IMG/VR virus record: IMGVR_UViG_3300030085_002431
Location: 124,001 to 188,000 of that record
Direction: 5' to 3' (one strand)
DNA: 64,000 nucleotides
Below, piece after piece: positions 1 through 64,000 of the stretch (positions are counted from its first letter, which is position 1; each line of letters starts with the position of its first letter). Below the pieces are notes generated by a model that searched no databases, was not told the origin of the DNA, and saw only the letters and a list, made by a program, of their open reading frames with translations. Position numbers and translations under genes: made by a program.

Positions 1-818
1 CTTCCCGTTCACAGGGTGGCAAGATGATTTCTGGTGATGACAAGATGAGTGGTGCTGAATACACTCACGGTCGTAGAGTCAAGGCAGCAAACCCTGGAAT
101 GCAACCTGATGTAGGTGGCAAGACCAAGCCCAAGTCCCAGGGTAAAATGGACAGAGGTACAAAAGCAGACCTCATGTACCGCAAAGCAAATCTTAAGAAA
201 GCAAACGAGGAAACTGAAATGGCAAATGAGTACGAAGTCTACAATGTAGTCTCCACTTATCTTCTGGAGAACAACTTTGCAGAATCACAAGAAGGTGCTG
301 ATGCAATCATCGAGAACATGAGTTCTGAGTGGGTAGAGCAAGTTATCGAAGAGTACAACGAGTATGTAGATGAGTACAACCTCTTCCTTGAGGAACTCGA
401 TGCAGTTGGTGTAGACCTCGATGAGTGGACCGATGAGGAACTAGAAGAAGCATACAAGAAGCTTCCATTCCGCAAGATGGTCAAGCAGGCAAAGAAGACT
501 GGTAAGTCCCTCGACGACGTTATGAAGGTCTCCCAGAGCCACAACCCATCCAGAGTAAAGGGTCGTTCTGAAGCAAACAAGATGGCAGGTGCTATCACTG
601 GAGGACGTGCAGCAGACCGTAACCCACCAAAGGCAGATAAGTCTAAGGACGAGCCAGGTGGATATGGTGATATGTCCAAGTACACTGGTGACATCTATGC
701 TAAGAAGTTCAAGCCAGGTAAGACAGTTCCTAAGGTAATGAAGTTCGGCAGACCTTTCGGTAAGTACAAGCCAAGAAGCATCAAGTTCGATGACATCAAG
801 AAGCAAGGTCTCGATTGA
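1..818 (+). CDS. Hypothetical, probably virion-internal protein (5' end outside window)
   Basis: Frame is open upstream of 24; acidic YLLENNFAESQEGADAIIENMSSEW segment between Lys-rich segments, typical of cyanomyovirus head-associated proteins. Confidence 0.6.
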   Translation, partial: SRSQGGKMISGDDKMSGAEYTHGRRVKAANPGMQPDVGGKTKPKSQGKMDRGTKADLMYRKANLKKANEETEMANEYEVYNVVSTYLLENNFAESQEGADAIIENMSSEWVEQVIEEYNEYVDEYNLFLEELDAVGVDLDEWTDEELEEAYKKLPFRKMVKQAKKTGKSLDDVMKVSQSHNPSRVKGRSEANKMAGAITGGRAADRNPPKADKSKDEPGGYGDMSKYTGDIYAKKFKPGKTVPKVMKFGRPFGKYKPRSIKFDDIKKQGLD

Positions 819-844
819 GACTCAACTTAAAACTGTATCACACG

Positions 845-879
845 GCACCCTTGACAGGGTGCTTTTTTATGCCTAAAAT
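845..879 (+). terminator. Intrinsic terminator whose loop is a -35 box (TTGACA-17-TAAAAT)
   Basis: GCACCC-TTGACA-GGGTGC-T6; TAAAAT at 874-879. Confidence 0.75.
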
Positions 880-940
880 GACTCTGTGGAGTTTCAAGGT
901 TATATTGTAGCCCTAAATACTTCATAATACTTTTTATATA

Positions 941-1381
941 ATGAGTACTTATGAAAATCCTTGGGTGTTCTTGGAACGAGATTTTGATAGCTCTGATGTT
1001 GGGGACCACTTTGGGTTTGTGTACCTCATTACCAATCTCAAGAACCAACGACAGTACATTGGGAGAAAGTATTTTTGGTCGTTCCGAACCCCAAAAGGTA
1101 AGAAACGAAAAGTAAAGTCAGAGTCTGACTGGAAAAAATATTATGGTTCTTGTCCAGAACTAAAAGAGGATATAAAAAAGTTTGGTAAGGAAAATTTTCG
1201 TAGAGAAATTATATCTTTACATCAAACTAAAGGCAAAGTGAACTACGAAGAAACCAGACAACTCTTTGTGAACGGTGTGTTGACCGAATCTCTTGACGAT
1301 GGCACACCCAAATACTATAATAGTAATGTCCTAGGACGATATTATCGTAAAGATTACTTCAATGAACAGTCTGGAAACTGA
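941..1381 (+). CDS. GIY-YIG family endonuclease
   Basis: GFVYLITN...YIGRK motif, later YYGS and a conserved E. Confidence 0.8.
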   Translation: MSTYENPWVFLERDFDSSDVGDHFGFVYLITNLKNQRQYIGRKYFWSFRTPKGKKRKVKSESDWKKYYGSCPELKEDIKKFGKENFRREIISLHQTKGKVNYEETRQLFVNGVLTESLDDGTPKYYNSNVLGRYYRKDYFNEQSGN

Positions 1382-1556
1382 AATCATCTGCAACACTATC
1401 ATTCAAAGTCATATTGACAGAATGCATCAACTATGTGATGATAAAAAGTTCATGGAAGCAGAAAGTCTTTACATGGAAATTCAACAGTGGGTTATTGAAA
1501 AGGATAATTTAGACGTTCTAACTCTTCCTTTGATTCCTGCTTCTGAATTTGAATAA
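1362..1556 (+). CDS. Hypothetical protein
   Basis: ORF overlapping upstream gene, ending 1 nt before tRNA. Confidence 0.6.
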   Translation: MNSLETEIICNTIIQSHIDRMHQLCDDKKFMEAESLYMEIQQWVIEKDNLDVLTLPLIPASEFE

Positions 1557-1557
1557 T

Positions 1558-1628
1558 GCGAGTGTGGTGTAGCGGTAACATGCGAGCCTTCCAAGCTCTT
1601 GTCACGGGTTCGATCCCCGTCACTCGCT
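1558..1628 (+). tRNA. tRNA-Gly (TCC)
   Basis: GCGAGTG/CACTCGC acceptor stem, CT-TCC-AA anticodon loop, ACGGG-TTCGATC-CCCGT T arm; no encoded CCA. Confidence 0.95.
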
Positions 1629-1644
1629 TGATTAAAATAGAACA

Positions 1645-1893
1645 ATGACTACAGTAAGATGCAAAAATTGTAATGTAGAATTGACAAGTACTAGCAAAGT
1701 ACAATGTTGCGGATGCGACAACCAAATGATGATAGTTGATGATAAAATAGGAGCAGTGAATCTCGATTTAGTTGAGATAGTTAATACTTCCTATAAAAAA
1801 GAAGGTAAAAACGTTCTTAGCAATGAGGATTTACAGTACCAAGAATCAAGACGTACACGAAAAGTAAGAAGAATAGACTTTGAAGAAAAGTAA
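1645..1893 (+). CDS. Small Zn-finger protein
   Basis: CKNC...CCGC. Confidence 0.7.
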   Translation: MTTVRCKNCNVELTSTSKVQCCGCDNQMMIVDDKIGAVNLDLVEIVNTSYKKEGKNVLSNEDLQYQESRRTRKVRRIDFEEK

Positions 1894-2000
1894 ATTTCTT
1901 AATTTTTACTTAATGAGTGTTACGGGATGAACACATTTATGGTCAAGTGAGGCACTAGTTATTATTATATAATAAGTATAACTTCACGGAGACTAACCAC

Positions 2001-2162
2001 ATGGACAAATACACCTACGAGAATTGGGTGAAGATTAAAGAAACATTTGAAGAATCGGGTAACACCGAGAATATGTTTTATCAACGTGCATGTGCTATAG
2101 TAGGAGGGCAACCAGACCCTATTGATGCGAAGTTAAACCCAGATGAGTCACAGGATGGATGA
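2001..2162 (+). CDS. Small hypothetical protein (53 aa, MDKYTYENWVKIK...)
   Basis: GGAG SD; below ORF-track cutoff; resembles a conserved picocyanobacterial small protein. Confidence 0.7.
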   Translation: MDKYTYENWVKIKETFEESGNTENMFYQRACAIVGGQPDPIDAKLNPDESQDG

Positions 2163-2358
2163 GATTAAACCGCCGCACTATGTCACTCGGGAAGAGTGTC
2201 AGGAGATGATTGATGATGCCATACGACAACATAATCGTAATGCTGCGATTATCTCAATGTGTGTTGGCTGGGTTGTTCTTGCACTTTTTTCTGAGGGTCT
2301 GCTTCGACTTATTGGAGTGATTCCACCAGTATTACCATGGCTGAATCCACATTTATAG
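2143..2358 (+). CDS. Small membrane protein
   Basis: MIDDAIRQHNRNA plus hydrophobic helix. Confidence 0.7.
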   Translation: MSHRMDEIKPPHYVTREECQEMIDDAIRQHNRNAAIISMCVGWVVLALFSEGLLRLIGVIPPVLPWLNPHL

Positions 2359-2519
2359 ATTGGTTAGGAACAATTTTATTGTTCCTTTTTGGTATAACAA
2401 TGCTTGTTCAGGGACATTTTATATTTCATGGTAAGCATGGATACAAGCATTCGGAAAGAGAAAAACTAAAGATGGGTAATGCCCGAAAACAGGTAGAAGA
2501 GTTATTCAAAGACAAATGA
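2337..2519 (+). CDS. Small membrane protein
   Basis: N-terminal TM, HGKHGYKH. Confidence 0.65.
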   Translation: MAESTFIDWLGTILLFLFGITMLVQGHFIFHGKHGYKHSEREKLKMGNARKQVEELFKDK

Positions 2520-2692
2520 ATCCAGACCAAAAAAGAGAGTTTTACAAATCTCTCAGGGAACGAATCAATCAGTTAAGAATGAACCATTTGTTTGAAGAAC
2601 CATGTCCATTGTATGAACCAGAGTGGGATGAAGATTATATTTGGGATTGTAGATTAAGTTACGACCATCATCACGAAGAGGAAGGAGCATGA
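2516..2692 (+). CDS. Hypothetical protein (58 aa)
   Basis: ATGA overlaps on both sides. Confidence 0.6.
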   Translation: MNPDQKREFYKSLRERINQLRMNHLFEEPCPLYEPEWDEDYIWDCRLSYDHHHEEEGA

Positions 2693-2811
2693 CAGGAGAA
2701 GAGTGGATGATATTCATCCAATTCCTATCTCATATTCTGTACATGTATGTTGCATTTTTGAGTGGGGTACTTCTTGGTTATGTTATTGGATTTAGAAACG
2801 GGAGCATGTAA
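2689..2811 (+). CDS. Small membrane protein (40 aa)
   Basis: ATGA/TAATG coupling; hydrophobic. Confidence 0.55.
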   Translation: MTGEEWMIFIQFLSHILYMYVAFLSGVLLGYVIGFRNGSM

Positions 2812-3023
2812 TGAAATATCAGTTGACTTTGATACTATGCTTTGCACCACTTGTGGTTATCTACATAGTAATGAAACTAGCCGTTTGGTTATCTGCCATC
2901 AATGCTGAATCGGATTATGTCAGAAAAGAACCTCTACGAAAACGAGGACCCTATGTGGAGGACCCATATGCTGATGTTGACGAAGAGGAAGAGGAATATG
3001 GAGATCGCACAGATTATCGATGA
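2811..3023 (+). CDS. Small membrane protein with acidic tail
   Basis: TM followed by DVDEEEEEY. Confidence 0.65.
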   Translation: MKYQLTLILCFAPLVVIYIVMKLAVWLSAINAESDYVRKEPLRKRGPYVEDPYADVDEEEEEYGDRTDYR

Positions 3024-3141
3024 TTCCCTAAAAGAATATTACTCTGAAATAGGTAAAGATGTTCCGAAATGGAAACAATCGCAACCACAGTGGTGGATTG
3101 ATTACCTAGATAGTCTTGGTATTGATCCTAGGAATCCATGA
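2998..3141 (+). CDS. Hypothetical protein (47 aa)
   Basis: GAGG SD before ATG 2998. Confidence 0.55.
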   Translation: MEIAQIIDDSLKEYYSEIGKDVPKWKQSQPQWWIDYLDSLGIDPRNP

Positions 3142-3221
3142 GTCTTTTATTTGTAATTGTTCTTATGACGTTGTTAATTTCAGGAATGCAATTAACATGG
3201 GCAGGTAGATACAGAGGGTAA
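3138..3221 (+). CDS. 27-aa membrane peptide
   Basis: ATGA overlap; MSLLFVIVLMTLLISGMQLTWAGRYRG. Confidence 0.5.
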   Translation: MSLLFVIVLMTLLISGMQLTWAGRYRG

Positions 3222-3222
3222 A

Positions 3223-3462
3223 ATGAAAAATGAATCTGACAAAGAAAAAGAAAAACGGGAAAGGATAGAACAAGTTTCCAGGCATCTTCACCCTCATGAT
3301 GATGAACCTGACCCCACAGCATATATGGGTAACTACAATTTTCCTCAGATGCTGTTTGCTTTCTGCGTCGGATTCGCAACAATGTTTGTCTTAGCAGTAG
3401 ATGAGATAAACGATTTTAAAGGGTGTCCACTCCCAGAATATTTTTTAAACGAGAGAAAATGA
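3223..3462 (+). CDS. Small membrane protein
   Basis: ORF coupled to gnd by ATGA. Confidence 0.65.
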   Translation: MKNESDKEKEKRERIEQVSRHLHPHDDEPDPTAYMGNYNFPQMLFAFCVGFATMFVLAVDEINDFKGCPLPEYFLNERK

Positions 3463-4508
3463 AAGTAGGAATGATTGGTCTTGGACGAATGGGGGAAGGT
3501 ATGTCCCGTCGTCTTATAGCAGCAGGTCACGAAGTACATGGGTATCGCAACAACTATAAAAAAGCTGAAGAACAATTTGAGAAGGGTTATATCAGTGGAT
3601 GTACCACTTCTCTGGAAAGCCTTGTTCAAGTAGTTCATTCAGGTAAGGGAACTCTTACCCAGGAAGAGTCAAAAAATCCTGGTGTTTTTATGATGGTTGT
3701 ACCAGCAGAAACAGTAGAGGAAACTATCAATGAGCTACTACCATTTTGTGTGGAAGGCGATATTATTATTGATCATGGCAATAGCAATTTTAAGGACTCT
3801 AGACGGAGAGCAGAACGGTTATCTAAACTTGGCATCTCGTATATTGACTGCGGTACTAGTGGTGGTGTTTACGGTTTGGAGCGTGGATACTGTCTTATGG
3901 TTGGTGGTGCAAATACTGCAGTATCCACCTGCTCTCCAATCTTTAGGGCACTCGCACCAGGGATTGGCTCAGCACCAAGAACTGATCCAACAACAAGGGC
4001 AACAAGTGCCGAGTATGGTTGGTTACATTGTGGACCACCTGGAGCAGGTCATTTTGTAAAGATGGTTCATAATGGAATCGAATATGGAATCATGCAAGCA
4101 TACGCAGAAGGATTTGGTATCCTGCATGAAGCAAATACTGGGGCAGCATACGTTGCTGCAGGTGATGCTGAAGTTGCTCCAATGGATAATCCAGAAGACT
4201 ATCAGTATGATATTGACGTTTCTGAAGTGGCTGAGTTATGGCGTCGTGGTAGTGTGGTTGGCAGTTGGTTGCTTGACCTTACCGCTGATGTACTACGCGG
4301 TAATAGAGAGCTTAGCAAGTTCGATGGAGGAGTATCAGACAGTGGTGAGGGTCGTTGGACTGTTCACGCTGCTGTGGATCTTGGCGTACCCGCTCCTGTC
4401 ATCAGCAGTGCGTTGTGGGCTCGTTTTGAGTCACGCCGTCTTGGTGCTTTCACGGCCAAGGTTCTAAATGCTATGAGAGCAATGTTCGGAGGACATGATG
4501 TTAGGTAA
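3459..4508 (+). CDS. gnd: 6-phosphogluconate dehydrogenase (short type)
   Basis: GLGRMG Rossmann motif, DCGTSGG, GHFVKMVHNGIEYG, DSGEGRWT, MRAMFGGH. Confidence 0.97.
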   Translation: MKVGMIGLGRMGEGMSRRLIAAGHEVHGYRNNYKKAEEQFEKGYISGCTTSLESLVQVVHSGKGTLTQEESKNPGVFMMVVPAETVEETINELLPFCVEGDIIIDHGNSNFKDSRRRAERLSKLGISYIDCGTSGGVYGLERGYCLMVGGANTAVSTCSPIFRALAPGIGSAPRTDPTTRATSAEYGWLHCGPPGAGHFVKMVHNGIEYGIMQAYAEGFGILHEANTGAAYVAAGDAEVAPMDNPEDYQYDIDVSEVAELWRRGSVVGSWLLDLTADVLRGNRELSKFDGGVSDSGEGRWTVHAAVDLGVPAPVISSALWARFESRRLGAFTAKVLNAMRAMFGGHDVR

Positions 4509-4629
4509 TTTTCTTATATACATCTGTATTCCATTTGTGTTGACAACACTATATTTTGGAACTAAAGGTGGATATTATGACACAGATAAGTATGATGGTG
4601 ATGGAACAGCACATAAAGTACTTAAATGA
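4498..4629 (+). CDS. ndhP: NDH-1 small subunit NdhP-like (43 aa)
   Basis: TM followed by FGTKGGYYDTDKYDGDGTAH, matching the NdhP FGxxxGFYDxDxYxGxGxAH pattern; GGAGGA SD. Confidence 0.85.
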   Translation: MLGNFLIYICIPFVLTTLYFGTKGGYYDTDKYDGDGTAHKVLK

Positions 4630-4787
4630 ATCACGTTCAACTGTTCGTTAGGTCAGTAATGCAAACTCCATGGTGTCTAGGTGTCATGGGGTTTTTCTTA
4701 GTTTTTGTGCCTATTATTGGTATGCACTTAGTCCACAAGTATGGTTGGGAGCACTGGGAACCCTTTGACAAACGGTCTCACAAGTGA
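4626..4787 (+). CDS. Small membrane protein (53 aa, ...VHKYGWEHWEPF)
   Basis: ATGA overlap with ndhP; TM helix. Confidence 0.7.
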   Translation: MNHVQLFVRSVMQTPWCLGVMGFFLVFVPIIGMHLVHKYGWEHWEPFDKRSHK

Positions 4788-4793
4788 TACTAT
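4765..4793 (+). promoter_or_regulatory. sigma70-type promoter
   Basis: TTGACA-17-TACTAT. Confidence 0.7.
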
Positions 4794-4818
4794 ATACTTA
4801 TAACAATACTTTAATTGT

Positions 4819-5013
4819 ATGGGTCATAAGTTTGAGAATTTCCCAGTAATTCCTATCGCACAGTTCCAAGAAAACTTTGATGAATATATGGAGGATATTG
4901 AAGAAAATAAATCCTCATATATTATTGAAACAGAAGATGGGCAGAGAGCAGTAATGGTTCCTGCTGATGATGATATGATTAGAATGTATACTGACCATGA
5001 AGAAGGTTGCTAA
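4819..5013 (+). CDS. Phd/YefM-like antitoxin-fold protein
   Basis: IPIAQFQENFDEYMEDIEEN...YIIETEDGQRAVMVP pattern. Confidence 0.65.
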   Translation: MGHKFENFPVIPIAQFQENFDEYMEDIEENKSSYIIETEDGQRAVMVPADDDMIRMYTDHEEGC

Positions 5014-5716
5014 AGACCCATATATTTGGGAAGTTCCAAATTCATTGACTGATGAGTTTTGTGATGATTTAATTAAAAAATTTGAAGAAGATCCAGGACA
5101 CGATATGTATAAAGGTGTTACTGGTGAAGGATATAATCCAAATATAAAAGAAACTCTTGACCTGGCAATTTCTGCTAATAGTATTCACTGGAAAGAAGAA
5201 GATAGTTTTATTTGCAAAAAACTTACCAAATCTTCAAATGAATACTATGCTCATATAAAGAAAACTATTGATAACTGTGTCATTTTTAATGATGTCATTA
5301 ACTTAACTGACGATGGATATCATATTCAAAAGTATGTACCCAACACTGGATTTTATACTTGGCATAATGATTATCATTTTAATGATGAACTGGGAAGTAG
5401 AATCTTGACATTTATTTGGTATTTGAATACAGTAGATAATGGTGGTGAAACTGAGTTCACTAATGGGGTGAAAATTAAAGCAGAAAAAGGAAAACTTCTT
5501 ATGTTCCCATCTACTTGGACATATAGTCATAGAGGGTGTATGCCATATTCTAATGATAAGTATATTCTTACTGGGTGGTTATACAATGGATGGTATAAAA
5601 ATATGGACAGTCAAGAGTACAAAAATGCTTGTGAAGAACACAGACAACAAAAATTGAGTATTAAAGAACAAAATGAAAGCTCGATTAGCAATCTGGTGAA
5701 TGCAGCAAACTCATAA
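4997..5716 (+). CDS. 2OG-Fe(II) oxygenase
   Basis: WHND, RILTFIWYLN, GGETEF, HRG...K. Confidence 0.92.
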   Translation: MKKVAKDPYIWEVPNSLTDEFCDDLIKKFEEDPGHDMYKGVTGEGYNPNIKETLDLAISANSIHWKEEDSFICKKLTKSSNEYYAHIKKTIDNCVIFNDVINLTDDGYHIQKYVPNTGFYTWHNDYHFNDELGSRILTFIWYLNTVDNGGETEFTNGVKIKAEKGKLLMFPSTWTYSHRGCMPYSNDKYILTGWLYNGWYKNMDSQEYKNACEEHRQQKLSIKEQNESSISNLVNAANS

Positions 5717-5751
5717 TTTGCCTAAGGAGAGTTCGATCCTCTCATCGAGCA
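5679..5751 (+). tRNA. tRNA-CAT (elongator Met or Ile2)
   Basis: GCTCGAT/ATCGAGC acceptor, GCAAA-CTCATAA-TTTGC, GAGAG-TTCGATC-CTCTC; lacks initiator GGG/CCC stem. Confidence 0.92.
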
Positions 5752-5955
5752 TAGTCTTGGGATGACTTAAAAAGCACCCTGGTCGGGATGGGTTCTTACG
5801 ACCCCTCGGGTTTCTTGCTTTTCCATAAGAGCAAGTGGTGGAGCTAAGTGCTATCGAATATACCCCGCAGGATAAGGGTTAAGCCTGCTGGTGCGGACAT
5901 CTGCAAAGGTTTCTTGTTTTTCCTTACGTCTAAAAAAACAAGTGGCGAGCCTGCA
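5752..5955 (+). ncRNA. Structured cyanophage RNA, manA-like (manA/wcaG group)
   Basis: ~200 nt right after a tRNA and before a sugar epimerase; two GGTTTCTTG...CAAGTGGYG hairpin units, CTGGTCGGG/CTGGTGCGG motifs. Confidence 0.7.
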
Positions 5956-5963
5956 TACTAACG

Positions 5964-6001
5964 GAGAGGGGGTTTACAATGACCCTCTTTTTTAGTATGA
6001 T
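5964..6001 (+). terminator. Terminator with embedded promoter (TTTACA-17-TATGAT)
   Basis: GAGGG...CCCTC-T6 hairpin; -35 box 5973-5978 in the loop. Confidence 0.65.
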
Positions 6002-6036
6002 ATATACTATGGTTTATTATAAGTCTCTGATTTAAC

Positions 6037-7089
6037 ATGGGTCAATATGTAAAGAAGGCACTAGTCCTTGGTGCTGGTGGATTCATTGGAAGTCACATGG
6101 TCAAACGTCTCCGTTCCGAAGGTTATTGGGTACGGGGTGTGGACCTTAAACGTCCTGAGTTTTCTCCTACTGAAGCAAATGAATTTGTTCAGGGGGACCT
6201 ACGTGATGTAGATTTTGTCAGTCGTGTACTTCAGTACAAGGGGGATCGTGGCAATTTCTATAATTCTGTTCCTTATAGGTACATTGGTGCCTTTGATGAA
6301 ATCTATCAGTTTGCTGCTGACATGGGTGGTGCTGGTTTCGTCTTTACTGGTGAAAACGATGCTGACATTATGCATAATAGTGTTAGTATTAATTTGAATG
6401 TTCTTGAAGAGCAACGTAAATTTAATGAACAACTCGGTAAAAATACTACTAAAATTTTCTACTCTGGTTCTGCTTGCATGTATCCTGAGCATAACCAACT
6501 TGATCCCAATAATCCTGATTGTCGGGAGTCTTCTGCTTATCCCGCAAATCCAGACTCTGAGTATGGTTGGGAAAAGTTGTTTAGTGAACGTCTATATCTG
6601 GCTTACAATCGCAACCACGGGATTCCTGTACGTGTTGCTCGATATCATAACATCTTTGGACCCGAAGGTACGTGGCAAGGAGGAAGAGAAAAAGCTCCTG
6701 CTGCGATTTGTAGAAAGGTGGCTTATCTTCCGTCTGAGGGAGGTGCTATCGAAGTATGGGGAGACGGAGGACAGACAAGAAGTTTCCTCTTCATCGACGA
6801 GTGCATCGAAGCAACCAGAAGACTGATGGACTCTGACTTCCTTGGACCTGTGAACATTGGTTCTGAGGAGATGGTTACTATTAATGAACTTGTAGATACT
6901 GCTGCTAGGGTTGCAGGCAAAGAAGTTCTTAGGATGCATATCGATGGACCTCTTGGTGTTCGTGGACGTAATTCCAACAACGACCTTGTTCGTGAGAAAC
7001 TTGGTTGGGATTATTCTCAAACCTTAGAAGAAGGAATTCGTAAAACATACGAATGGATTTGTTCTCAAATTGATATTGTTGGAGAGTGA
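6037..7089 (+). CDS. GDP-mannose 3,5-epimerase-like NAD-dependent epimerase
   Basis: GAGGFIG, AADMGGAGF, SACMYPE, YGWEK, GGREKAPAAICRK. Confidence 0.92.
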   Translation: MGQYVKKALVLGAGGFIGSHMVKRLRSEGYWVRGVDLKRPEFSPTEANEFVQGDLRDVDFVSRVLQYKGDRGNFYNSVPYRYIGAFDEIYQFAADMGGAGFVFTGENDADIMHNSVSINLNVLEEQRKFNEQLGKNTTKIFYSGSACMYPEHNQLDPNNPDCRESSAYPANPDSEYGWEKLFSERLYLAYNRNHGIPVRVARYHNIFGPEGTWQGGREKAPAAICRKVAYLPSEGGAIEVWGDGGQTRSFLFIDECIEATRRLMDSDFLGPVNIGSEEMVTINELVDTAARVAGKEVLRMHIDGPLGVRGRNSNNDLVREKLGWDYSQTLEEGIRKTYEWICSQIDIVGE

Positions 7090-7091
7090 GT

Positions 7092-7754
7092 ATGAGTACA
7101 TTAGTTTATGTTGGTGCCAATGAAGGAGTATCTTTATGGGGACTGATTGAGCATTTTGATGAGGTTCATGTATTTGAACCTGACCCAGAAATTTTTGCAA
7201 AGTTGAAAAAAAGATATCAGCAGTTTGAGTGGGTTACTCTTAACAATGCTGCATGTTCAGATAAAGATGGTGAGAGTTCTTTCTTTGTAACTAATAATAG
7301 AGTTGCTAGTAGTCTTGGTGCTGGTAGTGAAGAGTTTCAGGGGTTTGGTGATTACAATAAAGTAATGAAAGAGGTTACTGTAAAAACCATTAACCTTTCT
7401 AAATATCTTGAAGAAAAAGGAATCGAAGACATTGACCTTTATTATTCCGATTGTCAGGGAAGTGACCTTACTGTTCTGAATACTATTAAAGAATGGGTTG
7501 ATGCTGGAAAGATTAAAGAAATTTTCACAGAAACACATAACAATGGAAGGTTGTTGTATGAAGGTTTAGATAATCAGTTTGAAGGTTTTGTGAAAATCTT
7601 ATCTAAAAACTATGACTTCATTCATGCAAGTCTAGGATGTGAACAAGCAAGACTTGTGGGTGCTGAAGATATTCCAGATAGCAATCCAGAGTTTGATAGT
7701 TATTGGAGATTGAAAAATAATCCACCAGGCATCGGAGTTCATCTGAGAGCTTGA
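7092..7754 (+). CDS. FkbM-family methyltransferase
   Basis: VGANEG, FEPDP, DCQGSDL. Confidence 0.85.
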   Translation: MSTLVYVGANEGVSLWGLIEHFDEVHVFEPDPEIFAKLKKRYQQFEWVTLNNAACSDKDGESSFFVTNNRVASSLGAGSEEFQGFGDYNKVMKEVTVKTINLSKYLEEKGIEDIDLYYSDCQGSDLTVLNTIKEWVDAGKIKEIFTETHNNGRLLYEGLDNQFEGFVKILSKNYDFIHASLGCEQARLVGAEDIPDSNPEFDSYWRLKNNPPGIGVHLRA

Positions 7755-7782
7755 TATATGTACACGAAATTACTATTGTATA

Positions 7783-8640
7783 ATGAAAATTACAGTACTT
7801 GGTTCTAGTGGGCAAATTGGTGCCTACCTTACAGAATATCTTAGAAGAAAAGGTCACACTGTTCATGAATTTGATGTCGTAAATGGTCGGCACCATGATG
7901 CAACAGTTATTCCTAATGCAGAACTACATCGAGTCATTTACGATACTGACTTTGTGTTCTTTCTTGCGTTTGATGTTGGTGGGTCACGATACCTTAAAAA
8001 GTATCAACATACCTTCAAGTTCATTGACAACAACACCAGGTTGATGACACAGGCATTTGGTCTGATTGAAAAGTATAAGAAACGGTTTGTGTTTGCTTCA
8101 TCTCAGATGAGTAACATGTCTTACTCTCCATATGGTGTAATGAAACGTGTAGGAGAACTCTACACAATGGCACTTAAGGGACTTACTGTTAAGTTCTGGA
8201 ATGTTTATGGTATTGAGAAAGACCATGACAAAGCACACGTTATTACTGACTTCATCCGTAAGGGATTTGAAGAAGGTGATTTTGAAATGATGACTGACGG
8301 TACTGAAGAACGTCAGTTTCTCTATGCAGAGGACTGCTGTGAGGCATTAGAGACAGTGATGAATTCCTATACTGAATTTAAACCAGAAGACCCTCTCCAC
8401 ATTACTTCCTTTAGAACAACCACTATTAAGGAAGTTGCTGCAATTATCCAAGGACTCTTTTCTCGTATTGGAAAGACAGTTCATATTTCACCTGGACTTG
8501 CAAAGGATAGTGTTCAGTTAGACAAGAGAAACGAAGCAGATAATTACATCATGGATTGGTGGTTGCCTCAGACCAGTATTCAAGATGGTATTAAGGCAGT
8601 GTTTGATGAGATGGCAAAGGAATATGACGTTCAAAATTAA
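7783..8640 (+). CDS. NAD-dependent epimerase/dehydratase
   Basis: GSSGQIG, FASS, YGVMK, RQFLYAED. Confidence 0.88.
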   Translation: MKITVLGSSGQIGAYLTEYLRRKGHTVHEFDVVNGRHHDATVIPNAELHRVIYDTDFVFFLAFDVGGSRYLKKYQHTFKFIDNNTRLMTQAFGLIEKYKKRFVFASSQMSNMSYSPYGVMKRVGELYTMALKGLTVKFWNVYGIEKDHDKAHVITDFIRKGFEEGDFEMMTDGTEERQFLYAEDCCEALETVMNSYTEFKPEDPLHITSFRTTTIKEVAAIIQGLFSRIGKTVHISPGLAKDSVQLDKRNEADNYIMDWWLPQTSIQDGIKAVFDEMAKEYDVQN

Positions 8641-9421
8641 TTTATATTGTAACGATAGACTAGAACCATCATCTTCAGATAAGAACGAACAAAAGTTCAC
8701 TGACTGGGCATATGATGGTTCTGGTGTGGTTGACTTTTATGTCAATCAGAGAGCACTAGAACCATTTAGTAAGGTCAATGAAAGACCAACTTACATTTGG
8801 TTGCTAGAATCAAAACAAATCATTCAACCTTACTATGATTGGATTCTTGCAAACTACGACTTTGTTGCTTCCCGAGTGGACGGTATTATTAGTTGCGATA
8901 AAGAACTTTGTGCAAAGTACCCAAAGTTCATGTACTCGGTAACCAATGCTGCTCCTTGGGTGGTTGACCGTCAAATCTTTGAGAAGACTAAACTTGTTTC
9001 GATGATTTCTTCTAATAAGAGAATGATTCCTGGACATTTGAAGAGACTTGAGTTTGTTGAAAAGTTCAAGAACCAAGTTGACCTGTATGGTCGTGGATTC
9101 CAAGAGATTGATTGTAAAGAAGATGGTTTGCGTGACTATATGTTCTCTATTGCCGTAGAGAATGCTGTGTATGATACTTATTTCACAGAGAAACTAACAG
9201 ACTGTTTTGCTACTGGTACTATTCCAATCTTCTATGGGTGCAGAGGAGTTACTGAATACTTTAATGAAGATGGAATTATCTTCTTGGATGATGACTTTGA
9301 TGTATCTACATTGACTGAAGAACTTTATTATTCTAAAATGGATGCTATAAAGGATAACTATCAACGTTCACTGGAGTTTCCAGTAGCAGAAGATTATATC
9401 TACACTAACTATTTCAAATGA
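8624..9421 (+). CDS. GT10-like glycosyltransferase
   Basis: YMFSIAVEN...YFTEKLTDCFATGTIPIFYG. Confidence 0.85.
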   Translation: MTFKINLYCNDRLEPSSSDKNEQKFTDWAYDGSGVVDFYVNQRALEPFSKVNERPTYIWLLESKQIIQPYYDWILANYDFVASRVDGIISCDKELCAKYPKFMYSVTNAAPWVVDRQIFEKTKLVSMISSNKRMIPGHLKRLEFVEKFKNQVDLYGRGFQEIDCKEDGLRDYMFSIAVENAVYDTYFTEKLTDCFATGTIPIFYGCRGVTEYFNEDGIIFLDDDFDVSTLTEELYYSKMDAIKDNYQRSLEFPVAEDYIYTNYFK

Positions 9422-10068
9422 TTTACAAATATTTTAAAGATAACAATGTCAAAGTTGAAGGTGCTATTCATGTAGGGGCACATCGTGGTGAAGAAATCTA
9501 TGACTACGAGAAACTCGGAGCAAAGAAGGTTGTATGGATTGAACCTAATCCAGAAGTATTTGAAGAATTAGTTTGTTTCCTTGAAAATGCGGAGACCAGT
9601 GTAGAATCCACTGGTTTTTGTGTTGCTGCTGGAGATAGTGATAATGATGAGATTGATTTTCATGTATGTTATGGACCAGATGCTGGGTACATGGTTGGTA
9701 ACAAGGGTTGTTCTTCTCTCTTGAAACCTTGTAGTGACCAAATGAAAGAGTGGCACCAGAAAACTATTCAAGTTGAAGTTGCAAAACTAGACAGTATTAT
9801 TATAGATAATGAACTTTCATTTGAGGATTATCAAATTCTTGACATGGATACTCAAGGTGCAGAATTGATGGTTCTTAAAGGTGCTGATGAAGTTTTGAAT
9901 CATGTAAAATACATCACTACTGAAGCAACTTGGAATAATCCAGACTATCAAGGTGGGGTTATGTTTGATGAACTAACTGAGTATCTCAATAGTAAAGGAT
10001 TTACTCATGTAGAAACTTTTGAACATACTGAAGATTGGGGTGACGCATTGTTTGTGAAGGAAGACTGA
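9418..10068 (+). CDS. FkbM-family methyltransferase
   Basis: HVGAHRGEE, IEPNP, DTQGAEL, WGDALF. Confidence 0.88.
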   Translation: MIYKYFKDNNVKVEGAIHVGAHRGEEIYDYEKLGAKKVVWIEPNPEVFEELVCFLENAETSVESTGFCVAAGDSDNDEIDFHVCYGPDAGYMVGNKGCSSLLKPCSDQMKEWHQKTIQVEVAKLDSIIIDNELSFEDYQILDMDTQGAELMVLKGADEVLNHVKYITTEATWNNPDYQGGVMFDELTEYLNSKGFTHVETFEHTEDWGDALFVKED

Positions 10069-10910
10069 TGGCAATTTCATATAATCAACTAGGTTCTAAT
10101 GGTCGTCTGGGTAACCAGATGTTCCAGTATGCAGGTCTTCGTGGTATTGCTGCTAATCGTGGATTTGATTGGTTGATTCCACCACAGGATGCGGAGTCTA
10201 CATGTAATTATGGTCTTTTTGATTGTTTCAGAATGCAGTCAGTTGAAGATAAAAATATTGGATTCGGGCAAGGTCCCACACTTACTACAGGAAATTTTCA
10301 TTTCGATGAAGAACTGTTTAATAGTTGTCCAGACAATACTAACTTAAATGATTATCTTCAAACTGAAAAGTATTTTAGTGGAATAGAAAAAGACATTAGA
10401 TGTGACTTTGCGTTTAAAGATGACATCTATACTGATTGTAAAGAAATTATAGATGAAGTCGGTGACTGTATCTTTATTCATGTCCGTAGAGGAGATTATA
10501 TTGCTACTCCAGACCACCACCCATGCCTAACTGAAGAATACTATTTGGAAGGTCTCTCTCACTTTGATAAAGATATTCCTGTTCTTGTTTTTTCTGATGA
10601 CTTAGATTGGTGCAACCAACAAAAGTTTTTGGAAGGAGATAGGTTCTTGATTTCTGAAAATCATGTAACTTATTCTAATAAAATTAAACTTGGTGATGGT
10701 ACATTTCAGCACTCACTTGTTCCTTATTGGGATATGTGCTTGATGACTATGTGTAAAGGTGCTATAATTGCAAATAGTTCTATGTCCTGGTGGGGAGCAT
10801 GGCTACAGAATGATGCTGGTAAAGTAGTAGCACCAAAGAGATGGTTAGGAAAAGCATTTTCTAACTATAACATGTCTGATGTTACCCCTGATCGTTGGGT
10901 AAAAATTTAA
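10068..10910 (+). CDS. GT11 alpha-1,2-fucosyltransferase-like #1
   Basis: GRLGNQMFQYA, HVRRGDY, NSSMSWWGAWL. Confidence 0.92.
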   Translation: MAISYNQLGSNGRLGNQMFQYAGLRGIAANRGFDWLIPPQDAESTCNYGLFDCFRMQSVEDKNIGFGQGPTLTTGNFHFDEELFNSCPDNTNLNDYLQTEKYFSGIEKDIRCDFAFKDDIYTDCKEIIDEVGDCIFIHVRRGDYIATPDHHPCLTEEYYLEGLSHFDKDIPVLVFSDDLDWCNQQKFLEGDRFLISENHVTYSNKIKLGDGTFQHSLVPYWDMCLMTMCKGAIIANSSMSWWGAWLQNDAGKVVAPKRWLGKAFSNYNMSDVTPDRWVKI

Positions 10911-10924
10911 TTTATCAAAATAAA

Positions 10925-11851
10925 ATGGAAGTTATTTACGGGAGAAGCAGAGGTCAATATGATGACCCTGTTTTCAATTTAGGATTTGAAGCATACACAG
11001 ATGTAGCAAGGGATTGCTATTTGTTTTTGTCTGACTTTCATAATAACATTACTTCTTCTGCATTTAACGATAAAGAAAAGGTAGTCCTCACACTGGAAGA
11101 ACCAAATTTTTGCCTCTCTAATAGGCAAGATTTGGGATGTGTTACTGCTCATACATACGCAGATAAAATCTTGACACTTTGCCCATATACAGCAGAGTGT
11201 TTTGATGAAAGAGAGCAATGCTGGTTTCCTATTGATGATAAATTTGAACCAGAAAATAAGGAAAAGGAAATAGATTTCTTTTATATTGGACAAGCACCCA
11301 CGTTCCCTGCTGGGTCTTTTAAGTCATACTTTGATAATGTTTTAGTTCCAAACTATAATACTCAACTTGGATTTTGGCATAATGCTGGAACAGACCACAT
11401 AGGTAGGTTTAATGCAAGTGTCACTAATGTAAATTATGCAGGAAAACTTGAGTATTTTGCTAAGGCAAAAGCAACTCTAGTTCATGGTATTGATAACTTC
11501 TGGAGACATGGTAGTTCCCCTCAGCAATTTTTAGATTTTCCTAGATCATTTTATAATAAGGCATTCACTCATCTTGAGGATGGTATTATTCCACAACTCA
11601 AGTCCAGAGTTTTTGAAGCAGCATTGTGTAAGACTCTTATGCTTTGTCAAAGAGACCCTTGGAATGTTATTGAATACTATTTTACTCCAGGAGAAGATTT
11701 CATATACATCGATAATGAAAACCACTTGAAGGAAGTAGCAGAGGATGTTATCAATAACTACGATAAGTATAATTTTATGGTAGAAAATGCATACAATAAG
11801 TTAAAGAATAACTACACCACTAAACACTTTGTTGATAAATTCTTAAAATGA
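10925..11851 (+). CDS. Glycosyltransferase (CgeB/Glyco_trans_1_2-like)
   Basis: KSRVFEAALCKTL...YFTPGEDFIY C-terminal motif. Confidence 0.75.
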   Translation: MEVIYGRSRGQYDDPVFNLGFEAYTDVARDCYLFLSDFHNNITSSAFNDKEKVVLTLEEPNFCLSNRQDLGCVTAHTYADKILTLCPYTAECFDEREQCWFPIDDKFEPENKEKEIDFFYIGQAPTFPAGSFKSYFDNVLVPNYNTQLGFWHNAGTDHIGRFNASVTNVNYAGKLEYFAKAKATLVHGIDNFWRHGSSPQQFLDFPRSFYNKAFTHLEDGIIPQLKSRVFEAALCKTLMLCQRDPWNVIEYYFTPGEDFIYIDNENHLKEVAEDVINNYDKYNFMVENAYNKLKNNYTTKHFVDKFLK

Positions 11852-12768
11852 AAAAGTACATTGTAACTACTACTATTAATCCTCCAACAAAAGCAACTCA
11901 TCTTTATGCAGATAAAGAGGATTGGACTCTTGTAGTTGTTGGTGATACAAAGACACCACATGAAGAGTACGAGAAATTAAACTGTGTTTATCTTTCTCCT
12001 GAGCAACAAGAGGAGATGTGTCCAGAACTGTCTGATATTATTGGGTGGAAATCAATCCAAAGAAGAAACCTTGGATTTGTATATGCATATAATCAAGGTG
12101 CAGATATTGTTGCTACTGTTGATGATGATAATATTCCATATGATGATTGGGGTAAGAACGTTGTAGTTGGTCAAACCATTGAGTGTGACTTGTATGAACC
12201 AGATGAAAGGGTATTTGACCCCCTGTCCGTTACCAACACTCCAAATATTTGGCATCGGGGATTCCCCATCGAATTGCTTCAGGACAGGCATAGGGTTGAA
12301 TATAAAGGAAAGACTCAAAGAAAGGTTTTGGTTCAGGCAGACCTTTGGGATGGTGACCCTGACATTGATGCAATGGCAAGACTTACGATGAAACCAATCG
12401 TAAAATATGAAGTAGAAAAACCATATTGTTCTAATACTATTTCTCCATTTAATAGTCAGAATACATTCCTTGCTAGAGAAGTTATTCCTTTTTATTCAGT
12501 ATTTCCTCACGTTGGTCGTATGGATGATATTTGGGGTGCTTATGTACTTCAGAAGTATTTTCCCAATAGTGTGGTCTATAACAAAGCATCTGTTTACCAA
12601 GATAGAAATGTTCAAGATTTGGTGACCAATCTCGAAAAGGAAGTCATTGGTTATAGAAATACAATGAAGTTCATTGATAATCTAGAATATTGGAACTACA
12701 CAGCTCTGTCACCTATTCCAGAAAGAACAGTTGACTACTGGAAAGCATATAGACAATGCTTTAAATAA
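11848..12768 (+). CDS. STELLO/DUF288-like glycosyltransferase
   Basis: VTTTINPPT, VVGDTKTP, RRNLGFVYA, DDDN, HRGFP, DPDIDA, FNSQNT, RMDDIW. Confidence 0.82.
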   Translation: MKKYIVTTTINPPTKATHLYADKEDWTLVVVGDTKTPHEEYEKLNCVYLSPEQQEEMCPELSDIIGWKSIQRRNLGFVYAYNQGADIVATVDDDNIPYDDWGKNVVVGQTIECDLYEPDERVFDPLSVTNTPNIWHRGFPIELLQDRHRVEYKGKTQRKVLVQADLWDGDPDIDAMARLTMKPIVKYEVEKPYCSNTISPFNSQNTFLAREVIPFYSVFPHVGRMDDIWGAYVLQKYFPNSVVYNKASVYQDRNVQDLVTNLEKEVIGYRNTMKFIDNLEYWNYTALSPIPERTVDYWKAYRQCFK

Positions 12769-12799
12769 GTGATAAAATAGTAACTAGTAGAGGTTGTCA

Positions 12800-13669
12800 A
12801 TGCTTAGTTTTAATAAACTTGGAAAGTCAGGTCGTCTGGGTAACCAGATGTTTCAGTATGCAGCACTAAGAGGTATTGCTGCGAATCGTGGATTTGATTG
12901 GGTTATACCTCCTCCAGAAGCAGGAGGTATTGGTGACTTTGGTGAAGAGAATAATTACTGCATGTTTGATACATTTAAAATGCCACATGCAACTAGAGAG
13001 CATCAAGCAATTTCTAATACTCAACAGTGGGCAGTATGGAAAGAGTTTCACTTTAATGAGCAACTCTTTAATGAGTGTCCAGACAATGTAAACCTTGATG
13101 GATATTTTCAATCAGAAAAGTATTTCAAGAACGTTGAAAAAGAAATTAGAGAAGATTTTATCTTCCAAGATGAAATCTTAAATCCATGTAAAGAGATGAT
13201 TGATAGTCTCGGTGATGGTCGTAAGATTTTCTTACACATTCGTAGAGGTGACCCTAAACTTCAGTGGGCATATGTCAATCTTCAGAATGCACATCCACTT
13301 CAAACTTGGGATTACTATGAAAAGGCACTTGCTGAATTTCCTGATGATATTCCTGTCATTGTATTCTCTGATGTTATTGAGTGGTGTCGTGAACAAGAAT
13401 TCTTCAAACCAGACAGATTCATACTCTCAGAGTCAACTGATGAATTTTCTGATGGGCAACGAGTACCATGGACTGACCTTTGCTTGATGAGTCTTTGTAC
13501 TGATGCTATCATTGCCAATTCTTCGTTCTCTTGGTGGGGTGCTTGGTTGATGGAGAATAAAGATAAGAAAATTATTGCACCTAAGAAATGGTTTGGACAG
13601 CAGTTTTCTCACTATGATATGAGTAACCTGATTCCTAAAGATTGGATTGAAATTATGGATGAGGGTTGA
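12800..13669 (+). CDS. GT11-like #2
   Basis: GRLGNQMFQYA, HIRRGD, NSSFSWWGAWL. Confidence 0.92.
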   Translation: MLSFNKLGKSGRLGNQMFQYAALRGIAANRGFDWVIPPPEAGGIGDFGEENNYCMFDTFKMPHATREHQAISNTQQWAVWKEFHFNEQLFNECPDNVNLDGYFQSEKYFKNVEKEIREDFIFQDEILNPCKEMIDSLGDGRKIFLHIRRGDPKLQWAYVNLQNAHPLQTWDYYEKALAEFPDDIPVIVFSDVIEWCREQEFFKPDRFILSESTDEFSDGQRVPWTDLCLMSLCTDAIIANSSFSWWGAWLMENKDKKIIAPKKWFGQQFSHYDMSNLIPKDWIEIMDEG

Positions 13670-13670
13670 T

Positions 13671-14483
13671 ATGGATTTATCTTTTATTATTCCTATTAAG
13701 ATTGAGTCTCTAGACCGTCTTAGAAACTGTATTACAATTCTCAGTTATCTTCGTAACGTAGTTCCTGATGCAGACATCTACATTAAAGAGGTAGATGAGA
13801 AGTCAAAGTTTACTCAGTATGTTCTTCCTGAAGTTCAGAAGAATGCTGATACTTCTAAAATTCATCATACGTTTCAAGAAAATCCAGATGATGCTTTGTT
13901 CCATAGAACAAGATACATCAATGATTTGTTTCTACAAACTAATAGTAAAGTAGTTTGGCATTACGATATTGATGTTCTCTTTCCAAGAGATACTTATCTA
14001 GCAACATATAATATGATTGCTAATCATGGTTATGACTTCGTATATCCTTTTGGTTGTGGTCCTTACCAGAATGCAATCAATTATGATGATGCAATGTATG
14101 AAAGATTTATTAACTCTGGATATAATCTAGAATTATTAAAAACTGATTATTTCAGATTACCAGCAACTGTAGGATTCTCTCAGGTTTTTAATGCTGAGTC
14201 CTATGCTAAGTTTGGATTTATGAATGAGAACTTTGTTTCCTGGGGATGTGAAGACTGTGAACTATATTACAGAATGAATATTCTTGGATATAAAGTTGGT
14301 CGTGTCATGCATGACGTGTATCATCTAGAGCACTCTAGAACATTCAACTCTCACTATCACAATCCTAAGTTTAACGAAAACAATCAATTGTGGCAGTGGT
14401 TTAGACATCAAGATGTTGATGTTGTTAGAAAGTATTATGAAGACCAGAAGTATGTAAAAGAACGGAGGGCACAATGGACCTAA
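13671..14483 (+). CDS. GT2/GT7-C-like glycosyltransferase #1
   Basis: SFIIP, YDID, MNENFVSWGCED, YHLEH. Confidence 0.85.
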   Translation: MDLSFIIPIKIESLDRLRNCITILSYLRNVVPDADIYIKEVDEKSKFTQYVLPEVQKNADTSKIHHTFQENPDDALFHRTRYINDLFLQTNSKVVWHYDIDVLFPRDTYLATYNMIANHGYDFVYPFGCGPYQNAINYDDAMYERFINSGYNLELLKTDYFRLPATVGFSQVFNAESYAKFGFMNENFVSWGCEDCELYYRMNILGYKVGRVMHDVYHLEHSRTFNSHYHNPKFNENNQLWQWFRHQDVDVVRKYYEDQKYVKERRAQWT

Positions 14484-15301
14484 GTTTTTTGATTCCAACT
14501 AAGATTGAATCTGAAGATAGACTTAGAAATGTATGTACTGTTCTTGGATTTTTATTAAACAACTTTGATGCTCAGATTCTTATTAAGGAAGTAGATGATG
14601 AGCAAAACGTAAAGAAGTTTGTCTTTCCTTTAATCTATAAAAGATTTACATGTATTCCTGATAACCTTCATTACCTTTATGAAAAACCAACAACTGAGTA
14701 TTTTCATAAGACAAAAATTCTCAATGATTTGATTGAGGAATCTGAAACAACAGTTGTTGCTAACTATGACACTGATGTAATTCTTCCAACTCGTTGCATT
14801 CAAGCAGCATATGAACTAATTGCAAATGGAACTTCTGATGCTGTATATCCATATGCTGTAGGACCATATCAGAAAGCAGTTAGATATTCACCTGAAATGT
14901 TTGATGAGTTCTTTAACTCTCCTATGGGTGATAACGACATTGCTACCACACTTGAAAAAGATTTTTACGTTAGTAGTTCTACAATTGGTTGGTGTCAGTT
15001 CATCAGAAAAGAAAACTATATTAATTCTTTCATGATGAATGAGTCTTTTGCAGCATGGGGTCCAGAAGATTGTGAGTTACATTATCGTTTACTTGCAATG
15101 GGAAATAAGGTTGACAGAATACAACAATATGTTTATCATTTAGAACACTCCCGTACCCAAGATTCTTGGTTCAATAATCCGAAGTGGCAAGAAAATATGA
15201 AACTGTGGGAGTGGATTCGGACTCAAGATAGGGAACAACTATCTTCATACTATAGAAACCAGGAATACTTTAAGGAGAGAATTGTAAATGCTGGCATTTA
15301 A
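14474..15301 (+). CDS. GT2/GT7-C-like glycosyltransferase #2
   Basis: Paralog of preceding gene; YDTD, WGPED, YHLEH. Confidence 0.85.
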   Translation: MDLSFLIPTKIESEDRLRNVCTVLGFLLNNFDAQILIKEVDDEQNVKKFVFPLIYKRFTCIPDNLHYLYEKPTTEYFHKTKILNDLIEESETTVVANYDTDVILPTRCIQAAYELIANGTSDAVYPYAVGPYQKAVRYSPEMFDEFFNSPMGDNDIATTLEKDFYVSSSTIGWCQFIRKENYINSFMMNESFAAWGPEDCELHYRLLAMGNKVDRIQQYVYHLEHSRTQDSWFNNPKWQENMKLWEWIRTQDREQLSSYYRNQEYFKERIVNAGI

Positions 15302-16145
15302 TGGTTTGGGTAACAATGGTCGTCTGGGAAACCAGATGTTCCAGTATGCAGCACTGAGAGGCATTGCTGCATTTAAAGGATATGATTGGTGTATTCCTCA
15401 TTGGAATACACCTAGGGTAGATAACTATAGTCTTGGTAATTGCTTCCAGATGGGTAGTGTTCAACCCTCTAACATGAAAATCCTGGATAATGGATATGCC
15501 CCAACAGTGATTGAAAGATACTTTCATTATGATGAGGAGATGAAATCTCTTTGTCCTAATGATGTTTCTATTCATGGTTTCTTTCAAACCGAAAAATATT
15601 TCGCACATATTATAGATACCATTCGTAGAGATTTTACTTTCCACGATGAAATCTTGAATCCATGTAAAGAGATGATTGATTCTCTTGATAAGCAACCTCT
15701 ATTCCTCCATGTTCGTAGAGGTGACCCAAATCTCGTTGATGCTCGGGGATTTAAGTGGTCATATACTGAATGCTCTGACCAGCATCCTCCTCAACCTCTT
15801 GCTTACTATGAAGAAGCACTCAAGGAGTTTCCTGAGGACCAACCAGTTGTTGTTTGTTCTGACTCTCCTGAGTGGGTTAATGACCAGGAATTCTTTAATG
15901 ATGATAGATTCTTAGTATCTGAACCTGAAGATAAGTATCCTGATGGTTCTTACACACCTTATGTGGACCTCTGTCTTATGAGTTTGTGTAAGGGTGCAAT
16001 TATTGCTAACTCATCATTGTCATGGTGGGGTGCATGGTTGCAAAATGGTGCAGGAACTGTTGTTGCACCTAAGACCTGGTTTGGTCCGACTTATGCTGAC
16101 AAAGATACTAGTGACCTTTATTGTGAAGGTTGGAAAGTTATCTAA
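15288..16145 (+). CDS. GT11-like #3
   Basis: GRLGNQMFQYA, HVRRGD, NSSLSWWGAWL. Confidence 0.92.
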   Translation: MLAFNGLGNNGRLGNQMFQYAALRGIAAFKGYDWCIPHWNTPRVDNYSLGNCFQMGSVQPSNMKILDNGYAPTVIERYFHYDEEMKSLCPNDVSIHGFFQTEKYFAHIIDTIRRDFTFHDEILNPCKEMIDSLDKQPLFLHVRRGDPNLVDARGFKWSYTECSDQHPPQPLAYYEEALKEFPEDQPVVVCSDSPEWVNDQEFFNDDRFLVSEPEDKYPDGSYTPYVDLCLMSLCKGAIIANSSLSWWGAWLQNGAGTVVAPKTWFGPTYADKDTSDLYCEGWKVI

Positions 16146-16747
16146 TGGGTAAGAATATATTCTTCATATTTGGAACAGTGAGAACTAGAAGCACCTGGTT
16201 CTCTAACCTGTTTACATATAAAGATAGTTTTTGTTATAATGAGGAATCCAGATATTTGAGAAGTCTGGATGAAATTTATGAACGTATTGATAGAAGACCA
16301 GAGAAAAACGTAGGATTCTCTGACCCAGAGATGTTTCATTATGTTGATAAAATTCATGAGATGTTTCCTAATGCAAAGTATTTGCTTTTAGACCGTGAGT
16401 ATGATAAGTGCTTAGCATCACATCACCTCATGTCAGATTTTCCTGTAAAACAAATGGTTCCCAAGTTTCAATTTTGGGCATGTAATACAGAATATTTGAA
16501 AAGAAATGTCAAATACCATAAAATTCATTTCGATGAAATGGATGATATGAAAAAAGTACAGAAGTGTTGGGAATATATTCTTCCAGATTGCCACTTTGAT
16601 GTTGGTAGATACAATCAACTAACAGCAATGGCAATCAAAGTGACTATCTCTACTAAACCAGAACTGCCCTACGACGATTGTATCGCACCTTATTTCGATT
16701 ATGACCACCCAGTTTTCAACTCTAGACAAAAACAAAGCAGCATTTAA
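16145..16747 (+). CDS. Sulfotransferase-like P-loop protein
   Basis: FFIFGTVRTRSTW resembles the 5'-PSB loop; LLDR...S resembles 3'-PB. Confidence 0.5.
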   Translation: MGKNIFFIFGTVRTRSTWFSNLFTYKDSFCYNEESRYLRSLDEIYERIDRRPEKNVGFSDPEMFHYVDKIHEMFPNAKYLLLDREYDKCLASHHLMSDFPVKQMVPKFQFWACNTEYLKRNVKYHKIHFDEMDDMKKVQKCWEYILPDCHFDVGRYNQLTAMAIKVTISTKPELPYDDCIAPYFDYDHPVFNSRQKQSSI

Positions 16748-17513
16748 GCTAAAGGGATTTGGTCCTGTATACTACATCAACCTTGATGGGCAACCAGAAA
16801 GGAAAGAGTATATGGAAGAGCAGTTCAAGTATTGGGAGATTGAGAACTATACTCGTATCTCTGGATATGATGGACGTGACGATGACCTTAGTGATATAAT
16901 TAAGGGACGTTATCCTGAGATGATGACACCAGGTGAGATTGGATGCACCACTTCTCACCTGAAAGCAATTAAGGAGTTCTATGAAAATAGTGATGAACCT
17001 TATGCTATCATTGTCGAGGATGACCTTGATTTGCAACTAGTTCATAACTGGTGCTTTACATGGAAAGAGTTTTACTCTAAGATTCCATACGATTGGGATG
17101 TTGTTCAACTCGCAATCATCTGTACGGGAAACCTCCATATTTCCCTACACAAGAGATTCGTAAATGATTTCTCTACTGCTGCCTATGTGATTTCACGTCA
17201 CCACGCAGCAAAACTTGTCAAACTTCACTGCAGAGGTGACAAATATAAACTGGACAATGGTGTTAAACCTCGTGCAGTTGCAGATGATTTAATCTACAAC
17301 TCAGGTAATACCTTCTCTGTACCAGTGCTTCTGTATAAGATTGCTCTTGGGTCTTCTATCCACCCAGACCATATTGACATTTTCCATCGTTCGAGTCATG
17401 ATGGTCTTCTGAATTGGTGGCAACAGAACGGTGCCAACGTTCAACTTGATGCTTTGATGACTTATGACCCGTACTACGGTCGGGTATCCGAACCAGAAAA
17501 GCAACAAACTTGA
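16701..17513 (+). CDS. GT25 glycosyltransferase
   Basis: YYINLD...ER, GEIGCTTSH, IVEDD, STAAYVIS. Confidence 0.88.
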   Translation: MTTQFSTLDKNKAAFKLKGFGPVYYINLDGQPERKEYMEEQFKYWEIENYTRISGYDGRDDDLSDIIKGRYPEMMTPGEIGCTTSHLKAIKEFYENSDEPYAIIVEDDLDLQLVHNWCFTWKEFYSKIPYDWDVVQLAIICTGNLHISLHKRFVNDFSTAAYVISRHHAAKLVKLHCRGDKYKLDNGVKPRAVADDLIYNSGNTFSVPVLLYKIALGSSIHPDHIDIFHRSSHDGLLNWWQQNGANVQLDALMTYDPYYGRVSEPEKQQT

Positions 17514-17543
17514 CATTAACCAATTCTTAGGATAGTATAAATA
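17510..17543 (+). promoter_or_regulatory. Overlapping sigma70 promoter and T4-late TATAAATA
   Basis: TTGACA-17-TAGTAT; TATAAATA 17536-17543. Confidence 0.7.
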
Positions 17544-17660
17544 CTTAACCTTTTGCAAAACTTCACACTTAGTTACAAAAGGCACAAAACGAAGACATGT
17601 CGAGTCTTCTATCATCTGTGGGTTGAACTCCACAAGTAAAAATTAAGAGGTATTAATTCA

Positions 17661-18032
17661 ATGATTAAGTCTATTTTCGCAGCAACTGCTGCTCTTTCCG
17701 TATCCGCTGGTGCTGCTGTTGCAGGTCCCTACGTTAATGTAGAGGCAAATGCAGGTTGGACTGGTGATGACTACACTGGTTCCGTTACCGACATCCACGT
17801 AGGCTACGAGGGTGCTCTCGGTGATTCTGGTGCTTCATACTACGTACAGGGTGGCCCTGCGATCGTGGCTGTGGACGGTGCTGACACCGAGACTGAGTTC
17901 TCTGGTAAAGCAGGTGTTGGCGTCCCCGTTACCGATGCAATCGGAGTATATGGTGAGGTTTCCTTCCTGACCACAGACGACTCTGACGACCTCGGCGTTG
18001 GTGGTAAATTGGGTGTTAAATACTCCTTCTGA
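17661..18032 (+). CDS. Small outer-membrane beta-barrel protein
   Basis: Signal peptide, amphipathic beta strands, C-terminal VKYSF; host-like codon usage. Confidence 0.75.
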   Translation: MIKSIFAATAALSVSAGAAVAGPYVNVEANAGWTGDDYTGSVTDIHVGYEGALGDSGASYYVQGGPAIVAVDGADTETEFSGKAGVGVPVTDAIGVYGEVSFLTTDDSDDLGVGGKLGVKYSF

Positions 18033-18066
18033 GTAGAGTAGACATATAAACATCTAGGTGTTAGAT

Positions 18067-18090
18067 TGGGGTGCGACGGCACCCCTTTTT
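18067..18090 (+). terminator. Intrinsic terminator
   Basis: GGGGTGC-GACG-GCACCCC-T5. Confidence 0.8.
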
Positions 18091-18091
18091 A

Positions 18092-18283
18092 ATGTTCAAA
18101 AAGATTCTACTTTCTCCTGTCACTCACTTCAATATCTTAATCGTAGGATTTTTTATTCTTGTTGGTGTGATGCACAATAACTATCATCATCGTATGGATG
18201 AAGATGTTCATGGTTATGTGAGAAAATTTTGTGAAAAGAATCTTGAGAAATGTCAGGATATTGTTGAAGGAGATGATTACTGA
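18092..18283 (+). CDS. Small membrane protein
   Basis: TM plus His-rich segment and Cys pair. Confidence 0.6.
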   Translation: MFKKILLSPVTHFNILIVGFFILVGVMHNNYHHRMDEDVHGYVRKFCEKNLEKCQDIVEGDDY

Positions 18284-18286
18284 ATA

Positions 18287-18760
18287 ATGAGTAACGTACA
18301 GTTCAAAAAACATCGAGTCTTTCGGGAGACCGACTCTGTTATTTTCTACGACATTTCTGTAGAGAATTCAAATGCATCGGACCTAGTAGTGCATACTGGA
18401 CCTGCAATCTCCCCTCCTAATGATATTGTTGGTGCAAAACAATTTTATATTCATCGTCATCAGACTGATAACAATCGTGTTCTTTCTGGTGTCCGTACCT
18501 TTGAGTTGATTAATCCTGAGTGGAAGTATCCATATCACATTGTTCACCTTAATCGGTCCTCTGGTGCCCTTGTAATCCCAACCAACACATATCATCGTTC
18601 TATTTCTGGTGAAGATGGTTCAATCGTCATTAACCAGGCAATTAGAGACGATGAATTTAATGCTGATACTGAGTTTGTTCCTGTATCTACAGCACAAAAT
18701 AAACAAATATATGATATTCTATCTCATGAAAAGCCAGTGATTCATAACATTGGTGAATGA
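18287..18760 (+). CDS. Cupin-like protein
   Basis: YIHRHQTD...LVIPTNTYHRS two-motif cupin pattern. Confidence 0.65.
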   Translation: MSNVQFKKHRVFRETDSVIFYDISVENSNASDLVVHTGPAISPPNDIVGAKQFYIHRHQTDNNRVLSGVRTFELINPEWKYPYHIVHLNRSSGALVIPTNTYHRSISGEDGSIVINQAIRDDEFNADTEFVPVSTAQNKQIYDILSHEKPVIHNIGE

Positions 18761-18780
18761 TAAGTATATTTTACTACAGA

Positions 18781-18816
18781 GCACCCCTTGACAGGGGTGC
18801 TTTTTTTATATATACT
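18781..18816 (+). terminator. Terminator with embedded promoter (TTGACA-17-TATACT)
   Basis: GCACCCC-TTGACA-GGGGTGC-T7. Confidence 0.8.
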
Positions 18817-18843
18817 ATGTAAAGAATTATTACAGGAGGTAAC

Positions 18844-19047
18844 ATGACCGTAACAACCAACGAATATGGACAAAATAATCTCTTTGCCAAAGAGCCCCAA
18901 ATGGTGGTAGAATCCTACAACCGTAAGGGACTGTATTCTCCCCAGCAGTTTGCCGAGGTCTATAATGGACGTTGGGCAATGATGGGTATTGTCAGTGGCT
19001 TGATTTCGTATGCAACAACTGGTAAACTGTTCTTTGGTATCTTTTGA
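18844..19047 (+). CDS. hli: High-light-inducible protein
   Basis: AEVYNGRWAMMG. Confidence 0.95.
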   Translation: MTVTTNEYGQNNLFAKEPQMVVESYNRKGLYSPQQFAEVYNGRWAMMGIVSGLISYATTGKLFFGIF

Positions 19048-19065
19048 ATTTTTGTAAAGTAAACT

Positions 19066-19359
19066 ATGGCTTTTAATATTACTCTTCGTCAACCCGATGG
19101 TACTGAAACCGTTATTCCTTGTGAAGACGACCAGTATATTCTAGATGCTGCTGATGAAGCAGGAGTTGACCTGAACTATTCTTGTCGTGCGGGTGCATGT
19201 TCTTCTTGTGCAGGTAAGATTGTTTCTGGTACGGTTGACCAATCCGATCAGTCTTTTCTTGATGATGACCAAATCGAAGCAGGTTTTGTGCTAACATGTG
19301 TGGCGTACCCAACCTCTGATTGTGTCGTAGAGACTGAGAAAGAGGAAGAACTTTATTGA
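19066..19359 (+). CDS. petF: [2Fe-2S] ferredoxin
   Basis: [13 protein letters not shown]...LTCVAYP. Confidence 0.98.
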
Positions 19360-19364
19360 TTATC

Positions 19365-19517
19365 ATGCCAGACCCTGATGCATTATGGAAGGATATGCAG
19401 AAACTCGACGATATGTACGAAGAGTTACTGTGGCATCCAGATGATGAGTTACAATTCACTCATGATGGAGTGAAGATTATTATCACAAACAAAACCTTAG
19501 AGGATAAACAACAATGA
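19365..19517 (+). CDS. Hypothetical protein (50 aa)
   Basis: Fills gap; ATGA overlap with hli. Confidence 0.6.
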   Translation: MPDPDALWKDMQKLDDMYEELLWHPDDELQFTHDGVKIIITNKTLEDKQQ

Positions 19518-19633
19518 AAGACTTCTTTAACGAAAAAGCAGAAAACCTTAACGGTCGAATGGCAATGGTTGGTTTCGTTGCTGCCGTTGGTGCATATCTG
19601 ACTACAGGACAAGTAATCCCAGGAGTATGGTGA
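19514..19633 (+). CDS. hli: High-light-inducible protein (39 aa)
   Basis: AENLNGRMAMVG...TTGQVIPGVW; missed by ORF track. Confidence 0.95.
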   Translation: MKDFFNEKAENLNGRMAMVGFVAAVGAYLTTGQVIPGVW

Positions 19634-19758
19634 TGTTAGCCCTAGCAGGACTTTTGCTAGGGGCATTCATTCTTGGGTCCGTCCTAGTCGAAGATGAACA
19701 TGATGATGGTGATGGACCAGATGGTGGTCTTATGACTCCCGTGTATAACCCTATTTGA
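19633..19758 (+). CDS. Small membrane protein (41 aa)
   Basis: TM followed by DDGDGPDGGLMTPV. Confidence 0.6.
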   Translation: MLALAGLLLGAFILGSVLVEDEHDDGDGPDGGLMTPVYNPI

Positions 19759-19763
19759 TTATT

Positions 19764-20126
19764 ATGGAAGAAACTCTTGCTGCAAAACGTAAAGCAATTG
19801 CAGTCTGCAATCAAGGTGTTGTTCAACAACTCTATGATGTCATCGCAGAACTAGGATGGGACTGCTATGACGATGTTGTCGTAGAGATTGGTGGCACGTC
19901 TGTGTATGAAATTGAAGGTGCTGGCACTAAGTGGGCACCTGTAAAAGGCACCCGTAAGTATAATAAGGATGCCTTTATTGTTATTAAAAATAAGTCTAGG
20001 GACCAGATGATTTTCTCTAATCCTAACCCTGACCTTAAAGCACATCATCTCAAGACTGAGAAAGAACTTGCTGCTGAACTCAAAAGGTCAGATGATGCAA
20101 AAATGTACGAAACTTACAGCAAGTAA
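19764..20126 (+). CDS. Hypothetical protein
   Basis: ORF. Confidence 0.65.
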   Translation: MEETLAAKRKAIAVCNQGVVQQLYDVIAELGWDCYDDVVVEIGGTSVYEIEGAGTKWAPVKGTRKYNKDAFIVIKNKSRDQMIFSNPNPDLKAHHLKTEKELAAELKRSDDAKMYETYSK

Positions 20127-20128
20127 AA

Positions 20129-20317
20129 ATGGAAAACCTGACTGAACTTCTAACTTATTATGTAATTGTTGCCTTCGTATTTGTCGGAGCACCAGGAGTT
20201 TTCTTCTTCATTGTATTCATGCCTGCCCTTCAAAATACTAAGGGTAGAATGGTTGGATATAAGGACCATAAGACATATGGTGATAGTACAATTTACGAAG
20301 TAAATCGAACTACTTGA
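20129..20317 (+). CDS. Small membrane protein
   Basis: Hydrophobic N-half. Confidence 0.65.
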   Translation: MENLTELLTYYVIVAFVFVGAPGVFFFIVFMPALQNTKGRMVGYKDHKTYGDSTIYEVNRTT

Positions 20318-20456
20318 TTGTTAAGTACATCTTAAACGAGAATTTCATACTAAATAGTAAAATCCAATATCGGATAAACCACCCAAGGAGAGTTCTGTGA
20401 GTAATTAATTTTTACATTAAGATGTAGGACTCTTTGTTGGATACCATTCAAAAGGT

Positions 20457-20651
20457 ATGACGCATTTAACGAGAGATGTGCTTGTAAAGTCTATTGTTGC
20501 CGAAGAAGTTCGGGATATGAAAGGTGACGGTTACCTAGAAGCACTCAAAAATCTCTATCATAAATGGGAACACGTATCTAGTGATGAACTGTGTACCCGA
20601 TACAACGAAATAAAAGAAACACATATAACGAAGGAACACCTCAAACCTTGA
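20457..20651 (+). CDS. Hypothetical protein
   Basis: ORF after a structured 140-nt intergenic region. Confidence 0.65.
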   Translation: MTHLTRDVLVKSIVAEEVRDMKGDGYLEALKNLYHKWEHVSSDELCTRYNEIKETHITKEHLKP

Positions 20652-20710
20652 CCCTTGACAAGACCCCCTATAGGCATGTACTATAGGGGTTCACTGATGA
20701 GAGACTTGAA

Positions 20711-21280
20711 TTGATTAGGATTTTAGCTACAATTGCATTACTAAGTGCTTCATGTACTGCAGCAACACTTGATGCAGACTTGAATCCAGATACTTCTATG
20801 CCTATTGAAGTTAAAGAATCTCGTTGGGAGTGTCCTGATTGCACACCTAACGAACAATATGTCCTCAAACAACTACAAGAAAAAACCAAAATTAGAGACC
20901 GTAATGCACTTGCAACACTGTTGGGAAACATTAAACAGGAAAGCAACTTCCATCCCAACATATGCGAGGGAGGGGCTAGAGTTTCTTATGGGGATTGCAC
21001 TCGGGGTGGGTATGGCCTTATTCAGTGGACCAGCCTAGGTCGTTATATGGCTCTTGGTAAATTCTGTGAAAAATATGGATGTGACCCAAGCAGTCTAGAA
21101 GGACAAACTCGTTTCATGATTAACGAGACAACTTTTCAACGTTACCTTCCAGAGTTTGAAGGTCGTGGATTTAGTATCCATCAATACATGGTTCCTGCTT
21201 ATTATTGGTTAGGATGGGGAATCAAAGGAAACCGAGAGGTTTATTCGCATAACTATTATCAGAAACTCGTTTGGCAATGA
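20711..21280 (+). CDS. Exported phage-tail-lysozyme-like protein
   Basis: Signal peptide; LGNIKQES...GYGLIQWT. Confidence 0.8.
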   Translation: MIRILATIALLSASCTAATLDADLNPDTSMPIEVKESRWECPDCTPNEQYVLKQLQEKTKIRDRNALATLLGNIKQESNFHPNICEGGARVSYGDCTRGGYGLIQWTSLGRYMALGKFCEKYGCDPSSLEGQTRFMINETTFQRYLPEFEGRGFSIHQYMVPAYYWLGWGIKGNREVYSHNYYQKLVWQ

Positions 21281-21723
21281 TTTTTAAAGCAATCAAAGAG
21301 ACCCTAGGTCAAGTGTTTCATTCTCCTGAAGCATCTGGAACATGGGGAACGGATGATGTTAAACTTCCATTTTGGGATGATGCAGACATTGAATGTGCAA
21401 TTGATGAAGAAGTTGTGGACTGCAGTGAAATGGACAGTCCTCCTTATGTCGGTGTTCCTGCTCCTGCGTACCTAGAGGATGATGAATGGTTTGGTCCTGC
21501 TCCAGTTCTTACAGAAAAGCAGGAAGCATACATTCAACTTGAAGAAGCAACTGAAAGACTTCATGAAGATATGCGTAAAGAGTCTGGAAAAGTCGAGTCT
21601 GAAAATATCCATGAAGAACTGTATAAAATGGCAAGTAAGAACTGGAACACTGTGAGTGAGACTCAGGGTGGTTCAGAGAACTTCCAAGAAGGTCCTAATG
21701 GATGGAGTTCAGGAATCCGATGA
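21277..21723 (+). CDS. Acidic hypothetical protein
   Basis: ORF, ATGA coupling. Confidence 0.65.
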   Translation: MIFKAIKETLGQVFHSPEASGTWGTDDVKLPFWDDADIECAIDEEVVDCSEMDSPPYVGVPAPAYLEDDEWFGPAPVLTEKQEAYIQLEEATERLHEDMRKESGKVESENIHEELYKMASKNWNTVSETQGGSENFQEGPNGWSSGIR

Positions 21724-21935
21724 CAACACTTGACGACTGGCGTTATAATGACGACAGGATGCTTGTCAGAGAACAGGCATTGAAAATCTTGATGTCAAAG
21801 TTTGGTCATGTTATGGATGGGGTAGTTCCTAAGTATTCCCCACAGTCCATCTATGAGTGTGCTCATGATTGGGTTTCTCAAGGACACAACACGACTGCTG
21901 GCATCGTTAAATATTATGAGGCTTATTATCAATGA
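21720..21935 (+). CDS. Hypothetical protein
   Basis: ATGA coupling. Confidence 0.65.
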   Translation: MTTLDDWRYNDDRMLVREQALKILMSKFGHVMDGVVPKYSPQSIYECAHDWVSQGHNTTAGIVKYYEAYYQ

Positions 21936-22603
21936 AAACTTTTTTGACTGCGTTGGTTGCTGCTGCTGCAGTTTCTCTTCCTGCCTTTGCTGACAACTCT
22001 AAAATCACCAAGGGTTTTCATACTATGGATGCAATGGGGTGTATGCTACTTCGAGAGTGTACAAATGGAGTCGATAAGGTCGAAAGCATCGCAACTATTG
22101 CTGATGAGTATCCCGATATTGATTTTAATATTGTTGCTGACGAGTTCAACGCAATGCTCGTTGCTTTTGAACAGATCGGAGTTGGGGTGTTTCTAGCAGA
22201 TAGTAAGTATTTTCCACACAGTCATCGTGGTGTTTATCATACTGTTGGTAATAACTTCTTTCTTAATAGGAAGTATATGGACAGTACCAATTATCTGATG
22301 CAGGTAATGCGTCATGAGGGTTGGCACGCTGCACAGGACTGTATGGCAGGAACTATCGAGAATAGTTTGATTGCTATTATCAAACCTGAAGATGAAGTTC
22401 CTATTGTTTGGCGTGTTCTGGCAGAACGTACCTATCCTAAAAATGCAGTTCCTTGGGAAGCAGAAGCATCGTGGGCAGGTCGCACTGAGAATATGACCAT
22501 GGAAGCACTTCAGGCATGTGCAGCAGGTAAGATGTGGGAAGTGTATGAACCCACTCCTCTGACTCGTAAGTATCTTGTTGAAGAGGGTTATATCAAGGAT
22601 TGA
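21932..22603 (+). CDS. Exported HExxH metallopeptidase-like protein
   Basis: Signal peptide; RHEGWHAAQ and downstream WEAEA. Confidence 0.7.
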   Translation: MKTFLTALVAAAAVSLPAFADNSKITKGFHTMDAMGCMLLRECTNGVDKVESIATIADEYPDIDFNIVADEFNAMLVAFEQIGVGVFLADSKYFPHSHRGVYHTVGNNFFLNRKYMDSTNYLMQVMRHEGWHAAQDCMAGTIENSLIAIIKPEDEVPIVWRVLAERTYPKNAVPWEAEASWAGRTENMTMEALQACAAGKMWEVYEPTPLTRKYLVEEGYIKD

Positions 22604-22612
22604 TAAATAAAA

Positions 22613-22924
22613 ATGCCTTGCCTCTTTAAAATGCCAGTATCACCTAAGGATACGGTGGTAAAAAAAGAGGAAACCAAAAAGGAAAACAAATTTGAATGGG
22701 CTGATGAAGGGGTTTCGACCCTTGTGAGAGTTATTATATTGGGATGGTCAGCAGCAATACTGACCCTTAACTATGTAAGTATTCCTGGTATTCCTCAGAA
22801 GAACATCGATCCAACTTTCATAGCCAGTGTTTTTACAGGAACTTTAGCGACCTTTGGGGTTGTTCCTGCTAAAAAGAAAGAAGAAAAACCAGAAGTAGAG
22901 ACTAAAGAGAAGGTTGAAAAATGA
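22613..22924 (+). CDS. Two-TM membrane protein
   Basis: IDPTFIASVFTGTLATFGV. Confidence 0.7.
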   Translation: MPCLFKMPVSPKDTVVKKEETKKENKFEWADEGVSTLVRVIILGWSAAILTLNYVSIPGIPQKNIDPTFIASVFTGTLATFGVVPAKKKEEKPEVETKEKVEK

Positions 22925-23213
22925 GAGACGGAGGCAAATGGAGAGCATACTACCTAGAACATCGAGGAGGATTATCTCCATGCCAACAAAAACTTCTCAT
23001 TGAAGGTCCAAAGTCTCTCTCCCAAGCATGGCAATTAAATGCTATGTGGTATGATTACCAAAAGAGATTCTTGAAAGATGAACCTAGTTCTTAGACCACT
23101 ATCTGATATTAACGACCCCACATGGAGTGTCATAATTTCCCTCGTCATTCTTTTGGCGGGGGTTTTTTATGTTATTGTCTATATAATAAGTATGGCAAAT
23201 AATGAATTAAACG

Positions 23214-23603
23214 ATGAGCGACCTGACGAATAAGGATGCTGAACAAGACTCTAAACTTGCTGTCTTGGAAAGTAAGATTGAAAGTTATCGAGAACGCATC
23301 ATTGCGCTTGAGGGAGAAACAAAAGATGTTTCTGTCATTGATAGCACTCTAGAGAATGCTATTCGTCGTATTGAGATGGTTCACCAACGTATTGATAGAA
23401 CAGAAGAGAAACTTAAGCAAGTTGAACAGAAAGTTCTAGACAATAAAATTTGGATTCAAAGAGCATCTGCTGTCATTGGTGCAGCAGTTACTATTATTGG
23501 ACTTATTGCTGCCATGCCATCAGACGCAGATGCTCAGGAGGCATATTATGGGAGCAATGACACCCCCCAGCAGGAAGTCGTGTTACAACTTCCGAGTAGT
23601 TGA
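23214..23603 (+). CDS. Coiled-coil protein with C-terminal TM
   Basis: Heptad pattern followed by hydrophobic helix. Confidence 0.6.
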   Translation: MSDLTNKDAEQDSKLAVLESKIESYRERIIALEGETKDVSVIDSTLENAIRRIEMVHQRIDRTEEKLKQVEQKVLDNKIWIQRASAVIGAAVTIIGLIAAMPSDADAQEAYYGSNDTPQQEVVLQLPSS

Positions 23604-24009
23604 AATCAATAGAGTTGTTGATGGTGATACCATCGATGTAACTATTGACTTAGGTTTTGACCTTTTTAAAAAAGAAAGGGTAAGAGTTGCAGGTGTTGAC
23701 ACACCAGAAAAACGCACAAGAGACCTAGAGGAAAAGGAGTTAGGAATTGAGGCAACGAATTGGCTCAAAGAGAAGTTGGATGGTGCCATTAGTGGGGATG
23801 ACGATCTTGTTATTCGTACTGAGCTTGTTGGTGGTATGGGCAAGTATGGTCGTCTTCTCGGATGGCTTTACATTGGAGACAGTGAACTTTCCTTGAACGA
23901 AATAATGATTGAGGAAGGTTATGCCTGGTCATACGACGGTGGAACTAAACAAAAAAACTTTGAAGAACTTAGAGAAATTCGTCGTGCTAAAGGCACGTTG
24001 GTATCATGA
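23548..24009 (+). CDS. Thermonuclease (SNase)-family nuclease
   Basis: VVDGDTI, RVAGVDTPE, KYGRLL, EEGYA. Confidence 0.92.
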   Translation: MGAMTPPSRKSCYNFRVVEINRVVDGDTIDVTIDLGFDLFKKERVRVAGVDTPEKRTRDLEEKELGIEATNWLKEKLDGAISGDDDLVIRTELVGGMGKYGRLLGWLYIGDSELSLNEIMIEEGYAWSYDGGTKQKNFEELREIRRAKGTLVS

Positions 24010-24185
24010 CCTTTAAAAAGAAAAAGAGAAGCCTGGGCTGGCACATCGAGCAGAAACTTGATGACACAGCAATGTGGCACAAGAGAGTTATTCGCAACAT
24101 TCAAAAGAAGTACGACCTGACAAATTACAATCTTTTATGGATTGCATTTGCTAAGGGAGTTCTACTTGGTTTAATTATACTGTGA
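24006..24185 (+). CDS. Small membrane protein (59 aa)
   Basis: ATGA overlap; C-terminal TM. Confidence 0.55.
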   Translation: MTFKKKKRSLGWHIEQKLDDTAMWHKRVIRNIQKKYDLTNYNLLWIAFAKGVLLGLIIL

Positions 24186-24192
24186 GGACACC

Positions 24193-24438
24193 ATGCAGAA
24201 ACTAATCAATGTACTTGCACTTGCGTCTTTTGCTGTATCTGCTGCCGTTGTTGGTGGTGGCACTTGGTTATATCTTAACAAGGATGTCTTAATTGAAAGA
24301 GCAAGAGAGAGGGCAGCAGCTGCGGCAACGGAAGCAGTGGCAGGAGCACTTCCTGGTCTCATCGATGCTGCTATGCCAGAAATGCCTGAAATGCCTAAGC
24401 ATACAGGTGGTGCTATTCCACCAGTGAGGATGCCATGA
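24193..24438 (+). CDS. Membrane-anchored hypothetical protein
   Basis: GAGGA SD; N-terminal TM. Confidence 0.7.
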   Translation: MQKLINVLALASFAVSAAVVGGGTWLYLNKDVLIERARERAAAAATEAVAGALPGLIDAAMPEMPEMPKHTGGAIPPVRMP

Positions 24439-25097
24439 AACCATACTGGGAAACTAACAAAGAAGAACCTGGAGATTACTATCCAGAACCAAAGACTGAA
24501 GAACCAAAAGTAAAAGGTACGTCACCATTGAAGATGGTTGCCATTGCTGCTGGTTCACTTTTTGCAATATCACATATCGGTCTTTTGGGTTATCTTGTAA
24601 GACAACCTGAACAACCTAGAGTTCCACAAGTTCCAACAATTAATATTCCCCGTGGGGATTATTCTTCATATACCATCAAAGCAGGAAAGGATGGATATGA
24701 AATTCAATATAAAGCAAATGACCCTGCTATTCTTGAGTCAGAAAGGTCTTTGAATCTTAATCAGAATAAGAAAGGATTGTTTGGTGGTGGCACTGAACAA
24801 CGCAATGAGTATCGTCGTGACCAATACACCATGGACGGAACCCGTAACATCGGGGGAGGTGCAATAGGTGAAGAGGGAAAGATGAATGCCCAAAGCGCAG
24901 AGTGTATAGCGGCGGACGCTGGAGCACGGTCACAAGGTGCAATGGCAGGTAGTTCTATTGCTGCTGGTTTAGTTGTTCCTGCGGTTGCTAACATTCCTTA
25001 TGTTGGATGGTTAGCAGGTGGTTGGGCATTACTCTTAGGACAAAGAGCAGGTTCTTCAATCGGTTCACAAGTTGGACAAGTATTTAATGATTGTTAA
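24435..25097 (+). CDS. Membrane protein with glycine-zipper C-terminus
   Basis: IPYVGWLAGGW...GSSIGSQVG. Confidence 0.7.
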   Translation: MKPYWETNKEEPGDYYPEPKTEEPKVKGTSPLKMVAIAAGSLFAISHIGLLGYLVRQPEQPRVPQVPTINIPRGDYSSYTIKAGKDGYEIQYKANDPAILESERSLNLNQNKKGLFGGGTEQRNEYRRDQYTMDGTRNIGGGAIGEEGKMNAQSAECIAADAGARSQGAMAGSSIAAGLVVPAVANIPYVGWLAGGWALLLGQRAGSSIGSQVGQVFNDC

Positions 25098-25112
25098 ATA
25101 GAAAGAAAACAC

Positions 25113-25325
25113 ATGTCAGAGTTTAACACTCCTCATAGAGACCCCTGGTACTCTATGATTAAAGAGTGTCAGGATGCCGTAGATAGGCATACCCAGATGT
25201 ACTTAGAAACATATGATGTATTTCATTTGAATCAAGCAGATTTAATAAGACTCTACATGTGTAGATTGAAAGAGTGGATTACTAAGAATGAATCGGAGAT
25301 GAACGATGCCTGCGGAGATTCCTAA
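25113..25325 (+). CDS. Hypothetical protein
   Basis: ORF. Confidence 0.6.
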   Translation: MSEFNTPHRDPWYSMIKECQDAVDRHTQMYLETYDVFHLNQADLIRLYMCRLKEWITKNESEMNDACGDS

Positions 25326-26139
25326 TATTGGTACTAAGGACATTAGAATCAAAACATTACGGATTAATGATATTAGAGTTCCTGAGGTTACTACTTGGGA
25401 TAGAGATACTTCTTTGGCTATTCCTTATGCTGCACCAGTTACGGTAGATATAGGTAGTCCTATTGTTGATATTCCTGGATGTGTTGAGGCACATGAGGTA
25501 GATGAAAACAATATGTTGGAAGATGCTGACCCAAAAGGCACTGAAACCTTTTGTGATGCAGGAATTCCATCTTACAATCCGATTGATTATAATAAAGGAA
25601 AATTAAAGTTTGAGCGTGAGACTCCAGTACCACCAGTTGCACCACCACCAAAAAAGGAAACACCAGAACCAGAAGTAAACACACCCAAGACACCAGATAC
25701 TTCAGGAGCAACTGCAGAGATTGAATGTCCTACCCAGAAACAATTGTCGGAGGAACCTGTTGGTTTCATCTTCGACAGTGGTAGGAAAGTTGTTATTGGA
25801 TATAAGTTAGAAGGAACTGAATGTATTCGATTAGTTGAAGATGTTCCAATCATTCAACAAGCCATAAATGGATTACCCCCAACGGGGACCGTAATCACCA
25901 CTGGGGGTATTGCTGTTGTTGCTACTACTTCTGCACTGCTTGCTAAACCTTTCGCAGATATACTTCTGAAGGTTATCAAACCTACAGTCAAGAAGGTTCT
26001 TAAAAAGGTTGCTCAGATTAGAGGCAAGAAGATTAAGGTCGAATCTGTATCGGACCGCCGAGCAGAGCAGCGGATTCGGAATGAAGCGATTGCAAAGCTT
26101 CGGTCTGTTGCGGTGAAGAGCCAGAAGAAGAAGAAGTAG
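25306..26139 (+). CDS. Hypothetical membrane protein
   Basis: Pro-rich linker, Cys pairs, TM, basic tail. Confidence 0.7.
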   Translation: MPAEIPNIGTKDIRIKTLRINDIRVPEVTTWDRDTSLAIPYAAPVTVDIGSPIVDIPGCVEAHEVDENNMLEDADPKGTETFCDAGIPSYNPIDYNKGKLKFERETPVPPVAPPPKKETPEPEVNTPKTPDTSGATAEIECPTQKQLSEEPVGFIFDSGRKVVIGYKLEGTECIRLVEDVPIIQQAINGLPPTGTVITTGGIAVVATTSALLAKPFADILLKVIKPTVKKVLKKVAQIRGKKIKVESVSDRRAEQRIRNEAIAKLRSVAVKSQKKKK

Positions 26140-26962
26140 TAGGTTCTGGAATAGTGTGTGCGTGAGGTTTGATGTAAGTGACATCTCGTACCATTACATC
26201 AGCACAAATAGAATAATAAGGACTCTTGGGATGGAAACTGATTCCCTCCTTTAATAATTGTCCACAATTTTTTAGTCTCGCAATCTCAAAGTCTAACCGC
26301 TTGTTGGCAGTTAATTGTTGTTGCAACTTAATCTGTGTTTCTGCTGCTTCTTTGCAGAGTGCTTGTGCTTTTTTGTCTAGCGGTGTAGACCAGGTTAGTG
26401 AGAATCCTAACCCAAGACTGTAATTATCTTTCTGTCCTGTTCTTGTAGGAACATTGTATAAAATGGAGCCTGGACTATCTGGTGCTCCATCGGGAATATC
26501 ATTTCCATCATCATCAAAATCACCAGTCAAATCCCTCATGTCATAAACGGGAGACGGGTAATATGCTTCATACGGTCTCATGAACGAAGTTGTTCCAGTT
26601 ACATACGGGGTGAAGTTTCTGGTAGCACCTTGACATTGGACTCCACCCCCATAAGTATTCGTAATGTAGGGTCCTTGTAATACCTGGATTGCCTGATTAG
26701 TGACGGAGCCACTACTATTAGCAACAGGAGCAGCAGTAGCGGAGACACCACCAACAGTTTCTGCCAAAGATTGAGATGGGAATAATCCACTAAGTATTAT
26801 TGGGAGAATATACTTGTAGTATCTGTTACCGAGGTTACCTCGGTTGTTCTTTGTATAATTGTGTGGTTTGACAGCCCTGGGCCTTTTACGGTCTCGGTAA
26901 ACTGGAACGCTGCTCCTGGGGTTGTCTGTGTGAATGTTGGTTTTGAACCCACTCCAGTCCAT
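26033..26962 (-). CDS. Exported hypothetical protein; start uncertain
   Basis: Signal-peptide-like RYYKYILPIILSGLFPSQSLA/E has no nearby canonical start codon. Confidence 0.65.
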   Translation of the reverse strand: MDWSGFKTNIHTDNPRSSVPVYRDRKRPRAVKPHNYTKNNRGNLGNRYYKYILPIILSGLFPSQSLAETVGGVSATAAPVANSSGSVTNQAIQVLQGPYITNTYGGGVQCQGATRNFTPYVTGTTSFMRPYEAYYPSPVYDMRDLTGDFDDDGNDIPDGAPDSPGSILYNVPTRTGQKDNYSLGLGFSLTWSTPLDKKAQALCKEAAETQIKLQQQLTANKRLDFEIARLKNCGQLLKEGISFHPKSPYYSICADVMVRDVTYIKPHAHTIPEPTTSSSSGSSPQQTEALQSLHSESAALLGGPIQIRP

Positions 26963-27240
26963 GTTGAATTCACTCCTTCAATGGTTACATTAGTTGTATG
27001 AGGCGTTGGTGAAAGGTTTCCAGATGCAGTAACACCTGAACCTGTAGCAGAGTATTGATACCCTGTGTTATAGTCCATCGAATTGATGGTCTCAGTGATT
27101 GTTTGTGTTGTTTCAGTATGGCTGGTCATTGAGCCCTGGGTGAAGTTTGGTACAACAGGAACAGAGTGTCCAGGTTGCACCAAACCATGTATTACACCAA
27201 GAACCAATCCCAATCCGATTGCTTCTTGTAGTCTAGTCAT
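26797..27240 (-). CDS. Exported Thr-rich hypothetical protein
   Basis: Signal peptide, VPVVPNFTQGSM. Confidence 0.7.
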   Translation of the reverse strand: MTRLQEAIGLGLVLGVIHGLVQPGHSVPVVPNFTQGSMTSHTETTQTITETINSMDYNTGYQYSATGSGVTASGNLSPTPHTTNVTIEGVNSTWTGVGSKPTFTQTTPGAAFQFTETVKGPGLSNHTIIQRTTEVTSVTDTTSIFSQ

Positions 27241-27737
27241 CAGTCGATTACAGTAACTTCAGAGACGAATTGTCCGATTGCACTGGATCCAGCTCCGCCT
27301 GCGGTTACCGTAATTGCACCAGCACTGGTTACAGTACCAGCTAGGTCTCCTGCAGTTCCAGCTGAGTAAGAAGTAACTGAACCAAAGTTAGGAATTGCAC
27401 CTACAGTTGCAGCACTAGTAGGTAGTGCATCACCCTGTGTATAAGATTGACTGAAACTAAATGCTGCACCTGCGGTATCTTGTGTTGCAGCAATGGTTCC
27501 TGGGCTGTAAACACCACTGGTAATAGTACCAGCAGAAACTGTGTTTGCAGTTGATCCGTCCGTAGTATCAATATTTGAACCTGCGATACTGAACGAGGAT
27601 CCGATTCTTGAAGCAGTTGAACGCGCAGCATCTACGGTCAGTTGAACACTAGATGCATGTTTAGTAACAAGTCCGCCTGCATTTGCTGCAGATGCGGTCA
27701 TCAGAAGCATACCCAAAGTAATCGCTAGTCTCTTCAT
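27240..27737 (-). CDS. Exported Ala/Thr/Gly-rich hypothetical protein
   Basis: Signal peptide MKRL...ANA. Confidence 0.75.
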   Translation of the reverse strand: MKRLAITLGMLLMTASAANAGGLVTKHASSVQLTVDAARSTASRIGSSFSIAGSNIDTTDGSTANTVSAGTITSGVYSPGTIAATQDTAGAAFSFSQSYTQGDALPTSAATVGAIPNFGSVTSYSAGTAGDLAGTVTSAGAITVTAGGAGSSAIGQFVSEVTVID

Positions 27738-27810
27738 TTAAAATTCCAAGTGCGTCTTCACGACTATTTAGCAAACTATAAATATTTTCACAAAGATTTT
27801 TGTATGTCTG

Positions 27811-28353
27811 ATGACAACACGTACTGCAGCACTAGTGATTGATAATTTTCTTAGTGAAGAACAGTGGCAATGGATACAAAACAATCTTGCTGACTTCATG
27901 AATACCGATGGATTTGTCGAAAATATTCATGAACCATACAAGACTGGATTGGGGTGGATTGTTGATAAGTTAAAAGAGTTAGGTTTATATCAAGAACATT
28001 GGGAACAGACTATTCCTTCATGGTCTTTTATTAATACTTTACCACCAGGAATTGATAGAGAGTCTTCTGGAACTGGTTATCACATTGACTTTGGTGGTTT
28101 CATATATTATGCTCACCCTACATGGGATGAATCATGGGGTGGAAATTTGATGTTTGAGAACTGTGATGTTGATAAAATTGTTCCAATGCCAAATAGATTT
28201 GTTTGGATAAACCCAAAGGTTCCTCATGGAATCGAAGTTGTTAATAATACTGCACCACACAATAGAATTACTATTGTTGGATGGCCAGAGGGTTGTGTAG
28301 AATATAGTGCTGCTACGATGCAGATAAATACTCCTATGGGAGATACTGTTTGA
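27811..28353 (+). CDS. 2OG-Fe(II) oxygenase
   Basis: YHID, WDESWGG, PNR, PHG...R; late promoter TATAAATA upstream (27777). Confidence 0.85.
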   Translation: MTTRTAALVIDNFLSEEQWQWIQNNLADFMNTDGFVENIHEPYKTGLGWIVDKLKELGLYQEHWEQTIPSWSFINTLPPGIDRESSGTGYHIDFGGFIYYAHPTWDESWGGNLMFENCDVDKIVPMPNRFVWINPKVPHGIEVVNNTAPHNRITIVGWPEGCVEYSAATMQINTPMGDTV

Positions 28354-28358
28354 TAGGA

Positions 28359-31300
28359 ATGGGAAGTTCTAATACATTTTCAAAAGCATTGAAGCACCTG
28401 AAGGCATCTAGACCTTCAAGTCTTCATGAAGAGGTTCCTACAAATAATACGCAGAATTTATATAGAGTAGAACCAATGACATTCCAGGAGACGCATCCTG
28501 GAGTAGACGCACCAGATTTCGATCAGGATGGTGATGGTTCATCTGGGTATACTGGTACTGATACCTCAGGTCTTTTCATGCCTGATGGTACGATTAGAGT
28601 AGCTGAACCACCTGGAGATACGAGTGCCATTCTCGGACCAATGGCATCCATGTGGTATGCATGGGGAAATTTTAGTACGTTTGGATATATTAGACAGTCT
28701 GACCGTAAGATGGTCAACCTAGGAAGAATTACTGGAAAACTTTCCGACTGGGATGGTGTCAGTAATTTTACTTCTTATAATAATGACTTCACTATTGATC
28801 AAGCAGTTTGGTTTAGAGATGTAGAAAAGTATGGTGGAATTAGTAATGACCCAGCAGAGGCAAACTATAGGGCATTCTATCCTGGTCCACCATCAAATAC
28901 TCCAGACCAGTATGGTAGATACTATTGTACAACTACGGGAAGACCTAAGAATCGAAGAACGGGAACCAATCCACCAAACAGAGGACCCGAAGGTTCTGGA
29001 TTCCCATGGGGTAGTGGTAGTAATCCTAACAGAAGAAGAAGAGGAGGACAGGGAGGTAGACCTGGTGGTTCCTCTGGCAACAGAGGTGGATATGGAGGAG
29101 GTAATTTCCCTGGTTCTGGAGGACCAGGAGGTCAAGGTGGTGAAGGTGGACCACCTAAACCACCAAAGGAACCACCAATTGATCCAGACACAGGAAAACC
29201 TACAAAGCAACCTACACCTGCGGAACTTAATGCAGCAGCAAAGTATGTTGAGTACTTGGCACAAAAATCAGTTAATGACCCAGGTTCATTAACACCTACG
29301 GAACGAGAAAGGTTTCAGGCATATAGTGGAGAGAACAGTGTTTTTAAACCCACTGTTGATGCCGTACTTAACAGAGCAAATCTTACTCCAGCACAAGCAG
29401 GTAAAATTGCAACTAATATGGCTGGTGGAACTCCATTTAATCCTTCTTTGCAGGCATATGGAGGCAGTTCTAAAGGTCTTGGTGGTGAAATTAAATTGGG
29501 TCAGCATGGAACTGGACAGCAAGCTGCTCAAGGAATTAAAAAAGATGGATTTAGAGCAGGCAGTCGTCAAAATGTTTATGGAACTAAAGGTGTCTTTATA
29601 GATCCTTCTGCGAGTGGAGCAGCAGCAGACGACTTTGCCCGAGCTGGTGCTGCAGCAGAAGCAGGTGGTAGAGGAACTGCAGGAAGAACTGCCGCACAGA
29701 GAGCAGCAGACTTAAAAGCAGCAGGTCAAGGAGCAGGAAAAGGAACAAAAATTCCAGTTGCATATAAACCTGGAACTGGTTCCAGGATGAATATTCCTGG
29801 AACAAAATATGCTGAAGTTGGTGTAGATGCTAGCAAGGCAACCAAAGGTGCAAGACTTGCCCAGAATGCTATTACTAAGTATCCTAATAGTGCGAAAGCT
29901 CAGCAGTTAATAACAAAAGGTGCAACAACTACTGCATCTAAAGGTGCTGCTAGAACTGTGGCAAAAACTCTTGGCAAGGCAGTTCCTTTTGCAGGAGCAG
30001 CTATATCAGTTGCTGATGCTGCCGATAGAATTTCTAAGGGTGATGTTGCTGGTGCATTGTTAAGTGGATTAACAGCAGTTCCTGGTCCAGTTGGTTGGAC
30101 AGCACTTGCTACTCAGATAGTAACTGATAGTACTGGTTTAACTGGTGGTGGTTCTCGTCCAACTTCTGTAAAAGAGGAGAATGAATATAGTAGTTATCAA
30201 GAATATGTTGATAAAGCCAAAGAAGTTATTGATAGAGATAAAGTAAATCTTGGTAAGGACGAGGATCTGCTGAATGTTCTTAAATCAGAACTTGGTTTGC
30301 ACGATAAACTAAGTGATAAGGATAAGGAATACTTAGTTGACCTTTTTGATAACTCTAAGGATGTAAATCCTGAAGAAGTTTCTTCTTTCTTGAATAAGAT
30401 AATTAAAAAACTTTCATCGGGTGAAAAGAAAGTTCCTAAGTCTTCACTACCAAGACTTCCAAAAAGAACTAATAAAGATTCTTCTGTAAATGAATCTCAC
30501 ACCTTAGATGTAGTTAAAAACATCAAAAAACCTGTAGTTATTGAAGAGAAGAAGGAGAAAGTAAAACGTCGTCCTAGAGTCATTGGTTCTGAACCAAGAA
30601 CTCTCAATACTAGTTTGATGAAACAGGCAGAAGTTCCTGCATCATTCAAGAAACCAGAAGAGAGAATGTGGGGCAAGTATGAAAGAGAGCAAAATGCAAG
30701 AGCATCTCAGGATAGAAAGAACGTTGTTCTAGACCATCTTGGTAATGCAGACCAAGCATGGGAATATCTTCTCGATAGAAATGCTGGTAAGAGAAGTTTT
30801 GCTGGATACTTTGAGAAGGATGGAACTCCAAGAACCATCTTTACTGATGGTAAGGTGAAGACAGTAACCCGTGAAGAAAAAATTGGCACAGATACCCTTA
30901 TCTTCTTTACTGACGAAGAGGGTAAGAAAGGAAGTATTCTTCAGTCTGAATACAATGAACTTCAAGACCAAGCACATACACAGCAGATGTTTGCGGAGTA
31001 TGAGGCAACAGTTTCTTCTGCTAAGGAAGAAGAAAATGACTTTGATAAGATTGCAAATAAACTAGAATTAAAAGCAGAAAGGAATCCTACTAATGATAAG
31101 ATTCAATCAATGCTTTCTAGTTACAGAGCATTGTCTCATCTTAGGAAAGAAGATAAAAAGCAAGAAGCACACTTTACTTCTTGGAAATCTACAATCGATG
31201 GAAAGATTACTAGTAACTTCCAATCATGGGTTGACTCTGTTGGACAAGAGACTGCTGATGCAGTAGCTGTAACTGAAGCTATGACTTCGGGTGACATGTT

Positions 31301-33767
31301 TGTACGTACCCAATTAGAACCTACTGGAGAAGAAATAAGAGTACCTGTACCAAGTGATTCTTTTAGGTATAACCAAAGTGATGCAGTTACAACTACAGGT
31401 GGTGTGGTTAAATTTGGTGAGGTTGCTCCTCATAATTACGATAGTCAGTACTGGTGGAGGCAGACGGCATCAACTAACTATATTACAACTACAGATGTAC
31501 CTGGAGAACAAACTGTTACTCACGTAACCTTTGATGTTGATTTGGGAACTGGGATTGATGCTCCCTTACCTAATCATCCTTTGAAGGTTGAGTATAGTAT
31601 GGTTTATAGAGACTCTAACGGAAATGCATATAATGCTGGGACTGGAACTCTGGGTAATATAACTGCTGGTGGAAAGACTAGTTTTGAATTGCCAAAATAT
31701 CATGAATATTTTGAAATCAGTTTTGACCTGACGGTTGATGGAACTTGGATGCGTTCTTATGAACTAGATTACCAACGTAGAATGTTTGTTGGTACAACTC
31801 TTGCAGGAGCAACACTTACTCAGGCTGATGCTGAGGGGAACATTGGTCCAATAGCGATGATTCTCGATGTTTTACGCCATCCAGGTCCTTTTGATGATGA
31901 TGCGGACGATACGATGCATGTTCTTTTATTTAATGGATTTTCATCGAGAATAAGTGGTCTACCTGGTGGATCTGGGGGAGGTTTAGGATCAGATAGAGAA
32001 TATCTCTATAATCTTATAAGAAGTCAGTATGCTCATCTTAAAGATAGGTATGCACTAACATACACAATAAACAGTATGGGTCTGACTAGAGTAGCTCCAA
32101 TAACGGTGTGGGTTCCTCTTGATAGTCCAGAAGCAGTGAGCTTTATGAGAACAGCACCAGAAATGCAAGGACTAACTCCTGCACAAAGACTTAAAAAACT
32201 TAAGGAAATGCTTGAAGCTGGTAATGAGTATCTAATTAAGATGCTTGGATATCAAGGTTCTACTGCAACTCCTGATGGTTATAACACTGAAGTTGCTTTG
32301 GATACCATTCCTTATGAGGAACCATCTCCAGGTCCAGGGGGATATAAACCACCTGGAAGTTATGATCCTAATAAGTTCTATGACTTGAAAACTGACCCAA
32401 GTCAATTACCATCTCCAAATCTTCCTTCTACTGGACCTGGTAGATCGAGTGTTCCTGATGGTACAGAAGTTGCTGCTAGTTATCCAAAAATGGATCCTTT
32501 GGATAAACTCCTGAAGGATATTGATGATGCAGATAAAAAACTTAAAAATCAACCACCAGGAACTAGACCAGGTAAGGGAAGAGGCATGGGAGATAGATGG
32601 GATTTCAATAAATTTGTTAAAGGAAAAAATAATACCGTTGTTGCTCATCATGAGCCAAAGGGTAAGTATCTGGCTGACTCCAAGACGTTCAAGAAAAAGT
32701 CATTTTCAAATTGGTACAGTTCCATGGAGTCTGAAATTTCAGACAAAGTGGTTGAGGATACTAAAAAGTTAATTGAAGGTATGACTTCTGGATCATTATT
32801 TCAAGCAAATCTTCCAGCAATGGGTGATGTTCCTCTAGATACAGTTTCTGATACCTCTATCAGTGATTCTGATCTTTTGCAACCTTATCAAGATTATGGA
32901 GACCCTGATTATGCAATTAGTGCTCAAATACAGACTCTAGGAACTGTTGATGCATCTGAATATGATACTTTGAAACTTACTATAGGTGGTTCTTTTAATA
33001 GTAGAGTTGTTGATGGTTCTTCACTAGATGATAAAATTAGTATAGGTGTGCTAGTTGGTGGAACTTATGCTGGAAATTATCTTGCACATGATTTGGATGC
33101 TGGTACTCACATCATTTCAATTCCATCAAGGTTCCAAAAAGCAAATGTGAAATTTGATGCTCTTACGATTACTGCTATTCAAGGAGTTACTGGCTCTAGA
33201 TCAATAACAAACATAGAATTCCAGAGAAGGAATTCTAAAACAATTTTTGTTTCTTTGGATTCTCCAGAGGCAGTTAACTTTATAAGAACTGACCCAATGA
33301 TGAAGGGACTAACTCCTCAACAGCAACTTGATAAACTTAAGGAAATGCTTGAGGCTGGTAATGAATATCTCCTACAACAACTTGGGTATATTGGTTCTAC
33401 TGCAACTCCTGGTCCTGATGAAGTTGCACAGGCATTGCCATACACTGATGAGGATGATGCTTTTGATAATCCTTACTATGATGACCCATTTAAGGACCCT
33501 GGTGATTTGGATGATAGTGATGATGAGAGCACTTGGGACTTTGCAAGCACTGATTCTGATACCGAGATTGCTCAGGCAGAACCACTAAGCATGAACACTC
33601 CTGGTGGTGTTCAGGGCACTGCTAAAGATTATACTTATGATCCTCATATGAAAACATGGGTTCCTAACATTTCTGACGTTGAAAAAAGAGCGGCAGGTCG
33701 AAGATCAAAATTTAGAATGGAGTCTGTAGAGAAACTAAATACTCATACAAAGGAAATCGAACAATGA
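28359..33767 (+). CDS. Giant modular virion-associated protein with candidate ART domain and duplicated cassettes
   Basis: HGT...GF...YGTKGVF...YAE; two LDSPEAVxFxRT...LKEMLEAGNEYL repeats. Confidence 0.75.
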   Translation: MGSSNTFSKALKHLKASRPSSLHEEVPTNNTQNLYRVEPMTFQETHPGVDAPDFDQDGDGSSGYTGTDTSGLFMPDGTIRVAEPPGDTSAILGPMASMWYAWGNFSTFGYIRQSDRKMVNLGRITGKLSDWDGVSNFTSYNNDFTIDQAVWFRDVEKYGGISNDPAEANYRAFYPGPPSNTPDQYGRYYCTTTGRPKNRRTGTNPPNRGPEGSGFPWGSGSNPNRRRRGGQGGRPGGSSGNRGGYGGGNFPGSGGPGGQGGEGGPPKPPKEPPIDPDTGKPTKQPTPAELNAAAKYVEYLAQKSVNDPGSLTPTERERFQAYSGENSVFKPTVDAVLNRANLTPAQAGKIATNMAGGTPFNPSLQAYGGSSKGLGGEIKLGQHGTGQQAAQGIKKDGFRAGSRQNVYGTKGVFIDPSASGAAADDFARAGAAAEAGGRGTAGRTAAQRAADLKAAGQGAGKGTKIPVAYKPGTGSRMNIPGTKYAEVGVDASKATKGARLAQNAITKYPNSAKAQQLITKGATTTASKGAARTVAKTLGKAVPFAGAAISVADAADRISKGDVAGALLSGLTAVPGPVGWTALATQIVTDSTGLTGGGSRPTSVKEENEYSSYQEYVDKAKEVIDRDKVNLGKDEDLLNVLKSELGLHDKLSDKDKEYLVDLFDNSKDVNPEEVSSFLNKIIKKLSSGEKKVPKSSLPRLPKRTNKDSSVNESHTLDVVKNIKKPVVIEEKKEKVKRRPRVIGSEPRTLNTSLMKQAEVPASFKKPEERMWGKYEREQNARASQDRKNVVLDHLGNADQAWEYLLDRNAGKRSFAGYFEKDGTPRTIFTDGKVKTVTREEKIGTDTLIFFTDEEGKKGSILQSEYNELQDQAHTQQMFAEYEATVSSAKEEENDFDKIANKLELKAERNPTNDKIQSMLSSYRALSHLRKEDKKQEAHFTSWKSTIDGKITSNFQSWVDSVGQETADAVAVTEAMTSGDMFVRTQLEPTGEEIRVPVPSDSFRYNQSDAVTTTGGVVKFGEVAPHNYDSQYWWRQTASTNYITTTDVPGEQTVTHVTFDVDLGTGIDAPLPNHPLKVEYSMVYRDSNGNAYNAGTGTLGNITAGGKTSFELPKYHEYFEISFDLTVDGTWMRSYELDYQRRMFVGTTLAGATLTQADAEGNIGPIAMILDVLRHPGPFDDDADDTMHVLLFNGFSSRISGLPGGSGGGLGSDREYLYNLIRSQYAHLKDRYALTYTINSMGLTRVAPITVWVPLDSPEAVSFMRTAPEMQGLTPAQRLKKLKEMLEAGNEYLIKMLGYQGSTATPDGYNTEVALDTIPYEEPSPGPGGYKPPGSYDPNKFYDLKTDPSQLPSPNLPSTGPGRSSVPDGTEVAASYPKMDPLDKLLKDIDDADKKLKNQPPGTRPGKGRGMGDRWDFNKFVKGKNNTVVAHHEPKGKYLADSKTFKKKSFSNWYSSMESEISDKVVEDTKKLIEGMTSGSLFQANLPAMGDVPLDTVSDTSISDSDLLQPYQDYGDPDYAISAQIQTLGTVDASEYDTLKLTIGGSFNSRVVDGSSLDDKISIGVLVGGTYAGNYLAHDLDAGTHIISIPSRFQKANVKFDALTITAIQGVTGSRSITNIEFQRRNSKTIFVSLDSPEAVNFIRTDPMMKGLTPQQQLDKLKEMLEAGNEYLLQQLGYIGSTATPGPDEVAQALPYTDEDDAFDNPYYDDPFKDPGDLDDSDDESTWDFASTDSDTEIAQAEPLSMNTPGGVQGTAKDYTYDPHMKTWVPNISDVEKRAAGRRSKFRMESVEKLNTHTKEIEQ

Positions 33768-34036
33768 AAGGGAAGAAGAAACCATCATTTGATGAGTTCA
33801 TGAAAAAAACTGGTTACTATGAGGGGAAACCTTCTCCTATGGGTTTCCCTACAGACCCACCACCTGAGATGGTGAACGGGTATCATCCCGACCTTGTGAC
33901 TCCTGAAGGACAGGAGAAACAGTCTCAACGATTTAATAAAATGGACCCGACTACTGCACAGATGGCAATGGGGGCACCAACAGGAAATCCGAAGATAGAT
34001 GCGAAGGTAAAGAAGGCAGCACGGATGCCAAAATGA
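33764..34036 (+). CDS. Hypothetical protein coupled to giant gene
   Basis: ATGA overlap; PPPEMVNGYHPDL. Confidence 0.7.
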   Translation: MKGKKKPSFDEFMKKTGYYEGKPSPMGFPTDPPPEMVNGYHPDLVTPEGQEKQSQRFNKMDPTTAQMAMGAPTGNPKIDAKVKKAARMPK

Positions 34037-34047
34037 TAAGTGGCACA

Positions 34048-34070
34048 AGGGGGTTTCGACCCCCTTTTTT
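34048..34070 (+). terminator. Intrinsic terminator
   Basis: AAGGGGG...CCCCTT hairpin running into a T tract. Confidence 0.75.
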
Positions 34071-34124
34071 ATGTGGTATTATTAAGAGGTGGAGGAAACA
34101 CCACTTCTCCACTGAAACGATGGG

Positions 34125-34158
34125 TTGACAACCGTACAAACCCATGGTACTATAAATA
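34125..34158 (+). promoter_or_regulatory. psbA dual promoter (sigma70 plus late)
   Basis: TTGACA-17-TACTAT overlapping TATAAATA. Confidence 0.8.
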
Positions 34159-34200
34159 AATCAACGACGAAGAAGTTTACATTTCTTAATCCGTTGGACC

Positions 34201-34290
34201 ACACCCCTTAAACCGAGACCTCTAGGGTGTCAAAATTACGTCTCTCATACCAACCCTGGAGGGTAGGGTTGGAATATTATATTCAGTGTT
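34201..34290 (+). ncRNA. PhotoRC-II-like psbA leader RNA
   Basis: GAGAC/GTCTC stem, CCCT/AGGG pseudoknot potential, CCAACCCT/AGGGTTGG hairpin, upstream of psbA. Confidence 0.75.
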
Positions 34291-34323
34291 CCCCGCACTA
34301 TTACATAACCCTTTTTCAAAACA

Positions 34324-35406
34324 ATGGCAAACGCTACTCTTTCACGCCAACAAGGCGCATCCACTTGGGAAAACTTCTGCGAGTGGGTAACTTCAACCAA
34401 TAACCGTCTCTATGTCGGTTGGTTCGGTGTGCTGATGATTCCAACTCTGTTGGCAGCCACTATCTGCTTCATCGTTGCATTCATTGCAGCACCCCCCGTC
34501 GATATTGACGGTATCCGTGAACCCGTTGCTGGTTCACTTATGTATGGTAACAACATCATCTCTGGTGCAGTTGTTCCTTCTTCAAACGCAATCGGACTCC
34601 ACTTCTACCCTATTTGGGAAGCTGCTTCACTGGATGAATGGCTTTACAACGGTGGTCCTTTCCAGTTGGTAATCTTCCACTTCCTGATTGGCATCTATGC
34701 TTACATGGGTCGTGAGTGGGAACTTTCCTATCGTCTCGGTATGCGTCCTTGGATTTGCGTTGCATACTCTGCACCTGTTGCAGCAGCATCCGCAGTCTTC
34801 CTGGTCTATCCTTTCGGTCAAGGTTCGTTCTCTGACGCAATGCCTCTCGGCATCTCTGGTACTTTCAACTACATGCTTGTCTTCCAAGCAGAGCACAACA
34901 TTCTGATGCACCCCTTCCACATGCTGGGTGTCGCAGGTGTCTTCGGTGGTTCACTGTTCAGTGCAATGCACGGTTCACTGGTTACCTCCTCTCTGGTTCG
35001 TGAAACAACTGAATCTGAGTCCCAGAACTACGGTTACAAGTTCGGTCAAGAAGAAGAGACTTACAACATCGTTGCCGCACACGGTTACTTCGGTCGTCTT
35101 ATCTTCCAATACGCATCCTTCAACAACTCCCGTTCACTGCACTTCTTCCTCGCAGCATGGCCTGTTGTTGGTATCTGGTTCACTGCTCTTGGTGTCAGCA
35201 CCATGGCATTCAACCTGAACGGTTTCAACTTCAACCAGTCCATCCTTGATGGTCAGGGTCGTGTCCTCAACACTTGGGCAGACGTTCTTAACCGTGCTGG
35301 TCTGGGTATGGAAGTCATGCACGAACGTAACGCACACAACTTCCCCCTCGACCTTGCTGCTGCTGAGTCCACTCCTGTGGCACTTACCGCACCTAGCATC
35401 GGTTGA
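34324..35406 (+). CDS. psbA: Photosystem II D1
   Basis: NRLYVGWFG...[13 protein letters not shown]; no intron. Confidence 0.99.
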
Positions 35407-35431
35407 TACACTGAAAACTGAATAATAAATA

Positions 35432-35457
35432 AAGGGACCCGAAAGGGTCCCTTTTTT
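35432..35457 (+). terminator. psbA terminator
   Basis: AAGGGACCC-GAAA-GGGTCCCTT-T run. Confidence 0.9.
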
Positions 35458-35468
35458 AATGGCAATAA

Positions 35469-35726
35469 ATGGGTAAAAGAAAAAGCACCTGGAGAATCTG
35501 GGCAAAAGCACTAGGAGCAAAGGAGGGCAAGAATGACAGAGAGGCAGACACAGTGGCTATCATACGCACTGTTATACTTGTTTCTTATATGGTCACTAAC
35601 GTTGCTATTGTAGCCAACGCAGTAAGACATTGGAATGCAAACGATACATGTGTAAATAGTAGTAGTAGTCTAGGGCACACAACCCAGTTGGGTTCCGATG
35701 TACAAGGAACCTCACCTCACCGTTAA
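35469..35726 (+). CDS. Small membrane protein
   Basis: WRIWAKALG...AIIRT...ANAVRHW. Confidence 0.65.
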   Translation: MGKRKSTWRIWAKALGAKEGKNDREADTVAIIRTVILVSYMVTNVAIVANAVRHWNANDTCVNSSSSLGHTTQLGSDVQGTSPHR

Positions 35727-35901
35727 AAATGCTGAGTGTAATAAATTATGGTATGAGTGGTATGAACTTTTTAATAATCCAGAAACAAGACACAGTGAAG
35801 AGACCAAACGACTAAGAAAAAAATGGTGCAAATGTGTTGATGAACTTAGTGTCATGCTTCATCAAGCATACTTAGACATGCCGCATAAACCCCCGATGTA
35901 G
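35698..35901 (+). CDS. Hypothetical protein
   Basis: ORF. Confidence 0.6.
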   Translation: MYKEPHLTVKNAECNKLWYEWYELFNNPETRHSEETKRLRKKWCKCVDELSVMLHQAYLDMPHKPPM

Positions 35902-35909
35902 GAGAACGT

Positions 35910-36170
35910 ATGGATTTCGATTTAGATATGGAGGATTTTACAATCATCCAAAATGCTCTTCACTATTATAAGAAAGTAGAGAAGAGAGGAAATTTCAGAC
36001 AGTACGATACGGAAAGAATTAATGCTCTTAGAGATAAACTTGCAGAGCAAATCTCACCCAGTACAATTAAGAGTACAGTTTTCTCCTACAGTTCTACTGC
36101 AGACACTGCAGAGACTTATAGACTAAAGAAGATTAAAGAAGACGAGAACATCTCATTTAAGTATGAATAA
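35910..36170 (+). CDS. Hypothetical protein
   Basis: AGGAG SD. Confidence 0.6.
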   Translation: MDFDLDMEDFTIIQNALHYYKKVEKRGNFRQYDTERINALRDKLAEQISPSTIKSTVFSYSSTADTAETYRLKKIKEDENISFKYE

Positions 36171-36197
36171 ATAATTAAAGTTCGGATATCCGCACAT

Positions 36198-36449
36198 ATG
36201 AAGTGTGAAGAGGCTTGTTACGCACTCAAACTTGAATGTGCATTACGAGATTTAGGTTTCGTAGATATCGGTTGGAAGACCGTTGCTCACGCAGGTATAT
36301 TCTTTGTACAACCAGTAGGCATCCCAGATGAACCCGAAGGGGATCTTCTGGGATTTTCTGTATCAATACCATACAGAACTGATTACAACAAAAGGTATCG
36401 TTTGTTAGGAACTGCTAAAAAAGCACTCGATTTTGCTCAAGGTATTTGA
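36198..36449 (+). CDS. Hypothetical protein
   Basis: ORF. Confidence 0.6.
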   Translation: MKCEEACYALKLECALRDLGFVDIGWKTVAHAGIFFVQPVGIPDEPEGDLLGFSVSIPYRTDYNKRYRLLGTAKKALDFAQGI

Positions 36450-36478
36450 CTACATAGTGTAGTTGCAAATACTTATAG

Positions 36479-36802
36479 ATGAAGTTCTTTTTTGCACTGT
36501 TAGCAACCCTTTTCTTCTCTGCTCCTGCATGGGCAGTAGATGTTCAGATGGGTTCTAATGGAAATCTAGTTTTCGATCCAGCAGAAGTAACTATCTCCGC
36601 AGGAGAATCAGTTCACTTTGTCAACAATATGCTCCCACCACACAACGTAGTTGTAGAAGACCATCCAGAATTAAGTCACGAAGCCCTGGCAATGTTACCA
36701 GGTGAAGAATTTGACGTTGAATTCACAGAGGCAGGTGACTATACTTATTGGTGTGCCCCTCATAAAGGAGCAGGCATGATTGGTACTGTACATGTAGAGT
36801 AA
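36479..36802 (+). CDS. petE: Plastocyanin
   Basis: PHNV...YWCAPHKGAGM; signal peptide. Confidence 0.97.
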   Translation: MKFFFALLATLFFSAPAWAVDVQMGSNGNLVFDPAEVTISAGESVHFVNNMLPPHNVVVEDHPELSHEALAMLPGEEFDVEFTEAGDYTYWCAPHKGAGMIGTVHVE

Positions 36803-37305
36803 TGAAAAAGTTCAACACTGTTGTATTAAACATCACTGTTGCAATCATTGATTTTTTATATCAAGGTAGAGACTACCAGAGATTTTGGGTGCTTGAGGAG
36901 ATTGCTCGGGCACCCTATTTTGCGTTTTTAAGTGTATTGCATTTGAGGGAATCCATGGGCCTAAGAGGTCCAGAACACATCTATTTGATGGAGGAACATT
37001 TTGCTCAAACTCTTAACGAAACAGAACATCTGGAATATATGGAAAGTAGGGGTGGCAATTCTTATTGGATTGATCGTTTCTTTGCCAAGCACCTCGTACT
37101 TGTCTACTATTGGGTCAACGTGGTTTATTATTGGGTGGCTCCTCGCCTTGCTTACCATCTCTCCTATGAAGTAGAAATTCATGCAGCAGAAACTTATGGC
37201 AAGTATCTTGCTTTGAATGGTCCAGATGAAAAGATTTTGGAAATTTTAAATGATGAATTAGAGCACTCTAGAGAATTGTCGCAAGCAATGGAGACTATCA
37301 AATGA
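36802..37305 (+). CDS. ptoX: Plastoquinol terminal oxidase
   Basis: RFWVLEEIARAPYF, ETEH, EIHA, DELEH di-iron motifs. Confidence 0.96.
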   Translation: MKKFNTVVLNITVAIIDFLYQGRDYQRFWVLEEIARAPYFAFLSVLHLRESMGLRGPEHIYLMEEHFAQTLNETEHLEYMESRGGNSYWIDRFFAKHLVLVYYWVNVVYYWVAPRLAYHLSYEVEIHAAETYGKYLALNGPDEKILEILNDELEHSRELSQAMETIK

Positions 37306-37469
37306 ACGAGAAGTTAACCCTGAGGGATTGTCCGCATTGCTCGGGGAGTTTAGTATCAGCGGAAATAAGTGAAGCAGTAAAACCATACTGTGAACCTGGT
37401 GCATTCCACTCATCACTTCTTTTGTCAGATGATGGGTGGGTGTGTCCACATTGTGGAGAACTGGTATGA
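37302..37469 (+). CDS. Zn-ribbon protein (55 aa)
   Basis: Two CPHC motifs; ATGA coupling. Confidence 0.65.
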   Translation: MNEKLTLRDCPHCSGSLVSAEISEAVKPYCEPGAFHSSLLLSDDGWVCPHCGELV

Positions 37470-37555
37470 AAACATATCAATCTGCTATAATTATATTCAG
37501 TGCTATTACACTCTTAGTTATTTGGAGTGTTAATACTGCGTATCCAATTAGTTAA
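37466..37555 (+). CDS. 29-aa membrane peptide
   Basis: MKTYQSAIIIFSAITLLVIWSVNTAYPIS; ATGA coupling. Confidence 0.5.
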   Translation: MKTYQSAIIIFSAITLLVIWSVNTAYPIS

Positions 37556-37562
37556 GTAAAAT

Positions 37563-38891
37563 ATGGAATTAACAAAAGGCATCGTTATCTTTGGTGCCAC
37601 GGGAGACCTTTGCAAAAGGAAACTTATACCTGCCCTTTTTAAATTATGGGAAAAGGGTCTCCTTCCACATAACTTTTTAATTACTGGTGCATCTCGTAGA
37701 GAGAGGTCACCACAACAGTGGAAAGAATCCCTTGGTAATTATCCAGAAGAATTTCTTCATCAACTAGATTACATCTCAGCGGACTTAGACAATGTTGACA
37801 CTCTCAGTCACCTTCCTAATTACCTGCACGATAATACTTATTTCCTTTCGGTTCCTCCCGAAAGATATGCTAACGCTATTATCAATCTCAAAGAGGCAGG
37901 TAAACTCGATGACCCCGAAGCATCCCGTGTGGTTATTGAGAAACCCTTTGGGTACGATTTTAAATCTGCTGATAATCTACAGTCTGTGGTGGAGCGACAT
38001 TTACGCGAGAAGCAAGTCTATCGCATTGACCATTATCTTGGCAAAGATACTGTTAATAACATACTTGCTACTAGGTTTGGCAATATATTTCTTGAACCTA
38101 TCTGGAATCGTCAGTGCGTAGACGAAGTACAAATTTTTGCTTCTGAAACTATTAGTTGCGATGGTCGTGCTCAATACTATGACACTGCTGGTGCAGTTCG
38201 TGACATGCTTCAGAACCATATGCTTCAGGTTCTATCTCTGATTGCTATGGAGGCACCATGTAGAATGGATGCTAGAGAAATTAGGAGAGAGAAAACTAAA
38301 GTTCTTGCTGCTACCAGACTGGGACATAAAGTAATCTTTGGTCAGTATGCTGGGTATAGAGAAGAGGAAGGAGTAGGTGAAGAATCTCTAACTCCAACGT
38401 TTGTTGCGGGTGACTTGTATATTGATAACTGGAGATGGCAGGGTGTTCCTTTTTACTTCTTGACTGGAAAGAGTATGCCTTATGGATGTGTTGAAGTTGT
38501 TATTAAACTAAAAGAACCCCCGCTAAAATTATATGAAGGTGAAGTTAACGACCGTATTGTCATTCGTCTGCAGCCTAATCCTCATTTGGATATTCGCATG
38601 GACATTAAATCTCCTGGCCTTGGTAATGATCTTGAACTCGCTACTCTCACACACAACTACCCCCAAGACAGGTCCATCGATGGATACGAAAAACTCCTAT
38701 ACGATGCCATCAACGGAAACCAATCCAACTTTGTCCACGCAGATGAAGTGATGGAGTCTTGGAGAATTGTTGATGACCTTCTATGTACTGGTGATGAATG
38801 CCCTATTCAAACCAGACCATACATTTATGAAAGTGGTTGGGGTCCACAATCAAAAACAGACTCAATTACTAACTGGGATTATCCTGCATAA
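37563..38891 (+). CDS. zwf: Glucose-6-phosphate dehydrogenase
   Basis: GATGDL, EKPFG, RIDHYLGK, RDMLQNH. Confidence 0.98.
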   Translation: MELTKGIVIFGATGDLCKRKLIPALFKLWEKGLLPHNFLITGASRRERSPQQWKESLGNYPEEFLHQLDYISADLDNVDTLSHLPNYLHDNTYFLSVPPERYANAIINLKEAGKLDDPEASRVVIEKPFGYDFKSADNLQSVVERHLREKQVYRIDHYLGKDTVNNILATRFGNIFLEPIWNRQCVDEVQIFASETISCDGRAQYYDTAGAVRDMLQNHMLQVLSLIAMEAPCRMDAREIRREKTKVLAATRLGHKVIFGQYAGYREEEGVGEESLTPTFVAGDLYIDNWRWQGVPFYFLTGKSMPYGCVEVVIKLKEPPLKLYEGEVNDRIVIRLQPNPHLDIRMDIKSPGLGNDLELATLTHNYPQDRSIDGYEKLLYDAINGNQSNFVHADEVMESWRIVDDLLCTGDECPIQTRPYIYESGWGPQSKTDSITNWDYPA

Positions 38892-38916
38892 ATTATTAAG
38901 TATTAGTAATATTTTT

Positions 38917-39219
38917 ATGGAAAAATACGTGCCCAGGGAAATGTGGACTGTATATGATTCGGTTGGACGAAAAGTTGCCGACTGTGGTTGGGAACGTGAT
39001 GCTGCTATATTGGCAGAACGTCGCAATGGAACTTATCGCAGAAACAATACCGACCTCCCTGGTCCCGTAATTGACGTTGAGGTTCAGAAAGCATTACCTA
39101 CATCTAATGTAGTAATTACGTCTGAACCTGAGAAGGAACCTGTAGAGGTTCCAAAACAATTAGAAACTTTTACCTTTAGACTTTCTGAATCTGAATGGGA
39201 AGCCGTTGACCTACACTGA
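38917..39219 (+). CDS. Hypothetical protein
   Basis: ORF; start 38917 or 38941. Confidence 0.6.
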   Translation: MEKYVPREMWTVYDSVGRKVADCGWERDAAILAERRNGTYRRNNTDLPGPVIDVEVQKALPTSNVVITSEPEKEPVEVPKQLETFTFRLSESEWEAVDLH

Positions 39220-39232
39220 GTAAGATTGCTCA

Positions 39233-39261
39233 TTGACCCCTATTGTAAAGTTGTGTAAACT
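39233..39261 (+). promoter_or_regulatory. sigma70 promoter of psbD operon with HLR1-like repeat in spacer
   Basis: TTGACC-17-TAAACT; minus-strand TTTACACA-AC-TTTACAAT. Confidence 0.6.
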
Positions 39262-39275
39262 AAATAGGTCAGGTT

Positions 39276-39530
39276 ATGAGAGAACTCATGATTGGTAAAC
39301 TCGATCCAGAGGAACGTGTTTTGGAAGAATTACAAGTCTTCCAGCAGACCTCGGACGCACCATATGACCGTCACGTTTATCAAGTAAAGATGAACGGTGA
39401 GTCATTCATTGTCGAAGACTACGAAGACCTTAGAGCACTTTGGTTTCAACAATTAAGAAACTTTAGTGGTGTTACTGTAGAAGTCTTAGACGTTCAGAAA
39501 AAGAAAAAATCTAAAGGAGGTTTCAAGTAA
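39276..39530 (+). CDS. Hypothetical protein preceding psbD
   Basis: QTSDAPYDRH...KSKGGFK. Confidence 0.7.
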   Translation: MRELMIGKLDPEERVLEELQVFQQTSDAPYDRHVYQVKMNGESFIVEDYEDLRALWFQQLRNFSGVTVEVLDVQKKKKSKGGFK

Positions 39531-40573
39531 ATGGTTGCATCTACATTACAACCGCAACGGAGGGAATGGTTCGATGTCTTGGATGACTGGCTTAAACGAG
39601 ACCGCTTTGTATTTGTGGGTTGGTCTGGATTACTACTTTTTCCCACTGCTTATTTGGCAATTGGTGGCTGGCTTACTGGCACGACGTTTGTTACGAGCTG
39701 GTATACCCACGGACTGGCGTCTAGTTATCTTGAGGGTGCTAATTTCCTCACGGCAGCTGTGTCAACTCCTGCTGATGCTATGGGTCATTCTCTTCTTCTA
39801 CTTTGGGGTCCTGAGTCTCAGGGGGACTTTCAGCGGTGGCTCCAACNNNNNNNNNNGCGCTCCACGGAGCCTTTGCTCTCATCGGTTTTATGCTCAGGCA
39901 GTTTGAACTTGCTCGTCTAATCGGAATCCGTCCCTACAATGCGATTGCTTTCTCTGGTCCTATTGCTGTTTTCGTTAGTGTCTTTCTCATCTACCCTTTG
40001 GGTCAATCGAGTTGGTTTTTCGCTCCATCTTTTGGGGTCGCAGCAATCTTCAGATTCCTTCTCTTCCTTCAGGGATTCCACAACTGGACATTGAACCCCT
40101 TCCATATGATGGGTGTTGCTGGTATACTTGGTGGAGCACTCCTGTCTGCTATTCATGGGGTGACTGTAGAGAACACCCTGTATGAAGATGGAGAACAAGC
40201 AAACACATTTAAAGCATTTGATTCTACGCAAGAAGAGGAGACTTACTCAATGGTTACGGCGAACCGTTTCTGGTCTCAGATTTTCGGTATTGCCTTTTCT
40301 AATAAGAGGTGGTTGCATTTCTTTATGCTGTTTGTTCCTGTTATGGGTCTTTGGACATCTAGCATCGGCATTATTGGTCTTGCTCTTAATCTTAGGGCTT
40401 ATGATTTCGTGAGTCAGGAGATTCGTGCATCGGAAGACCCTGAGTTTGAAACGTTCTATACCAAGAACATTCTCTTGAATGAAGGTCTCCGTGCTTGGAT
40501 GGCACCTGTTGACCAACCACATGAACAGTTTGTATTCCCAGAGGAAGTTCTTCCTAGAGGAAATGCACTGTAA
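39531..40573 (+). CDS. psbD: Photosystem II D2 (10-N scaffold gap at 39847-39856)
   Basis: [14 protein letters not shown]...[10 protein letters not shown]. Confidence 0.97.
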
Positions 40574-40816
40574 TGAAAACAAAATGCTGCCAGTTTGGTT
40601 GTCCCAATTGTCCATGGGGATTTAAGTTACCCAAACAGAAAGAAAAACAAAATGATAAGTTCGGAAACACCAGATAAATTGGCAGAAATTATCCGAGATA
40701 CATGGCCGATGATATATCGGCCACCAAAGGATTTTAAAAAAGAAAAGAAAAAGAAGGAGGAATAAAACCCTCCCTTTTTTATGCGATCCCTAAATAGTAA
40801 TAGGTCGCAGTATCGT

Positions 40817-41197
40817 ATGGAAGTACTCAACTCTCCCCAGGATTTTCTGTTCAATCTTAAAACCTGTTCTCCTTCAGAAGCACGACGAATGTGGAAGGAA
40901 AGCATAAAGAAAAAATGGAAACATAAGTGTGCATATTGCGGAGAGAAGAGTGAGGAGTTATCATTAGACCATATAGTTCCACAAGCAAAAGGTGGAAACG
41001 ACCATATCACAAACGTTTGCTGTGCTTGCGTCAAGTGCAATAGAGACAAAGCACATGAGCAGATGGAAGCATGGTATTTCAGACAGGACTTCTTTACAAC
41101 TGCACGATATGATGCTATCGTGGCATGGCAGAAACAAATGACTAACCAAGAAGTCACCCTACATAGATACAAACCCCGCAGGAATAAAGTCTTATGA
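40817..41197 (+). CDS. HNH endonuclease
   Basis: CAYCG...LDHIVP..KGG...N...CVKCNRDK. Confidence 0.92.
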   Translation: MEVLNSPQDFLFNLKTCSPSEARRMWKESIKKKWKHKCAYCGEKSEELSLDHIVPQAKGGNDHITNVCCACVKCNRDKAHEQMEAWYFRQDFFTTARYDAIVAWQKQMTNQEVTLHRYKPRRNKVL

Positions 41198-41430
41198 ACA
41201 TCACTATTCATAGTAAGTATGGGTGCCCATACTGTGAAAAAATTAAAGCAGTACTCGACCAACGAGATATGGAATACAATGTTCTTACGTTGGAAGAAGA
41301 TTTTACAGAAGACGAATTCAGGGAAGAGTTTGGTTTAGATGCAACTTTTCCTAGAGTAGTTATTGACGGTGCTATCATTGGTGGATGCCGTGACACTGTT
41401 GAGTACTTACTCAATAAGGATATGTTTTGA
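41194..41430 (+). CDS. nrdC: Glutaredoxin
   Basis: CPYC, TFP, IGG. Confidence 0.9.
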   Translation: MNITIHSKYGCPYCEKIKAVLDQRDMEYNVLTLEEDFTEDEFREEFGLDATFPRVVIDGAIIGGCRDTVEYLLNKDMF

Positions 41431-41618
41431 TGTCCTCTATAAATAACAATGATACTTCTGGTGTAAACAGGGGTGTTGAGTTAATATTAAAAAAGAGGAG
41501 GGAATCCAAACCCAAGGAAATAAAGAAACCATTCTTTAGTTTTCTTAAGATGTTTTCCCTCTTCAAGAGGGAAATAAAGATTAGTTTTAGTATAGACGTT
41601 ACTAAAAAATTAAATTAG
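41427..41618 (+). CDS. Hypothetical protein
   Basis: NRGVELIL. Confidence 0.55.
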   Translation: MMSSINNNDTSGVNRGVELILKKRRESKPKEIKKPFFSFLKMFSLFKREIKISFSIDVTKKLN

Positions 41619-41638
41619 TTCTCTCGGAGGGTAGAGTC

Positions 41639-41857
41639 ATGTTAGCAGCAGAACTCATTATTTTTTCAATGGTTTCAATTCTGTTCTTGTTTGTAGGAGG
41701 AATCGTTGGATGGTTAGCAAAAGACTACGTTTATCAGACTCAACCAGTATATACACACCCCGAAATGTTTGATGCAAACGGAAACATTTTACCAGATGAA
41801 ATTTTAGCAGTACGATTTGAAAATGGCTATGACGACGACGAAGAAGACGACGAGTGA
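41639..41857 (+). CDS. Small membrane protein
   Basis: TM, HPEMFDANG. Confidence 0.7.
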   Translation: MLAAELIIFSMVSILFLFVGGIVGWLAKDYVYQTQPVYTHPEMFDANGNILPDEILAVRFENGYDDDEEDDE

Positions 41858-42413
41858 AGCAAAACCAAAAGTGAGCAGACGCAAGTCTGCTCCGAAAGCA
41901 ATCGAACAACTTCCTCCCAATCCCTTCACTTTTGAAGTTTTGAATCTTGCTGCAAAGCAGAGAAGCAAAGCAAAGAAGATTGAAGTATTGCAGAAGTACG
42001 AGCACGATTCAATCAAAGCAATTCTAATTTGGAATTTTGATGAAACCGTGATTTCCGTACTTCCCCCAGGAGAGGTCCCGTACTATGATGATGAGGAAAG
42101 GTCCTTGTCTGAACGCATTGCAGAGGCAGTAGAGGCACTGAATGGTGGTAAGTCCGTAGGTGCATTAGACACCAAGTTCACCGCACTCAGAACCGAATAT
42201 ACCAAACTCTACAATTTCATTAAAGGTGGAAACGATAGATTGAATAGTCTCCGTAGAGAGAATATTTTTATTGACCTTCTCAAAGGTCTTCATCCCCTTG
42301 AAGCAGAAATTATTTGTCTCTGTAAAGACAAGTTACTGACTAATAGATACAACCTGACAAAGGAGTTAGTATCTGAAGCATATCCTGATATTACCTGGGG
42401 AGGTAGAAGTTGA
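41823..42413 (+). CDS. Conserved T4-like hypothetical protein
   Basis: LIWNFD...LPPGEVPY...RRENIF..LLKGLHPLEA. Confidence 0.75.
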   Translation: MAMTTTKKTTSEAKPKVSRRKSAPKAIEQLPPNPFTFEVLNLAAKQRSKAKKIEVLQKYEHDSIKAILIWNFDETVISVLPPGEVPYYDDEERSLSERIAEAVEALNGGKSVGALDTKFTALRTEYTKLYNFIKGGNDRLNSLRRENIFIDLLKGLHPLEAEIICLCKDKLLTNRYNLTKELVSEAYPDITWGGRS

Positions 42414-42673
42414 AACAATTGAAGGTTATTCACAAAGAATGTGATCCCACCCTTGCACAAGACAGAACACTTCCATACACTGCCTACATTGTAGAGTATG
42501 TACAGGATGGAATTACCAAGTTCGATATTGTAACTGCTTCAAAACAAGTAGAAATATTCGATTACTACTGGGATAACTATCGGAGTGACTTCAAGAATAT
42601 GACACAAACAGAGGGGAGAGCTAACCCCAAACTTTGGGGAAACAAAGGACCCTCAGATAAAAAGAAAAAATGA
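42410..42673 (+). CDS. Hypothetical protein
   Basis: DRTLPYTAY...GRANPKLWG. Confidence 0.7.
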   Translation: MKQLKVIHKECDPTLAQDRTLPYTAYIVEYVQDGITKFDIVTASKQVEIFDYYWDNYRSDFKNMTQTEGRANPKLWGNKGPSDKKKK

Positions 42674-42834
42674 AAGAGAAATTTGAAGATGTCCTGAAGA
42701 GAGAACTCAAAGCAGAGTTTAAAAAACAGATGGATGTCGATGTCAATGAAGCAGAACTAGATAAGGTTCTGAAACAGTACACCAAAGTAAAAAAGTCCAA
42801 TCTTCATGAAATCAGGAGACTGGACAAGTCTTAA
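42670..42834 (+). CDS. Hypothetical protein (54 aa)
   Basis: ATGA overlap. Confidence 0.55.
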   Translation: MKEKFEDVLKRELKAEFKKQMDVDVNEAELDKVLKQYTKVKKSNLHEIRRLDKS

Positions 42835-42847
42835 GTTAGATTAAAAT

Positions 42848-42861
42848 GTATCACATGTTAC
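42848..42861. promoter_or_regulatory. NtcA-type binding site
   Basis: (T)GTA-TCACATGT-TAC(A) = GTA-N8-TAC. Confidence 0.7.
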
Positions 42862-42869
42862 ACATGTGG

Positions 42870-42898
42870 TTGACTATATAAAAGACAGGGACTATAAT
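42870..42898 (+). promoter_or_regulatory. sigma70 promoter
   Basis: TTGACT-17-TATAAT. Confidence 0.85.
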
Positions 42899-42907
42899 GT
42901 CCTCATA

Positions 42908-43141
42908 CGTTCATCCTAATGCTCAGTCTAATACTGGCATTGACCTTAGCCCATCATGATGATGCTAATCCATATGGTTGGCATATGAGTTGTGAAAGGT
43001 TTTTAGAGAAACGAGTTGAAATCCTTATGGACGACAACTTGGACCGACGTGCAAAGTATAACCTTATAGGTTATTTTAAATCGAAGGTTCCAGGTGAATG
43101 CAATAGTATACTGACTTAGGACGCAAGTAAGTCGCGGAACG
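42908..43141 (+). ncRNA. Glutamine-riboswitch-like unit 1, ORF in P2 loop
   Basis: P1 CGTTC/GAACG; P2 TCCTAA/TTAGGA; CGCAAGTA junction. Confidence 0.7.
42919..43119 (+). CDS. 66-aa protein nested in riboswitch unit 1
   Basis: Hydrophobic N-terminus, Cys25/Cys61. Confidence 0.7.
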   Translation: MLSLILALTLAHHDDANPYGWHMSCERFLEKRVEILMDDNLDRRAKYNLIGYFKSKVPGECNSILT

Positions 43142-43144
43142 GAG

Positions 43145-43323
43145 CGTTCATCCCATGTTAGAATTACTACTCTACAGTAATATTCACTGCATTGATGCTG
43201 TTGAAATGATTCAACGCATTGAAGCAAATAAAAATGTGGATAAAGTTATTCGCACTGAGGTGATTGAGACCTTAAAGGAAGCAACACCTGAGTGTAATTG
43301 GGACGCAAACGACTGAAGGAACG
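43145..43323 (+). ncRNA. Glutamine-riboswitch-like unit 2, ORF in P2 loop
   Basis: P1 CGTTC/GAACG; P2 TCCCA/TGGGA; CGCAAA-CGACT-GAAG. Confidence 0.7.
43155..43316 (+). CDS. 53-aa protein nested in riboswitch unit 2
   Basis: MLELLLYSNIHC...TPECNWDAND; GGAG SD at 43141-43144. Confidence 0.7.
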   Translation: MLELLLYSNIHCIDAVEMIQRIEANKNVDKVIRTEVIETLKEATPECNWDAND

Positions 43324-43356
43324 GGGCTACAATCCCATTCTTTTAGGAGACCTACA

Positions 43357-43524
43357 ATGAACACCCTCAATCTCATTCGCAAGCAAATCGAAAAGCAGGC
43401 AGCACTGCATGACGCACAAATCTCTCATACCGCATATCGTGGTGTTGAGTATGACCAACGTTGTGTAGAGTCCAAAGAGACTCATGGAACTTTCTGCTAT
43501 CGTGGCAAAACTTACACCAAGTAA
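43357..43524 (+). CDS. DUF4278-like YRG peptide (55 aa)
   Basis: AGGAGA SD; AYRGVEY and CYRGKTY. Confidence 0.85.
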   Translation: MNTLNLIRKQIEKQAALHDAQISHTAYRGVEYDQRCVESKETHGTFCYRGKTYTK

Positions 43525-43528
43525 ACCC

Positions 43529-43624
43529 ATGCAACAATTAACAGTCGTTGGATTAATTTCCTTAGGTTGTATTGCATTTATCGGAATGATGTATGGTGAG
43601 ATTCTCCTCCTGAATAGGAGGTAG
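43529..43624 (+). CDS. 31-aa membrane peptide
   Basis: MQQLTVVGLISLGCIAFIGMMYGEILLLNRR. Confidence 0.55.
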   Translation: MQQLTVVGLISLGCIAFIGMMYGEILLLNRR

Positions 43625-43801
43625 ATGGAACACTACACTTATCATCATGATGATAAGGACAAAGATAGTAGACCACCAGCATGTTATCAACTCACATATA
43701 GAGGTGTTAACTACTGGTCCTGTTATCAAATCCACTTGGATGAATGGTTTGAAAAATTATATACAACTTCAGCATTTTCTGAAGATTTAAAGGGGAGGTA
43801 A
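43625..43801 (+). CDS. Second YRG-motif peptide (58 aa)
   Basis: AGGAGG SD; LTYRGVNY. Confidence 0.7.
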   Translation: MEHYTYHHDDKDKDSRPPACYQLTYRGVNYWSCYQIHLDEWFEKLYTTSAFSEDLKGR

Positions 43802-43819
43802 AGTTACCTCTCTTTTTTT
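43791..43819 (+). terminator. Intrinsic terminator
   Basis: AGGGGAGGTAA...TTACCTCTCT followed by T run. Confidence 0.75.
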
Positions 43820-43877
43820 ATGCAATCGTGTTTAGTTAATTGAAGATTCATTTCCTCTATGTAAAAAAGCAATAAAT

Positions 43878-43891
43878 GTATATTAAGATAC
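43878..43891. promoter_or_regulatory. Second NtcA-type site
   Basis: GTA-TATTAAGA-TAC, TAGAAT 20 nt downstream. Confidence 0.55.
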
Positions 43892-44003
43892 CAAAACTTG
43901 TCTAGATAGTATAGAATTTATGAGGTGAGCCATGCACTTAAACTTCTGGGGTTAGTGATCCCGAACTTTATATTATCTCTCTCCCGTTGAAATTTTGGAG
44001 GTT

Positions 44004-44177
44004 ATGATGCACAACATCATTGCTAGAGAACAACTAACTGAATGGAGGCACTTTGAAGATACTATCGATGACCTAGAGTCTGAACTTCAAATCATTAACG
44101 ACTACTACGAATGCCTAATCGAGTGCGATGAAGACCAAGCAACATGTAAGAGAATATGTAGGAGACTCTTATCATGA
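44004..44177 (+). CDS. Small Cys-rich protein
   Basis: GGAGG SD; YYECLIECDEDQATCKRIC. Confidence 0.75.
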   Translation: MMHNIIAREQLTEWRHFEDTIDDLESELQIINDYYECLIECDEDQATCKRICRRLLS

Positions 44178-44199
44178 ATGATTGCTAATATAGATTGCA

Positions 44200-44237
44200 A
44201 AGGAGACCTTGACGGGTCTCCTTTTTTTATGTAGAAT
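44200..44237 (+). terminator. Terminator with embedded promoter (TTGACG-17-TAGAAT)
   Basis: AAGGAGACC-TTGACG-GGTCTCCTT followed by T run. Confidence 0.75.
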
Positions 44238-44262
44238 CGAGGTTGATCCCTCACATGGTTTT

Positions 44263-44439
44263 ATGGACAAGGAACGATTAAAACTAATTGTTAGAAATCT
44301 AGAATTGCTTGTCGATGGTCTGAAGTCGGAAGTCTATTCTGATGTTGACGCCTACAAGGCAGAGAACTATGATGACCCTCCTGAGTACTACCATGATTAT
44401 GATGAGGTCTTCTCCGACGATGATGGATACCCCGACTGA
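44263..44439 (+). CDS. Acidic hypothetical protein
   Basis: MDKERLKLIVRNLELLV. Confidence 0.7.
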   Translation: MDKERLKLIVRNLELLVDGLKSEVYSDVDAYKAENYDDPPEYYHDYDEVFSDDDGYPD

Positions 44440-44443
44440 ACGA

Positions 44444-45085
44444 ATGACCCAAACTGTAACTCTAGTCTCTGTTACTCCTGATGCAGAGAAGCACATGGCA
44501 TATTGTGCCCGTGTAAGCAATCCTAATAATCAGGAAAATGAGAAGTTCTCTGGACTCCTCAAGTATTGTGTGAAGCACCAGCATTGGAGCATCTTTGAGC
44601 AAGCATTCATGACTCTGGAAATCAACACTACCAGGGGTCTGGCAGCTCAAATACTGCGCCATCGCTCATTTACATATCAAGAATTTTCACAACGGTATGC
44701 TGATTCTTCCCTACTCTCGGAGACGATCCCTCTACCTGAACTACGCAGACAAGACACCAAGAATCGTCAGAATTCTATTGATGATGTTGACCCGTTTACG
44801 GTGCAGAAGTTTGAAATGCTGATGCAACAGCACTTTCAGGCAGGTATGGACCTCTATCAGAAGATGCTCAATGAGGGGATCGCAAAGGAGTGTGCCCGCT
44901 TTGTGCTTCCTTTAGCATGTCCCACAAGACTTTACATGACGGGATCTGTGCGCTCATGGATCCATTATATCGATTTGCGTTCTGCTAATGGAACACAGAA
45001 AGAACATATGGACATTGCCAATATGGCAAAGGGAATCTTTATTGAACAATTCCCTGCTGTTGCTGAGGCAATGGAGTGGGTCTAA
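44444..45085 (+). CDS. thyX: FAD-dependent thymidylate synthase
   Basis: RHRSFTYQEFSQRY, ECARFVLP. Confidence 0.96.
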   Translation: MTQTVTLVSVTPDAEKHMAYCARVSNPNNQENEKFSGLLKYCVKHQHWSIFEQAFMTLEINTTRGLAAQILRHRSFTYQEFSQRYADSSLLSETIPLPELRRQDTKNRQNSIDDVDPFTVQKFEMLMQQHFQAGMDLYQKMLNEGIAKECARFVLPLACPTRLYMTGSVRSWIHYIDLRSANGTQKEHMDIANMAKGIFIEQFPAVAEAMEWV

Positions 45086-45107
45086 ATAGAGTACATTGAG
45101 AAATATT

Positions 45108-45353
45108 ATGGCAACATACCCTGTTAAACACAAAGAAACTGGTGAAACAAAAGAAATTGTCATGAGTATTCATGATTGGGACCAGTGGAAAGAAGATAAT
45201 CCTGAGTGGGAAAGATATTACACTCCTGAAAATGCTCCTAAGTTTGGAGAGGTTGGTGATTTCCAAAACAAACTCGTTAAAAACCATCCTGGTTGGAACG
45301 AGGTACTAGAAAAAGCATCACAACAACCTGGAGCACGTAACCTGAAGATTTGA
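45108..45353 (+). CDS. Conserved small protein (FmdB-like N-terminus)
   Basis: MATYPV..KETGE...GWNEVL. Confidence 0.7.
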   Translation: MATYPVKHKETGETKEIVMSIHDWDQWKEDNPEWERYYTPENAPKFGEVGDFQNKLVKNHPGWNEVLEKASQQPGARNLKI

Positions 45354-45354
45354 C

Positions 45355-46107
45355 ATGGCAAGAAGAAAAAAGACAGGACAAAACATTGGGATTGGTCAAA
45401 CTGCTAAACAGTTGAAAAGGAAAAAACCAATCAATCAAGATTTGCTCATTCCAATTGAACCACTAACAGACAATCAAAAATCATTCTTTGAGTCTTATGC
45501 AAATGATAAGCAAATTGTTGCTTATGGTTGTGCTGGAACAGGTAAGACATTCATTGCCTTGTACAATGCACTTAAAGATGTTCTGAATGAAATTACTCCT
45601 TACGAGCAAATTTATATTGTCCGTTCGTTGGTAGCAACCAGAGAAATTGGTTTTCTTCCTGGAGACCATGATGACAAAGCAGCACTTTATCAGATTCCAT
45701 ATAAGAATATGGTGAAGTATATGTTCCAGTTGCCAACTGAAACTGACTTTGAGATGCTTTACGGTAACCTCAAGCAGCAAGAAACTATCAAGTTCTGGTC
45801 TACTTCATTCCTTCGAGGAACTACTCTGGATAACTCCATTATTATTGTGGATGAATTCCAGAATATGAATTTCCACGAACTTGATTCTATTATTACCCGT
45901 GTTGGTGAAAATAGTAGAATTATTTTCTGTGGTGATGGAAGACAGTCTGACCTTATCAAAGACAAAGAACGTAATGGCATCAGTGACTTCATGGATGTCT
46001 TGAGAAAAATGCCATCCTTTGATATAATTGAATTTGATATCAATGATATTGTCCGTTCTGGACTTGTCAAAGAGTATCTTGTTGCAAAGATGGAAACAGG
46101 AATCTAA
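45355..46107 (+). CDS. phoH: PhoH-family ATPase
   Basis: GCAGTGKT, IGFLPG, RGTT, DEFQN, GD..QSD, DIVRS. Confidence 0.96.
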   Translation: MARRKKTGQNIGIGQTAKQLKRKKPINQDLLIPIEPLTDNQKSFFESYANDKQIVAYGCAGTGKTFIALYNALKDVLNEITPYEQIYIVRSLVATREIGFLPGDHDDKAALYQIPYKNMVKYMFQLPTETDFEMLYGNLKQQETIKFWSTSFLRGTTLDNSIIIVDEFQNMNFHELDSIITRVGENSRIIFCGDGRQSDLIKDKERNGISDFMDVLRKMPSFDIIEFDINDIVRSGLVKEYLVAKMETGI

Positions 46108-46108
46108 T

Positions 46109-46780
46109 TTGGAATTTAACCACATCGATTTAAAATTACCTCGTCTGGAACGAGAAACCATTGACGGAGTTCGGTTCTACAAAGTACCTGATGGAGATGA
46201 GTTAGTTAAACTTGTCTCTATCACTTCAGTCACTAGTCATAAGAACAAAGAGTTCTTCGCACAGTGGAGAAAAAAGGTCGGAGTAGAGAAAGCAGATAAG
46301 ATTACAAAGCAGGCAACGAGTCGTGGAACTGACATGCATACGTTGACTGAGAACTATCTGCTGAATATTCCAGAACTACCCAAAGTTCAACCACTATCTG
46401 AATTTTTATTCAAGATTGCCAAACCAGAGCTAGATAATATAAATAATATCCATGCTTTAGAAGGTTCTCTGTTTAGTCGGTATCTAGGGATTGCAGGAAC
46501 TGTTGATTGTATTGCTGAGTACAACGGTGAATTAGCAATCATTGACTTCAAAACTTCCAAAAAACCTAAACCAGAAGAGTGGATTGAACACTACTTCGTG
46601 CAGTGTTGTGCATATGCATGTATGCTTCATGAAATGACTGGTATTTCAGTCAAAAAGTTCGTAATTTTAATGGCATGTGAAAATGGAGAATGCGTCGTCT
46701 ATGAAAAGTATGACAAAGAAAAATACATCAGATTGCTCGTCCAATATATTAGAGAATTTGTTAACAGTAGAACTTCTTAA
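46109..46780 (+). CDS. PD-(D/E)xK exonuclease
   Basis: RGTDMH, AGTVDC, IDFKTS, YFVQ...Y; TTG start. Confidence 0.88.
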   Translation: MEFNHIDLKLPRLERETIDGVRFYKVPDGDELVKLVSITSVTSHKNKEFFAQWRKKVGVEKADKITKQATSRGTDMHTLTENYLLNIPELPKVQPLSEFLFKIAKPELDNINNIHALEGSLFSRYLGIAGTVDCIAEYNGELAIIDFKTSKKPKPEEWIEHYFVQCCAYACMLHEMTGISVKKFVILMACENGECVVYEKYDKEKYIRLLVQYIREFVNSRTS

Positions 46781-46781
46781 T

Positions 46782-47036
46782 ATGCAAAACAACATAAAGG
46801 ATGCTATTAAAGATAAGTTTCTATGTCCTCAACGGTTTGCACAGGACATCGAATATATTGTGAAGACATCTAAAATCACTTACATTGATGCTATCATCAC
46901 GTATTGTGAAGAAAAGAATATTGAGATTGAAACTGTACCTAAGTTAATTTCCAAACCACTAAAAGAAAAACTTAAGTGCGAAGCAATTCAACTCAACTTC
47001 CTGAAGAAAACTAGTAGAGCAACTTTGAAATTTTGA
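46782..47036 (+). CDS. 33: Late transcription co-activator gp33
   Basis: YIDAI..YCEE..IEIE...LKEKL..EA..LNFL. Confidence 0.88.
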   Translation: MQNNIKDAIKDKFLCPQRFAQDIEYIVKTSKITYIDAIITYCEEKNIEIETVPKLISKPLKEKLKCEAIQLNFLKKTSRATLKF

Positions 47037-47629
47037 AAGTGACACCTTTTGATTGCTACAAAACTTATCTTGCTATAAAGAATCACTTTACCAAACCCAA
47101 CTACGATTACTTCAAGTATTGTGGTAGGTCTAGAGCATCTGTTCAGTCCTTTCATAAACGGAAGGACCGATACTTTTTTGAGAAGATGTCTCGTCAAAAG
47201 AGTGATGATGAAATCAAGGCATATTTTGTTGCCAACTTTATACAATGCACCGACCCCAGTAAACTATGGATTGGGGAAATAATTGCCAGTGGTGAAGAAA
47301 ATTATACTAATTGGCAAAAACGAATTCAAAGCCTCACTTACATGTTTAAGACAGAGAGTGAGGTTTTTTTGTCTGGTAATTTTGACTCTATGTTTGAGTG
47401 TAAAAAGAATCAACACCCAGACATACTCAAAAAGCATTTGCAGAATGCAATTACTATAGAGACAATGGTTATCCTAGATATTATTCTTGGATATACAAAG
47501 AGGTTTGATAAAAAAATGGAGTCAGACCCTGTGTGGGAAACCGTAAGTACAAAGATAAAAAAGTACAAACCTTTCCTAAATATTAATGAGAACAAATGTA
47601 AGCAAATCTTAAAAGAAATCGTGTTATGA
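47033..47629 (+). CDS. 59: Helicase loader gp59
   Basis: YLAIKNHF...YDYFKY...KRKDRYFFEK. Confidence 0.92.
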   Translation: MKVTPFDCYKTYLAIKNHFTKPNYDYFKYCGRSRASVQSFHKRKDRYFFEKMSRQKSDDEIKAYFVANFIQCTDPSKLWIGEIIASGEENYTNWQKRIQSLTYMFKTESEVFLSGNFDSMFECKKNQHPDILKKHLQNAITIETMVILDIILGYTKRFDKKMESDPVWETVSTKIKKYKPFLNINENKCKQILKEIVL

Positions 47630-47961
47630 GTGGAGAATTTTTCGATTCCGAAGTGGTAAGAGAATCCGTAGCGGAACTCGACAAACTTCAAAAAGAACTC
47701 TTTGAGTCTGTTATGACACTTCCTTTTGCTGAGGAAGATGCAAAACGTGAACAACTAGATTTGATGAGAGAGTTTCTAGAGAAACAAAAAGTCTTCATCT
47801 TCAGGTTGTCTTTATCAGATGACCCAGAAGCAGTTGAAATGAAAGAACGAATTCTTGAATCTGCTCAATTATTTGGTCTCAAGGAGGGTCAAGGTATTAA
47901 TGAGTTCTTTGATCTCATGCAGTCTCAAATAGACTATCTTGAGAGCACCCTTGACGACTGA
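47626..47961 (+). CDS. DUF1825-like protein
   Basis: FFDSEVV...RLSLSDDPEA. Confidence 0.75.
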   Translation: MSGEFFDSEVVRESVAELDKLQKELFESVMTLPFAEEDAKREQLDLMREFLEKQKVFIFRLSLSDDPEAVEMKERILESAQLFGLKEGQGINEFFDLMQSQIDYLESTLDD

Positions 47962-47980
47962 CCCCCAAACCTGCTATACT
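47951..47980 (+). promoter_or_regulatory. sigma70 promoter for gp32
   Basis: TTGACG-18-TATACT. Confidence 0.65.
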
Positions 47981-48032
47981 TAGTAGGTCAATACGACACA
48001 CACATCTAATACAATCAATACGGAGAATACGA

Positions 48033-48989
48033 ATGGGTTTTGCTGACCTCAAAAAACAATCCCGCATGGGTAGCCTCACCGAGAAACTGGTGAAGCAAGT
48101 AGAAAAAATGAATTCTAACGGTTCTAACAAAGATGATGACCGTTTCTGGAAACCTGTCATGGATAAGAGCGGAGTTGGTTCCGCAGTGATTCGTTTCCTG
48201 CCCGCACCAGAAGGTAGTGAACTGCCTTGGGTACAAGTCTGGTCTCATGCTTTCCAAGGACCTGGTGGTTGGTTGATTGACAACTGCCTCACCACTGTCG
48301 GTGGAACCTGTCCTGTTTGCGAAAAGAACCGTGTTCTTTGGAACTCTGGTAGTGATGCAGATAAGGAAGAAGCACGTAAGCAAAAGCGTAAACTGTCTTA
48401 CTACGCAAACATCTATGTTGTAAAAGACCCTGCCAATCCTCAGAACGAAGGTAAAGTCTTCCTCTATAAGTTTGGTAAGAAAATCTTTGATAAGATTATG
48501 GGTGCTATGCAACCTGAGTTTGATGATGATGAACCCATCAACCCCTTCGACTTCTGGGAGGGTGCTAACTTCAAACTGAAACTGAAGAAGGTTGCAGGTT
48601 ACTGGAACTATGATTCTTCGGAGTTCGCACGTCCATCTGCACTGCTTGATGGTGATGATGATGAACTGGAAAGTCTCTACAACGACCTGCATGACTTGCA
48701 AGCATTCGTTGCTCCCTCTGAGTTCAAGTCATATGAAGACCTGAAGAAGCGTCTTGACTTCACTCTCGGTCTTCGTGGTACACCTAAGATGCAAGACCAG
48801 GAGACCGTTGAAGAAGAAGCACAGTGGGAACGGGAACGTCGTGGTGACTTCTCTGAGAGCACTGCTGCTGCCCCCTCAATGCCCTCTGCTGACTTCAACT
48901 CCCCAGACATCACCCCAAGTCCTTCGTCCTCCAGTGACGAGGATGAGGATGACGCACTGAGTTACTTCCAGAAGCTTGCTGAGTCCTGA
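48033..48989 (+). CDS. 32: Single-stranded DNA-binding protein gp32
   Basis: AVIRFLP, HAFQ...NC...CPVC, NEGKVF, acidic tail. Confidence 0.97.
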   Translation: MGFADLKKQSRMGSLTEKLVKQVEKMNSNGSNKDDDRFWKPVMDKSGVGSAVIRFLPAPEGSELPWVQVWSHAFQGPGGWLIDNCLTTVGGTCPVCEKNRVLWNSGSDADKEEARKQKRKLSYYANIYVVKDPANPQNEGKVFLYKFGKKIFDKIMGAMQPEFDDDEPINPFDFWEGANFKLKLKKVAGYWNYDSSEFARPSALLDGDDDELESLYNDLHDLQAFVAPSEFKSYEDLKKRLDFTLGLRGTPKMQDQETVEEEAQWERERRGDFSESTAAAPSMPSADFNSPDITPSPSSSSDEDEDDALSYFQKLAES

Positions 48990-49029
48990 TTCTAAAATCG
49001 ACCTTTAATTACAAAAAAGGTCCAAAAAA

Positions 49030-49073
49030 TTTGCCCCCAAATTTTTGCTCTGTCAGGATTTGGGGGTTTTTTG
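49030..49073. terminator. Hairpin between convergent genes
   Basis: CCCCCAAAT...ATTTGGGGG-T6. Confidence 0.6.
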
Positions 49074-49370
49074 CTACTTACTTGTTCTTGGGTTGTATGC
49101 TCGTTTCGTATTAGAATCTAAGAATTGTGAAGACCTACTATATTTCATCATATCTCTGATATCAGTCTCAACAAGACTTATAAACTCTGGATTTAAAATC
49201 TGAATACTTCTCTTTTTTTCATTTTCTTTCACTTCGTAATCATAATTTGACACAGGAGTATTCACATTCTTAATTGTTTGGACAGTATTATTGGTATCTA
49301 AGAATTCTAGAATCTGAGCATCAGACTCAATAAAAACTTTCATACCTGGACGTGGAAAACTAGAAGTCAT
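49074..49370 (-). CDS. gp53-like C-terminal part
   Basis: VSNYDYEVKENEKKRSIQILNP. Confidence 0.75.
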   Translation of the reverse strand: MTSSFPRPGMKVFIESDAQILEFLDTNNTVQTIKNVNTPVSNYDYEVKENEKKRSIQILNPEFISLVETDIRDMMKYSRSSQFLDSNTKRAYNPRTSK

Positions 49371-50218
49371 GCTGGAAGCTCGTTAGTAAAGTTAAAAGTT
49401 GGTTGAACTACACCTTTTTCGTCTAATGTACCTGTAATTTCAAAAAGTCTTTCTGGTACTTTTACTTTATTATCTAATATTACGTCTTCAACCGTAATTG
49501 AAAACTCACTACCATCTCTTAAACCTACTGCAAGAGTTCCACCCCATCCAGAAGGCCAGTTTGATAAACTATTTAACACATTAATATCAGTATGACCTTC
49601 ACCATCAGGACTTAGCACTTTTAATTTTGATACATTCGTTTGAATATCAGTGATATTATAAAATGCTCTTAAATCTCTACCAATTATTTCAATTCTTTGA
49701 TTCATATTAATAGAAATAATCGTATTTCCCTTTGAACTTGGAAATTCGTTTAATCTATAACTGTTTGTAGTCGTGTTTGTTTCAATAACTTGTGATTTTG
49801 GAGGGTCAATTTGAACTCCCTCTTTAATAATTAGTCTGTCATGCTCATCTCTGTATTCTTTAGTTTCATAATGATGAATTTCACTGAGTTTTTCTTCAGA
49901 ACCATACTTATCTAGCATGTATCTGTAAAGGGATTCATTATCTAATGGCCATTCATTATTAACATCAGTGATGTTATTGACCAAGAGGATAATCCACTCA
50001 TTTTCTGGTGTTCCATAAAATTTATTGGAGATTTGATCTGGTCTCTCATTATCTCTTATCTCATATTGAGTAAATGCCGTAACTGAGTTGTTAATGTCAT
50101 CTCTTAAAACGGGTCTTCTAAAAATATTTTTTGCCAGACTAAACTCATCAATGTTTCTTTTATTTTTAAAAGAAGCACTATACTGTAAGTTTGGTAACTC
50201 TCTAAAATAAAATCCCAT
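49367..50218 (-). CDS. 53: Baseplate wedge gp53-like N-terminal part plus extra domain
   Basis: YFRELPN, ERPD..S..FYG, EWPL, IHHYET. Confidence 0.85.
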   Translation of the reverse strand: MGFYFRELPNLQYSASFKNKRNIDEFSLAKNIFRRPVLRDDINNSVTAFTQYEIRDNERPDQISNKFYGTPENEWIILLVNNITDVNNEWPLDNESLYRYMLDKYGSEEKLSEIHHYETKEYRDEHDRLIIKEGVQIDPPKSQVIETNTTTNSYRLNEFPSSKGNTIISINMNQRIEIIGRDLRAFYNITDIQTNVSKLKVLSPDGEGHTDINVLNSLSNWPSGWGGTLAVGLRDGSEFSITVEDVILDNKVKVPERLFEITGTLDEKGVVQPTFNFTNELPA

Positions 50219-50220
50219 TT

Positions 50221-51825
50221 TTAGTACCCGATTTCGTCATCCATAACTTGTACTCCTGTAGTATCCGTGTTGGCAATTGACTTTCTACTATAATCACTAT
50301 GATATACAGGTTCAAGTTCTTGAAAACTTAATGTCATTGTCATATGTGCTGGTTGTCCATCTTCAAATGATTGGTACATTCCACCAGAACTATAGTCCAT
50401 TGCCATATTCGTCAATGCACACATCTTAAATCTATTTAACCCCTCGATGTGTTCTCCAGTAGGTCCATGAATATATTCTAATTGAAATACATTAGGAGTA
50501 CCAAGGAATAGTGAAGATGACCCAGATGATGCAGCTATCTGTGAATCATCAGCAGATACTCCCTGCGAAGCAATTCTTGCTGCCATACCTTGTTTAAAGA
50601 ATCTTATGATTCTTCTGCATGATAATGCTTCCTCTTTACTTCTTGGTGACAACTTAAATCCAAAGTTAAATTGTCTAAGCACGACATTGTTGAAGAGTAA
50701 TTCCAAATTTTGGTTTGGAATCATTCCATGTCCTCTAGACAAAATTGTTTCTGGTGAAATATCAAATCCTGCTTTTTGTGAAGCCATCGATGCAATTTGT
50801 GCCTGAATTTGTGCTTGTAGAGCATTCTTTTGTGCCTGAGTACCATTACTGTTTGATGCTGCATCATTTAAAATTGAAATCATAGTTGCAAGAGGCATTG
50901 CATTTGCACCAGTAAATGCTTCCACAGCACCACTTACAGCCAATGCACCACCAGTAAAGGCTACATCTTTCATCATTGCTGCCATAACGGCAGCAGACAT
51001 ATTGTTCATTTTTTCTGGACCCCAACTTGCCGAATTGGTATCTGAGATTCCTTCTGGTATAGGAAGTATGACTGGTTTTCCTACTTGTTCCTTTTTGGCA
51101 GTTGTTCTTTGTAGACCTTCTGTAAGAATTTTTCCAGGGGAAGGCATCTGAGTGTTTCCATTTGCATCTTTTGGAAAAATTGCATCTCTATATGGTGCCT
51201 TATAATTATATTGTGTGATTTTTAAATGGTCTTGCAGAGTTTCTAGTATTGTTGATGGATAATAGAGTAATCTGCTTGCTCGTGCAGATTCACCAAATAA
51301 ATCTTGCTCATTAGCACTAGGGAACTGTGCTGCTGATGCTTCTCCCAAGTTTGCTAATGGACCAGTTAAAACTACAGTTGGTGTTTGGTTTGGATTATAT
51401 ACCCCACCATTGGCTGGTGATGGTTGTCCCCTAGTATTAACACTAGGGTGAACAGTATAACCACCAGCATTGCCACCAGCACCTTTATGTGCATTGCTTA
51501 CTTGAGTTTTAACTTTATCTGTTAACTGTGTTGCACCAACAGTTTCTTTCTTTGTGGCTTGGTCAAATAACATTACATCCTGAGTTGCAATCTTATACCA
51601 AGTTCCATTTTTATAAAGGACATCATTCTGCCAAACAACATAGGGTTGTCCAATCAGATTATATCCAACTTCATAATGCTGTACTACATAATCACCAGTG
51701 TCGGGGTCATATCTTGTACCATATTTCCTTTTCCTTGTTCCTAATCCAGGTACATTAATATCTTGCTCATATATTGGATCAGAAGTACCGTCTGGTCTTA
51801 CTTTAGTTATATCTTGTAGTGCCAT
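50221..51825 (-). CDS. 48: Baseplate tail-tube cap gp48
   Basis: ILPIP..ISD, NLELLF...LRQFNF.FKLSPRS..EA, CALT, LSFQELEP. Confidence 0.88.
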   Translation of the reverse strand: MALQDITKVRPDGTSDPIYEQDINVPGLGTRKRKYGTRYDPDTGDYVVQHYEVGYNLIGQPYVVWQNDVLYKNGTWYKIATQDVMLFDQATKKETVGATQLTDKVKTQVSNAHKGAGGNAGGYTVHPSVNTRGQPSPANGGVYNPNQTPTVVLTGPLANLGEASAAQFPSANEQDLFGESARASRLLYYPSTILETLQDHLKITQYNYKAPYRDAIFPKDANGNTQMPSPGKILTEGLQRTTAKKEQVGKPVILPIPEGISDTNSASWGPEKMNNMSAAVMAAMMKDVAFTGGALAVSGAVEAFTGANAMPLATMISILNDAASNSNGTQAQKNALQAQIQAQIASMASQKAGFDISPETILSRGHGMIPNQNLELLFNNVVLRQFNFGFKLSPRSKEEALSCRRIIRFFKQGMAARIASQGVSADDSQIAASSGSSSLFLGTPNVFQLEYIHGPTGEHIEGLNRFKMCALTNMAMDYSSGGMYQSFEDGQPAHMTMTLSFQELEPVYHSDYSRKSIANTDTTGVQVMDDEIGY

Positions 51826-52337
51826 TATGGTGAATCCCAGACTCTGTATTTCGGAACTTTTTTACCAAGTTTATTAACAAACTGTTCAGTTGGTAATAAT
51901 GAAACGTCAACCCAGTCACCTTGTGGGACTTTAAATAATTCAGTCATAACACCACTAAAGAGATACTTATGTATCGTTTTCTTTGGTGGGTTTGAGATAC
52001 CTGTTTTATTTATGAGGGATCTCACAAATCCTCCTCGATACTGAGGATTTAGGTAATGAACATTAAGTCCCGTGAAATGTCCTGTTCTGGGACTTACATC
52101 AATAATGAAGGATAGTGGATGTCTATCCCAAAATGGGTACTTATCTGGATATTTAGCAGAATAGAGAAAAAATACTAGGTCACCAGGAACAATGAATCTC
52201 GTATCAAATTCATGAATATTTTTGCTCTGTAGTGGTGCTAATTCATTCATTAAGGCATCGGTATACCAATTACCACTTCTGAATTTTTTACCTGCTTTTG
52301 CCAGTACTGCTTCTGCTACACCAAATGATTCAGCCAT
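51825..52337 (-). CDS. 2: DNA end protector gp2-like
   Basis: YSAKY...WDRHPL, GLNVHYL, LLPTEQF. Confidence 0.8.
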   Translation of the reverse strand: MAESFGVAEAVLAKAGKKFRSGNWYTDALMNELAPLQSKNIHEFDTRFIVPGDLVFFLYSAKYPDKYPFWDRHPLSFIIDVSPRTGHFTGLNVHYLNPQYRGGFVRSLINKTGISNPPKKTIHKYLFSGVMTELFKVPQGDWVDVSLLPTEQFVNKLGKKVPKYRVWDSP

Positions 52338-52566
52338 CCTTATCTTTCTTATCAGACTCTGTATAGTTAAAGCTGTAGTCTAATACTGCTCTATATAGGT
52401 TATCTCTTAAAACTTTTAAATGTTCTTGTTCTTCTGCTGGTCTTGCGGGTGAACCAGGCCATGTTCTAATGGTTTCTGATACACAATGGTATAAAAGACG
52501 AACATCTTCATATGGCACTTCTATTGTATAGAAAACCATGTCGTCTTCATTGTGGTCATTAGTCAT
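52330..52566 (-). CDS. Hypothetical protein
   Basis: WPGSPARPAEEQ. Confidence 0.65.
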   Translation of the reverse strand: MTNDHNEDDMVFYTIEVPYEDVRLLYHCVSETIRTWPGSPARPAEEQEHLKVLRDNLYRAVLDYSFNYTESDKKDKDG

Positions 52567-53030
52567 TTTAGAGTAATCCCCAATTCTTTTTCCGTTAAAA
52601 TCCTAAATTCATACTTTCGATCTGCACACCACTCTTTTGCTGCTTTCCATTTTGCTTGGTTAATAGCCCAAGTCTTGACACTGTAAACCCAAGATTTGGT
52701 CCTTCTTTTAGGATTTGGGTCTGGTTCTTTCAGGTCCTTTAATGGTTTGATTTCAACCACCATAACTCGGTTTTTTCCGTTTTTATCTTTGTATTTTACA
52801 AAGAAGTCTGGAAAGTAACGGTGTACTCTATTGTCGATTGGAGAACGGTACGGTATAAAGAACTCTTCAGATTGCCATTGATTCACACTTTCTGTAAGGT
52901 CACAATATCGCATAAATTTAAGTTCATAAGATGACCGATAAACGATATTGGTTGGGTCACCTTTGTATTTCTCTGGTTTTTGCGGTCGGAATTTTCCTTG
53001 CTTATAACCAGAGTCATCTTTATGTGGCAT
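52563..53030 (-). CDS. 4: Head completion nuclease gp4
   Basis: KYKGD...YRSSYE, RYFPDF, EIKP, NQAKW. Confidence 0.93.
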   Translation of the reverse strand: MPHKDDSGYKQGKFRPQKPEKYKGDPTNIVYRSSYELKFMRYCDLTESVNQWQSEEFFIPYRSPIDNRVHRYFPDFFVKYKDKNGKNRVMVVEIKPLKDLKEPDPNPKRRTKSWVYSVKTWAINQAKWKAAKEWCADRKYEFRILTEKELGITLK

Positions 53031-53067
53031 ACATAGTATAGGACAATAATCTCCAAAATATTTATAA

Positions 53068-54045
53068 ATGGCCGACAACCCTCAAGTCCGATTAGAAAAT
53101 CTGCCACAAGCACAAAGAAATTCGAGAGGATTCCCCAGTATTGGACCACTGTATATGAATACAACCACTCCTAGGGGTGGAGAACCATATACAGATGCCA
53201 ATCTTGCAGGGGCAAGAGATGTTTTTGGTGCATTATCGCAGTCATCACAATTTAAAATCTCATTACATTTATCAGCAAATGGTTCTGCTGGTGATGAAAA
53301 CTTGAATGCTTGGTTACAGGCATCTGGATTAACAGTTGATCCAGTTCAGAATGAGTATTATAATTTTTACTGTGCAGAAGCAAGTTTACCTGGTTCTGCA
53401 ATGCAAACAGTAGATATTAAAGGAAACTTTCAGGGCATGACTGAAAGACTTATAACAGAGAGGACGTTTCTTCCAGTTAGTTTTACATTTTATGTTGATA
53501 ATGATTATAGATTAATAAGATTATTTGAAGAGTGGATGAACTATATAAATCCACTTCATGGAAGTGGTGGTGCAGGAACTGGTGGTGCATATTCTCCAAC
53601 TACGATTGGTCATGGAAATGCTAAATTTAGTAATGATATTTCTAGACTAAGATATCCAGATTCATATAGAAGAATTATTTCTATCACAAAGTTTGAACGT
53701 GACTTCAGAGAACAACCACAGAGGTCTGGAGGGAAATTAGGAGATCAGTCATCAATAACATATCGTTTAATTGATGCATTCCCAACACAAATAAGTGGAG
53801 TTCCTTTATCTTATGAAGGAAGCACTATTTCCAAAGTTACTGTGCAGTTTGATTACACTCGTTACGTTTACGAGTTAAATCCAGATAAACGAACTTTCCC
53901 TGCTGGCACAAGACCATCACCAAAAGTAGAGAAACCACCAGTAAACTTACCAAGAAATGCATCTCCTGTAGAAGAATATGGTAATACCAATGGACCAGGG
54001 ACTAGATTTGTACCAAGAGACAGTGCTACAGGAGCTCCTATTTAA
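53068..54045 (+). CDS. Tail tube-like / baseplate-tube junction protein (gp19/gp54 family)
   Basis: C.EASLPG, FTFYVD, FEEWM, AFPT...LSY. Confidence 0.75.
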   Translation: MADNPQVRLENLPQAQRNSRGFPSIGPLYMNTTTPRGGEPYTDANLAGARDVFGALSQSSQFKISLHLSANGSAGDENLNAWLQASGLTVDPVQNEYYNFYCAEASLPGSAMQTVDIKGNFQGMTERLITERTFLPVSFTFYVDNDYRLIRLFEEWMNYINPLHGSGGAGTGGAYSPTTIGHGNAKFSNDISRLRYPDSYRRIISITKFERDFREQPQRSGGKLGDQSSITYRLIDAFPTQISGVPLSYEGSTISKVTVQFDYTRYVYELNPDKRTFPAGTRPSPKVEKPPVNLPRNASPVEEYGNTNGPGTRFVPRDSATGAPI

Positions 54046-54076
54046 CTGCTAAATAAAATTACTGAGTTGAAATACT

Positions 54077-54805
54077 ATGCCATTACCTAAGATTAGTACC
54101 CCTACTTATGAATTGGAATTACCCTCAAGTGGTAAAAAGGTCAAATACAGACCATTTCTGGTCAAGGAAGAAAAAGTTCTAATCATTGCACTAGAAAGTC
54201 AAGACACAAAACAAATTACTAACGCAATTAAGCAGGTATTGAAGGATTGTGTTTCAACAAGGGGAATTAAAATTGAAGAATTGCCAACTTTTGATATTGA
54301 ATACCTCTTCTTAAATGTAAGAGGTAAGTCAGTAGGTGAAGCAATTGAATTGGTTGTAACTTGTTACGATGATGGTGAAGGAACACAAGTTCCTGTTACT
54401 GTTTATACCGATGAGGTTCAAGTTCAAAAGAATCCAGAGCATAATCAAGATATTAAACTTGATGATTCTCTTGTTCTTAGAATGAAGTATCCATCACTTG
54501 AACAGTTTGTTAAAAATAACTTTGATTTCTCAGAAGAGAGTGAAGATAATATCGAAAAGTCTTTTGATATTATTTCATCATGTATTGAAATGGTTTATAA
54601 TAATGAAGATTCTTGGGCAGCAGCAGACTGCACTAAGAAAGAACTGAAAGATTTTGTTGAGCAACTAAGTTCTAAGCAATTCAAAGAAATTGAAAAGTTT
54701 TTTGAAACCATGCCAAAACTTTCTCATACAATTAATGTGAAAAATCCCAAAACTGGTGTTAATAATGAAGTGACGTTGGAGGGACTGACGAGTTTTTTCG
54801 GTTGA
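54077..54805 (+). CDS. 26: Baseplate hub gp26
   Basis: MPLPK, YRPFLVKEEK, FDIEYLFL..RGKSVGE. Confidence 0.93.
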   Translation: MPLPKISTPTYELELPSSGKKVKYRPFLVKEEKVLIIALESQDTKQITNAIKQVLKDCVSTRGIKIEELPTFDIEYLFLNVRGKSVGEAIELVVTCYDDGEGTQVPVTVYTDEVQVQKNPEHNQDIKLDDSLVLRMKYPSLEQFVKNNFDFSEESEDNIEKSFDIISSCIEMVYNNEDSWAAADCTKKELKDFVEQLSSKQFKEIEKFFETMPKLSHTINVKNPKTGVNNEVTLEGLTSFFG

Positions 54806-54996
54806 TAATGTCTCATATGGATCTTGAGGCATATTTTAGAATTAATTTTGCAATGATGCAGTTCCACAAATATTCTTTGACTGAAATCGAAAATATGATT
54901 CCATGGGAAAGAGATATTTACGTTGGAATGTTACAGCAACACATAGAAGATGAGAACTTGAAGGAAAAGCAGAGACAAGCAGCAGCAAATGCCTAG
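54802..54996 (+). CDS. 51: Baseplate hub assembly catalyst gp51
   Basis: HKYSLTEIENMIPWERDIY. Confidence 0.9.
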   Translation: MIMSHMDLEAYFRINFAMMQFHKYSLTEIENMIPWERDIYVGMLQQHIEDENLKEKQRQAAANA

Positions 54997-57022
54997 TTAC
55001 TTCCCAAATAAAAGAAACAGACCACTAGGAGGGGGGATAAATCCCCGTGCTGCTTCAAATCGTGGAGGAAGAAAATATAATTTCAGTGGGAGTATGGACC
55101 CTGCTGAGTACAGCATGATGATGCGAAAGAAAAAGGGTGATGCATTAGCAGACGCATATGGAATGGACCCAGAGCAGTTTGATGCACATATGCGAGATAA
55201 AATTTCTAAAGCAACAAATTTTGTTTCTGGTGGTCGTAAGATAGGTGAAGGAGTAGCTGCATCTGCCAAGAGCAACATTGTTGGTTTTAAACGTTCTGGT
55301 GTTCGTGGTTCCAGGAAAGGATTAGACGCACTAATTAAGACACTTTCTTCTAATATTACGAGCAACGTTGAAAATATACAAAACAATGTCACTAACTTTG
55401 GTAAAGGGAGAGGGGATAATGCAAGAACAATATCCCCATCTACAACAAAAAGAGATGTTACTAATGTAACTAGAGTTGTAAGACCTCAAGTATCAAATTT
55501 AAATAAGACTGTAAACAATGTAAGAAATCAGTCATTTAACACCATCAAGGCATTTAGAACTGCTGGAGAAGGAGATGGTAAAGAAGATACTGGACTGAAA
55601 GGAATAATTGGAAGACTAAAAGATGGTTTTGGGTTACTAAAACTTTTAACTAATAAAGCAACTCAAGAACAATTAAGTAAGTCAATAAAGAATCTTGAGC
55701 AATTTTTCACTGATGCGTATAGAGTTGCATATAGATTAAGAAGCAATCTATTAAAAATATTTAAAGCACTCTCAAAAATCAGAGATAGCAAAGGTGCTGC
55801 TGGTCGTGCTGCTGGTGGGTTAATTGGTGGATTTGGTGCTGGTCTTGGTGCTACTGGACTAGGAGCAATGTTTGCAGGAGGAAAGCAAAAACCGAGAAGA
55901 GCACAACCAAGAAGAAGAGGTAGAGGTAGAGCAGGTTTATTGTTAGGTCTAGGTGCAGGTGCTTTGGGAGCGGGAATGGCAACCAATGCACTAGCAGGTG
56001 AAAGTCCACAAATACAATCTGCGGAAACTGCTCCAGTAATACCTGAGGGATTTATAGATAGATTCCAAGGTATTATAGAAAAATTTGGTGGAATCATTGA
56101 TGGTCTGTTAAATGCTAAACCAAAACCTGCACCTGGTGGAGGTAGTGGTGCATCACCATCACCAACAGCATCTGGATCCAAAGATTCTGTTGCTGGTTCC
56201 ATGTCTTTAGGTGGTGGTGCAGAAACACCAGAAGAACAAGCATGGTTAAAAACTATTAGAGATGCAGAAGGAACTGCAGGAAAAGATGGATATGGAACAG
56301 TATTTGGTGGGGAAGTAGTACCAGAATTAGCAGAAGGCAAAATGACTGTTAATGAGGTCATTCAACTGCAAAAAACTGGTAAAATGCCAGAACGTCTTGG
56401 TGGTAGGCAAGTTAATTTTGGAGAGTATGATGGACGTGTAAGTGGTGCATCTGGTGCATATCAGTTCATGCCTAAAACATTAGAAGGTCTTCTTAGAAAT
56501 ACTGGAACTTCTGGTGATGCTGCATTTACACCAAAGATGCAAGACCAATTTGCTCTTGAGTTGCTTAGAGGTAGGGGTATAGACCCCACAAAGGCAGCAA
56601 CTATCGAGGGTATGAATAAGGCACAGGTCGAATGGGCTGGTCTTGGAACACATCATGGTCAGACAAAAAGGACAACAGCAGAATCACTCAGAATGTATAA
56701 TACATATCTGAACAACTCTGGTGTCCATACACCAGTTACACCACCACCTGCTATTGACCCTGCGGGAGATCAGTCCTCAGCAAGAACAATGCAATCAAGG
56801 TCTATTGCTAGAACTGCTGCATCACAGAGGCAAACAAATGGACCTTCAATAGTTCCTATCAGCATAGGTTCAGGGACACAAAGTCCTGCCCCAGCACAAA
56901 GTTCTCAACAAGTTGATACTTCACCTCCAGTAAAGGCACCATCAATACCTTCTTTACCTGCTGGTGATAGTGATAATTTCTTTGCTATGGCATCAAAACT
57001 AGCATATAACATTGTTGAATGA
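54989..57022 (+). CDS. Tape-measure/hub-like protein with lambda-type lysozyme domain
   Basis: IRDAEGT...YGTVFGG...ASGAYQF...QD..A...EWAGL. Confidence 0.8.
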   Translation: MPSYFPNKRNRPLGGGINPRAASNRGGRKYNFSGSMDPAEYSMMMRKKKGDALADAYGMDPEQFDAHMRDKISKATNFVSGGRKIGEGVAASAKSNIVGFKRSGVRGSRKGLDALIKTLSSNITSNVENIQNNVTNFGKGRGDNARTISPSTTKRDVTNVTRVVRPQVSNLNKTVNNVRNQSFNTIKAFRTAGEGDGKEDTGLKGIIGRLKDGFGLLKLLTNKATQEQLSKSIKNLEQFFTDAYRVAYRLRSNLLKIFKALSKIRDSKGAAGRAAGGLIGGFGAGLGATGLGAMFAGGKQKPRRAQPRRRGRGRAGLLLGLGAGALGAGMATNALAGESPQIQSAETAPVIPEGFIDRFQGIIEKFGGIIDGLLNAKPKPAPGGGSGASPSPTASGSKDSVAGSMSLGGGAETPEEQAWLKTIRDAEGTAGKDGYGTVFGGEVVPELAEGKMTVNEVIQLQKTGKMPERLGGRQVNFGEYDGRVSGASGAYQFMPKTLEGLLRNTGTSGDAAFTPKMQDQFALELLRGRGIDPTKAATIEGMNKAQVEWAGLGTHHGQTKRTTAESLRMYNTYLNNSGVHTPVTPPPAIDPAGDQSSARTMQSRSIARTAASQRQTNGPSIVPISIGSGTQSPAPAQSSQQVDTSPPVKAPSIPSLPAGDSDNFFAMASKLAYNIVE

Positions 57023-59058
57023 TGGCAGTATTAGAATCTCCCATAAAATCCTCAGTCAATAATATTCGCAAAACTTCTGCGTTTAGACGCAGAACGTCTA
57101 ACCAAAATAAATTGACGACAGACTTTAAATCTTTAGAAAGAACATTAACTGTTGGAAATTCTAAGTTAAAACGGATAAAGAGTCTTCCAAAAAATAAAAA
57201 GATAGACAAACTTACATTGATGATACTTAGTAGTCGTCGTAATGAAGATAAGAAAGGTACTGGTACTGCTTCTGCTGGTCTTGGATTTGCAGTTGGTCGT
57301 GGTGTTGGTGCAGTAGGTTCTGGCTTAATGGGTCTTGCTGGTGGTGCAGTAGATTTGGTTGGTGGATTATTTGATAGAGGTGCAAAGAAAGGAGCACAAA
57401 AAGGAGTGCAAAAGGGAGCACAAAAAGCAACATCTAAGGCAGCAACAAAAGCAGCAGGAAAAGGTATAGGAAAAGGATTACTTAAAAAACTTCCTCTTGT
57501 TGGTCTTGGATTAGGAGCAGCATTTGCATTAGAACGGGCAGCAGGTGGAGATATGGTTGGTGCATTAGGGGAACTTGCTTCTGGTGCAGCAGCAATGGTT
57601 CCTGGATGGGGCACAGCAGCATCCGTTGCTATTGATGCTGGGTTGATTGCAAGAGATATTGACAAATCAAATAAAAATGATAAAAAAGTTGAAGAAAAAT
57701 TAGATGAGAAGAGGAAAAAACTTCTTGGACCAACATCTACAAGAGCAGTAAATGGTTTGCTTCCCGCATTAAACAAGTTTGAAAAATATGTAGAAAATTT
57801 TAAATCTTTCTCCGTTAGTGGTAGTTTTAATCAGGATATTGCACCAGGAACCGCAACTGATAGCATGGGTTCAAAAAATCCCAACATGCATACTGGTGAT
57901 TATCCAGGTTTTGATACAATGGAAAGAGTTGCACCTTTTGTTACTGGTCATGTAAGTACATATCCTGGTGCTCAATTTGGTGCTTCTAGAGGTGGTGGTA
58001 CTAGAACTCACCTAGGACAGGACATTGATAAACAAGACCCAGGAGATCCTGTTCTTTCCATAATGAAGGGAACGGTTACGGAAGTTGGTACTGGTTTTAG
58101 ATTCCAAAACGGTCAGGGTACAAGCCAAACCATCGGAATTCAACATCCAGATGGAACAATGAGTAGATATGTTCATGTTCTTTCAGATGTTTCTGTTGGT
58201 GATGAAGTTCTAACAGGACAGAAAATTGGAACAGTATCACCAGCAGACGTTGCAAGTAGTAAAGATTTTCCTCACTTGCATTTTGAACTATATGCAAAAG
58301 GTGGTGGTGTAATCGACCCAAGACCATTCCTAAATTCTGCACCAAAGGGAACTCCAGCTGTTGCTCCAATTGCTCCTAATGGTGAAACTAAGATAAAACC
58401 AGAGAGGGATGGTGCTGATGATAGAGAGTCTGCACCAATGGATCCAACTGTTGATCCAGGCAACGATGGTTATGATATGACAAGAACCAGGGAAGGATTC
58501 TTGCGTAGTGAAGTTATGGATGATGATACAGGGTTTACCCGAGGTGATATGGAGGATATGAGGGTTGCCAAGGAAAGAAGGCAGGCAATGGTAAAGGCAC
58601 TTGGAAGAGATGGTTTCGCACAAGCACTTGATAACCTAGGAGGAAATGCAACGGTTGAAAATTATTCAGCAATGATGAAAGCTGCTGGTATGGAAGACCA
58701 ATTGAAAGATATTCTCCAGCAATATAGACCAGGGCAGTTAATTGATAGTGGTGCTGCAGCATCAACAAGGGGTCTAGTTGCTAATGACCCAATGGGAAGA
58801 AGATTTAGTGCAGAAGCACAAGCAATATTAGATTATGAAATTCCTAAGTTAGAGACATATCCAACATACAATCAGGAAGGTGGTAGTCCAACATTTATAA
58901 TTATGGATTCTGGTGGTCAATCACAACCACAATCAAGACCATCACCACCTCAAACAAGGAATAGGGGTAAGTCAGAAACTGTCTTTGTGCCCATAGGTGG
59001 TGGTGGATTAAATAGAACTATGGATGAAATGTTACTAACTAAACTCTCTAGGTCATAA
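57019..59058 (+). CDS. Tape-measure/hub-like protein with M23 peptidase domain
   Basis: HLGQD, RYVH, PHLHFE. Confidence 0.82.
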   Translation: MMAVLESPIKSSVNNIRKTSAFRRRTSNQNKLTTDFKSLERTLTVGNSKLKRIKSLPKNKKIDKLTLMILSSRRNEDKKGTGTASAGLGFAVGRGVGAVGSGLMGLAGGAVDLVGGLFDRGAKKGAQKGVQKGAQKATSKAATKAAGKGIGKGLLKKLPLVGLGLGAAFALERAAGGDMVGALGELASGAAAMVPGWGTAASVAIDAGLIARDIDKSNKNDKKVEEKLDEKRKKLLGPTSTRAVNGLLPALNKFEKYVENFKSFSVSGSFNQDIAPGTATDSMGSKNPNMHTGDYPGFDTMERVAPFVTGHVSTYPGAQFGASRGGGTRTHLGQDIDKQDPGDPVLSIMKGTVTEVGTGFRFQNGQGTSQTIGIQHPDGTMSRYVHVLSDVSVGDEVLTGQKIGTVSPADVASSKDFPHLHFELYAKGGGVIDPRPFLNSAPKGTPAVAPIAPNGETKIKPERDGADDRESAPMDPTVDPGNDGYDMTRTREGFLRSEVMDDDTGFTRGDMEDMRVAKERRQAMVKALGRDGFAQALDNLGGNATVENYSAMMKAAGMEDQLKDILQQYRPGQLIDSGAAASTRGLVANDPMGRRFSAEAQAILDYEIPKLETYPTYNQEGGSPTFIIMDSGGQSQPQSRPSPPQTRNRGKSETVFVPIGGGGLNRTMDEMLLTKLSRS

Positions 59059-60356
59059 TGGCAAATATAATCGAAGCACTTCAAACTAATTACATAAACA
59101 TTACATTATCCGATGGATTTGTCTTTAGTTTAGCAGATAAAGTTTTATACATTGATTACTTTGAGGACATTATGTCACCTGGTGTAACTCTTAATATGTT
59201 CTTATCATCATCAGAGTCAATAGTACAAGGTTTAAAAATACGTGGAGGAGAAAGAATAGATATCAATTTAAATGTTGCTTCTGGCACATTTCAAAAAGAT
59301 GAAGAATATTCATTCTATGTTTATAAAGTTAGTAATTTAAATTCTACAGATACTGCAGAAAATTTTAACATTCATTGTGTAACAAAGGAAAGTTTAAATA
59401 ATGAGTTACTAAGAGTAGCAAAAAGATATGATGGGTCTTTGAAAACTACAGTTGAATCCATCTTGGATGATGTATTAGAAACAGATCGTTATGATTCAGA
59501 GAATATTGAACAAACTGCTAACAACTATTCTTTTATTGGAAATAATAGAAATCCACTGACTGTATTACAGTGGTTAGCACCTAAAGCTGTTCCAACAACT
59601 AGTGCTAGTGGTGCATCTGGTGATCAAAATGGAGAAGCAAAGGGAACTGCTGGGTACTTATTCTGGGAGAATAGTGATGGGTATAATTTTAAAAGTGTTT
59701 CTAGTTTAGTTTCAAAAACAAAACTGGGTGTAAATTCTGCAGACAATAAAAATATTCCATCATACAAGTATAGTGGTGTAATAAAAACAACGAATGTAGA
59801 AAATATTTTCCAAATATTAGAGTATGACGTTGAAAAAAATATTGATTTAAGGAAAGCTCTGCGATTGGGAACTTATTGTAACGTAACAGAATTTTTTGAC
59901 TTGTATACTGGTTCTATGGATACATATACATATAAATTATCAGAACAATTACGAGAAAAGTTAGGAACTGAGGATAAAATTCAGGTAGATGATGCGTTCT
60001 CAGAAAATTTTAGTAGAATAATGGTCAGAATGTCCGATAGGGGTGTTCTAGATAATGATGGGGTCACTACTGATTCTGGGAGAGATATTGCTGATATGGC
60101 AAAATCCACATCACGTTACAATATCCTCTTCTCTCAGGCAATAAATATCACAGTACCATTGAATATAAATCTCAAGGCAGGTGACCTCATTAATGCGATT
60201 TTTCCAGCAATTGAGGCATCGGAAATAAAAAGACCAGATGCTAATCAAAGTGGTAGATACCTTGTTCAACAAGTCAGACACCATTTCCAGAAAAATCAAA
60301 ATTTATCTTATCTGCGATTAGTTCGTGATAGTTATGGACTATATGGTAAAAACTAA
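59058..60356 (+). CDS. Baseplate hub protein (gp27-like)
   Basis: YFEDI, GYLFWE...GYNFKS, LKAGD, SGRYLV..VRH; position before gp5. Confidence 0.65.
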   Translation: MANIIEALQTNYINITLSDGFVFSLADKVLYIDYFEDIMSPGVTLNMFLSSSESIVQGLKIRGGERIDINLNVASGTFQKDEEYSFYVYKVSNLNSTDTAENFNIHCVTKESLNNELLRVAKRYDGSLKTTVESILDDVLETDRYDSENIEQTANNYSFIGNNRNPLTVLQWLAPKAVPTTSASGASGDQNGEAKGTAGYLFWENSDGYNFKSVSSLVSKTKLGVNSADNKNIPSYKYSGVIKTTNVENIFQILEYDVEKNIDLRKALRLGTYCNVTEFFDLYTGSMDTYTYKLSEQLREKLGTEDKIQVDDAFSENFSRIMVRMSDRGVLDNDGVTTDSGRDIADMAKSTSRYNILFSQAINITVPLNINLKAGDLINAIFPAIEASEIKRPDANQSGRYLVQQVRHHFQKNQNLSYLRLVRDSYGLYGKN

Positions 60357-60367
60357 GGAGACAAAAA

Positions 60368-60595
60368 ATGGAAAGTATCGAAAAGCATATTGAAAAGGAT
60401 AAAGAAATCCTTCAAGACCCAACGACAAATCCACAAATGCGTCGTCACGTAGAAGAAGAACTACGTGAATTAGAAATTTATGCTGAAAATCATAAAAAAG
60501 AGATTGCAGCAGGGGATCACCATGACCCAACAGCACTGGAACTATTCTGTGAAGTAGAGCCAGATGCAGATGAATGTAGAATTTACGAAGACTAA
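60368..60595 (+). CDS. cp12: Calvin cycle inhibitor CP12
   Basis: LELFCEVEPDADECRIYED. Confidence 0.95.
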   Translation: MESIEKHIEKDKEILQDPTTNPQMRRHVEEELRELEIYAENHKKEIAAGDHHDPTALELFCEVEPDADECRIYED

Positions 60596-60600
60596 TACTA

Positions 60601-63207
60601 ATGCTTGAAGGATCTTTATTACAATCTCATTATCTCGGAAGAGATGGTTTCGTATGGTGGATTGGAAAAATTGCTCCAGCAAAAGTCTGGCGTAATGAAA
60701 AATCCAGACTAGATGCTGGTACATATGAACCTGGAGAGGGTGAAGATTCTACTGGTGGTTCTTGGGCATATAGATGCAAAGTAAGAATTATCGGTTATCA
60801 TACTTTTGTACAAGATGAACTACCAGACGAGGATTTGCCATGGGCACATGTCATGGCATCCAACGAAGCTGGAAGTTTCCAAGGTGGTTCTGGACAAACA
60901 CATAAACTAAGTGGAGGGGAAACTGCTTTTGGTTTCTTCTTGGATGGTGATGATGCTCAACAACCAGTTGTTGTTGGTGTATTACATAGAAATGCTTCAG
61001 TTGAAAATGTTCCCGATGAAGATGCTAAGGATAGATTTAGACCTACTACTGGACATAAAGGAAATTTGAGTCAATCACCGACTCAAATTAGAAAGAGAAA
61101 CAAGGGACAGCAACAACCAGCAACAACTTCAACTACACCTGCTACTGGTGTTGCTCAAAAACCACCAGTACTTCCAAAGAATAAAAACGCAAAACGTAAA
61201 GAATCTCCCCCTGGTGCAGACCAAGCAGTAAGAGAAGACCTAGCATCACAACAATTTGCTGCGGAAGCAGCAGTAAAAATTGTTAGGGAAAATGGTTGCA
61301 GTGACAACCTTATTGGAAAAATATCACAAGAACTTAATAACTTCATTCAATTTATCTCAAGAATTGAGGATTTTATTGGTACTTACATTGACCCCGTTCT
61401 GAATACCTTTGTTGATATTGTTCAGGAAATTAAAGGGTTTGCTAGCAGAATTGTTGGTATCATTAAATTCATCATTAACAATATGAGAGGTGCGATTATT
61501 CAGTTAGTCACCTCATTGTTTAGAGATTTTATTGCTAAAATTCTCCCAATGCCACAGCATCCACCAGTGGCAGAAGCAACAAAAAATATTATTAACATAA
61601 TATTCTGTCTCTTTGAAAAACTTATACCACTTCTAATAGATTACATTGTCAATCTTCTTACAAACATGATTGGTAAGGCAATCAATGCCCCAATGTGTGC
61701 AGTAGAAGAATGGACTGCGGGTATTCTTTCTAAATTGATGGACTTTATTGAGGACCTTTTGGGTCCAGTAATGTCTGGTCTTGATTGGTTACTAGGTGGA
61801 ATTGGTCAAATCTCCGCAGTATTGGGTCAGGTATCATCACTCGCACAACAAATTTTAAACTTTATTGGTTGTGACCAATTGAAATGTGAGGCATCAACTA
61901 CTTGGGATTCAAAATCAAAAGCAGCAAAAGCACAAAGAGATAGTTGGAATAGAACTCTTGGCAACATGAATGTTCTTAAAGGTGTTAATGATGACCTTGA
62001 CGAAGCAATGGGTGCTATCTCATTGTATGGAAATACTGGTACATCACCATTCCGTGATTGTGCAAGAAGAACTGCTAATCCAACAAAACAGTCTGACCAA
62101 TCACCAATGCCTCCTGGCATGATTGCACCAAATTGCATACCACCAGAAATTGAAGTTTTTGGTGATGGTGTTCTAGGACAAGTCCTTCCAATTGTTGGTA
62201 AAGATGGTGGAATTTTAACTGTAAAGGTTATTAATCCAGGTAAGGGTTATTCAAAACCACCATCAATTAATATTATTGATAATACCAATCATGGTAATGG
62301 TGCCAGATTACAAGCATCTATTGAAGATGGTAGAATAAGCAACGTTTATGTATTAAACCCAGGTTCTGGGTATTGTCCAGGAAATTATTCATCCATAGTA
62401 TCTGATCCATCTTATGTTGTTTTTGCTGATAAGTATTCTGTATTTGAAGGTGATAGTGTAACATTTACTATTCAAACTGAAAATGTTCCTGATGGAAATA
62501 AAGTAGAATGGTATTTTAGTGGAGATGTTTCAATAGATGACTTTGATTCTCCAACTGAACTGAGTGGTGAATTGGAAATCAAAAATGGTGAAGCAACTCT
62601 TATAGCAAAAATTAGACAAGACAGTGTTACTGAACCTGTAGAAACACTATTTTTCGACTTATATGATAGTGGTGGAGATTATGTTGCAAGGACTAGGGTC
62701 TTCCTCAATAATAGACTTTCACCAGTTTTAACACCAGAACCAGACGAACCAGTAGAGTCTCCACCAGGAACACCAGTTCCAAAAACTCCAGACGGTGGTA
62801 CTTCTCCTGGAATTGGAACTGGTGGTGGTATTATTCCTGGAATTGGAACTGGTGGCACTGGTGGAACTGGAACTGGAGGTGGTGACCCTGGAATTGGAAC
62901 TAATTTTGTTGGTATTATTACTAATATTATTGTTGATAGACCAGGATTTGGATATTCCACTGGTGATAGTGTTGAATTTGGTGGTTGTGTTTATAACCTT
63001 AAGGTCACTGAAACTGGTTCTATTGTTGGGGTTGAGTCTGCATCTTCATGTAAAAATGCTTACGAAGAAAATCCTGGAGAAGGTGTTATTACCACAACTA
63101 ATGGTCAAGCAGGAAGATTATTCGCAGTCTTAGAATTCACTCCTCTTACTAACAAAGTCACAGTTGTCGATGAGTTTGGTGTTATCTCAGTTGTTGATTG
63201 TGTCTAA
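60601..63207 (+). CDS. 5: Baseplate hub gp5-like
   Basis: WWIG, RCKVRIIGYH, LPWA, GFFLDG..AQQP OB-fold. Confidence 0.88.
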   Translation: MLEGSLLQSHYLGRDGFVWWIGKIAPAKVWRNEKSRLDAGTYEPGEGEDSTGGSWAYRCKVRIIGYHTFVQDELPDEDLPWAHVMASNEAGSFQGGSGQTHKLSGGETAFGFFLDGDDAQQPVVVGVLHRNASVENVPDEDAKDRFRPTTGHKGNLSQSPTQIRKRNKGQQQPATTSTTPATGVAQKPPVLPKNKNAKRKESPPGADQAVREDLASQQFAAEAAVKIVRENGCSDNLIGKISQELNNFIQFISRIEDFIGTYIDPVLNTFVDIVQEIKGFASRIVGIIKFIINNMRGAIIQLVTSLFRDFIAKILPMPQHPPVAEATKNIINIIFCLFEKLIPLLIDYIVNLLTNMIGKAINAPMCAVEEWTAGILSKLMDFIEDLLGPVMSGLDWLLGGIGQISAVLGQVSSLAQQILNFIGCDQLKCEASTTWDSKSKAAKAQRDSWNRTLGNMNVLKGVNDDLDEAMGAISLYGNTGTSPFRDCARRTANPTKQSDQSPMPPGMIAPNCIPPEIEVFGDGVLGQVLPIVGKDGGILTVKVINPGKGYSKPPSINIIDNTNHGNGARLQASIEDGRISNVYVLNPGSGYCPGNYSSIVSDPSYVVFADKYSVFEGDSVTFTIQTENVPDGNKVEWYFSGDVSIDDFDSPTELSGELEIKNGEATLIAKIRQDSVTEPVETLFFDLYDSGGDYVARTRVFLNNRLSPVLTPEPDEPVESPPGTPVPKTPDGGTSPGIGTGGGIIPGIGTGGTGGTGTGGGDPGIGTNFVGIITNIIVDRPGFGYSTGDSVEFGGCVYNLKVTETGSIVGVESASSCKNAYEENPGEGVITTTNGQAGRLFAVLEFTPLTNKVTVVDEFGVISVVDCV

Positions 63208-63233
63208 TAAATATCTAAAAATCCTTTTATAAA

Positions 63234-63785
63234 ATGACAGAACAACCAAAAGAGTGGTTTAGACAAGGATTCGGTTACAGAGAGCAATCTGGTGTCTACA
63301 TTGAAGGTAGAGAAGTTGGATACTCTCTAATAACTGATGAAGGTGTTGGGTATACTTATTACAAAGATGGTGGAAAGGAGGATGTTGTTCTAGAAACTTC
63401 ATTAGAAGTTTGTGGTAGGAGAGTAAAAGATAAAGAACCAGCAAAAGTAATCTATGCAAGAAATGGTGATATTCATTTTGAAGCACCAAATGGTCAGATA
63501 ACATTAAAGGCAAAGAACATAAGATTAGTTTCTCAAGATGGTGATGGTGAAGTTACCATTCAAGCAGGTAAAACCATCGAAATTGATGGTCCAACAGCTA
63601 GAGTCAAAGGAACCAATGTTGACATTACAGGAAAAAATTCTGTAAATATGATTGGAAATTATGTAGAATCTGCTGCTGGTGTGCAGCAATCAAGTGCATC
63701 ACTTGTTGATATTTTTCAAGGTTCTTTTATAGGTCAACTTCTAAATTCTCTCGGAAATCTTAAAAAATTCCTTCAACTTTTCTAA
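63234..63785 (+). CDS. Baseplate spike-associated beta-rich protein
   Basis: NGDIHFEAPNGQITLKAKNI repeats. Confidence 0.65.
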   Translation: MTEQPKEWFRQGFGYREQSGVYIEGREVGYSLITDEGVGYTYYKDGGKEDVVLETSLEVCGRRVKDKEPAKVIYARNGDIHFEAPNGQITLKAKNIRLVSQDGDGEVTIQAGKTIEIDGPTARVKGTNVDITGKNSVNMIGNYVESAAGVQQSSASLVDIFQGSFIGQLLNSLGNLKKFLQLF

Positions 63786-63788
63786 ACT

Positions 63789-64000
63789 ATGCCTGCACTA
63801 GCCTCTATTTCAACAATTGGTGATAAACTAATTGTCGGACAAGTTGATACTTCATTTTTGACTGCTACTGGTAGAGTTACACCAGGAACAGCAGTTCTAA
63901 ATGGACCTGTTTATATTGGTGCATCTCCTCAAATTGGTGTTGCTAGAGCAGCATGTATGATTGGTCCTCCTCTTCCTGGACTGTCAGTTCCTGCTTCACT
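63789..64000 (+). CDS. Hypothetical structural protein (runs off window)
   Basis: ATG 63789, frame open to end. Confidence 0.55.
   Translation, partial: MPALASISTIGDKLIVGQVDTSFLTATGRVTPGTAVLNGPVYIGASPQIGVARAACMIGPPLPGLSVPAS

Follow-up and report, generated by a model that had tools for sequence, protein, structure and literature searches.

We have found that, in a T4-like cyanophage, two putative glutamine-sensing RNA modules of a kind that the literature treats as neighbours are folded one inside the other and share one helix, and that each also carries a small protein gene inside one of its hairpin loops. This conclusion, which we hold with fairly high confidence as regards structure, rests on comparison of about 180 non-identical relatives from viral contigs, whereas glutamine binding, cooperativity and the regulatory outputs are inferred. 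Full-text searches found no description of nesting, or of ORFs in aptamer loops, for any riboswitch, although prior mention cannot be excluded.

Anatomy of the element

The DNA that we analysed, referred to here as the window, is a stretch of 64,000 nucleotides, positions 124,001 to 188,000 of IMG/VR record IMGVR_UViG_3300030085_002431. It carries PhotoRC-II and two wcaG RNAs, and bases 42600-43700 match 420 Synechococcus and Prochlorococcus myovirus records at 65-75% identity, among them syn9 gp196-gp198, S-CAM1 and S-IOM18; the window is therefore from a T4-like cyanophage. A preliminary description of the region, made from the sequence alone, had pointed out two units, each with CGTTC and GAACG strands, that lack P3 hairpins of their own, and had noted that AGTCG in unit 1 and CGACT in unit 2 are exact complements next to the two strands of a loop-E motif. 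Direct reading of the sequence showed this observation to be correct, with every coordinate exact. The features are collected in Table 1.

Table 1. Features of the element and its surroundings; positions are those of the window
Position	Strand	Feature	Pairing partner or remark
42848..42861	+	NtcA-box-like GTA-N8-TAC (GTATCACATGTTAC)	upstream of the promoter; context, not part of the RNA
42870..42898	+	Sigma-70-type promoter TTGACT-17-TATAAT	-10 box ends 9 nt before P1; transcript should start within a few nt of the aptamer
42908..42912	+	Outer P1, 5' strand (CGUUC)	43319-43323
42914..42919	+	P2a 5' strand (UCCUAA)	43116-43121, across ORF1; last A is the A of the ORF1 start codon
42919..43119	+	ORF1, 66 aa, in the P2a loop	phrog_6471, like syn9 gp196; hydrophobic N-terminus, two Cys about 35 residues apart
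43116..43121	+	P2a 3' strand (UUAGGA)	contains the ORF1 stop codon UAG (43117-43119)
43122..43124	+	Outer junction CGC	C43124 is the outer linchpin partner of G43324
43125..43129	+	Loop-E 5' strand (AAGUA)	
43130..43134	+	Shared P3, 5' strand (AGUCG)	43310-43314
43137..43141	+	Inner P1', 3'-type strand (GAACG)	43145-43149
43142..43144	+	Loop closing inner P1' (GAG)	G43142 is the inner linchpin partner of C43306; G43141 to G43144 read GGAG, Shine-Dalgarno-like, 10 nt before the ORF2 start
43145..43149	+	Inner P1', 5'-type strand (CGUUC)	43137-43141
43151..43155	+	P2b 5' strand (UCCCA)	43299-43303; A43155 is the A of the ORF2 start codon
43155..43316	+	ORF2, 53 aa, in the P2b loop	phrog_504, like syn9 gp197; paralogue of ORF1; last codons (WDAND, then stop) read through P2b 3', CGC, AAA and P3 3'; stop codon uses the U of P3 plus GA of loop E
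43299..43303	+	P2b 3' strand (UGGGA)	43151-43155
43304..43309	+	Inner junction CGC-AAA	C43306 pairs with G43142; no loop E on this side
43310..43314	+	Shared P3, 3' strand (CGACU)	43130-43134
43315..43318	+	Loop-E 3' strand (GAAG)	
43319..43324	+	Outer P1 3' strand (GAACG) plus linchpin G43324	42908-42912; C43124
43325..43356	+	Tail with Shine-Dalgarno sequence AGGAG (43345-43349)	presumed expression platform for the downstream gene
43357..43524	+	Downstream gene, 55 aa, with YRG motifs	phrog_545; resembles DUF4278 / IF17

In unit 1 only 7 nt (AGTCGCG) separate AAGTA from GAACG, and in unit 2 only AAACGACT lies between CGC and GAAG, so that neither unit can form its own P3 hairpin. The P3 formed between the units instead encloses a 175-nt segment (43135-43309) that holds a second aptamer core and ORF2. 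The AAGUA/GAAG strands that flank P3 match the consensus of the glutamine-I (glnA) riboswitch, Rfam RF01739, and the loop-E description of the crystallised aptamer (PMC5393176). Loop E is present at the outer junction only; the inner junction has AAA opposite C-G in its place. P2a (6 bp) and P2b (5 bp) each follow directly on an unpaired A and are closed on the 3' side by CGN, as in glutamine-I.

Rfam scans of the window, at the gathering threshold and at E <= 10, gave no hit to the glutamine-II family RF01704 and none to RF01739, in the latter case because the 196 and 143 nt that lie between the P2 strands exceed the reach of the model. Also, the minimum-free-energy fold of 42905-43330, which is stable (z = -4.9), recovered P2a but not P3, and paired AGUC with GGCU downstream rather than with CGACU; it therefore says little about P3.

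Covariation of the shared P3

A 5-bp complement is by itself weak evidence, being expected about once in 1000 at a fixed position, and we therefore turned to relatives of the element. Pattern scans of viral contigs, which fixed only AAGTA, the middle GAACG/CGTTC and their spacing, returned several hundred loci, from which 197 and later 238 complete elements were recovered, giving 150 and 179 distinct cores, respectively. [quoted passage not shown] Many of the relatives are compact, about 81-103 nt, with short hairpins where the window has ORFs. Rfam scored these compact forms at 38-44 bits, against a threshold of 35, and aligned them as a single glutamine aptamer with a 38-39-nt insertion in P3.

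We observed 41 different combinations of the two P3 strands that keep the pairing, including AGTCG/CGACT, AGTCA/TGACT, GGACGG/CCGCCC, AGACAACG/CGTTGACT, and AGCCGACX/YGCCGACT with X:Y = U:A, A:U or G:C. In an alignment of 52 compact elements, P3 pair 1 was AU in 27, GC in 19 and GU in 4, pair 5 was GC in 48 and AU in 3, and pair 8 was GC in 27, UA in 5 and AU in 3. The whole structure was 94.2% paired in this alignment, as compared with 28-55% when partners were slid by 1-3 columns; 14 pairs showed changes on both sides, and none of 500 shuffles reached the observed covariation. Long P3 variants keep C.A or A.C mismatches at positions 3 and 6, and the AAA of the inner junction is nearly invariant in the alignment. 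Conservation of the 5-bp complementarity in relatives had been set beforehand as a condition for the proposed pairing; the pairing is conserved and covaries, so that the complementarity is far more than chance.

We also considered a single permuted aptamer made of the 3' half of unit 1 and the 5' half of unit 2. This reading was rejected because the P2 3' strand of unit 1 covaries with its own distant 5' strand and not with that of unit 2.

Nested topology

In the solved glutamine-II structure, the third nucleotide of CGN forms a long-range linchpin pair with the nucleotide after GAACG, and the same paper states that glutamine-I ends its P1 with an equivalent pair (PMC6698751). We used this pair to ask which strands belong together. 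The CGN of unit 1 pairs with the nucleotide after the 3'-terminal GAACG in 150 of 150 distinct cores (127 C-G and 23 G-C), and the CGN of unit 2 pairs with the nucleotide after the middle GAACG in 148 of 150 (106 C-G, 42 G-C and 2 A.C), whereas within-unit pairing holds in only 95 of 150. In a separate program-made count of the paired fraction, the 2 linchpins gave 100% (52 of 52 for the outer pair in the alignment of compact elements) and 95.6% in the nested fold, against 48.9% and 44.2% in the tandem fold.

Independently, 37 distinct cores carry CAACG together with CGTTG at the two middle strands, a G-C to C-G swap of the fifth pair of inner P1', while the outer strands remain CGTTC/GAACG. 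All 179 cores fit the nested fold, and 142 fit the tandem fold. Scans for the two half-swapped combinations found no locus with riboswitch context (0 of 53 and 0 of 23), as compared with 69 of 120 for the matched swap. The outer P1 helix itself never varies, and its partner is thus assigned indirectly, by elimination and through linchpin and inner-P1 covariation. By these criteria the first CGUUC pairs with the last GAACG, and the middle GAACG-loop-CGUUC is a hairpin. These swaps also block the tandem register; possibly, this helps to avoid a co-transcriptional trap.

The preliminary interpretation was supported in part. It had held that P3 and loop E are formed by one strand from each unit, and this central claim stands. 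Of the 2 alternatives that it offered, a strand-swapped and possibly cooperative sensor, or an outer aptamer enclosing both ORFs, the evidence supports the second. The first, in which P1a and P1b would be local tandem helices and P3 would form between the two linkers as a double pseudoknot, appears unlikely. About a fifth to a third of the family (37 of 179 cores at the fifth P1 pair and 55 of 150 at the linchpin) cannot form it without C.C or G.G mismatches, and it requires a more strained double pseudoknot with a 2-nt connector between two ligand-binding helix ends. However, GAACG(43137) is the first partner available to CGUUC(42908) during transcription, so this fold could exist as a transient intermediate. 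The preliminary description had also suggested alternative registers. These are possible for the window's own sequence, in which all four P1 strands and both linchpins are interchangeable and the tandem register is equally possible, but they are not a conserved property of the family.

We regard as very unlikely the reading that the element consists of two independent tandem aptamers, CGUUC(42908) with GAACG(43137) and CGUUC(43145) with GAACG(43319), each sensing glutamine on its own, with an incidental AGUCG/CGACU complementarity. Published treatments favour this view: the 2010 glnA alignment handles such sequences as separate units with the other unit left in the flank, and a 2022 survey counts 157 glutamine doublets as pseudo-cooperative tandems. 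Yet, neither unit has a P3 hairpin or both loop-E strands, P3 covaries between the units, and the 37 swapped cores would have C.C and G.G at the fifth pair of both P1 helices. True side-by-side tandems, in which each unit has its own P3 hairpin and within-unit linchpin, do exist among the loci that we collected (L138, L149 and L157 in our numbering), and the two architectures are therefore distinct.

ORFs within the P2 loops

The P2 loops of the relatives are either short hairpins or ORF-sized, and all four combinations of presence and absence occur, in 55, 60, 19 and 16 distinct cores. ORF-sized loops nearly always contain an intact ORF that starts 3-5 nt after CGTTCA. P2a ORFs stop inside the P2a 3' strand or at the UAA of AAGUAA, and P2b ORFs read through P2b-CGC-AAA-P3 and stop with the last P3 base plus GA or AA of loop E, which gives the conserved WDAND end. 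GAAG/AAAG variation in relatives keeps a stop codon, UGA or UAA, for ORF2. The GAG-type loop of inner P1' occurs only when P2b holds an ORF (38 against 0).

Pairs of P2 that span the ORFs also covary. In ORF-bearing relatives, positions 3-4 of P2a (TCTTATG/CATAAGA, TCTCAC/GTGAGA, TCCTAA/TTAGGA) were paired in 100% and 82%, against 79% and 45% in shuffles, and positions 3-5 of P2b in 100%, 100% and 92%, against 88%, 65% and 55%; in both cases 0 of 1000 shuffles were as high. The identity of the ORF1 stop codon covaries with the 5' strand (TAA/TTA, TAG/CTA, TGA/TCA).

ORF1 and ORF2 matched their PHROG families with E values of 3.5e-35 and 7.6e-23, respectively, and form one superfamily (hhalign of the ORF1 family against the ORF2 family, 96.5% probability, E 1e-9). 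Differences between relatives, by codon position, were 650/378/1106 for ORF1 and 6274/2611/9548 for ORF2, the concentration at the third position being as expected for coding sequence. Among ORF1 homologues retrieved by a protein pattern alone, 78 of 78 have CGTTCA within 16 nt upstream of the ATG and 76 of 78 have the aptamer core right after the stop. Pfam and Atlas searches assigned no function to either protein, the Atlas searches giving only viral hypothetical proteins.

These arrangements raise the possibility, which we consider very unlikely, that the conserved blocks matter mainly at the DNA or gene-organization level, as recombination anchors that shuffle small-ORF cassettes or as reflections of coding constraints on ORF ends, and that the aptamer does not function once ORFs sit in its loops. 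The occurrence of one ORF superfamily in either loop in all four combinations, the encoding of the ORF2 C-terminus by the core itself, and one relative (L608) that has lost the middle of the element are in keeping with this view. However, compensatory changes across 145-200-nt ORFs, including those between stop codon and 5' strand, show selection on RNA pairing in the ORF-bearing forms, and the core nucleotides are as conserved in ORF-bearing as in compact elements.

Genomic context

The promoter matches 11 of 12 consensus positions, and in most related loci the -10 box ends 7-9 nt before CGTTC. The GTA-N8-TAC pattern was present in 115 of 154 distinct upstream regions of related elements, centred 51-53 nt before CGTTC, as compared with 4 of 154 adjacent control stretches. 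Metatranscriptome contigs cover the region from 42885 onward and nothing upstream of 42864, and include forms with a TTCG hairpin in place of ORF2; this shows presence in RNA libraries only, and is weak evidence for the transcription start, since DNA carry-over is not excluded.

The position of the tail Shine-Dalgarno sequence is conserved in relatives, although RNAalifold found no conserved local helix in the tail. The product of the downstream gene scored 22.4 bits for Pfam DUF4278, below the 25.3 cut-off, and another gene at 43625-43801 likewise carries YRG motifs and matches DUF4278 below threshold. Of 93 distinct downstream ORFs in relatives, 92 carry YRG; all 10 that were tested hit DUF4278 as their best family, 2 of them above the cut-off, with scores that reach 51 bits. 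DUF4278 marks IF17 and IF17-like glutamine synthetase inactivating factors, the usual targets of glutamine riboswitches (PMC6212724). A scan of cellular genome contigs, which was swamped by chance matches, gave at least two real hits, both probably phage DNA, and does not establish presence or absence in cellular genomes.

Interpretation

In the aggregate, our observations are best explained if bases 42908-43324 encode one RNA domain at the very 5' end of a phage transcript. It is a glutamine-I (glnA-type) aptamer in which P1 is followed by P2a, the CGC junction, loop E and P3, and in which P3, rather than being capped by a loop, opens into a second glutamine aptamer core. That inner core is a circular permutation of the first: its P1' is closed by a 3-nt loop, it has its own P2b and CGC junction, and its strands enter and leave through P3, which is thus shared by two three-way junctions. 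A 3-nt loop whose first base makes a long-range pair is sterically tight. Each core keeps every nucleotide that contacts glutamine in the solved glutamine-I and glutamine-II structures (PMC6698751), namely the C1:G59-type end of P1, the G of CGN and the linchpin pair; nonetheless, lack of loop E at the inner junction means that glutamine binding by the inner core is not assured.

The helices, the nested topology and the coding status of the ORFs are shown here by comparison of sequences, with no ligand-binding, probing or expression data for this architecture, and what follows about function is inference and remains hypothetical. From the solved structures, we infer that each core forms a pocket that binds one glutamine, and that folding of the inner core stabilizes P3 and hence the outer junction, which would couple the two sites; cooperativity is likewise only inferred. 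From the anatomy, the folded, glutamine-stabilized state would mask the ORF1 leader and start and the ORF2 GGAG and start, and conversely, ribosomes finishing those ORFs would have to unfold the core. By analogy with gifB (PMC6212724), the nucleotide after P1 and the tail would control the downstream Shine-Dalgarno sequence and thus translation of the IF17-like gene, in an ON or an OFF direction.

A more far-reaching possibility, which we put forward only tentatively, is that many glutamine riboswitch doublets in the literature are in fact single aptamer-within-aptamer sensors with two coupled glutamine sites, which in cyanomyoviruses may physically enclose protein-coding genes. Glutamine-stabilized closure of stems that span 145-200-nt ORFs would then switch off translation of the enclosed small-protein genes while setting expression of a downstream IF17-like gene, and ribosomes finishing the enclosed ORFs would in turn reset the sensor, such that one RNA would integrate metabolite level and translation, with several outputs.

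Glutamine riboswitches are a structurally solved class whose frequent doublets have been filed as ordinary tandems. If the doublets are nested, with a shared helix and a circularly permuted inner core, they would be a natural example of one aptamer built into another, would give a new route to cooperative or digital sensing, and would show how aptamers duplicate and fuse. The finding also changes how such elements should be modelled and searched for, since current covariance models miss the ORF-bearing forms entirely. ORFs carried inside aptamer loops, with start and stop codons built into the stems, would extend riboswitch control from genes downstream to genes inside the sensor. The combination of an NtcA-like box, a putative two-site glutamine sensor and IF17-like genes suggests that phages read and perhaps manipulate the nitrogen status of the host; Syn9, S-CAM1 and S-IOM18, which are culturable, carry the same arrangement.

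Comparison with known systems

The closest system is the glutamine-I riboswitch (RF01739; structure 5DDP), with which the element shares the CGUUC/GAACG P1, the A-P2-CGN junction, loop E flanking P3, the long-range linchpin pair, and a position in the 5' UTR of a DUF4278/IF17-like gene in a cyanobacterial/cyanophage setting. It differs in that P3 is not a simple hairpin but leads into a second aptamer core, in that the long P2 loops encode proteins, and in that the Rfam model does not detect the window element at all.

The published tandem glutamine riboswitch doublets (Weinberg 2010, PMC2864571; Sherlock 2022, PMC9481103) include the same sequences, and the 2010 alignment contains GGAACGGAUCGUUCA-type junctions. 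They are described as adjacent, separate aptamers with pseudo-cooperative behaviour and multiple expression platforms, whereas here the two cores are nested, share P3, are separated by a 3-6-nt loop and have one 3' tail.

The tandem glycine riboswitch, with two aptamers and one expression platform, likewise places two homologous ligand-binding cores in one folding unit with structural coupling expected between them, but the glycine aptamers lie side by side and dock through tertiary contacts, whereas here one core is inserted, circularly permuted, into a helix of the other. The glutamine-II riboswitch (Downstream-peptide motif, RF01704) has the same ligand-binding core and linchpin and the same class of downstream YRG/DUF4278 genes; it replaces P3 and loop E with a pseudoknot between a 3' hairpin loop carrying GGAACG and the 5' CGUUC, and no such pseudoknot is present here.

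Finally, group I introns with homing-endonuclease ORFs tolerate long protein-coding insertions in a terminal loop, and natural circular permutations, such as hammerhead types I-III and two-piece tmRNA, show that the same catalytic or binding core can be reached through a different open helix. Those are ribozymes or tmRNA and not ligand sensors, whereas in the element described here the ORF start and stop codons are themselves part of the aptamer stems.

Sequences flanking the nested element

The locations of the features considered in this section, in the window and in related loci (designated by L numbers), are collected in the following table. The box-like sequence lies just upstream of the -35 box, and we observed the same pattern in 115 of 154 related upstream regions, as compared with 4 of 154 controls, centred about 51-53 nt before the aptamer. 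The locus may therefore be under both NtcA and glutamine control. On the downstream side, the 46-aa hydrophobic ORF overlaps the end of the first DUF4278-like gene and the match of the second such ORF is weak (15.7 bits); possibly, the riboswitch heads a small operon of IF17-like and membrane peptides.

Features of the window and of related loci
Location	Feature
window 42848-42861	NtcA-box-like GTATCACATGTTAC (GTA-N8-TAC)
window 42919-43119 and 43155-43316; many loci (e.g. L008, L036)	small proteins encoded in the two aptamer loops
window 43084-43171 and 43260-43347	the two conserved aptamer cores, with raised metatranscriptome contig depth
window 43484-43624	46-aa hydrophobic ORF
window 43625-43801	second YRG/DUF4278-like ORF
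window 5751-5956, 34189-34285, 1558-1628	two adjacent wcaG RNAs, a PhotoRC-II RNA and a tRNA
L113:586-780, L033:1640-1839	manA RNA, in some relatives, a few hundred bases from the nested glutamine element
L004:1451-1500 (syn9), also L016, L027, L049, L088, L097, L118	extra conserved element between the riboswitch and the Shine-Dalgarno sequence
L608:701-950	relative lacking the middle of the element
alignment A1 (52 compact relatives), columns 34/93 and 37/90	non-Watson-Crick positions in long versions of the shared P3
L115, L187, L195, L217, L219	joint A to G and C to U changes beside P2a
L138, L149, L157 (around the match positions of a pattern scan of viral contigs)	side-by-side glutamine-I doublets

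In 4 marine metatranscriptome runs, the summed contig depth on the 2 conserved aptamer cores was 10-100 times that of the ORF bodies. This difference, which is not a measure of expression, is likely to have arisen because sequences from many related phages pile up on these conserved cores.

Variation among related loci

The loop-encoded proteins are paralogues of each other, each with a hydrophobic N-terminus and 2 Cys about 35 residues apart. The same subfamily can sit in either loop in different phages, which suggests that whole aptamer-plus-ORF modules are duplicated or exchanged. In the relative L608, the junction, the P3 5' strand and the inner P1' are missing and ORF1 abuts an ORF2-like gene, and this locus may be a decayed or simplified derivative. 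The extra conserved element found in some relatives, including syn9, consists of AAACGGATCC, a variable hairpin and then GAGAAGGTTAA; it is absent from the window.

Two further observations concern the helices of the nested element. Long versions of the shared P3 keep 2 non-Watson-Crick positions (C.A or A.C, sometimes A.A) even when the neighbouring pairs change, which suggests a specific non-canonical feature inside P3. Also, the unpaired A after the outer CGUUC and the C of CGC change together to G and U in 5 cores, as compared with 144 cores that have A and C, an observation that is consistent with an A.C/G.U wobble that extends P2a.

Finally, the doublets at L138, L149 and L157 are genuine side-by-side glutamine-I doublets, in which each unit has its own P3 hairpin and within-unit linchpin and a 5-nt linker separates the 2 units. 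They are a distinct architecture from the nested one.
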